A stretch of DNA of 64,000 nt from Magallana gigas. Its lineage: Eukaryota. Shown here piece after piece: positions 1-64,000 of the stretch (within the stretch, counting starts at the first letter, position 1; every line of letters starts with the position of its first letter). The position numbers and the translations under genes were made by a program. Location: contig NC_088859.1 in NCBI RefSeq assembly GCF_963853765.1, positions 51,522,001 through 51,586,000 of the forward strand, written 5' to 3'. Under the pieces are notes generated by a model, which worked only from the letters and a program-made list of their open reading frames with translations, was not told the DNA's origin and searched no databases.

Positions 1-13400: not shown

Positions 13401-15421
13401 CCAAACGACCCAGCGCGTGTCTGCTCATTGTAGCAGCATCAAACTTGGTGGAGCCCAAGCAGTGGCTAATTTCTCGGGCTTTGGACGCTGGAAACCGAAT
13501 TTCAACGATACCAGTTTCTGTTTGTATAACGCTTGACTTTGGACTTATGGGAACGATCCCGAGTTCTTCAGCGAGAGGATGTGGCCCCCACCCATGTTCT
13601 GGGACTTCGGGAAATCCTTTAAAGTCTTTGACTGGCACTCCACAGTGGATTAAATATGATAACATGAGATTAAATGGACTGTCTTTAGAATTATCAGTTC
13701 CGTATACGTCCAGCCTGAATCGACCAATGAAAGGAAAGCTTACACCAAATTGTAACGTGGTTTTTGATTTGCTCATCATCACGTATTTGTCAAGGTCACT
13801 GGTATCAGTATTTTCCTCTACGTCTAACTCTGTAACTGAGTACTTGAAATCAAGATTTGATGACTTGTCTCTCGGTAAATCAAAGCTAATCTTACAGGGT
13901 CTTCCATCCGGCCGCAGGATACAGTTGTCGGTGTCGGAAAATCCTTTACTGATGCTGAGACCAAGATGGTGGTAGTGTTCCCGGAAGTACGGTTGCTCCT
14001 GGAATCGTTCCTCTGTGATAGGATTGGCCAAGAGTTGCCATTGCTCCTCGTCCGGAAAATGAGTAAATATGAACTTTTCTGGGTCACACAGGTAAAAGAA
14101 CTCGTTGACCGGGCGGGGTTCTCCCTCCGTGTCCCCCATCTCGGTCGACAGAGTTATCTGCCCGTTTTCATCCACGGTGATTTGGTCCCGGTACTGGGCG
14201 TAGGGGATGGAGGTGTGGGCCCAGAACGGGTCGATCAGGCGCCACTCCCCGTTCACGTATACCGCGTTCCATTTTGACGCTAGTACTTCTTTCCTGATCT
14301 GATCACCCACCTCATAGAAGCCGTGCTTAGAAACGCCATTGATCACGACACACGGAATGTTAGCAGACCTTGTAAAAATAAAAACTCTCATTTACTCTAA
14401 ATTCTACATTAAGATTTGTGAGAATATTTTATAATTAAACAAGTTATGAAATGCTAATTTATCAATCATTTTCTACTCACACACATAAGACATAGAGTAG
14501 ATTGGCATGATCACCGAAGTCCGATTGTATTTTTATTAGGTACTCTAAAGGGCTATTTTCTGGAGGAAGAATTTGGGATATGATGCTCTCTTCGTCAAAT
14601 GACGTCATCCATCTAAATATAGCACGGATTCGAAACAGGTCGTCAATGACTTTAAAGCTTTTGGATACCACCAGGTGATCCGCGATGTCCCAGAAATTCT
14701 CTAATAGAAGCTCTGGTGGTGCCTACAAAACGTATTAAGTGGTTTGTAACGTATTATTGCATTATCATAGAGAATATTGATAGTATGTAGACAAACGGTA
14801 GGTTGAGCGTCAGTGCTGAGTTTTACCTTGAGAGCCGTTTGATCTATAGAAGCAAAGTCCACTCGCTTGAGGAGTTCCTCCTTGGTTATTTTTGGAGGGA
14901 CCACGGGGATATCCGCTCCCTCCCCGAACGTCCCTGAGGCCTGGTCAAGTACGTCATCAGCCTGATAAAACAACATAAACATCAGCAATGTAAACAATGA
15001 ACAAAAGCATTCATCCTTGTATCGAATGCTTATAACTAGCAACTTGGAGCGTGTGAATTTTATCTATCTATTTATTCATATATATATATTAATTTTCATT
15101 TATTTATTTATTTGTTCATTTATGTCTTGGAAGTCATGGATCATGTTTTCAGCCGCTGTTTCAAATATTAAGAAAACGTTTTGAATATTGTAAAAAAAAA
15201 AAGAAAGAAAGAATATCAATCTGATCTTCAGTGTCTTTCAAATTTCAAAACACCGTTTAAAGGAATTTCAGTACATGAGACATATTTTATTATACTTAGG
15301 ACATGGCAATGACTTTTAATATGCTATACGTATTCACAATCTTCGAATAATTTAAAGAAAAAGGCTAAAACTGTTGTTTACGTACCGCGAACACCCTGGG
15401 TCCCTGAGCCTGGTTCCCCAT
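10464..15421 (-). CDS. KY/hillarin-like transglutaminase-like protein with C-terminal dynein-MTBD-like domain, paralog B (~1247 aa)
   Basis: Exons 15386-15421 (MGNQAQGPRVFA), 14827-14961, 14481-14722, 11814-14368, 11514-11681, 11111-11376, 10809-10994, 10464-10619. GT-AG, total 3744 nt, ending in TAG. Motifs: RAIFRWMT, DFGDHANLLYVLC, SKWNAVYVNGEWRLIDPFWA, EIKQYANPPEGVHECIMATLVLLG, DVSKGAAAFYMW. Confidence 0.9.
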
Positions 15422-16965
15422 AGTCTCACTTCAATATAAACAGACTCTTAGGTGTTCCTCTCAGCATCTATCCCACAATGCAGTGCTATCCGCGGGTTTC
15501 CAAGACTGCCGGAGACAATTCTGACGTGACCTATGGGTCCGCTTTATCCCTCTTAATCGTCCTACAGTTAGTTATTGTCCCTATACTGGACAGCAGAGGG
15601 GAGCGAAATGTTTTTGTTGAAGATTACTTTTTTACTTATCCCTCTACATACTTGGAGCTAACGTCCGACACAATGATAAGACGAAGGGCTGAATTTAAAT
15701 AGCTCTCAATTCAAATTAAATTTGTGTTTTTATTTCTACTTTGCGCTTAGCCTTATTATTTGCAAGTGGATGTTTGCTTAAATATTTATGAAGTTAAAGC
15801 AGAGAAATAAGAAAAATGTGTCAAGAGAATATTGTACTATATTTACACCCATTAAGTGTTGTTCTCCACTATTTCTTAAGAATTAAAAAGTGACATGAGT
15901 GCATGAATTCTACACAATCTAGTTTTAACCAGTTTGAAATATACACTTTCAATTGCATTGTTTTACTATTTAAATGTCAATTTTGTTTCAAATACCTATC
16001 ATGGGTTATTATAACATCATTCATTAACAATTCTTTCTTTGTTATTGAATACAATCTGTGAATGTAACATAAATGTATTTTTTTAATTATGTTTATTGTT
16101 TCATATCTGAATAATAATGGATATAGAAATGGTGTAAGTTCAAGTTCATTTATTTCACTTGAATCATAAATTATGTTGCACGAGGTACAGAGAAAATAAT
16201 TACAAAAGGATATAAAATGTAAGGTGCTGTGGTAAAGCAATGTACTATTTGTAAAGTAAAGCAGGATTAAAAAATACAAAATGTACATTCCTAAGTGTTA
16301 AGGTAGGAGAACCGACCAGCTAAAAAAAATTGCTTATTAGTTTACATATATTTTGTATATATACATGTATGGTACATGTATTACTGATATAATTTATAGT
16401 TAATATTTTGATGTAGGTGAAATGAGACTATCTCAGTATGTCTTATAGTCATATTGTAAATTTACAAAGGGTCTCCAAATAAGCACATTTTTGTACAAAT
16501 CAGAAAAACCAATAGTAGGTACAAAACAACATAAGTGAAAATCATATAATTTTTTAATAAAATTAATGCAAAATATCGATACAATTGTAACTGTACTTCA
16601 TACAAGCGACTTATTATTCTGTAATAGCAATGATTATTTTTTTTCTGTGGAGATGATATACAGTATATCATTTACGACGAAGAATTAAAGATGGGCAGGC
16701 TTAAACTGTTTGATTAATTTTGTTCAATACAGTTTGGTTAAGCTACATGAGTACACTTGATCACAATTTCTCAAACAAATTAAGATATTCATCTTTATCA
16801 TCGATTGAGGTTTCCTGGGTACATTAAATCGTAATACGGTTCGAATACGTTATAATACCCCCCCCCCCCCCCCCTCGCCCGCAAAAACAATTAATCCTCG
16901 CACCCCACCCCGGAAAAATCCAGATCCGCGCTTTCATGACGTCATCTCTCAGTGTAAGTATTCTT

Positions 16966-19900
16966 CTAGCGTTTGCCGCTGGGAGGCGCCATACTGGAGG
17001 ATCTAGGCCCGATGTTCCGCGCGGACGTTTTCCCGCTCTTCCGCAGTGAGTTTCTGTAAGACTCCGCTTGTTGAACCATATTGTTAGCCTAAAATATTTC
17101 AAAAGACTTGTGTGTCATACTTGTAACCACTGTTTGAAAGAAAGATAACTCTGAATATTTAAATGACATTGTGGTAAAAAAGCCCATTGAAGATTAATAA
17201 AACGTTCATCTTTGCATGAACTCAAAGATCATTGCTTATACATGTGTAATTGTCTAACGCATTTTTATGTACATAATACTACAGTACGTTACGTTTTTGC
17301 GAATGAAATTATTTCACGAATGTCCTGGGTACATTATTTCACGACTGTGAATTTAAAATATAACAATGTCATATTAGAGATGAAATATGACACGTCATAG
17401 TTCATTTAAACAATAACGCGGGTTATGTAAAAATAATTTCTGCAATGATCGCTACCTTCATAACCCGCATGACTCATCAAAAAAAGCATTTTATTGTTTA
17501 TATTAACATCTGTCTTTTAGCTAATTAATAAATTATTTATGAAACGTAATTAAAATTCACTAAATTACTGTTTATGTACATACACGTTAGCTAAAAGAAA
17601 CAGCGAAATCGTCTCCTGAGAGACTCTGAGCCTGACATCATCATGATTATTTCGTGCAGTCAGTGATATTTCGTAGGTCGCTGTAGGTTTTTATCAATCG
17701 ATAAACGGGGCGTGTCAATTTCAGACCTGACAATTTCTTCTCAGTTTCAGCGCTGACCAATTGATAAACGGGGCGTGTAGATTTCAGTCTGGCTGTTTCA
17801 TAATAAGCTATGAATTAACTATACGTTTTCGTAAGAAATAGAGGGAATAATATTTGGTAGATGTAAATATAACCTAAAAGAAACAGCCAGGATGACAGGA
17901 CAGATATCGACACGCCCTGTTTATCGATTGGTCTAAACTTACAGCGACCTACGAAATATCACGGACTGCACGAAATAATCATGATGGTGTCACACTCAAA
18001 GTCTCATAGGAGACGATTTGGCTTTTTTTTAGCTAACGTACATACGTACATTAAGTGTATTTTAGTGGATTTTACTTACTTTTCATAATCAGAATGTCAA
18101 TTAGAGAGATGTTAATATAAACAATAAAATGCTTTCTTTGATGATTCATTCGGGTTATGAAGGTAGCGATCATTGCAGTCAGAAACTTTTTTAGACAAAT
18201 TTGGACAACCTGCAAACGCGGGTTATGTTTTTTTTCTGCAATGTCGCTACGTTCATATCCCAAATGAACCACCAAAGAAAGCATTTTATTGTTTAAATAA
18301 AACAACAAGAATGAAAATCATAACAATGTATCACCACTTACCCAAGTAAAAAATGCTGCCGCTCCCTTGCTGACATCACGAATTTGCAGATACCTAAAAG
18401 GACTCAAGATTTTCTGCGCAGCTGCAACAATGGTAGGATTGGTGTCTTTGGGATCAAATGCCGCAACACGTCGTAGAATGTTCTGTTTTCCAGTTTTAAA
18501 CAACAAAGCATGACATTTTTTCCAATCCTGTTTAAACATAAATAATCAAAATTATTTGAACGTGCTCGTCAATACAATATCGACAGTTAATTATTCTAGA
18601 GAACTGAATTGGATATTGGGTAATGAATCGGTCACCTTGACAACTGTAGCCCCCTCCCCCAGGAGTAGGAAGGTTGCTCCCAGGGTCTGGTGTACCCCGT
18701 TGGGAGGCTGGGTGTACTTCTTCATCTCTGTGACGGCGTTCTGGTTCATGTCGATGACCGTGGTCTCTATCTTCTTCATCCGGATGTACCTCTCCAGCAG
18801 ACGGTTAGCCAGCAGGATCTGTACCGTCAGCGCCATGTTGTAGTTATACTTGTGGGCACGGTTGATCGCCTCCCGTAGGATATCCGGGTCTTTTGATAAC
18901 GTGGCATTTATCAAATCTGGATAGTTTATCAGTAAGGGTTTTATGAATTGTCATAAAAAACTAATATTTTCATTAAAAAAAAATCACGCAATACTCTTTA
19001 TATATGATAAGAGAAGCTCTTAAAAAACATACACGTAAAATAGAGCCAGATATATCTAGCCTCATTAATGTTTAAGCTTACTGTCTTTGGCTTTCAGCTG
19101 GTTAATGATCCGCCGAGCTTCCTTTAGTAGTTCATCACTCTTTGGAGGCTGTGTTGCTTTGTATTCTCCAAATATGCGCACCAGTTCCTTCAATTTTCTG
19201 TTTCGTATCGCTCTGTTTAACTTACGGACAATCGTACGTCGACGTGCTGTAATCAATTGAAAATATGGTTACATGTATGACTGTTTTGAAGAATCCGAAT
19301 TTACATCATTTATTTGTTTCTATAGGCATAATATAAAATCATAACTGACCAGCACGGTATTTATCTTTGGTATCTTTGTCCATGTTCTTTTCGTCAATGT
19401 CGGGCTTAACTTCGGCCTCAGATTCCATGGTAAGGCGCTCGTCTTCATCATCGCTGTAATCGTCGTCGTTATCATTGTCCACCTGGTCCTCGGCGATGAC
19501 ATGCGCTGCCACTTTCCCGAACGCGGACACGCTTACGCTGTCGTTCCGCGTGGAGTCCTCTCTGTCGCTTTCCTGGACCGTGAAGATGCTCTCTGAGTCT
19601 ACGTCCCCGAGGCTTCTCCCGTCTGAGGAACTAAAGACATCGTCACTTTCCTTCTCTTGGTTGTCGTCTGATTTGGTTGAAATTGAGTCCCTATTCTGCG
19701 TGCCTTCTTTAACAACTACACTGGTAACAGTACCTGCGGCAATTTGGTTTTCAGCTGGAATGCTATCGGCTGAATGACGACCTTCATTTTCCTCTTGTGT
19801 ACTTTTTGGGCGATCATTGCGATTTTCGTCAGTGCTGACATTCTTATATTTTGAACTTTCTTCTTTAAGCTTAGTTGTGGTATGGATAAAAACTACAGTA

Positions 19901-22900
19901 TTAATTTCTGACTCTTCTCGTTTTTCATTGTCGTTTGTATTTATTTTGTCCTCTTCAGCATCACTGCTTGATTCTTTATCATCTTTCTGAGTATGAGAAG
20001 GTGTCTCAACTTCACTATCACCTCTCTTCCTGATTTCACTTTGGCGATCACTTTCTTCGTCGTCTCCTAACACTTTGCTTTGATCTACATCATCGTTTTG
20101 TTGCTGCTCTTCATCATTCTCGTCTATCGCTTCCTCTGCTTGTTGCTGCTCCTCAATATTCTCCTCTATCTCTTCCTCTATTTCTGCTTGAGGTTTCAGA
20201 GATTCTATCAAGGCGTCGATATCATCAGTATAGGAGTCGATAGAAGGCCGGCGGCAGATAGCAAACCTCGCTACAGTGTCCAACACGTTTGATTTATCCT
20301 GAGCCCACACATCCATCACGTACTCACCATCCTCTTTTAAGGTGATGTCGAACGTGTCGGAGTTGACCGCCACGGAGGGTCGCGTACCGTTTTCTCCGTC
20401 TCTGCCGTCGCGGCGACTTATACGTGTGAAGACTTTTTCTGTCACGTCTACACGCGGGATTGGGATTGTGATGGTTTCCTCTGATGTCCTAATAGTTGCT
20501 GTAATAATGTCGTCCTCCTCCTTTGTATCCTCTGCAAACTTCACGCGCTTAACATCACTGACAATGGAAGTTATCATGTAACTTTGAATCTCATAGACAT
20601 TGTTACTGTCCTCGTCTATGGCCGCTAGGACATTCATAGAGTAGTCGCCCGGAACGGGAAGTGTTAAGTCAAATACCCAATGGTTGTCCACATGGGTGCT
20701 CTCTATCTTACCTCTTGCTTGGGCGTCTTTGTTACTTGAAGACAAGTCACACATTAGGACCAATCCCTCGGAGTGTGTTTCAAACTCAACTCGTGCTTTC
20801 CCGCCCCAAGCTTTGACCATTCCGTTTTGATAACTTATGACGTCAATACCAAACTTTTCTGCGTAGGGCTTTGTTCCTACGTTGCCACCAGCAACATTAG
20901 GGAAAGGTTCGTTTATCTTTTCGCCTCCATCGAAATAGAGGAGTAAGTTTATGATGTCCTTTGGAATATAATTCTCTATTTTGTTTCCCCCGTCGTCGGC
21001 GAATATTTTCAATGCATATTCTCCTTCTTTTGGTAATCGAACTTTCACTATATACTTCTCTTTATCTCTTCGCGACAAAATGTACTTGCTTAATAATGCT
21101 TCATTGATTAGCACATTTTTCAAAGAACTAGACAGAAAAGGAATATCTTGTACCTCGAATATAAATTCAATTTCTCCGGTTTTCGTGGTGATTCGTCCAC
21201 AAAGGTTTTCTTTATTTCTTAAACGTATCCCAGCATCCTCTGCGTGAGGTGTTACACCCCACCCTAGGTCGGGGCAATCAGGAAAAGGCAGAATAGAGTC
21301 GCTTTTCCCATCGCACTGAATCAAGTAGGTACAAAGAAGTTTGTAGGATTTGGAATGTTGCACATCAACCGAAAAAATATCAAACTGGAACATTCCAGTG
21401 ACCGGTAGTCTGATTATGAATTTGACTTGTTCCTCTGTGTGCTCAAAGAAAACAAAGCGTTCGAGAAGTAAATCTACAGGCTTTTCCTCGCCATTTATCA
21501 CTTCCATTTTCATCTGACTAAGGTTGTAGGCGAACTTGTAGAATCTTCCTTCTGACATTGGTAACGTAAACACAATATTGACCGGATCCCCATCTGTGTA
21601 GAGAATACAGTTTTTACAGTTATTTCCAATCTCCATGTCCAGTATGTGGAGCTGTTCTCTAACATAAGCCCTCTCTTGAAATTCCTTCTCTGTAATCGTA
21701 GACTTCACCAGCTGCCATGCAGGCTCGTCCGGAAGATGGGTCCACAACAACTGTTCCGGATCGACCAGGAAATAGAAGTCATTGAATGGCACGGGGCCCT
21801 CGCCGTCCTCCATCACTCGCTTTAGACGGTTCTTCTTTGTGAGTTCCACTCTGTCTATTGAGTTCCTCTCATCAACACACACGGATGCCCAGAAACAGTC
21901 CACAATTCTCCACTCTCCTTCCACATACACGGCGTTCCACTGAGAGGCCATACTCGTTCTATCCACTTCTCCACCAAGCTCGTACATGGCGCTCTTCGTC
22001 ATCCCGTTGATGATAACACATGGTATGTCCGCTAGTCTATAACAGAAAGGGGAAAATTAATTATCTAACATTCGTTTGATTAATGCATAACAACACTAAT
22101 AAAATACCAAACGCGTTCTGTAAATTATTAATTAATGTTACATCAAATAAAGTTAACTGTTTCGTGTTTAGGTATAAAAATCACATGTGCTTGTTTCATA
22201 TAGCTAGTACGCTCAATCAGCAAATACAATAACATTCTTAATGTTTGTAGTAAATTAATTAAAATGGACATGGGCATCTTAATTTGCTAAATAGTTCTGT
22301 ATTAACTTAGCAGAATGGGAGAGAAATATGGAAGAGGAATACTCAACGCACGAGCACATGGTGTAGAAGAGGTGGGCGTGGTCGCCGATCTCGCACTGAA
22401 TCTTCAGGAAGTATTCCAGCGGGGATCCGTCGGGCGGTAGTACGTCGGTGTCGATGTTCATTATGTCATACGACACTATCCAGCGGAAGATGGCGCGAAC
22501 TTTGAACAGATCATTGACGACCTGTCCGTCCGGCGTCACAATCATGTACTCCACTACATCCCAGAAATCCTCCACCAGAAGGTCGGCGGGAACCTAGGGT
22601 GTGTACAGACACAGATAATCTACATGTAGGTATCATAAGCAGTGGAGATCACATACACAGGTAATGAAGGTATCATAAGCAGTGTGGACCAAACACACAG
22701 GTAATGTAGGTATCATAAGCAGTGGTGACCACATACACAGGTAATATAGGTATCATAAGCAGCGTGGACCACACACAGATGATGTAGGTATCATAAGCAG
22801 TGTTAACCACTGTGACAGACACAGATAATATAGAAATAATAAGCTGTGTTCCAGCAATAGACATGCAATGCATATTTTTGCAAGCAGTAAACAGACAATA

Positions 22901-23352
22901 TATACAGGTTTGTAAGATTTAAAACATTATTGTTTATGGTTCAAATATTTGTTAATTTTTTAACAACTAGCGGCATTTCTCTCAATAACCCACCTGCAGC
23001 GCAATATCATCGATAAACTTTAGGTCGACGTCCTTAAGGAGTTCTTTTTTTGAAGTAAGAGGCGGATGTGGACTGGGCTTCCCTTTCTTACCCACAGTTC
23101 CACGGTGGATTGGCGCGGCTTTCTTTGAATTCTGTGTTTAAAATAATTAGATTTATTTTAGCAAATTTCAAAAGTGTTTATAATTGTTACAGAAATAGCA
23201 AAATATCAAATAGTCCATGTGTTGTTAACGTAAAACAATATATATCCAGCTACTCATGAACAAAATGTAAATGAACCCTTAACAGTAATTCTTACCTTAT
23301 CCTGACTTGCTGATGTGTCAACAGATGGCGCTTTAGATGCCCCTGACCCCAT
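16966..23352 (-). CDS. KY/hillarin-like transglutaminase-like protein with C-terminal dynein-MTBD-like domain, paralog C (~1292 aa)
   Basis: Exons 23296-23352 (MGSGASKAPSVDTSASQDK), 22994-23131, 22352-22593, 19350-22036, 19082-19246, 18636-18916, 18342-18527, 16966-17088. GT-AG, total 3879 nt, ending in TAG. Motifs: RAIFRWIV, EIGDHAHLFYTMC, SQWNAVYVEGEWRIVDCFWA, EMKKYTQPPNGVHQTLGATFLLLGE, DWKK, DVSKGAAAFFTW. Confidence 0.9.
17405..18300. mobile_element. ~900-bp non-autonomous element with ~300-bp inverted arms and a terminal hairpin, in the last intron of paralog C
   Basis: 17410-17720 is the reverse complement of ~17900-18185. 18120-18300 folds back on itself (aaacaataaaatgctttctttg...caaagaaagcattttattgttt). 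Confidence 0.8.
22612..22830. repeat. Intronic minisatellite, ~39-40-bp unit x5
   Basis: Core aggtatcataagcag recurs at ~22628, 22668, 22708, 22748 and 22786 with related intervening sequence, in the gene C intron 22594-22993. Confidence 0.9.
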
Positions 23353-24259
23353 TATTGTCCCTCGTCATCACACAGCAACACAGAAGCGGTTCTTGACTGA
23401 CAATTCCAGTGTTTTCTGTTTCTCTGTTATGTGTGTAAAACTTGACCGTTTGACCTACATTTAACATTTTCATAATCCCTTATTATTCGATTACTGGGTC
23501 GCGAATCAAAAGGATTAGAATTATTAAATAGGTGTCGATTTCAGAGTGTAATCCGCAATGATTTAGCTGCCCTCGTCTAGTCAGTATGTAAAGGTATGTA
23601 AGGCAAAACTGTCCCCTTTGTCAGATATTGGATTGTTAACCAGGGTATGTTTATTGTGTTTTGATGTCATAAATATGTCAATCCACATTAATTTAAAGTT
23701 TTCTTAATGGCTTCGCACCATTGGTTATTAAAATTCCTCAATACATTAAAAAGTTTTGCTGAAAATTTTGAATTCTGGAAATTAATTTACCCCAGGGGGG
23801 AATCATTTTAACTTTAACATTAACTGTTAAGAGGTATCTTCCAAGTTCCCCATATACCATAAAGTTGAGGTGTTGAGGATCTCAAGTTCAATAATCAAAA
23901 GAGTTGCTTTTACAAAATATAACATCTAGGTATTTAAAGTTCTTAACATTTTCTTATTGGGAACCTTAAAAAGTAAAACAGTTGGTTTGATTACCTCTAC
24001 CAAATATTACAACTTTAGTTTTTTTACTAATAACCCTAAGACACTCTTTACAATATCTTTCCAATATCTTTACAATATCTAGAAAAAAAAGCATTGAGTA
24101 AGTGTTGAAAATCTTCTGGATTGTTTGACAATAAGGTGGTATCATCTGCATCTGCATACAATAAGACAAAAAGATATAAACAAAGATTAAGATTTTTCCT
24201 TATGTTCTCAGACAGGCGTGGCAAACCTCTGACATTGTTTATATACAGATACTCCTTAA

Positions 24260-24750
24260 AGGGGCATGGTCACGATTCTGGTCAAAGATTAATTTTCTGA
24301 TTTTAATATTTACAATGCTTCAGAAAGGCATTTTTGTAATAGGCAACCGAAATTTGAGTGTCGTTTGTTAAGTTATAAGCGAGTTACAGAGCTTGAAATT
24401 CTTCGCTATGTAAACAAAGCGTTTGTTTATATTTTGAACGTTGGAGTAAAAAGTTCAGTTTTAAACCTAAAACGAATGTGTTGAACGTTAAGAACTGTTT
24501 ATCTATGCTTAAAATAAATAAAAAGAAAAATAAGCTAAAAATATTTTTACTGGTGTATTGAACTTAGTATGTGAACAAAAACAGGGCACGAGCCTTGTTT
24601 ATATGACAAAGAATTGTGAGCCGTGTATCTTGCTTATAACTCTACGAATGACTCTCAAGTTTTATTTGGACATTAAAAATTCATTTCTAAAGCATTGTAA
24701 ATAATAAAAACATAAAAATAAAATTTGACCAAAATCGTGACCATGCCCCT
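24260..24750. mobile_element. MITE with 27-bp TIRs, TTAA-flanked (Kolobok-like, inference)
   Basis: TIRs aggggcatggtcacgattctggtcaaa / tttgaccaaaatcgtgaccatgcccct. ttaa on the left, tcac on the right. A second partial copy at ~54245-54522 ends cccct-ttaa. Confidence 0.75.
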
Positions 24751-25424
24751 TCACGATCATTCAAATATAAATTTTCCCCTTGTCTTACTCCTACTGTACA
24801 TTCGAAAAATTCAGAACTTAATCCATTGACCAAAACTTTAGACGTAATACCTTTGTACATATAAGTGATAACTTTAAAACATTTTCAATCAATATTCTTC
24901 GATATTACCTTGTGCCAATATGCCGAACAGAGTCAAATGCTTTCTCACAATCTATAAAAGCACAATATAATTTCATCTTATGCAATTTGAAGAGTTCGAT
25001 AAGAGAATACAATAAAAAATATGATCTATAGTACTATGTCCTCTACGAAAACCTGATTGGTTCTCTAAAAGGAGTTGGACATTATCAGCATATTTGTTTA
25101 ACCTTTCATTAATGATAGCAGTGAATAATTTTCTAAAACAACTCAGAAGAGTAATTGTTCTTTAATTTTGGGGTTCTGTACTATCCCCTTTATTCTTATA
25201 AACAGGTATAATGTTACCACTAACCCATTGTGGGTATCACACCAGATTCAAATATTTAAATATTTCTTCACGAGTTATTGATTGATTATAATGAGAAGAA
25301 GTAGAATGAAAACTAACTACTAAACTGTGATATCTGGTCAGGAAAATTCTTGATGTGTCCATGCAGGTGCCTTGCTCGTTGTCTTAATTTTACTTAAATG
25401 AAAGACATATGATAAAAAAAAAAT

Positions 25425-25488
25425 CATATTGTACACTTTACATATACTAGTTTCTATCATATTGTACACTTTACATATACTAGTTTCT
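25425..25488. repeat. Local tandem duplication, ~33 bp x2
   Basis: atcatattgtacactttacatatactagtttct occurs twice consecutively. Confidence 0.85.
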
Positions 25489-26726
25489 TGATAGTGCATG
25501 TTCTGTATAGTCCTTTTGCGACGTGTTATTGGCCTTGCTTATCCCATATTGATAATTCTGTAATCGAGTGTCATTTCTAGTATATAAAAAAGTTCAGAAT
25601 AAAATCTTGGAATTCGCCAACAATAAATTTAATAAAAACTCAAGCAGGTACGCGCGTTACTTTACTCCGTTGAAATTAATATGAAATAAAAAAAACCATA
25701 ATTAAATCAGGAGACGAAGTTTTAAATTAGTATATTTGTTGTTTACTGTTCCATTATGAGATTTTTACATGCATTGCCTTTTAAACCAAAATTTTAATTT
25801 TTCTAAAAGAGGCCGATTAGAGAGGACTCACATTTTCTCTTTTTAAATTACAAAATTTGAGAAGAATGTTTGACTGTTCATCCATATATATAAGTTTTAT
25901 CTGAGGTGTAGAGAACTCTACTAAAGAAGAATTAAAGTATATAAAGCTAGGTCCACAAGGAGTACATCATTAATGGGGTACTTGGATGAACAGAGTACAT
26001 GTAAAGACGACCAGGCACATGTAGTCCTGACAGCTAGGGAGTATTAAAGCAATCGTGTTGCCATCGCTTTCACAGGTCAATGATCACTTCAACTATATCA
26101 AAGCCTAAGCATGGTGCTGCTATTGTTTGGCATGTTTAGACTTTGCATATTAAAAGTGGGACTTCATACAGACTATTTAATTAGTAATGGTATGATACAT
26201 GTAAGTCGACATCATGTTGTGTCTTTGTCATTTTTTAAGGATTAAATTTTTCTTCGTTGTGTTTACAAACTCTAAATAGCGGGAAAATTGTCAAAAGATT
26301 TAATTTGTATTAATCAACGAACAATTATTAAAAAAAATATTTGAATTTGCTGAATTGCGACCGTTTAATTACTTGCTTACTTTGATGAATAACGTTTATT
26401 TAAAGACAAGCATAAAAGCATAGGATAATATTTTTTGTATCATAAGTACTGATACAATATATACAAGATAACCATTTGAACTGGTTTATCATCTTCCAAA
26501 ATGTGCAGATGCTAGCCTGTGACATATATTCACGAGAACAAATTACTTTTATATACCATTCAAAAATAATTTACATGACATACATGTATGTGCAGGAATA
26601 CAAAATATTTTCATCCTATCTTTATATACATGTACATGTATATTGTAAATGTCTTTATATCTTTGTCTTTTATATCTTCGCGCATTCAGTTCGCAATTGA
26701 TTTTAGTGCTATTTGGATTTGTTTGG

Positions 26727-29700
26727 TCAAGAGTTGCGGGACTTGACGGTGTAAGTTCTGTTGATGGTATCCTGGGTGTTGTATCTAGGGAGTTTGTCCG
26801 GTAGCTGGGGTAAATGTGACCTACTGGTCCGGGCCGACGCCGGACCCCGTGAGATTGTTTGTTCTACATTTCGGACATCTTCGGTCACTTTCATCCACTC
26901 GTCCATTGGACGACTAGCGCCCCCTGTCTGTTCTACTTCGTGTATCATTCCCGACGCCTTGGTAAAAAAGTAAAAAACCAATAAAAAACTTAAATATAAA
27001 ACCGAAAAAACAGTAACACTAGAAAAATGCACTTGTATCGTCTCTTCGTTCACTATTCAGGGCATTGTTGCGCCCGATTTTCTTTTTAAAACATTCAATT
27101 AATGCATCTATAAAAGATCTTTAAAATTTGCAGACTGAATTACCCAGTTGTAAAAAGCTGCCGCGCCATTGCTAACATCCCGAATTTCCTCCAGCGTGAA
27201 AGGAGAAATGATTCTCTTGGCCTCTAGAGCCACATCCAGGAAGCAATACTTAGGGTCAAACATGGAAACCTTCCGCATAATAGACTCTTTTCCTGATCTT
27301 GAGAGAATCGTCTGACATGTCTTCCAATCCTAAATTTCAGATTCATGATAAAGTCAATGCTACTTGTATGATGAAAAAGTGCATCCAATCATCGACAAAA
27401 GAGAATACATGAGATTGTGTACAAATACCTTAACGTCCTTTCTAGGATATTCTAACAGAACCAAGACGGCCATGATTGATTGACGAACGCCCTCTGGCGG
27501 ATGTGTGTAGGTTCTCAGCTCGGCTGCAGTTGATTGGTCCATGACGAGGATATTGTGACGTAACTTTTCTATCCTGGCAAGTTTGTCACGCAGGCGCTCA
27601 GCTGTCACGATCTGAAGGTTAAGAATTCCGTCATAATTTGCCTCTTTAGCCTCACGAATGGCACGTTTCAGTTTTTCAAGATGGCGAGTTCGGGAAGCGG
27701 CTGCAAGTTCTAAGAATAGAAAATTAAAACATAGCAAATGATGTCGTACAGTAGTGTAGAGCAAATTAAAGAAAATAAAGATATTGTTTATCATTAAAAG
27801 AGTCCTTACGGTCTTTAGCGTTGAGAAGGTGCAACAGTTTCCTGGCGGATGTCAGCGTCGGGTCATTCTCGGCCGGCTTTGTTTCTTCGTAAGCAATGAC
27901 AAGCTGCTCTAATGCATCTCGATCCCCCAGTTCCATGGCGCGGCGTTTCAACATCAAAATGTGACGTCGTTTTCTCACCATGTCTAAAGTAGCTCCAGTT
28001 TTCTTTCTGTCCATTGTTTCCGATTTTGTTTCTGATTTGTCTTCATCCTCCTCTACCTCTTCCTTGATTCGGTCCATTATCACCATTGGGTCGTCTTGCA
28101 TGAGCTCTGTTGTTGTTTTACGGTTGAGTTGGTAACGGGCTATACAATTTAAGAGTCCGAACTCGTCCTTGTCGTAAAGGTTCATCATGTACTCGCCGTA
28201 ATCGTTGAGCTCCGCCAGGAACAGCTTGTCGCTGTCGTGATCGATGATCTCAATCTGAGAACTGTCCGGGGGATCGTTTGCGTGGAGACGCTGAAGACAG
28301 CAGACGACATCCAGGTAACCACGTGGTATGGGAACCAAAGCCTCGTTATCGGCTGTTTGAATGGTCTCTGTTAAAACTCTGGTCGGTTTAAACTCTTCCT
28401 TGGTGTCTCTATAAGCGTGTCCGTCTGAGAAAACGAGATATGAATGGACATTGTACACTCGACTGCGTTTTGGATTTTCCCGCGCAAAAACGTTTATGGA
28501 GTATTCTCCCTTGACAGGTAAGTCTATGTCAAACGCCCATCTATCTTCGATGGTCTGACGGTAGGACTTCAGGTACTTCATCGCCTCGGGGTCTGTCGTA
28601 TGAATCTCAACCATTAGTTCTACATAACTCATTGCTGCAAATTCCAGACGAATTCGACCATCTTTCGTTTTAAACCGACCCTTTTGGATTCTTGCATTGA
28701 CTCCAATGTTTTCAGCTATGGCCTTTTTCCCAAGCATGCCATCGGGGACGTTGGGGAAAGGTTTATTCTGAATATCATCATTTGAGCAGCTAATGAGGTA
28801 GTTTAATATATTATCCGCATCACCTGGGAGTCCTTCTTCATTAGCGTATATCTTCAGAGCATACTCCCCACCTTGTGGAAGTCTGATGTGGATGAAATGT
28901 TCTCCATTTTCCTCCCGTACAAGAATATATTTACTGAGTGTGGCTTCATCTAAAGTGATACTCTTTAGAAGCTGATGTATCTCCATTTTTTTGTTGGTTC
29001 CTAGTTTAATGTCAATTTTGCCGTCTTCAGTCACAATTACGGCACTATTATGGCTTATTGGCACTACCCCCGAATCCTTCGTCTCCTGAACTGGCCCCCA
29101 ACCAATGGCCGGCTGGTCAGGCAAGGGGAGGCAATCCTTCTTTGGGACCGTGCAGTGAATCATATGAGAACATATCAGATCGAATGATTCGTGTATCTTT
29201 TCATCCTTTCCATAAACATCTAATTTAAATTTACCTGACAATGGGAATCTCATTGACAGCCTCAACAGACCGTTTGTTTGTTCAAGCAGAACAAACCGAT
29301 CCAATCTTAGATGATGTCGGAACTCTTCGTCCGATTTATTTCTGTACATTGCGTACCGGAACTGTAGGTCTTCCGTCTTTTCCTCTGGAAACCCAAACCG
29401 TAACTCGAGTTCCCCTTCTTCCGGTATAATAATCTCTTTGAACTGGAACTCGTCAAACAAGTTGATGTTCATGGAGTAAAAGCGTTCCCGGAGATAGACG
29501 TGCTCCTCAAACTCCGTGACCGAGATCGTGCTCTCCAGACACTGCCACTCATCCTCGTCAGGGTAGTGGGTCCAGATGAACTTTTGAGGGTCCGTCAGGA
29601 AATAGAACTCATTGACCTCGTTTTCGACATGCTGGTAGGCACCATCATCATCTTCATCTTCATCAACGTAGTTTCCGTCAGCGTCCACTAATTTCCACTC

Positions 29701-31485
29701 CTTGGACTTCTTTCCAACGACGCATGCTGACGCCCAGAATGCGTCAATAAAGCGCCACTCTCCCTTTAGAAAGACGGCGTTCCACTGAGCTCCCATGTTC
29801 TCCCGGTTCACTTTGCCTCCGACTTCATAGGCGGCGCTTTTAGTCATTCCATTAATAATAACACAAGGGACGCCTAGCATGCTGTAATAAACGAATATAA
29901 AGGAAATGGGAAACTTTATGACATAGATATTGATGTTAATTTTTAAAATTCAAAAGTAAACTGCCATATATTTACAATGCCAAAGCGTAAGTGCATTTAC
30001 ATGTTATTCAAATCTAAAACTTGCAGCAGGTTACTGGATATGAAATCATCCTGAAAATCGGCTGACCCATAAACTTAAAAGTACAGTTTAGTTTTTAAAT
30101 AGTCGATATCACATGTTATGAATGTAAAAATAAAGACGATTCGTCAATTAATATTACTTCATAGTTTTACCACCAACAAACGATGCTCACTTGCAGAGAC
30201 CCCATATTAGGTGCGCGTATCCACCCTGGCTGGTCTGCATTTTGATGAAAAACTCGAGGGGGGAATTTGGGGGTGGCTCATCAGCGGCCTTCAAGTTATA
30301 GATATCTTGATGCACGACCCACAGAAAAATGGCGCGAGTCAGTGCCATATCGTTCCAGTAGTCACGGAATTTAAAAAAGTTGATGACGTCATCAAAGGTT
30401 CCAACCAGCAGCTTGGATGGTGCCTGTGTGATAAAAACGGCATAAATAGTAAAATATCGTGATTGATTATTTTTTTATATGAATTGAATTAAAAGGTAGC
30501 ATATAATGAAATTTTAATTAAAATTCCTTGATAGGCTTCCATATCAAGGAACATGAAAGTAACATATAACAAAATTATTGCAGGGTTCCTGAACCAGTCA
30601 ACCAAGTGAATCAATTTGAACCAAGTTTAAAACTCTAATGAGCGGTCCAAATTAAAGGGCTGAATGACCATTAAAATTTTTAAACTATATTGATCTTTGG
30701 AGCACATCTCTGTATAATAATACATGTACAGGAAATCATCAAATTTCTTTGCTAAAATTTATGAGTTTTTAAGTACTAAATAATAGAAAACTGTTGATAT
30801 TTTTTAAAATCATATTTGAAATTTATAATAGGATTTGTTGATCACCAAGCTTCCTCAAGTCTTAATCACTGTTAAACCGATGTTAAGAATCTGATGAAAC
30901 AATAGAGGTTACCTGTAGAATGTAACTATCGATGTCCTTGTACATCGGCATCTTGAAGAACTCGTCTTTGGTCGTGATGAGGCTGCTGGGTCGGGGCAAG
31001 TCCTGCTTCTGCTCGGGGATCTCCCCATTGAGCGTCGGGATGTGTTGCTTTAAAAACAAAACACATAAAAGGATACAATGTACATATAAAACCCAACCAG
31101 TGCTCTATATTGTGACGTACTTTCTTTGAACTTTGCCATCCATAAACTTATTACTTTGTATATTCTCTTTTCACCATTCTGTTGTCTAACAGGTTTAACC
31201 GTCACTGAAGTTCGCCACAACTAGGACAAACATTTTTCCCTTTTTCAGAGTTTTTTGAAAAGTACATTTGGTCAAATACTTAAGAATTTGAAAATTTAAA
31301 ATCTGTGATTGCATTTTGATTATAATATTTCATTCATACTGATGGATTAAAAACAACAAAAAGATTGAGAGGCTCGGGGTTATTTGACGGACAAAGAGCG
31401 TGTTATATAGCCCTGTATGATGGCTGGCGGTTACCTTGTCAAACTCGCTGATGGCGTGCAGATTCTTACTCTGGTTTATCCCCAT
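26727..31485 (-). CDS. KY/hillarin-like transglutaminase-like protein with C-terminal dynein-MTBD-like domain, paralog D (~1062 aa)
   Basis: Exons 31435-31485 (MGINQSKNLHAISEFDK), 30913-31047, 30191-30423, 27810-29881, 27429-27709, 27144-27329, 26727-26957. GT-AG, total 3189 nt. Motifs: RAIFLWVV, SQGGYAHLIWGLC, AQWNAVFLKGEWRFIDAFWA, ELRTYTHPPEGVRQSIMAVLVLL, DWKT, DVSNGAAAFYNW. Confidence 0.9.
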
Positions 31486-32385
31486 TCTGTCAGGATAGTG
31501 AACAGAAAAATATCACAGAAAATTTCACTCAATATCCGCCATTTTTGTTCGGTCTGCGTGTATTGGTATCTAATGAAATCGGATTAGTGGGATTATGACC
31601 GGATCAAAACGAACTGATTTACATGTTGTTAGAGCCCCGAAATAAAGGCTTGCCTGCTTGTTTAACTATGTTTTAATCCTCGGTTATTGAGAAAAATACA
31701 GCATGTTTACTTCCTTAACGCTATGTTTGGATCTATTTGCATTGCTTGTGGCTTAGACATTTTGTAAAGCATATTATTTGGACGCGTTAAATTATTGTTA
31801 CTTTCCCTTCAATGACGGCAAATTAACAATTAACGGTGTCATTACAACACATGTATATCTATACATTATTTCTTTACCGGAAAAAAGCGCACCGAAAAAA
31901 GTGATGGATATTAGAATGAACTAAAGCAGGATTCTTTCCTTAAAAAAATCATTTAAATTCTAATGTAATTTCAAAACATGTTTGCGGTATCAATTATTGA
32001 TATTGTTTTTAATGATAATCATTGTTTATTGCTTGATCAAACATTAACCTTTTCAAGTAGTTGTTTATGAAATCAACTGGATTTTTTAATACATTTTATT
32101 CAAAACATAGCAATTGAATCTAGAATTCTTATTTCACACTAAAGAAAAATAACAAATGATTGTTGCATGTTTTACTGAACAAGACAGAAACCCTTAAACT
32201 GAGGTCACTTTTGTATCATTTGCTTCGTATTATGTTTTCCTTTACTTAGAATAATTATCTAAAGATACCACAAGTCGTCCTCCAAAACTGTACTGTGGAT
32301 AAAAACTTTTATTGTTTAAGTCGTTGAAATTCAGTAATAGAAGAAGAGAAAATAAAGTTCTTGTGTTAACATGATTAGTCGTAGT

Positions 32386-33423
32386 TCATACGGTCGACGT
32401 CACCGTCACTTGTCGTCTGCGCAAAATGGCTGATCGTCTGCAGGAAAGAATCTGCTTAAGTTCCACCGAAAACAGGTCGTCCATGAACGCATAAACGATT
32501 GGATTGGCAATGTTATTGACAACAAAAAACATGTCGACAAATCGGAGTCCAAGCAGCATTCCAGAAGACTGCGTGTCCCAGAACCGGTCGGAGGTAGTTT
32601 CAAACAAAAACAAGATCGTCTTTGGCACAAATCAAACGAAAAAGATGGCGGTTATCAACATAAACATCAGCGTCACTTTATAAACTTTTAATCGGTGTTC
32701 TTTTAATTTACTGCTACTTGCTGTTGTGTTTTTAGTTGATTTTGTGTAGCGGAAATAAATCTGTTTACCCACTTTCACATAGAGAACTAGTAACAGACAA
32801 ACAATTACTGCACCCATCGACGTCAAGATGGCGCTGTAAATAAGAGAAAATGTCTTCCAGTCGGCAGAAGTTAGTCTACGACAGGCATTTCCTGTGATGT
32901 TTACTTTCTCTATTTCAACCAAATCTAACCCGTAAGTAAAATAAGACGGAACAGAGACGATGAGAGATCAAAGGAAAGTCAGGAAAACTAAGAGACGTTT
33001 CCAAGGAAGCGACATCTGGCGGCCGAGAGGTTTACAGATCTTCAGGTAGCGCTGGACGGCAATCACCGGTAACAGTAATACAGACATGACAGTTGTCAGA
33101 TACCCAAGGAACCAGCTGTATTTACACAACGTCTTGTCATTGTAATTCACAGGGAATAGATTGAAGGACAAGTTAAATCCAGCGGAGAAACTGACGGAGA
33201 AGGCGTCCACCAGTGCTAGGTATGGGACAAAATATCGACCCTCGCCCTCCCCGCCCAGTCGGACAGTGTACACAAACACGACAATAGCGTTACCAAGGAC
33301 TCCAATGAAGATACAGAGCGCCAAGAAGACGGTGTTTGGGAGGAGGACCCTAGAGATCTCCTTGCTTATCTCTGCGAGGCGTACCTCCGCTGAAAGATTA
33401 CCGGAAGTGTCCACGATGTCCAT
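32386..33423 (-). pseudogene. Class A GPCR pseudogene (near-identical paralog of 38402-39439) with two in-frame TGA codons
   Basis: Same 1038-nt length and frame as the intact copy. TGA at 32968-32970 replaces GGA (Gly, TM4) and TGA at 32632-32634 replaces TGT (Cys, TM6). No frameshift. The ORF track splits it into 32968-33423, 32632-32922 and 32386-32628. Confidence 0.85.
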
Positions 33424-36400
33424 CTAGCGCCTCATGTCTGGCTATCAATCTGCCTGAGGAACAAGAAAGAACACTACAGAAGTAGTGGCTTTTATTGATG
33501 CCGGCAAGCATCGATTGTATTAACCGAATGACTTTCATTTCATAATTGTTTTTATTTTATTCAGGTATATCACAGAATACCATCATATACACATATGATG
33601 GTATATAACAGAGAGAAAAAGAGACATTATCTCAGCACTATGCAACTTCATAAGGAGTTTTTATTAATGTGGTAATTAATGCATTACTGATACTTTCAAT
33701 ATCAAACTATTTTAATTTTTTCCTTATTGTTAAGTTAGACCTTAAAATTTTATCAGGATTAATGATTATTTTTTCCTGATAACCCTAGTTTTTACGGCAT
33801 TGAACAAACCATGATGGTTATATTTTTGTGTAATAAAGCCCATCAGTCAATGTATATTTACATTCTGTTCTTAATTAAAATTGATAGAGCATGATGTAAT
33901 ATATGTTCAAATGGGATTTTCTTTTTTTCCTTGCTCTTATTACACGAGTTATTGTTTCTGTTAATAGTATTTAACAAATAGTCATATTTGTGTTCCTTTA
34001 TTTTTAACATTTCATGATTTAATTAATATAACTAGACCGTTCATTCATTCATTCATTCATTCATTCATACAAGCCTCGACAATATTTAAATCAATTCAAC
34101 TCGTTGGATAAAGTAAATATTAAATCACACAACTATAGATGTTCTATTTATCTCATATAGTTTGATTTATATTATGAAGCTTTTAAGACAGTCCCTTATG
34201 TGACTCGAATTGAAGTTATCAAAGAGCAAACGATAATGCAACGTTGTGTTATGCGGTTATTGTGACCTTGCGCAACACAATTTAGTACGTCATTTCAGAG
34301 ATAAATCTAACCGTTTTTATGTAAAGTTTCTTTGAAATAAATCTTGAAATAAATTTTTTAGCTATAGATACTTTTTCTTAGAGCTTAGTCAATTGATTAG
34401 ATAGAAATACTGATCGGAAGCTTGAATAAATAAGTTTGTTGACATACACAAAGTTGCGAATGCTCGTTTGTGCGAGGAACAGTTATTGTTTTTTATTAAA
34501 GCTTACTGGTGGTGAAAAAAGTGTTGTGAGTTTCGGTAATTTCGGTAAGCTCTGGTATAGAATCACAAATAAAGCGTTCTGTTTTCATCGCGTCGTCAGG
34601 ATGAACTCATTGATAGCTAACATTATTTGCAGTTTTATAAACTACACAGTTATGTGTTTTATTTCATATTTATAATTTAAATCTTCGACAAAATTCATTT
34701 TATATCAATTTTTGCTTGTAGAAATAGTAGATGTTAAATATACTTGAAAATTTTCAAAATCACTCAAGCGTGAAGCGAGGGGCTGTGTCAAAAACAGTTC
34801 GGACCGGAAGTATCTGATAAAACATCACCCGTTTGATAAAGCTAAGGTTTATTACACGGGTAGTATAAATCACACGTATGAGATAAAAAAAAAATATATA
34901 CCCGGTTTAAAAGTCATTGTGGACACGGCATATGTGAGAATTTAATCTTCGAAACAATGATCCTTTACAGGAATGAAGTAAAATAACACATTTCTTTTTT
35001 TAAAGGATTTTTTGTTAATGTTTTCTTTAGAATAAAAAAAAAAGATGCATAAAACAACCTTTGAAATCGCATCACGCGAGACGTTTGGTATTTGTTCATT
35101 TGTCCCTGGTTGTAAATAAACGCATATAAAGTACATGTATCCTAGCTGCAAGTCTGTAGCTCCCTGAGCCTGAAAAATTCGGATGGACGACCGGGGAGCT
35201 ATAGTGCCACCCATTGAAAATATTGTATATTTATTGCGCACAAAAACTTGCGCTAATTTTGGACTGATTAACCTTACCTACACGCAAACTCTGTGAAAAC
35301 AATAAGTACCATTAAATTCTTCTGATATTGTCTCTTTACTTGTTTCTAAATGTCTTCGTAGCACGCCACCGACTTCGGAAAATCAAGTATGTAAAATTTA
35401 CTTCGAGATCAAGAGTCGCCATTTTTACATGTAAACAAACTGCACCACTTCACTTTGCGGGGCTTGTGATGGTGTTTTAAGACTATCAGAGGCAAGTAAA
35501 GAGACTAATATGCTTATGCGCATTCTTGTAATGAGTTGCTTTAAATGGAGATGTTATGCTTGATTTGGGTATTAAAGATATATCACTTAGTTTTATATCA
35601 TACTTACTTATATCTTAAACAGTAATGTAAGTGTGAGGAATGTTTCCAAATATACCTATTGCAACAATTTTACTTCAACTACACATCGTACCACTGTTAA
35701 TACTATCATAATTATTTAAACATAGAGTCATGGTGACGCACAAACCCATGATTTACAAAATACGGAATTTTTACACGATTTCAACATTTTATATATGTTA
35801 TGAAAAGATAAACTTTTAAAAAATTACATAGTTCAAAAAATAAATCAAATTAAAAAGAGAAAATTAGAATTAAGCGTTGGGCCAACACATAAATATTGAG
35901 TTTCCAGCAGTCTTTTATTGAGACATAATGTCTTCAAAAAGTATTATATGTGTTAAGATGAACTCTCTATAGATACATATTTTTTACCACAGACATCGAA
36001 TAGCTCCAAATTCAAATTCCTCTCAGAGTACCAATCCAACTGTATTTATTTTTAAACAGCAATTACAGTCTTAATGTTTGAATGACATGTAAAATGATGT
36101 GATATGTAGTATTGTTTGGAATCTAAAACTTTATATTCTTACATAATGTGTACTGCAGTAGTGTTGAGTATGAAATGCTTAATACGCAATACATGCGATC
36201 TACCTGAAAAAAGTATAGCCGGCATGATATCTAAGTGTAGTTTTCAAAATGCTACTACGCAAACATAAATAAGCTTTCAAAAACGATGGTATGTTTATAT
36301 TTGGTGTAAATCTCAAGGCATGGAGAAGAACCAGTGATCGAATTTAACTGAAAATGCTTGGTATATATTCGTGGAATATGTATAGCAATAAACATCTTTC

Positions 36401-36622
36401 AAAGACAACTTCCAAAGTTAACTTAAATGGATAAAAGTCAAACATTAACAATCAGTCTGATGATAAACGCCTGCTATAAGTGACTGAAATGCTTACATTT
36501 TTATCTAAAAGTGCAGACTGTAAAGTCGAGATACCCCACGAAAGTATAGCCGATTATCCTTAAAAACCCGCATTTTTGATTAGCGCTTTCCATACATTGG
36601 TTCTCATTCAGTATAATAAAAA

Positions 36623-36902
36623 AAATAGTGCCCGTTTAGGATAAAAAACGGCAATCGGTTTTTAGAACGCAGTTCGCAATTGAATAGTGAACTAGTTCGC
36701 AATTAAAAATTTAGAATTCACATTTGGGGCCCGAAATCAGGGGCATCTACTAGTGGTATTTCACTACCACTGTGAAAATATGGTGATGGAGTTATATCTA
36801 GTTTTTTAAGAATCGGGCTTAAATGCAATGCTTCGCGTCGGTTGACAATAGTTTTCTCGGGGTGTCAATTTCAACTCTTACCCTCCTAAACGGGCACTAT
36901 TT
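36623..36902. mobile_element. 280-bp element with perfect 19-bp terminal inverted repeats
   Basis: aaatagtgcccgtttagga (36623-36641) / tcctaaacgggcactattt (36884-36902). No ORF. Confidence 0.65.
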
Positions 36903-37949
36903 ATATGTTGTTAAATAGGCCACATATAACTCTAATAATTGCTATACGCATGAATAAGTAGACATACGACTGTGTAAGCTTGTGGTTATAATGTCTAATT
37001 GAAGGATCAACGATTTGTGGTCATATACAAGTGACGAAATGAAATTTTTTTTATGTATACCTAACTTTGAATTATTTTCTATCTTGAAATTAAACTGTCA
37101 GGTCGAAACGGAATTTCAATCCTGGTTTTCCGCAGCTCTTCCCAATATTTAGAATAGATGAATGAGTATAAATTATGTTGATTAAAGAAAAAAATCTATT
37201 TCCTCCACAAAGGGGAAACATATCAAATTCCTTGATGTAAAAAATTGGCTCCATCACTACAAGGATATGTGCTAAAAAATGCACGTGCCTTTACCGGGAA
37301 TATGAGACAGACTTACATAATGAGGTAATCAATGTCAGGTTAATGTGTCTTTTAATAATGTAACAGGTTAATTCCTTTTTTATTCCAGATGTTTTATTGG
37401 TTATCGTATTAAAAATTCAGACAACAATTTTTTCCGACTTCAAGGAAGGCGCTATTACATTTGTATCTCTCGACCCCAGCCCATCCTTAAAGTAGGCATC
37501 ATAAAGTGTTGATCAGTCACTGTGTTTAAAGAAATCAAAATATCATAGCTTAAAAAAATGAGTGAATATGTTCGAAAAATCCGCCCAGTCTGCTTTATCT
37601 GATTGTATTGCAGCACTAGTAGCTGATAACTGAGTAGGGTAGGGCAATACTAAATCATGTTTATACAAGTATTAAATATATCTTACTTTTCCAACGACCA
37701 AAATGCTACATGTATCAACAAATTTTAAACTGTGAGGTTTATTGGTGTTACAGTTCAATTCATTAATATACATGTATTCCTCATACAATATTATGCATTT
37801 ATTAAATGACATTCTGCGACAGAATTCACAAAAAGTTTTAAGAACAGGCAATAGAGCTTAGGACCTAAGGACCTCAGACAGACCCCTGTCCAGGATCTCC
37901 GAATTTTAGATGACAATCACATTTATATCGACAGGTGTCCCATACTTCA

Positions 37950-38254
37950 GGTGGTATGGGACACCTGTCGATATAAATGTGAATAAAAGTACAATATAAT
38001 CGAAATACTTTCACCGGTTTACAAAATTTGATCAAAAATTAAGATTTAAAATATTTTGAAAAGTTAAAAATTATAAAAGCCCCGGTGGGATTCGAACTCA
38101 TGGGTTACAGATCCGTAGGCAACCCTCTAACTCATTGCGCTACGCTGTTAGCTAACTGATATAGAAAAAAGAATAAGAAATTGAAAATAATAATTGGTTT
38201 CATTGTTTATTTCGATAGAAAGTAAGTCACAATATGGAGGTGTCACATACCACC
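37950..38254. mobile_element. TTAA-type MITE carrying a tRNA-derived segment
   Basis: Ends ggtggtatgggacacct / aggtgtcacataccacc followed by ttaa. Internal minus-strand tRNA-like segment at 38079-38147. The left end is embedded in a perfect 29-bp-arm palindrome at 37917-37982. Confidence 0.7.
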
Positions 38255-38401
38255 TTAAGTTAATAACCAAGAATAATCACTAAATGAACTTAAAACAACT
38301 GTATTGTACAAAATGAAATATAAATAAAAACGTTTTAAGTCTTCTTAATATCAGTCCAAAGAAAGAAAACGGGTTGATAAGATTCTTGAATTGATAACAG
38401 T

Positions 38402-39439
38402 TCATACAGTTGACGTCACCGTCACCTGTCGTCTGCGCAAAATGGCTGATCGTCTGCAAGAAAGCATCTGCTTAAGTTCCGCCGAAAACAGGTCGTCCAT
38501 GAACGCATAAACGATTGGATTGGCAATGTTATTGACAACAAAAAACATATCGACAAATCGGAGTCCTAGCAGCATTCCAGAAGACTGCGTGTCCCAGAAC
38601 CGGTCGGAGGTAGTCTCAAACAAAAACAAGATCATCTTTGGCACAAAACAACAGAAAAAGATGGCGGTTATCAACATAAACATCAGCGTCACTTTATAAA
38701 CTTTCAGTCGGTGTTCTTTTAATTTACTGCTCCTAGTCGTTGTGATTTTAGTTGATTTTGTGTAGCGGAAATAAATCTGTTTACCCACTTTCACATAGAG
38801 AACAAGTAACAGACAAACAATTACTGCAATCATCGACGTCAAGATGGCGCTGTGAATAAGAGAAAACGTTTTCCAGTCGGCAGAGGTTAGTCTACGACAG
38901 GCATTTCCTGTGATGTTTACTTTCTCTATTTCAACCAAATCTAATCCGTAAGTAAAATAAGACGGAACAGAGACGATGACAGATCCAAGGAAAGCAAGTA
39001 CAACTAAGAGACGTTTCCATGGAAGCGACATCTGGCGGCCGAGAGGTTTACAGATCTTCAGGTAGCGCTGGACGGCAATCACCGGTAACAGTAATACAGA
39101 CATGACAGTTGTCAGATACCCAAGGAACCAGCCACATTTACACAACGTCTCGTCATTGTAATTCACAGGGAATAGATTGAAGGACAAGTTAAATCCAGCG
39201 GAGAAACTGACAGAGAAGGCGTCCACCAGTGCTAGGTACGGGACAAAATATCGACCCTCACCCTCCCCGCCCAGTCGGACAGTGTACACAAACACGACAA
39301 TAGCGTTACCAAGGACTCCAATGAAGATACAGAGCGCCAAGAAGACGGTGTTTGGGAGGAGGACCCTAGAGATCTCCTTGCTTATCTCCGCGAGGCGTAC
39401 CTCCTCTGAAAGATTACCGGAAGTGTCCACGATGTCCAT
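38402..39439 (-). CDS. Rhodopsin-like (class A) GPCR, single coding exon, 345 aa
   Basis: Seven hydrophobic segments. TM1 GVLGN, TM2 LALVD, TM3 LCK...IAVQRYLKIC (QRY at the DRY position), ECL2 Cys (NACRR), TM6 CFVP, TM7 NPIVY. N-terminal sequon NLS. Confidence 0.93.
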   Translation of the reverse strand: MDIVDTSGNLSEEVRLAEISKEISRVLLPNTVFLALCIFIGVLGNAIVVFVYTVRLGGEGEGRYFVPYLALVDAFSVSFSAGFNLSFNLFPVNYNDETLCKCGWFLGYLTTVMSVLLLPVIAVQRYLKICKPLGRQMSLPWKRLLVVLAFLGSVIVSVPSYFTYGLDLVEIEKVNITGNACRRLTSADWKTFSLIHSAILTSMIAVIVCLLLVLYVKVGKQIYFRYTKSTKITTTRSSKLKEHRLKVYKVTLMFMLITAIFFCCFVPKMILFLFETTSDRFWDTQSSGMLLGLRFVDMFFVVNNIANPIVYAFMDDLFSAELKQMLSCRRSAILRRRQVTVTSTV

Positions 39440-39923
39440 CTAGCGCCTCATGTGTAAAGACGAGGCGAAGGAAAGTGAACTGGCAGTTGTTGTGTTCAAC
39501 AGGAAGAAAGACCCCAGGACGAATTGCTTTTTGCTGATGCGTAAACCTGTAGATAACATCGATTGGGTTTTTTGTTTTGTTTTTTTTGTTTCATAAAAAA
39601 ACTATATCATTCATGTGGTAATTAACCAATACTTACAACACGGAAATACATTGTTAAACTGGTTTTTTTTTTAAATTAGATGACTTCTAGATGTACATTC
39701 ATACTTTTGTGATCTCTTTTTAAGTATTATGATGTTCATTCGTATATTTTTAATGATACCCTTTGTGTAATACTACATTAAATAAAAAGATTCAGGGGGA
39801 TTTTAATACTTTTTCTATTACTCTAAAAATTTAAAAAGTCCATTATATATAATATATAAGTTTATGATACATAAAAAGTATATACGTAATATATTTAAAT
39901 CAATATTTTTTCTTGCTATTTAT

Positions 39924-40981
39924 AAACAAGAGGCCCATGGGGCCACATCGCTCACCTGAGCATCAATGACTTCATATGGGCGTTCAAAGGATATTGTGCC
40001 ATATAGCCCCTCGGTAGAATAACGAAAATAAATATTGTAAAGTGTTCGAATTTTACACTTATTTTTGCATGCACTTAATATTTGACATTGTACCTTTCTA
40101 CCATTTTTACCGAAAATAAAAATTCCTATGCAAGATATAAAACTAATCTTTTGGTAGGGGTACACTGTTATTTTCCAATTCCGTATATTTTCGTTCTGCC
40201 CACCCGACCCCCCCCCCCCCCCCCCACACACACACACTTTATAAAGCGATCAAAATATATGAGAGCAGAAATCTACATTTTCTTACTCAACTACTTACCA
40301 GTCATTGTATTTTTAAAACAAATACATGTATATTATAATAGTTATTGTATTTTATTTAAAAAATTCCTATAGATGTGAAGAAAAAAATTGTACTTCAGTT
40401 CAGTGCGCTTAATTCCTTAAATCAAAAACATTCAAAAACTACTTTAATCTTCCTTATAACCTTACTCAATTGATTGATGAATACATTTGAGAGAAAAAAG
40501 TTGTCACGTGACAAACTCAACAAAACACATTGCATTAATCAGCCATTACGCAAACCAAGAGATGTTTGTGAAACATTTATGCCCCCCCCCCCCCCCGAAG
40601 TATGGAATACCGAACCCGAAGTTATGAATTGATTGAAACGCGCATTTCCTTTATTATTATTTTCGTAATAACTCAGACTTGAAACAGAATAAGCCCATAA
40701 ATTTTGCAATTTATATTTTCCTTTCCATGAGGATTATTTATGCTAAATTACATTGAATTCGACTCAGTACGTAGTTCTTGAGAATAAGATTTTAAAAAAT
40801 GCAGCCCCCTTTTCTTACATAAAGATAGGACTTTAATATCTGCAATTTATACTTGCCATCCTTAAGGATACTTTGTGGTAACTTTGGTTGAAATTGGCCA
40901 AGCAGTTTTAGAGAAGAAGTTCAAAATGTAAAAAGTTTACAGACGGACAGACGGGCGACGGACAAAATGTGATCAGAATAA

Positions 40982-41014
<33 letters not shown>
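39924..41014 (+). mobile_element. Helentron-associated non-autonomous element (HINE-like)
   Basis: 5' aaacaagaggcccatggggccacatcgctcacctgag. Sub-terminal inverted repeat gctcacctgag/ctcaggtgagc, a GACG/GACA microsatellite at ~40940-40962, and a 3' stem-loop ctcacttgagctttcagctcaggtgag before an A-run. Confidence 0.75.
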
Positions 41015-41064
41015 GGTGTGTCTAATTACATGTATACACCTGTATTGACATCTTCGAGTGTGCT

Positions 41065-41235
41065 TCAAACAATAAAATGCTTTCTTTGATGATTCATGCG
41101 GGTTATTAAGGTAGCGATCATTGCAGAAAAGAATTTACATAACCTGCTAATGCAGCTTAATATGTATTTTTTCTGTAATGTCCCAACCTTTATATCCCGC
41201 ATGAATCACCAAATGAAGCATTTTATTGTTTAAAT
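41065..41235. repeat. Solo hairpin of the 17405-18300 element family
   Basis: aaacaataaaatgctttctttgatgattcatgcggg...cccgcatgaatcaccaaatgaagcatttttattgttt. Confidence 0.75.
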
Positions 41236-42578
41236 AATTCATTTTTAAGTCCATATTGACAGAATTTTACGCGCGTGGATTTGTACTTAAACTCATCTTC
41301 CAATAAAAGGTAATGGTTGATTTGCCATATTTAACAATCGTTGAAAATTTCGCACTTTCATAACGAGAATTAAATTTTTAAAATATATTTCTGTGAAACT
41401 ATACATCACTAGATATGTAAAATCAATAAAGAGTTTATTTAAATGAAATAAAGGCAGACAAGCCAGCTACCTTCTTTTTTAAAAGCTTATGACAGAGTAA
41501 TTGATCTTTTTTTTCATCAGATAATCATGTGTCGGTTCGATTAAATGCTGAATTATTTAGTCATAGAGCAAAGCTTGGCAATTCAGCTGAAAATGCCATT
41601 TACGGTGAATTTTGATTAAAAATTTCTTCCATTAATTTTTTTTTTTGTCAAACGCTGAAGCACTATATCAAAAGTGTTCAGAGTTTAACAAATGGTTACC
41701 GCTTCTAGCATTCGCAAAATTGTGTTGAGTCTTTTTAATTTTTTTCAGCGATTTAAAACAAACATACATACATTGTACTTATAAGCATAATCTTACGCCT
41801 TACAAGTTGTATCCAGAACAGTCGGAACATTTTCCTAACTGGTGTTTCCACATCCGACAAATCGGGCTTCTAATCTAAAAGTACTTGCAGTCCAGCTGAC
41901 GTTAATCTTATATTTTGATGTATTCAAGAAAAAATAGAGTTTAACAGGGCAATAGAAGATTACGTTTTCTACAGATTTGTCTTGTTAATTTGACTGCATA
42001 CAGATTTTAAAATGTTATATCTGACGATCTTTTTTGATTCAGAATTGCCAATTTTCATTGGATTGGGTTGTGTTTGTGTTTTACCAATTCATAAAACTTG
42101 TGTAATTAAATTCGCAAATCCCATATTATTCTATACAGTATACCACTTAAATTGCTTGAATCTTGAATCGTTGCTCCGACACAAGGCAATGAAACAGTTC
42201 ATTTTTAAAATTGTTTTGAAGCCGAGTAGCTCAAAAGATGAATAAGATATTAGAAAATATACTATTTATATAAAAAAAAATAGATACATTTGCATGAAAT
42301 ATTCAAGATAGAATACGATGTACCCATAATATGCAAAATTCGATACAAATGAAAATACGTTTTGTTTCGGTTCACCCGACTGTTTTGTACACCATATGGC
42401 GATTATTTAGTACACCCAATTGTCAACAATCATAGATTCAAAAATAACAACTCACCAATAGTGTTCCTAATACTTTTTTGTTGCACACACTAGCAATCAA
42501 ATTATCATTGCGAAAAGCATAACTTCATAACAGATAATCGCGTTGCATTGATTATTATAATCAAATTCTGACACAATA

Positions 42579-43207
42579 GGCCTCATTCACACCACAACTG
42601 GCCGTGCGTGCGTTTGGTGTCTATAAGCAGGTTCTAATGAAAAATCTTGTGAGACACGCAAGTGCATTTTACGACTTTGGAAGGACGGTTTCCTTGCGAG
42701 ATGTAAAACCTGTAAACCCATGTCCAGTTGTACTTCACTTAAGGAACCCGTGGGATAACCTTACGATTTGACTTGCACGAATGATGCAAGGAGATCTCAC
42801 TTGTTCCTTGCGTTATATGTACGTTTACTGCAAGTCGCTTGTGCTCACCATCAACATATTAAGCCTCAGCCACAACTGACCGTACGTGATAAATGACTTC
42901 CAAGTGACCTACAAAGAGAATTTTAATATTACTGTCATTCACATCGCTAACGTACGTTTGTTGCACAATAAACGTAAGACTCAAGTACGGCTCATATGGG
43001 CATCGCACGTTGCGAGTGGCAACCCGTCTACAAACAAAATTGTACGTGACACCTACGACTGGCACGTCAAACGTCCGTTTGTCTTACGTTGCATTCTTAA
43101 CCATTTCAGCACGATTTATAACGCTATGATCAGCTACGGACGCCAAGACTGACAAACCCGTAAAACACACAATCACCAAACACGTACGGCCAGTTGTAAA
43201 TGAGAGT
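42579..43207. mobile_element. Putative TIR element (~630 bp), family unassigned
   Basis: Left ctcattcacaccacaactggccgtgcgtgcgtttggtg versus reverse complement of the right end ctcatttacaactggccgtacgtgtttggtg. Only short non-homologous ORFs inside. Confidence 0.5.
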
Positions 43208-44339
43208 TTAGCTTACAGCTAGACTTTAATTTATTTTTCAAAGCCAAGGCAAAGTTACAAATTCAAGCTATAGCAAGTGTCTGATAAAGAATATGGGATT
43301 GTGTCCCTGTAAATGTACATGTACAGGTATACATATTTTGGTCTGTGTTTAATAGGCAACTCATAACTCCAACAATGGCGACATGTATTTGTAGACAAAA
43401 TGACCGAGAAATTGTAACTGTGTAAAATTATGGTTCTAATGTTTCAAATGTTAATTACTCACAAATAAAAAAAGGATCATAATATCTTTGTATTATTTTA
43501 ATTTCGAAATTTGATTATATCTTCTTTCTATGTAATTATTTTAATTGAAGTGTCAGGAATTTATTTCGTATCCTTTGTAGTTTTAACTAATACTTTAGAT
43601 TGAAAATTACTTAAAATTTCACTAGTTCAACAAACTTCTTCCTTTCAGAGAGAGAAAAATAAAGCATCAAATTCCTTTATGTAAAATCAAAGGCGATATG
43701 ATACAAGGATATGTGCTAATAAAGTCGCGTTCGTTTACCGGGGAAATGAGACAGACTTACAAATGTGGGTCATATTGCTCAGCGTTGTCAAACTCATTCA
43801 TAAGTGTTAATAATTTTAAAGGATGATTTCTATCTATGCATGATGTTTGATAGATTATCATACGAAATTATCAGACAGCAATGATGTTTCCCGTCCTCAC
43901 GGAAGACGTAATTGGATTTACACGTCCCTTTCCCACAATACATCAAGTTTAAAGTATTGTCTATTGTACAATTTAGTATTACAATTAACATGGTGCATCA
44001 CGTGAAATGTATATTTTACCTGTTGATAGTTTATATGCATTAAATAGCCCTGATCACACCACCATGCATCTATGATAGCTTGATAAACAAAACTTTATGG
44101 AAACAGTATGATATGATTTGAAAAAAACAATTCAATCTTTGGTTTATAAATTAAGAACACTGTATATGCACTTACATGAATACAGGGCGATTATAAGATT
44201 AATATTATATTCGTAACAATGTGAATAAATACTCAAACAGCAGTATATTTTGTCTTTTACAAGTGTGACATTGGGTTCTTTCCCAATTATCTCCAATAAT
44301 TCTTCCGCAGTCCCGATCAAATATATTTTAGTTCAACAT

Positions 44340-44970
44340 TTCTCCTTTGTTCGCGAAAGAAAATTTCGCGTTTATTTGCGGAACTATGCTTTGCGGTTTT
44401 TGCCAAAAGTTACTATTGAAATGTTTTGCGAAAGTAAAGCGGTTATATTACAAAAGTTACGCTTTTATTCTCAAATTTTGAATTGATTCCCAAAAATTAC
44501 TTGTTTTTGCAAACGTTTTGCTTTTATTCGCGAAAGATACGCGTTGATTTGCAAAAGCTTCGCGTTATAATCGCGATTAATTACGCTTTTATAAGCTGTA
44601 CGGGTTTTTGTATATTTTCACTAGATTTCATTTATAAAAAAAACCCCAAAAACAAACGACTTAGGAGAACTCGTAAATCAACGGAAAATGAAAAAATATC
44701 GCATTAACATAAGCATGACCATTATTTGAGTTTATGATGATGTCTCTGAAATGATATAAAGTGATCAATAATTCATATCTCTTAAAAGAACTACAGAAGA
44801 CCCTAAATTATTCTTTTTTCATTAAATGAAGCAATTTATTAGCGAAAGTCTAGCATTTTTTTCGCGATAGTTGCGCGTTCATATGCGACTTTTATGCGTT
44901 TTATCGCGAAAGTTACGCGTTACGCAATATCATTATCACAATGGTTGCTAGTTATTTGCGAAATAAACTT
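44340..44970. repeat. Degenerate tandem repeats rich in tcgcgaaa/tttgcg words
   Basis: Two blocks (~44340-44600 and ~44840-44970) of short degenerate units containing ttcgcgaaa, ttacgc and tttgcg. Confidence 0.6.
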
Positions 44971-47296
44971 CAAATGCAATTGCTTAGGTTTGAATCACAG
45001 GGACCAAGCCCGTTTTAACATTAATTTCAATGTAACCATAAATAAAGAAAGGGGTCGAACCCTGACCCAAATAAAAAAACTACCAGCTCGCTTCAAAAGT
45101 CTAATAAATCAATTAATTTTTAAAACACTCGCAATATGCATGTATTTTCATAAAAGTAATGTCTGAGATACACTCATGCCGAATTTCAAGTTGATGGGTC
45201 TTAAAATAGCGGAGATATACGTCATTATTCTCTCGAAGCCGCCAATTTATTTTTACTCGGACATTTACCGGTCCAAGGATCACGATCATGGGATTTTGCC
45301 TCTGACAACAGCAGTATTGCAACAAGTCGAGAAACCTTCGCACTCATCTTTTAAAATCTCACATCAAATGCACGCTACTTACATACAAAAACTCCGATAA
45401 AATATCTTAAATACTCTCCATACTGAACTTGTATTCATACATTGTTATAATAGCTTCTTTTTTAAGACTGACGAATAGGTACCAAGAGTTGTGCATGTGA
45501 AACTCATAATAATATAATGAAAATGATATAATTGATGGCGTTAAACATGTTACCATGTTGACTAGACGGAGACACTGTATATTAAGTATTTATCTGAATG
45601 GTTGAGTTATTGTTTTTTCAAACAAATGCCTGTATGTCTTATCATCAAAAAAATGTTTCAATTATCTAATATATTACGATGATCTTTTCCTGTGCGGAAT
45701 GTTCGGGCTTTAGATCAAAGAAAAAAAGCGGGAATTTTTTGACATACTTTTAAAAATTATCGCACAACTAAAAATTAAATCCACAGAACATCAATTAAGT
45801 TTCTATCATTTCAATTTAAATCAGATTAAAAAACAAGTTATGTTTTGAACAGTATAACGTTGATGATCATCAAATGTCTGGATCAACAGATTAACGCTGA
45901 GTGATAATCTATCGATAACCTAGTCTACAGAAATAATCTGTTACAAGGTTCCTGTTTCCGCTATATAAATATATTATAATAGTTCCCATGAAGGTTAAAA
46001 CCAATGTATGCAATAGATCCAGTATTTTTTATCCCATGAGGGTCCGAATAATAATTTTGTTTGCCAGGGATTATGGGAGGGGGGTTAAGTTATCCGAGGC
46101 CTTTTGTGTACTTGAAAAGTTTTAAATTCACCAAGAAGGGGTCGTGAGCACCAGCCCCACCCCCACCCCCCCCCCCCCCCCAATCTTCCTCCCACTTATT
46201 TCTACATCTGCGCATACAACGTACAATTTCAGTGTAAACATATATTGCGTTATTGTCCCTTTCCAGCTAAGAGTGATAATAATTTGCCAGAAGAAATCTC
46301 AATAATTACTTAATGTTTCTCCAGTCGAGAGTTGTCGTTCATGCCATGGCTAGGGTCACTGAACCTGTTAAAATGGTTTGTGACTATATACAATGTATAT
46401 AACAACAAAAGATGTGAGCACAATTTCGTATCACTCCCTTAATAGACAAAATATTCAAAATAAGAGCACAAAAAATTGAGTTGCAGCATTCATATTGTGT
46501 TCACCATTTTAATTTATAAATATTTCGAATGTAGTGAGGTAGGTTTTACAAAAATAAGTGGGTACGTAAGTGATGACAATTTTTTAATCGTTTTCAAAAA
46601 TGTTATCTTCTATAATTTATACAGTGTAATTTGATAACAGTTTAAACCCTCCCACTCCCTGCTAATTTTATTTCCTCGTCTTTAAGTACTACAGATGACC
46701 AGCGTAGATCAGGAAGACCGCGCACTAGTATCTCATTGAAGGCCATTTCCGTTACAATCCTATAAACTCCAATGACTAACAACAAACTCATGCAATTTTA
46801 CCATCTCTTTTACAGAAAACTATAGTTCATTATCACACCTCCTTGTCTCATTTTGACCTTTTGACCATATAGATCTTGTCTGTCTTAAAATAAACCGTCC
46901 TTAGAGGGCTTGTCTGTCTTAAATACTAGTAACGTTTATCAATGCCAAAACAATAAAAATTGTCTTTTTAATTTTGATCGCCATATATAATAATCTGACC
47001 CGCTTCGTATTCGGGCCGAAACACTTCTTCCCTAAATAATTCAGTTGGCCCAATTTAGGCTTACTCAGGATAAATTCATTTACATGAAACGTTTGTGAAA
47101 GTCAGTTCAAGCGAATAGCGAATTTAAAAGTGTGATTTGTGTGTTGTTTTACTTGGATTTCTGCTTACACGAAAATATAAAATAGTTTTTTTTCCCCAAA
47201 CACACTTCAAAACACTAAAATAAGATTACTTACATATACGCAAATGAACCACAAGCAAAATACATGTAAGAAGTTCTACAGTAATTAACTGACACG

Positions 47297-48319
47297 TTAT
47301 AGCGAGTAGTCTAAGTCACAGAATATTTTCTTCAGCTGCTGTGAGAACTTGACGTCCAGAAAAGCATATACGAACGGGTTTGCGATGTTATTGATAACGA
47401 AGAGAACGTCGAGGAATCGAACCAGGAGCCTGTCACTGTAAGACAGAGAGTCCCAGAACCTACTGTCTACACACTCCAGGATGAAGATGACGACCTTGGG
47501 CGAGAAGCTGACGATGAAGATCAAAGAGATCAGCATAAACATGGCTGTAATTTTGAACATTGTTTGCTTGTTTCTGTCGGCTGAGCTTGTGCCATTGGTA
47601 CCATCGTTCAAGTTTGTCATCTTCACGTTATTGTCGTTGGTTCTTTGACGTTTCCACTGCTGCATCTGAGAGTGAATTTTTCGCCCGATTAATGTGTATA
47701 AAATGATTAATGCCCAGACTACGCCAGCGACGATGACATTGCAAACAATAGCGTGAATAAGAGACAACCATCGATTCTCTAGAGTCAGTCGTCGGCAGGC
47801 ACTTCCGGTGACGTTATACCGAGCGCTGTACGCAGGGTCCAGCCCATACGTTACTGGAATAGGTGCCGAAATCAGAGCCGCCGCAATAAACGTGCCGAGC
47901 ACCGCCACTCTTTTCCACCCTAGCGTCATCTGCTTACCAAACGGTCGACAGATCTTCAGGTACCGCTGTATGGCGATGACCAGCAGCAGGAATATCGACA
48001 TTACTGACGCCATGTAACCAAAGAACCAGCTCCATTTACAGAGTTGCTGGCCCTTGAACCTGATGGGGCTGACGTTGTACGAGATGTTGAAGCCCGCGGT
48101 TTCACAGAGAGCCAGGAGATCGACCACGGCAAGGATCGGGATGAAGTAACGCTCCTTCGCTCCACGCAGTTTGAGACCATAGATGAGGATGACGAGGCTG
48201 TTTCCGATGATTCCATTAACGATACATATACCCAGAAATACGGAGCTCGGAATCAAGGTCTGGGACAGTTCCGCGTTCCAAGAGTTGATCCGGGAATCCT
48301 CTTCCGAGATGTTTGCCAT
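47297..48319 (-). CDS. Rhodopsin-like (class A) GPCR, single coding exon, ~340 aa
   Basis: Motifs GIIGN, LAVVD, IAIQRYLKIC, SACRR, SFSP, NPFVY. Start placed at ATG 48317-48319 (MANISEE, with sequon). The ORF-track start at 48361 is a TTG upstream of acceptor-like AG sites. Confidence 0.92.
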   Translation of the reverse strand: MANISEEDSRINSWNAELSQTLIPSSVFLGICIVNGIIGNSLVILIYGLKLRGAKERYFIPILAVVDLLALCETAGFNISYNVSPIRFKGQQLCKWSWFFGYMASVMSIFLLLVIAIQRYLKICRPFGKQMTLGWKRVAVLGTFIAAALISAPIPVTYGLDPAYSARYNVTGSACRRLTLENRWLSLIHAIVCNVIVAGVVWALIILYTLIGRKIHSQMQQWKRQRTNDNNVKMTNLNDGTNGTSSADRNKQTMFKITAMFMLISLIFIVSFSPKVVIFILECVDSRFWDSLSYSDRLLVRFLDVLFVINNIANPFVYAFLDVKFSQQLKKIFCDLDYSL

Positions 48320-49282
48320 AATTAGTCGGTCTGTTCTGATCAATAGGTAGGAGACGGTCAAGTTATATTATCAATATACATGTACCTCTGCGTGTGAATT
48401 ATCACTTATAAAAGTAAAGTGATTTTAACTTCCTTCCTTCAAAGATGGGCGGGATGATAGATTAATTATTTTACTAAATTATGTGGGATATAAAGTACCA
48501 CAAGGCTCACGTATTGATAATCTTATGGTAGACCTTTTTATTTTGAAATAAGAAGTATTTGTAATCTATTCATTCGGTTTTTAACAGATTTCCATAGTAC
48601 TGATTTGTCGCACTGTATAAAGGTAAAAAGTGATTTCAAAACATTTTCTGTAATTCTTTAAGAGCAAGGAAGAAAATGTTATAACAACTATGGTGGTTTT
48701 GATTGACAAGTATTCTTCTTACAATATTTCTCTGCTAGATTGGGCCCACACGTATAATGCACTTAGTAGTTTTACTACAGGCTTATTCTACTTGACACAT
48801 ATATAATTCCTCTATACACTTCACTTTGACATTAGGATCATTGAAATTTTTCTACGTATATACACGCGTGTAGCGTGTCAGACTACACGTTTTAATGCTG
48901 ACCGTTGTTAAGATACAATACCTTTCCTAAAAGAGTGATAACGCACACTTGGACAGATATCTTTTGACCTTAAAAACCAATTTAATATAATTTTAATTGA
49001 AAGGCCATGTCAAGGCATAGCTCAAAATATTACATCTAAAAGTTTGAGATAGATATGATGTGTAATTCACTGACTTTTCAGCCTCCTTAAATGTTCTGTT
49101 CTGATTTCAACAATGAGATAAATATATCGTCTAATAATTTGTGAAAATCGGAGTCATTATTTCGAAAGCAATTTCGTATGTGTAAATGGTGTATGAAAGG
49201 TTGATGAACCTTTGATAAAGATAATTTGGTTAACTTCTAAATAAGAATTTGTTTTCATGCAATCAATATCTATCATGAACAA

Positions 49283-49552
49283 GTAGAACTATTATAACAA
49301 GGCCTTGGACTACCAGTAGGACGTTACTATGATATATATTTCTTGTGTCAAAACAAGTTAAAAATGAGGCTGGTTTCGAGTGAAATATACACCGATTGCA
49401 TTGCTTAGCTGAAAAGCCAGACAAATCTTGTTGATTTCAAAAAGCAATGGCTGAGTGGCCTACAATGAAATAGACAGGCCTACCTCACATTGCTGTTTGA
49501 CACAAACTACCCAAAGTCCAAGCTCTTGTTAAAATGGTTCAAATACTCTTAA
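49283..49552. mobile_element. ~265-bp self-inverted repeat element, copy 1
   Basis: Internal ends aactattataacaaggccttggact / aaagtccaagctcttgttaaaatggtt are inverted. The whole segment matches the reverse complement of 53939-54192. Confidence 0.65.
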
Positions 49553-50881
49553 GTGGACTAGATACAGAAGTAGTCTAGCATATTCTTTGTTCAAACTTTT
49601 ACAGAAGTCTTTGAGCCCGATTTTCACTTCCACTTAGTTATAATTACAAGTTGCTGTCCTTTAAAAAAGGACATATTTCATAATACTGATAGTTCATATC
49701 ACATGCCAATCATTTCTTTAAAAGGAATACCTTGTCTGTACCGTTTACTGACAACTTTACAATTACAGCGCCTTTGAACTTATATGTGTCATATGGCACG
49801 GAATCCCGATCCCGATTCAGATAAACTTGTGCTAGCCTGGTTCCCTGAGCTACCCATTACGCACAGGAACCAGGCTAGCTCATGCGCAGGCTGAATTTTC
49901 CCTATAGCATCCGGTTTAACCTCGCTTATATATTTTCTGCGTGGACCTCAGGGTCCACGCAATTATTATATTTGAAGATGATGGGAATCACATTGCAGTG
50001 ATCGCTTTCATGTGAACTTCAGAAAACAAAATAAATGGGAAACATCTGGAGAATTTCACCGGCAGATGATCTTATCAACAGTATCTTATACCAAAGAAAA
50101 AACACAAATTATACAAAATAATTAATGTTTTATGGAAAAAACCAATGAAAAGTCTTTTTCAGTTAAAAAGTAAGCGAGCGCCGGTTAACCGTTAAGTAAT
50201 GGCGTCAATTGGCTCTCTACACGAAGGTGTTTATTCCACCGATTTCTTTCTCGTTTATCTTGTAAATAATATCAACCAATCATATGCTCGATTAAAGCTG
50301 TCTGTATGCCCCATATCAACGTAACCTTCCTAACAGAAGATTTATGTATTTTTCTTTCGATCATAAATGCACGCTGTATTGAGTGGAGCTGTCAAGCAAT
50401 TTACCTGGGATAACTCAGACCAGAATTATTTGATTGTAGGTTAAATAGATTCGCATGTTCAATGTTAAACCCCTGGTCAATTGAATTCGGAAAAGAAAAA
50501 CGTTTTCAAAATAACGTTGTAATTTTATTCTTGTTCAAGTAATGGCAGAACGTGAACATCAATTCATAAAATCAACAAACGATAAATTATGTAAATAAAG
50601 AGAAATGATTGCGGTCTCTAAAATAGTTTTTCTTGTAGAATTTTCAATTATAATAATCATTCAATATGCATTTTAGTCATATTGTATTTTTTGCACAATC
50701 TGTTTCTCGTGAATTTGATAAATCATTGCCATGTTACACTCCGGATCTTGTAGTTGTTTTCTAATATGTGCTTACAAATATACATTCAACTCTTAAAACT
50801 TCCATGAACGGTAACATTTCAATATGATAAATACTTATAGTCTTCGGTGTAATCAAGGGAAATGTGTAAGAATTCAGTCAC

Positions 50882-52864
50882 TTAAACTGATACTATGTGA
50901 ACCCACGGACTATTAGGTGTAAACAAACTCGTTCCAAATTCAGTAATTGCCAGTTGTCTGGATCTGACACAAATAGCATAGGGCATCTTTATGCCATCTC
51001 GAGCAGACAGAAACTTTTCGTCAATCATGTGACCTTCGTCTGATATCGCCTGGACGTCATTGTTGTCCAAGCAGACATAAATTGTTCCCATCTTATCCGA
51101 GGCCACACCCCACGGGGCGGCGTTTGGAGTGTGTGTCCATTGTACCTGACCCTCGGGACTCATGCAGATCACCCGCCGAAGTTCATTGTCACTGACCACA
51201 ATCATACCGTCCCGTGTGACCGTCAAGAATCGCGGATCACGTAAAATACGCGACCGCTCCACGGAGATCTGAACGCGACCCACCCTGTTAATGATGTCAA
51301 TGCACTTAGATCCACGGTAACTACACGTCACGAAGTTCGTTCTCTGATGTAAGCAGATTATGTCATATGCCTTATTGGTCTTGAACGTCTCTTTTATCGC
51401 CAACTCCGAGTCTGTGCTGATGATAACTACCTGCTTTTTCTCGGGTTGAGTAACGGCCACTTCCGTAGGATTGTCCATTAGAGTGATGCTGGTGGCGCCC
51501 TCTAACGGCAGTGTTTCATGAGTTGTGAACGTTCCTGCTATGCTACACTTTCTTAATAGATTGTTATACGAGTCGAGGACCAGAACATAGTACCCTATAA
51601 ACACTATCCCGTTCAAATGCCACGTCGTAGTGTCTTCCTGTGGGTTTTTGACGCTGATCACAGACTTACTCTTACTACGACTCTGTGCGTGGTTATTCTG
51701 GGTTATCCTTCTTGGCCTACTTACAGTAGAGGTAGACACTCGCCGGTTTCCGGGAGCGGCGAACCTCGGAGCTGCCGAGGAGAGAGGCGCAGAAATAAAT
51801 CCTAGATTCCCGTCAGTGTCGGGCTGTGTTCTTGGTGTGATGTCTTCCGTTCGGTTTGGGAGTTTAACCCTCAGGGTGGCTAGAGACGGCGGGTTGCTCA
51901 AGAACCGGGAGAATGTCGGATGATCTGACATTTCAATATGTCTTGGGTTTCTCTGTGATATGGCCGCCAGTGCTCGGTCATATTCTTCTGCCTGGGACTC
52001 GATCCTTCGGTATGAATTCAGGATATCCTGGGTAGAATTTGTGCTCAAGAGGTTATCAAATGTCAGTTTGGTGTCCTGTATTCTATCAAAGAGAGCAACC
52101 AACTGCCGTGTTTCTGAAGGCAACTCATGTCCCGCTAGAGTTATTTTCTGTTTTAATTCTTCAGCATTTTGGAAACAGACCTGAAGGAATCGGTTAATAT
52201 TTGACTCTATTTCATCCAGACTCTCCATAGCCCGCGATTTTGACTGCTGTAAGCTGTTATGCTCCGGGGAACCATACTGCACTAGCTGTTGAACACGAAA
52301 AATTAAGTTTTGAAACCTCACATGTAAAGAATTGGCTTTCGGTTGAAGTCGCGACACAGCTTCCTCGTATGCTACACAGTCACATCGACGTGTTCGATGG
52401 TTATCGATCGCACACTGAGCACACAGAACAGTGTTACACCCAAAACAGTAGTACTCCATTAACCGTCCGGTATGTACGTTACAATGCTGGAAGTTCGGGT
52501 TAGAATTCGACACAAGAGGATGTAGCCCTTGGTTAGTTTGAGCATTGCTACCCGGCTGGCCTCCGCGTTCTTGTTCATTGACAATGGAAAGAAGGTTAAG
52601 GGCGAACTGGTCCACGGGGAACGACGACGCCCACTCCCGGGTGTGGATGCTGGACCCCGGCCCACTGACCAACCCCCGGTCTATCGGACATTTGAAGTTC
52701 CGAGCGTTAGGACTGAGGACGGTCTGTTGGATGTAGTCGGACAGACACTGCTGACAGAAGGTATGTCCGCAGGGGAGGAGTCGGGGGGAGGAGTACCGCC
52801 CCAGACATATGCTACAGATTAGGTAGTCGTTCTCTATATTCTCCACCACTCGCTGCTGGGCCAT
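50882..52864 (-). CDS. TRIM-like E3 ligase: RING + B-box2 + coiled coil + C-terminal NHL-like beta-propeller, single coding exon, ~660 aa
   Basis: RING CSIC...LPCGHTFCQQC...CPID; B-box CNVH...YYCFGCNTVLCAQCAIDNH; helical middle region; propeller repeats (PRFLTVTRDGMIVVSD, PWGVASDKMGTIYVC, PYAICV). ATG at 52862-52864 lies directly after a polypyrimidine-AG acceptor (52866-52867), so the MFCSR extension in the ORF track is intronic. Confidence 0.92.
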   Translation of the reverse strand: MAQQRVVENIENDYLICSICLGRYSSPRLLPCGHTFCQQCLSDYIQQTVLSPNARNFKCPIDRGLVSGPGSSIHTREWASSFPVDQFALNLLSIVNEQERGGQPGSNAQTNQGLHPLVSNSNPNFQHCNVHTGRLMEYYCFGCNTVLCAQCAIDNHRTRRCDCVAYEEAVSRLQPKANSLHVRFQNLIFRVQQLVQYGSPEHNSLQQSKSRAMESLDEIESNINRFLQVCFQNAEELKQKITLAGHELPSETRQLVALFDRIQDTKLTFDNLLSTNSTQDILNSYRRIESQAEEYDRALAAISQRNPRHIEMSDHPTFSRFLSNPPSLATLRVKLPNRTEDITPRTQPDTDGNLGFISAPLSSAAPRFAAPGNRRVSTSTVSRPRRITQNNHAQSRSKSKSVISVKNPQEDTTTWHLNGIVFIGYYVLVLDSYNNLLRKCSIAGTFTTHETLPLEGATSITLMDNPTEVAVTQPEKKQVVIISTDSELAIKETFKTNKAYDIICLHQRTNFVTCSYRGSKCIDIINRVGRVQISVERSRILRDPRFLTVTRDGMIVVSDNELRRVICMSPEGQVQWTHTPNAAPWGVASDKMGTIYVCLDNNDVQAISDEGHMIDEKFLSARDGIKMPYAICVRSRQLAITEFGTSLFTPNSPWVHIVSV

Positions 52865-53938
52865 CCTAGAACAAAACAAGCGCTTGTATTATATAATCAG
52901 AGTTTTTCCGATTTTTATGTTTACCATGCATTGATAAGCAATCAAAATTTTGAAAATAGCGTTCAATGCCCGTCGAATCCCCCGCACTTAGGATATTTAA
53001 ACGAAATATGTAAATCTCATCAAAAGGAATCTTACATTTAATTTGATAGTGTACATGTACATCAGTATACGTGTAATATAGAAATGCATTATCTGACCAT
53101 TAAGAACATTTATTTATACTTTATACGTTTCTTATTTTCATTTCTGTGTTAATTTTTTTAACATTACAACATTATTTCAAACAATCTTTGACTGTGCTAG
53201 TGCATGCTATTTTGTTTATTTAACGTTATTTGGAATGGACAAGAACATTATGTATTTTTTGTCACCGTCTAACGGATTTTAAATGTTTTCCAAAATAATT
53301 CTAGATCTTTGACAAAAAAATTGAAAAATAATGTTTCACCTAAAAGGAAGCAAATGCGCAGGATTTAAACAGAGAAAATTCCTCTAAAATTCGAACACCC
53401 TCTCAGACAAGCGGTGCTGTACACAATCCTCCGCTTATCACACTTAGCTAATTTGACACATATTAATTACTGTGAACTTTTATAGTTTGACAATTATAAA
53501 TGAATTTTTGTGAAACCGCGATTTTTGACCCATTATTGGTCTAGACTATACTTTAATAAATCAATAATAAAAAGAAATGAAAAATTATCCTGATAATAAA
53601 AGTACTTTAAGGATGGAGTCTAGACCCATTTGAACCAAAACATTGCAAATTAGCACAGTAAATGGTCTACATCTGGGCACACAACGTCGTGTGGCTTAAT
53701 TTGGAAACCTATATCTCTTCATTCTCTTGTGTTTATAGAAGGAAAATATGCTATTGACATGTATCTTGAAATTTATAGCATAAACAAAGTATACAATCAA
53801 GCCAAGAATACATTTTTTTTACTAATATTCAAACAAGTTCTTTATTTTTTGTTTTGCTCAAAGTGGGGGTTATATAACGCTTTGTACTCCCCTGTCATTT
53901 GGATGTCATTGGTTGGGTTATAAGCGAGATACAGAACT

Positions 53939-54192
53939 TTGAACCATTCTAACAAAGCTTGGGCTTTGGTTAGTTGTGTCAAACAGAAATGTGACGTAGT
54001 CCTGTCTATTTCATTGCTAGCTACTCAGCCATGGCTCTTTGAAATCAACAAGATTTGTCTGGCTTTTGAGCAAAGACTTCGCAATCGATGCATATTTCGC
54101 TTGAAACCGCGTCTTTTTTAATTTGTTTCGACGCAAGAAATAGATAGATACGCCCTACTGAAAGTCCAAGGTCTTGTTAAAATGGTTCTACA
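53939..54192. mobile_element. ~255-bp self-inverted repeat element, copy 2 (opposite orientation)
   Basis: Reverse complement aligns with 49283-49552 (e.g. aaaagccagacaaatcttgttgatttcaaa is identical). Confidence 0.65.
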
Positions 54193-54244
54193 ATTCTTTG
54201 CTGTGTAAAGAAATCTTTTGTTTACATTTTGAATGTTGAAGTAA

Positions 54245-54522
54245 AAATTCCAGTTTCAGACATAAAATGAATGTGTTAAACAGTTTATTGAAATGACATA
54301 TTAGCTTGAAAAAGATTTTTTTTACTGATATATTGAACCTATGTAAACAAAAATAGGACACGAGCTTTGTTAACATGACAAAGGATTGTGAGCCTTGTAT
54401 CTTGCTTAAAACTCTATGTCTGACTCTCAAATTTCATATGATCATTGGTAATGCATTCCTAAAGCATTATGGATAATAAAAACAGAAAAATAGAATTTGA
54501 ACAAAATCGTGACCATGCCCCT
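54245..54522. mobile_element. Partial copy (right half) of the 24260-24750 TTAA MITE
   Basis: Shares atgacaaag.attgtgagcc.tgtatcttgctt and the terminal aaaatcgtgaccatgcccct, followed by ttaa. Confidence 0.7.
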
Positions 54523-55829
54523 TTAATAATCTGAACAAAAAAAGCAACACATGCATCTCGTTTTAATTATGTTGAAAAAACATAAGTTAACATGTAACTA
54601 GCAATGCGTTCCTTTTGTATGAAATGTTTACACTGCATGTTCCTGAATACCATACACGTGTATACACTTACATTAATGAAAAATGATCAGTTTTAACTTC
54701 AAAATTCACCGATGCAATGCGTACAGAGCTGATTTCAAATTTGTTTTAAGAATATAAAATGACACATACAAATAACGATGAAATGTTTCCCTTACCTCCT
54801 GTTTTGGTTTCTGTTTGGGTGACATTAATACCTTAAATCGCCATTTTAAATGGATTTAACATTTGTTTCATGTATGAACAGGTTGCCAAGTCTGAATGTC
54901 GATTTAAATTTATCAGAACGCGCCATAAACTACAAAAGAATCATTCCATGCGGTGTTTACCAGTCATTGATCTATTATTCATTACTCAGACCTTTAATAT
55001 CGGGGCGATTTAAACTTTTACAGAGTATGAGAGAACTATATTACACCTTTACCATGAGCAGTTACTTATTAATTGATAATTTATATAGCATTTAAATAAC
55101 GTGCAAAATGGGGAAAATTTTAGAACACAGACGATATGAGAAGAGTTCAATATGCATTTGTATATACCGTATATACTGTGACTGTTGACGATATATCGCC
55201 GCAGTGTTAATATGATTAGGGTATGTTATGTTTCTTTGTTGATTTACTGAGGATATGCTATTTTCTATTGTACATTGTTCAAAAAATTAAATGAACGAGA
55301 AAATAGTATGTTTCTTGTTGTTGACGAGGACATGATTTATTTGGTTTTTATTTCATCAAAACATGTTAGGTGTTCCTCTTGACTATGGAAGTTTTGCTTA
55401 TGACGAAATATTATATTAATTCTAATGTTGCGATTTCTGGGAACCAGCAATAGAAATGCCACTGATTTCATCTCATTATGATAATCTTTATAACTAGTAA
55501 ATATAAATTTTCCACCTCTTTCTTAAAGTGATAAAAACCATATAAGTGTTGGTATACAAATAAATTTCCAAGTGATGTACTGTCAATGCACTATAAACAA
55601 CAGAATAATATTATATTATGAGCATGAAAATGTACTTAATCAGTGATTAGCTATATGACTTCGAAATGTTGTACATTTATGCACGAAAGAAAAGTTAAAA
55701 TGGAGTTTTTATTCTTCAAGAAATCAATTACTATATAATAATTCACAATTTAACATTTCAAGAGATTTAAACAATGTATATAATAAATATATGCTATTGT
55801 TGTACAATATATATATATATATATATATA

Positions 55830-56046
55830 CTGTAAATTCCTAATTAAACGCGAGGAATTAATATCCGCGTAAAATCGCGAGAAGCATCCTTCGCGGATTT
55901 TAAAATCTCGCCATTATTTTCTGAGAGTTGAAAACTATAAGAAATAAGGAGAAAAGTTCAACGTTCGCGATTTTATATTCTCGCGATTTGGTAGAAACCA
56001 GCGGGATCGCGGAATTAAGTACTCGCGTAATATAAGGAATTTACAG
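55830..56046. mobile_element. 217-bp TA-flanked MITE inserted in a (TA)n microsatellite
   Basis: TIR ctgtaaattcct / aggaatttacag, followed by acgcgag/ctcgcgt sub-terminal matches. Flanked by (TA)n at ~55808-55829 and 56047-56127. Confidence 0.8.
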
Positions 56047-56130
<84 letters not shown>

Positions 56131-56753
56131 ACGGATTGTCTAGTTTGACTGATGGTATAGTTTATGTCACATATCAAGTTTCTAGCATGACTGATGACCC
56201 AGACCATATCACATAACGAGTGTCTATTGTCATGCAAGGCTACATGAAGTATCATATATTTTTTTTAGCTGTTCAAAGATGTATAAGAGATTGTGGCAGA
56301 TTCTTGTAATTTCAATGTTACTGCCTAGACTAAATTCAAACAGAACTGTTTTACATGTACGTTTGTTCAATAACTTAACTATATTAGTAATATCCATTTC
56401 TATGTACTTTACATTCTAAACTACTATACAGTTGTAAATTGTTATACTTGGTAAGAACCTCGTAAGTTGTAAGAACTTGTGTTCGAACCATTTATATATG
56501 TTTATGCAATAAAAACCAACATGAAGTATTTAGAATTTCCTTATTTCTCGGTTAATGTTTCTAACCAAAAATAGCCTGCATTTTGTTGCCTTTAAAATGA
56601 CTCTATGTTTATGGCTATATTCTTTTTTTTTTTTTGGACCAAATTAATCTTCCTAAAGGAGAAACTCAATATAAAGATTTAGGAAAACCTTCAAACTTTA
56701 AAGCTAAGATCTTTGGTATTTTTCTTTACTTAATGACAGTTAATTGCTATATA

Positions 56754-57401
56754 CGAGGGTTGTTCGGAAATTATTGAGACAACATGGATATTTCCCTTCC
56801 TAAGTGACGAATTAGGGGAAAAATTGGCATGAACATTTAAGAAACCTAAATATACGATGACAAGGGATAGAGGGCTTCAGTTTATCGTCTTCTTTTACTA
56901 ATTGTTTAGCTAGAATTCAGACAAAGTGACTAAATATCAAGTACTTTTCGCACACTAACTGATGTCAACAGTTCTAAAATATGTACACAGAATGACTGTA
57001 GGAGACATTTCACACTTATTTGACTTTTGATTAGAAATAACCCGATTTATTCCCCAAAAATGAAGAATGGAGAGAATATGTGAATGTTGACATCTTGTAA
57101 TGTAAACAAAAGATGAGAAATGAAGAATTAATTCTAATATCCCTTTGTTTGTTTGGTGTTTAAAACATAGGATCAATGAGAAGCGTTAAAATGACGTTGC
57201 GGTAAGTTTGCAGTTGCGCCAGGTCACTGGACGAAGGCAAGATGGTCCGTTTACCAGGAATGATCTAATCATGCTATGGACACGAAACTTTTTACATTTA
57301 TAAACTATATCCTGGTGTACGTTTTGGTGAAATTTAAAGGGTTTCTTTTTTCCCACAAGGAAATAAGAGTAAATGTCTCAATAATTTTCGAACAACCCTC
57401 G
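56754..57401. mobile_element. Non-autonomous mariner-like element (648 bp)
   Basis: 28-bp TIRs cgagggttgttcggaaattattgagaca / tgtctcaataattttcgaacaaccctcg (1 mismatch), with TA on both sides. The TA-CGAGGG terminus resembles irritans-type mariners (inference). No transposase ORF. Confidence 0.85.
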
Positions 57402-57744
57402 TATATCATTTCTCAGATTTTAGGGAGGATCTGATGGATAATTTGTAAACCATCCAGTCTCCTTCACGAACTTTGACTTCATCTTATAACATGATGTATG
57501 AATATTATTATATCTATTTATAAGTGGTTACAAACGCTCATAGGTATTTTACAAGGACTTAATTGTCGTAGTGTTTTCATACCCTTGAACACCGAGCCAA
57601 TCATAAACAAGAATTATGTAAGTGAATAAAAAGTATTTTTTCTACTCATTTTATCTAAGTTTATTTTATTACATTTACATTGCAGAAAGCACAAATCTCC
57701 AAAGAAAACATTTTATTGTTTAAATAGTTTCATTGCACAATAAA

Positions 57745-58315
57745 ACTTTTTGTTTTCCCTCGGACTGAAATGTCACATTTTCATTGGATTAAACATGGCA
57801 CGTGATTGCCTCATATATCTCTATGTAGGTTCTTTGAGGATTAATATTAGGCAATATGGCCGTCATTGGCCGCCGCCGCACCTACTCATCTCGATATTTC
57901 ATATTATTTAACACAGAAATCGTGTTCAGTAAGTCATTAAAATATTTAGAGTAGTGGCCCTTTGAAATTATTTTTAAATTAGAGTAGTTGCCCTTTGAAT
58001 ATTGACGTCACATTGTTGTGTCTGGAGCAGAACAAAATGGCAGCGTCTAGGCCTAAATTTGCTCAAATCTCTGCAGAGGTTTAAAATTGAATAGCAACAA
58101 AACATTGTAAGTAATATGGGTGAAGCGAAGATTTTTAAAGCGCATTTGAAAGGTGGTTTTGATAATTTTGAAGAGTTTAAATGAGTTTAATTGGACGAGA
58201 TATAAGGCATCTTGTATACATGGCTTTGCGTAGATCACCGCTATTTGTGAATGAATATGTCGCTTGATAGTCCTCGGGAAAACAAAACACTTATTAGGTT
58301 AGTTACTGACTCACT

Positions 58316-58348
<33 letters not shown>

Positions 58349-58365
58349 CGGCTCGGCTTCGCCTC

Positions 58366-58402
<37 letters not shown>

Positions 58403-58429
58403 AGTGAGTCAGTAACTAACCTAATAAGT
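57745..58429. mobile_element. Non-autonomous element with short inverted ends plus a perfect 141-bp terminal palindrome
   Basis: ttttgttttccctcggact (~57748) is inverted to agtcctcgggaaaacaaaa (~58269). 58289-58429 has perfect 60-bp arms around a 21-nt GC-rich loop. Confidence 0.6.
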
Positions 58430-59022
58430 AATAGTGTGAGTATACCTGATTAAAACTGACAAAATTCAATTCACCTCAAGTGTTTAACACAATAAAGAGA
58501 CATATATTTGAGGTGTAAAATGGCTAAAGTTCTTAAAGAATACGTTTGAATCGATCATAAAAAGCAAACATTGATCAAACATTTTCAAATTTTATGAATT
58601 ACTGGTAGCAGTTTCATACTTATTAATATATGTTCATGCATTAAGTATTGTTCATTATTTCTTAAGACAATTTGTTAAGCAGTAAATATTCTGTAATCAA
58701 AACTACATCTAATCAGTTTTATCTATATTTACAGACAGAGAGAGTCATATTGTTCATAAGAACGTATCGAAAAGTTATTTACATTTGTTCTCAATTATAG
58801 TTTCTGTGAAAAGTTTAAACATTTTATACATAATATTGATATTGTTATAAAATTATTAATTTTATACAATTACAGGCTTTTGACCTATTTTTGGATCAAA
58901 CAATATCGCAAAATCAGCATAAAAGCAAATGAATATTTTTTTACGAGTTCTTTCACTATAATATCGATCAATTTATTTCATATATAGCATGTGAAAACTT
59001 TTGTTTAGTTGTCGCATTTTCT

Positions 59023-60033
59023 TTAGGTTATTTGAGTGTCATTTGCCTCTGTACAAGAAGTAGAGTCATTTTTATATGATTGCTTAGTATGGCAAGAAAA
59101 CCCTTTTTTAAGCTCCGTCACAAATTTGATGTCCATAAAGGCATAAACAAATGGGTTGGCCAGATGGTTTACAACGTACAATACCTCGAAAAATCTTACA
59201 GCAGCATATTCTTCTACGGTTAGGGTCTCCCACATACCAACAGTTATTCCCTCCAAAAGAAACGTTATCACTCTGGGCGAGAAGCTCACCAAAAATATTA
59301 TTGTGATAATCATAAACATCAACGACACGTTCGTCCTCTTCTTGCTGGGATCTGTCCTGTTTTGTTTATTTTGTCGGTGGATGACCTTTGCAATTAACGT
59401 ATACAGTACGATAAGTACAATTCCCCCAGTTACAACAAAAAATGTGCAGGATGTGCTATGAATCAGGGACAGAGTCTGCGTAGTGGAGGTCAGTCTACGA
59501 CAAGCAGTTCCGGTTACGTTCAGTTCTTTGTTGTAAACTCTCTCCAGTCCAAATGTGAAGTATGTTGGAACAACGAGAATACTTGTAAGAATAAAGGACA
59601 GAATCAGAGAAAAGCGCCTCCAAAACAAAGTCATTTGCCCTCCAAACGGTTTGCAAACTTTCAGGTAGCGCTGTACAGCAATTATCAGTAGCATTTCAGA
59701 AGCAAAAACAGTGGCAAAAAATCCGCATACAAAATTCCACCTACAAAGTGATTCCATCGTGTAGGTAACAGGAAAGAAATTGTTGACCGTATGAAGCTCT
59801 ACTGAAATAACCACAGCAAGGAGATCGGCTAGAGCCAAATAGGGTATAAAATAACGTCCTTCATATTTTCTATGAAGTCGGAGTCCATAAATATAAATCA
59901 CTACGGCATTGCCAACAAGTCCCACAACAGCGCACAGAAGCAGAAAAACAGTGGTTGGTATAAATGCCTTGAATCGTACGTCATCCCAAAGTTTGAGACG
60001 TTGCCACTCTGTCCAGTTGAGTTGAGACCCCAT
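59023..60033 (-). CDS. Rhodopsin-like (class A) GPCR, single coding exon, 336 aa
   Basis: Motifs GLVGN, LALAD, IAVQRYLKVC, TACRR, SFSP, NPFVY. Sequons NWT and NVT. Clear paralog of the other three GPCRs. Confidence 0.93.
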   Translation of the reverse strand: MGSQLNWTEWQRLKLWDDVRFKAFIPTTVFLLLCAVVGLVGNAVVIYIYGLRLHRKYEGRYFIPYLALADLLAVVISVELHTVNNFFPVTYTMESLCRWNFVCGFFATVFASEMLLIIAVQRYLKVCKPFGGQMTLFWRRFSLILSFILTSILVVPTYFTFGLERVYNKELNVTGTACRRLTSTTQTLSLIHSTSCTFFVVTGGIVLIVLYTLIAKVIHRQNKQNRTDPSKKRTNVSLMFMIITIIFLVSFSPRVITFLLEGITVGMWETLTVEEYAAVRFFEVLYVVNHLANPFVYAFMDIKFVTELKKGFSCHTKQSYKNDSTSCTEANDTQIT

Positions 60034-61889
60034 GGCAAGTGAGAAAATTAAAATTTACATCCTAATTCGTGAATTTGTTCGAGATATATATCTCTTATTT
60101 CCTGAATAAATTCTATTTTCAGAGTAAGGAAAAATTTCATCCTGTTCATCACACGGGCTCTTACTTGATTTTAGATCCTGTTTTCCTTAAATGTATATAA
60201 TACACGGAACTCTCATGTATATTGTATGTAATTTAAGGAGAAAAAATCTCTGTAACGTAGTTTGAAAGTAATTCTTAATTTCTATCAGATCTAAAATTTA
60301 CAATCACTGACAAAGTTAAAAAAAATAAGTATTACATGTAGCAAATAAGTATTTGCAAAGGAAATATTTATTTTAATTTTGAAATAAGATTTGAAAGAAA
60401 AACGATGAATCTTATTTTGTTTCTGACTATAATTAAGTGACTTGAATTAAATGGGATTTTAAAAAGTGCATCTTTAATAAAACTGATGAAAAATATCATC
60501 AATAAAAACAATTTGGTAAAGATACATGCACTGAAAGTTTATTACATTTATTGTCAAACATTGCAGTTTAAAGGAAATATTTGTAATTTTTTGAAAACAT
60601 GTCTTTAAGAAAACCAGCGATAAATAAAATGGTTAGAAAACAGTATGTATATATTTAAAAAGTAATAGCTTACCGATGGGAAAAATGATGACCTTATATA
60701 TAAACCTTAGTGGGTTTATTTATATCAAAACGATACTTGTGAATTACTGAATGACAACGAAATGCCTTTTGCCTCAGCTGCACTTAATTTGAAGGTTATA
60801 TGGTCCTCAATTTGAAATGTCTTTTTAAATTGTTTTACATTTATTTGCAATTTTTAATAAGCATTCGACACATATTATAAAGGAAATAAACCAAAATTAT
60901 ACCATTTGACAAACTACAATCATATCTGAGAAACAAATAACATACATAAATGAAACATAATTTTGAGATGGTTGACAGTTTGTTACTGTCAATTTTCATT
61001 TACAGTTTGATTTTTTCCATGTAAAGGTATCTCACTTTCCCTACACATAGACTTAAACGTTTTAAGACACTACGTCACATGACAGTGATTTAAATGATTT
61101 ATAAATTGTTTGTTTCAATCGATTCGGTTGTATTTGTCATTACTTAGTGGCTAAAGTACCGTGCTCATAAACCACAGATCAAGAGTTCGAATTCGCCTGC
61201 GACTTTTGATCATATTGACTGAATTAAATTTTTAAAAGGACATTTCTGTATAAGAATTGCAATTTGTTTAACCTATTTGACTTATATACATTTTATCAAT
61301 TATTCAAGTATTTTCAACTGATCAAAAGTAAAACTGTTTCAAGGTGAAGTGAGCCCCATTAATTGAGTTGAATTACTGATTAGCAATAGAGCCACTGGTG
61401 CCTAAAAGAGACACCGTGGATGTCAGAAAAAGGATGATTTTTACAGACCTGCAAACAAGTTGAACATTCGATAAAACTAATGTTTTATCCACCGTCGCAA
61501 TTATTTTTCTATTTTCTTGATATTCATTGATTTGTGGTGATAACGAACAATGTTCGAAATTACAAGTCCAAAGGAAAAATACAAAACGGGAGTAAACACG
61601 GACCTCTACAAAAATTTAACCGGTTACAGGTAACAGGTAACCGGTAACACCCGCCGTGTGTTCTTTGTCGTAATTGGTCAGTCAGCATTCGACCTACCGG
61701 AAGATTGTATTTGTATCAACCTTAGAACTTACAAAATGATGATTTTAATCGAGACTGTTGATAATCTTGTTTAATCAACTTGTTTGTCAGCTTAATCAGG
61801 GTTCTATTCCTGGCAGCTGCCATTGAGATTAGAGTAGGGTAAAATATTTGTTATAGTTATAAGTCTGGGAAAATGAAATTTAAAAAAAT

Positions 61890-62280
61890 ATATTATTTGT
61901 CAGTAGCTTGCCTGGTTCTTTTTATTTTTTTTCCTATGTAGAGCATGCCCTTGCGTATTGAATCAACTGGGAGACAAAAACTCCATATGCAAGTGATGAA
62001 GGTATATTGCTACATAAGTAGAGAAAGTTGACGATAGAAAACTAAGTCCTCATGTTTATCATAAAGTGTTATTATTAAATATTATATATTACATATTATT
62101 TGTCAGTAGATTGCCTGGTTCTTTTTATTTTTTTTCCTACGTAGAGCATGCCCTTGCGTATTGAATCAACTGGGAGACAAAAACTCCATATGCAAGTGAT
62201 GAAGGTATATTGCTACATAAGTAGAGAAAGTTGACTATAGAAAACTAAGTCCTCATGTTTATCATAAAGTGTTGTTGTTA
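61890..62280. repeat. Tandem duplication, ~200-bp unit x2
   Basis: atattatttgtcagtag.ttgcctggttc...gtcctcatgtttatcataaagtgtt occurs at ~61890-62075 and ~62093-62280, nearly identical. Confidence 0.85.
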
Positions 62281-63265
62281 ATTTACTATCGATGTTTTTT
62301 TTCTAGTAAAACATCTGAAAATGAAACAGATGCCACTGACTGACTCACTCTGTGGTGTCTTTTATTTCAAGTTGACTGGTATATATCGCGTCGACGTAAG
62401 AATGGAAGTAACTGTTACAATTGGTGATTGATAATATATCATCAATATACCTAAATGTCGAGTTGCAGGCGACACAGCGAGTGATTTCTTTTTATTTTTT
62501 ACCATTTACAAGTCTTTCAATAAATTCTGCTTCACATGAATTTAGAAATAGGTCTGCTAACAATGGAACGCAATTGATACCTCAGGGAACTCCAATAGAT
62601 TATTGGAAGAACTGATTTCCAAAAACTACATATATAAAGAAAGCAGTACCTTTTAGAACAATGTTATTCGATTTTTGGTTGTATTCTTATAAATACTATG
62701 AATTACCATCCAAATATACAAGATAATCATAAAGTTTTTAAAATAGTCTAGTGTGGCATAATTCCACAATAAAAAACCGAACAAAGCAGTTATTTTTTAA
62801 GCATAAAAATGTGGTAAATGAACCGCAAAATTGTTTTGAATGTGATTGTAATCTTTGGGTTCTTTAAAGTATCTTAGAATTAATATACAAAAAACTTCTT
62901 GTAACCAATTGTTTTAAATATAAGCATTGTTTTAAGTGTCTACACAATACATGTATATTGTAAAAGGTTTTTAAAAAAAAAATAAAAAAGAATTATCAAG
63001 ATACCTTAATGAAAGCCGTTGTAAAATTACATAAGAAAATCTCAAAATTCAAAAAGTAGCGTTTGGAACCTTATAACCATTAAAGTGGCATTTTGAACTG
63101 GGCTGATAATTTTAATTCAAACATGCTAGGTAATTAGGAAATGCAGTAAATGAACGTTGACCTCCTAATAAAACAACAAGCTACTGTATTATTTTTACGT
63201 AATTATATTGTTAAGAATAAAAATGCAAATATGTGTAATGCTTACTTGATTTTTATTTGTAAGTC

Positions 63266-63908
63266 AAACAAGATATCTGTGAGCCAATGCTCACTAGTGA
63301 TACCCCCGCTCTGATGTGAATATGCAAAATAAGCAAAGTCGACATTTAACAGAAAGCTGGCATCCGATTGGTACAGAAATATACCCCACAATATGGCATG
63401 CCTAAACAAATAGTGTGTTAAAATTCAAAGCATCTGCGATAAATAGCTGCTGAGAAACCTTTGAGGAAAATTTGTTTGAAAATTTTGGGTAAAATAAACA
63501 AAGTACTCATTTAACAGGAAGTTGACGTCCGATTGGTACAAAAATATATCCCACGATATGGCATGCCTTAACAAACACTGTGTAAATATTTCAAGCATCT
63601 GCAATAAATAGATGCTGAGAATCTTTGACGGAAATTTGTTTGAAAATGTTGGCTCAAAATAAACAAAGTCGTCATTTAACAGGAAGTTGATGTCTGATTG
63701 GTACAAAAATATATCCCACGATATGGCATGCCTATACAAATATTGTGTAAAAATTTCATGCATCTGCGATAAATAGTTGCTGAGAAATTTTTGATGAAAA
63801 TTTGTTTGAAAATTTTGGTTAAAAAATAAGCAAAGTCGACATTTAACAGACAGACACACAAGGGTAAAACAGTATACCCCCTCTCCTTCGGAGCGGGGGT
63901 ATAACAAA
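63266..63908 (+). mobile_element. HINE-like element with an internal ~165-bp tandem array (~3 copies)
   Basis: Starts aaacaag. Perfect 12-bp sub-terminal inverted repeat atacccccgctc (63300-63311) / gagcgggggtat (63891-63902), a gacagacagac microsatellite and a 3' hairpin tatacccc...gggggtata. gattggtaca recurs at ~165-bp spacing. Confidence 0.8.
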
Positions 63909-64000
63909 TATAAAAGCGGTGATATTTCTGGCTGGAATGCCATTATAGGTTTGGGAGCGAAATCTGGATTCAGGCAAATAGGGTAGAGTCCAGAAACGGA

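Follow-up and report, generated by a model that had tools for sequence, protein, structure and literature searches.

The KY/hillarin-like gene array

The window, i.e. the whole stretch of DNA that was analysed, comprises 64 kb of the Magallana gigas genome (G000:C7:51522001-51586000). Four paralogous genes, A to D, are arranged head-to-tail in the window and all of them are encoded on the minus strand. Their large exons and ORFs are the following:

2234-4423, minus strand: large exon of gene A
11791-14391, minus strand: large exon of gene B
19339-22002, minus strand: large ORF of gene C
27766-29880, minus strand: large exon of gene D

The ORF of gene C was found to be 98% identical to M. gigas K1R698 (UniProt K1R698_MAGGI, here P0001), a protein named 'Kyphoscoliosis peptidase'. 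The large exons of B and C were scanned with Pfam and both contain the KY Ig-like domain PF23265 (E = 1e-43 in B and 2e-45 in C), and the large exons of A and D aligned to P0001 across the same region. A further, fifth member of the array is located 10 kb beyond the left window edge (G000:C7:51511456-51512017).

The full model of gene C extends from the MGSGASK start at 23352 to the stop codon at 16966 and comprises the following exons, the last three of which encode a C-terminal module:

23296-23352, minus strand: exon 1, starts with MGSGASK
22991-23134, minus strand: exon 2, basic and proline-rich linker
22342-22593, minus strand: exon 3, start of the transglutaminase-like core (PF01841 at P0001 residues 92-192)
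19350-22056, minus strand: large exon, remaining transglutaminase-like core, three KY Ig-like stretches and a long acidic low-complexity region
19082-19247 (+/-1 base), minus strand: exon 5, upstream helical repeat (ARRRTIVRKLNRAIRNRKLKEL...QLKAKD), helices predicted with a pLDDT around 90
18636-18916, minus strand: exon 6, helical hairpin, CC1-like helix, H1 (EMKKYTQPP) and H2 (LLLGE)
18342-18527, minus strand: exon 7, H3-H6 of a microtubule-binding domain (MTBD) as in dynein (DWKK ... FDPKD ... IRDVSKGAAAFFTW)
16966-17088, minus strand: exon 8, short CC2-like helix (ANNMVQQAESYRN), basic Ser/Pro-rich tail and stop codon
17050-18908, minus strand: C-terminal module of 166 amino acids in three exons, equal to P0001 residues 1100-1265

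The module is thus made up of a helical hairpin, a CC1-like helix, a six-helix MTBD and a short CC2-like helix. The reading frame of exon 6 opens at 18914, one split codon past the acceptor at 18916, and the 3'UTR extends to at least 16894. Contigs from three independent studies contained the joins 17087|18341, 18526|18635 and 18916|19082, all with GT..AG on the minus strand, and continued into the upstream exon. Since the joins are intron-less and lie at canonical sites, the contigs, whose runs were guessed to be RNA, were taken as transcripts and, therefore, the exons of gene C are spliced and transcribed as the first-pass annotation had proposed; it had spliced exons 18636-18916, 18342-18527 and 16966-17088 together, in agreement with the transcript contigs of all three studies, and the peptides it quoted were recovered at their positions by translation of the minus strand. 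The raw-read RNA run X20, sampled at about 1 read in 100, did not cover the exons, a neutral result at this sampling depth. The spliced C-terminal 195 amino acids differ from P0001 at two positions only (99% identity) and the last exon is 100% identical.

The 1.25-kb intron 17089-18341, which lies inside the MTBD coding region, contains nested inverted repeats with arms of 138 nt (86% complementarity), 76 nt (95%) and 58 nt (88%). The repeats were covered at very high depth by transcript contigs of other loci and are probably MITE-like elements which are common and transcribed in other parts of the genome. A minus-strand run of more than 20 G is found at 16870-16900, about 65-95 bases 3' of the gene C stop codon, i.e. 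within the 3'UTR or at its end.

Besides the array, the window contains three intronless genes of rhodopsin-family GPCRs on the minus strand (38402-39439, 47297-48361 and 59023-60033; PF00001, E = 1e-23 to 4e-30). What looks like a near-identical copy of the GPCR gene at 38402-39439 is split into two frames (ORFs 32968-33423 and 32632-32922), and this broken copy (32632-33423) is possibly a pseudogene. Further, a single-exon ORF of 665 amino acids at 50882-52879, also on the minus strand, combines RING, B-box and NHL repeat, the architecture of a TRIM-like E3 ligase.

The KY-like part of the protein

In P0001, the transglutaminase-like domain PF01841 (residues 92-192; 30.9 bits, cut-off 23) is followed by KY Ig-like domains, a roughly 250-residue acidic low-complexity stretch and the helical module. 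A PF01841 core with PF23265 KY Ig-like domains behind it is also the order in the KY/hillarin/LTD-1 family, whose database names are 'kyphoscoliosis peptidase' or 'hillarin-like' and which is tied to filamin. Unlike these proteins, the oyster protein has an extra C-terminal dynein-like module, which is absent from the family descriptions and source names retrieved.

An MG[SC]xxS start is common to the five full-length homologues, which represent four phyla, and the MGSGASK of gene C is, as we take it, a fit to the N-myristoylation consensus M-G-x-x-x-S; from this consensus we infer a putative N-terminal lipid anchor. The position of the catalytic Cys is presumably occupied by Ile (Met in Lingula), as read by eye from the spacing relative to the TGM2 motif. 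Two residues ahead of the conserved Trp, Ser appears to replace the His (SQW, compared to HCW in Chlamydomonas FAP246, a weak match with E = 0.037), and the Asp of the Cys-His-Asp triad is kept. By this motif reading, the transglutaminase-like core appears to be devoid of the catalytic Cys and His. The match to FAP246, which is present as a chain in the PDB entries 7n6g and 7sqc, comprises P0001 residues 138-196 and 232-270 (exons 22342-22593 and 19350-22056); these belong to the transglutaminase-like core and to the beginning of the KY Ig-like region. Both entries are, as we assume, structures of the ciliary central apparatus, and the match hints at an old link of KY-like proteins to microtubule organelles.

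The C-terminal module resembles the dynein stalk tip in sequence

Single exons searched against Pfam gave no match to PF12777 (dynein stalk), only noise at E > 0.01. With the spliced C-terminal regions, PF12777 was matched in six out of seven orthologues and paralogues, which cover four phyla (the set of seven included oysters, pearl oyster, the brachiopod Lingula, the annelid Paralvinella and a scallop); the scallop homologue gave no match. The matches had E-values of 4.4e-5 to 2.2e-3 and 17.5-23.1 bits, which is below the gathering score of 24, and were always located at profile positions about 95-217 of 344, the MTBD part. Because the Pfam signal was consistent but sub-threshold, the search was reversed and a profile of the module was run against the PDB. 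A profile built from 7 sequences gave 51 matches at E <= 1 among all PDB chain sequences, with a best E-value of 4.9e-7; dynein heavy chains accounted for 50 of them and the last was a designed binder (E = 0.57). A profile of 27 sequences gave 54 matches at E <= 0.01, every one a dynein heavy chain whose stalk tip was matched. The lowest E-values were those of a Chlamydomonas axonemal heavy chain (3.5e-11) and DNAH6 (4e-9), the strongest-matching dyneins thus being inner-arm axonemal ones; next came the cytoplasmic MTBD of yeast (2.5e-8), DNAH2 (5e-8) and the MTBD of mouse (1.3e-7). The first-pass annotation had aligned the C-terminal domain with the dynein MTBD and had proposed a comparison with the stalk HMM; this alignment is borne out by PF12777, sub-threshold in six of seven, and by the reverse profile, which found dyneins only.

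The alignments between module and dynein are collinear, with about 45 residues of CC1 followed by H1-H6. The motifs E-x6-PP-x2-V, LLLG, W and S-x8-W of the module align onto dynein TEIRSMVNPPSGV, ILG, W3151 and S3203...W3212. The earlier claim that these motifs share their spacing with dynein was right, since the spacing is identical, but its counts were off by one (E-x6-PP-x2-V and S-x8-W are the true motifs). Among 186 family members, the signature residues P68, P69, W93 and W153 are present in 97%, 72%, 96% and 97%, respectively; they align to the NPP, W3151 and W3212 of yeast dynein, i.e. the Pro-Pro kink at the CC1/H1 junction, the Trp after H2 and the Trp in H6. Compared to the Saccostrea orthologue, the module is 88% and the large exon 64% identical, and no other part of the protein is as well conserved as the module.

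The first-pass annotation had also seen the dynein-like pattern in paralogs B and D and in the first half of A, and the same domain was indeed found at all three, so that each of the four tandem genes has the module encoded in its last three exons:

27429-27710 and 27144-27329, minus strand: two main exons of the paralog D module, last exon about 26883-26969
about 11108-11410 and 10803-11006, minus strand: two main exons of the paralog B module, more diverged
589-867, minus strand: first-half exon of the paralog A module, only half of which is inside the window

In paralog B, the near-invariant Trp after H2 is replaced by Phe. The second half of the paralog A module lies across the left window edge (G000:C7:51521815-51522009).

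Predicted fold of the module

P0001 residues 1100-1265 were modelled with AlphaFold2 (AF2) from the alignment of 27 sequences. The model is all-helical (pLDDT 87, pTM 0.71), and its six-helix bundle H1-H6, which sits at the CC1/CC2 junction, superposes on solved dynein MTBDs, a comparison which the first-pass annotation had proposed. The structural matches scored as follows:

3ERR: 14.1
5AYH: 13.8
6RZA, DNAH7 MTBD on microtubules: 13.7 (2.4 A over 135 residues)
6RZB, dynein-1 MTBD on microtubules: 13.5 (2.5 A over 134 residues)
6KIO, yeast MTBD on microtubules: 13.0 (2.2 A over 126 residues)
first unrelated fold: 5.5

The rmsd of the model was 2.2-2.5 A to microtubule-bound MTBDs and 3.2-3.8 A to low-affinity ones, but the aligned lengths are unequal and an AF2 model cannot settle the affinity state. 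From sequence and predicted structure together, homology of the module to the dynein MTBD is practically certain. Exons 6-8 are the C-terminus of a 'kyphoscoliosis peptidase'-like protein with a motor-less MTBD.

Among the AlphaFold models of Swiss-Prot, RSP2, Trypanosoma brucei FAZ1 and human EFCAB5 matched best, with TM values of 0.59-0.66, and dynein was absent among the 30 matches listed. A solved radial-spoke structure was matched as well (chain 7jtk_C). Hence, an MTBD-like fold is present in a few other non-motor proteins, i.e. Chlamydomonas RSP2 (Swiss-Prot model), EFCAB5, FAZ1 and Toxoplasma ICMT1 (chain 9ya2_L). The profile searches picked up none of these four by sequence, whereas the module of the oyster resembles dynein in its sequence as well.

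An extended model (pLDDT 88.8) contained two additional helical hairpins upstream of the module, and the first 48 positions of the module are weakly repeated upstream. This suggests that a putative short helical rod replaces the stalk.

A stalk tip devoid of motor and stalk

Dynein heavy chains have six AAA+ modules with P-loops, whereas the oyster protein has no AAA+ ring, linker or buttress. Pfam found no AAA/P-loop domains in the large exons or the full-length homologues, only PF23265 and PF01841, in line with the earlier view that the proteins are not dyneins; they are KY-like proteins. The CC1-like helix of the module is about 36 and the CC2-like helix about 20 residues long, a median of 19 residues separates the module end from the protein C-terminus, and a long antiparallel stalk was not found. 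In dynein, CC1 and CC2 form such a stalk and its register sliding sets the affinity; in the oyster protein CC2 is cut to about 20 residues, after which the protein ends and, therefore, there is neither a long stalk nor register sliding. The module also differs from the dynein MTBD by an insertion of 3-4 residues before H3, a 'tGK' insertion after H3 and three contact residues which are moved by one position.

Microtubule-contact residues

In yeast dynein, salt bridges to tubulin are formed by K3117, E3122 and R3124 of H1, R3152 and R3159 of H3 and R3201 of H6, and mutation of each basic contact residue led to a more than two-fold loss of affinity (Nishida et al. 2020, PMC7042235). The yeast numbering was taken from the profile alignment, which reproduces every residue named in that study, and the residues at these positions were counted in the 186 family members:

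E3122: Glu in 98%
R3124: Lys/Arg in 85%, His in 11%
R3152: Lys/Arg in 43%
K3117: Gln in 60%; Lys/Arg at the next position in 45%
R3159: Gly in 59%; Lys/Arg at the next position in 80%, then a conserved G-K/R insertion
R3201: Asp/Glu in 51%; Arg/Lys at the previous position in 63%

Three of the six contacts thus keep their chemistry in place; at each of the other three, the residue has changed and a basic one is found at an adjacent position. The module core has a net positive charge in 72% of the members (median +3); that of gene C amounts to +8 and is followed by a basic tail. As far as sequence can tell, a contact set which is half kept and half displaced is compatible with microtubule binding.

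Distribution of the module

The module was found at about 18 loci in the M. gigas genome, among them a second tandem cluster with five copies on another chromosome (G000:C6:5798154-5830067). The profile of 7 sequences, searched against 1.84 billion cluster representatives, matched 1637 proteins at E <= 1e-3, of which 647 remained at <= 1e-10 and 97 at <= 1e-30. Among the 1637 matches, the best 150 were 104-1861 amino acids long and none of these 150 had the length of a dynein heavy chain. In 116 out of 148 full-length copies, the module was within 40 residues of the C-terminus. The carriers sampled were bivalves, gastropods, annelids including a leech, a brachiopod, sea cucumber, sea urchin, amphioxus, tunicates, a rotifer and an orthonectid, and the combination of KY part and module is common to molluscs, a brachiopod, annelids and amphioxus. 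The partner regions were KY-like scaffolds, TMIE, charged regions named 'trichohyalin-like' and a sub-threshold CARD match (22.4 bits, cut-off 23.9). The module is a portable, mostly C-terminal unit. Two or three copies in one chain were observed in P0049 (Pinctada) and P0082 (metagenome).

The source names were 'uncharacterized' or 'KY-like Ig-like domain-containing', and none of those sampled named the module as a domain; a score just under the Pfam cut-off would explain this silence. One automatic name, 'cytoplasmic dynein 2 heavy chain 1', was given to a scallop protein of 199 amino acids.

What the module may do

We lean towards a static microtubule binding by which the module tethers a probably membrane-anchored and probably non-catalytic KY-like scaffold to microtubules. 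The module would bind the lattice at the groove inside the tubulin dimer, as dynein does, and the binding would be static because there is no ATPase to shift the register of the stalk. Oyster tubulin, the presumed partner, is encoded by genes which are split into exons. With its myristoylation consensus, putatively non-catalytic core, KY Ig-like repeats and acidic linker, the complete protein would passively connect microtubules, possibly those of cilia, to a scaffold at the membrane or cortex.

As the main alternative, a dynein-derived MTBD may have been re-used for docking to other proteins (septins, filamin-like partners or proteins of axonemal complexes) without any contact to tubulin, which we consider rather unlikely. 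It would agree with the changes at three of the six dynein contact positions, where the arginine of H6 is mostly replaced by an acidic residue, and with the radial-spoke proteins of similar fold, which sit in spoke stalks or necks and whose published contacts are to proteins and not to tubulin. EFCAB5 is described as binding RGS22, LRRD1 and STKLD1. Such a re-use in radial spokes appears to apply to EFCAB5 and probably applies to RSP2. Relatives from the KY/hillarin family point in the same direction: papers cited in PMC3081291 place hillarin at the axon hillock of the leech and report an interaction of D-hillarin with a septin.

The other two explanations concern the likeness itself and the gene model. 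The exons could be an error of the gene model, or the remains of a decaying dynein gene which annotation has attached to a KY-like gene. This would be suggested by the unusual domain combination alone, but spliced contigs from three studies join the module exons to upstream KY exons, the same architecture is found in molluscs, a brachiopod, annelids and amphioxus, no part of the protein is better conserved than the module, and the reading frames are intact; transcripts, conservation and open frames exclude this explanation for practical purposes. A chance or convergent helical bundle, or a low-complexity coiled-coil similarity, in place of homology is extremely improbable, as it is contradicted by the dynein-only profile matches (54 of 54 in the PDB, best E = 3.5e-11), the collinear alignments and the match of the AF2 structure.

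In the papers examined, the MTBD is described only within the dynein motor, with an affinity that is set by sliding of the stalk helices. A search of literature that comprises few subscription journals found no paper on an MTBD of the dynein type that is part of KY/hillarin proteins or stands alone. There is about an even chance that the MTBD is not exclusive to dynein and that a copy of it gave rise to a stand-alone module which has a fixed mini-stalk, binds microtubules independently of ATP and was spread by exon shuffling onto many invertebrate proteins. The copy would have been most similar to the MTBDs of inner-arm axonemal dyneins, and the recipients would include pseudo-transglutaminase scaffolds that are myristoylated, coiled-coil proteins that are charged, and proteins with a TMIE or a CARD-like match.

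If this is true, the module would represent a new class of microtubule tether with about 18 loci in the oyster and an addition to the catalogue of microtubule-associated domains, and it would give a function to hundreds of proteins, uninformatively named where sampled, in molluscs, annelids, brachiopods, echinoderms, amphioxus and tunicates. The motor-less MTBD is a register-locked natural variant on which models of MTBD affinity can be tested. For the KY/hillarin family, which has so far been tied to filamin, septins and the axon hillock, it would mean the gain of a link to microtubules.
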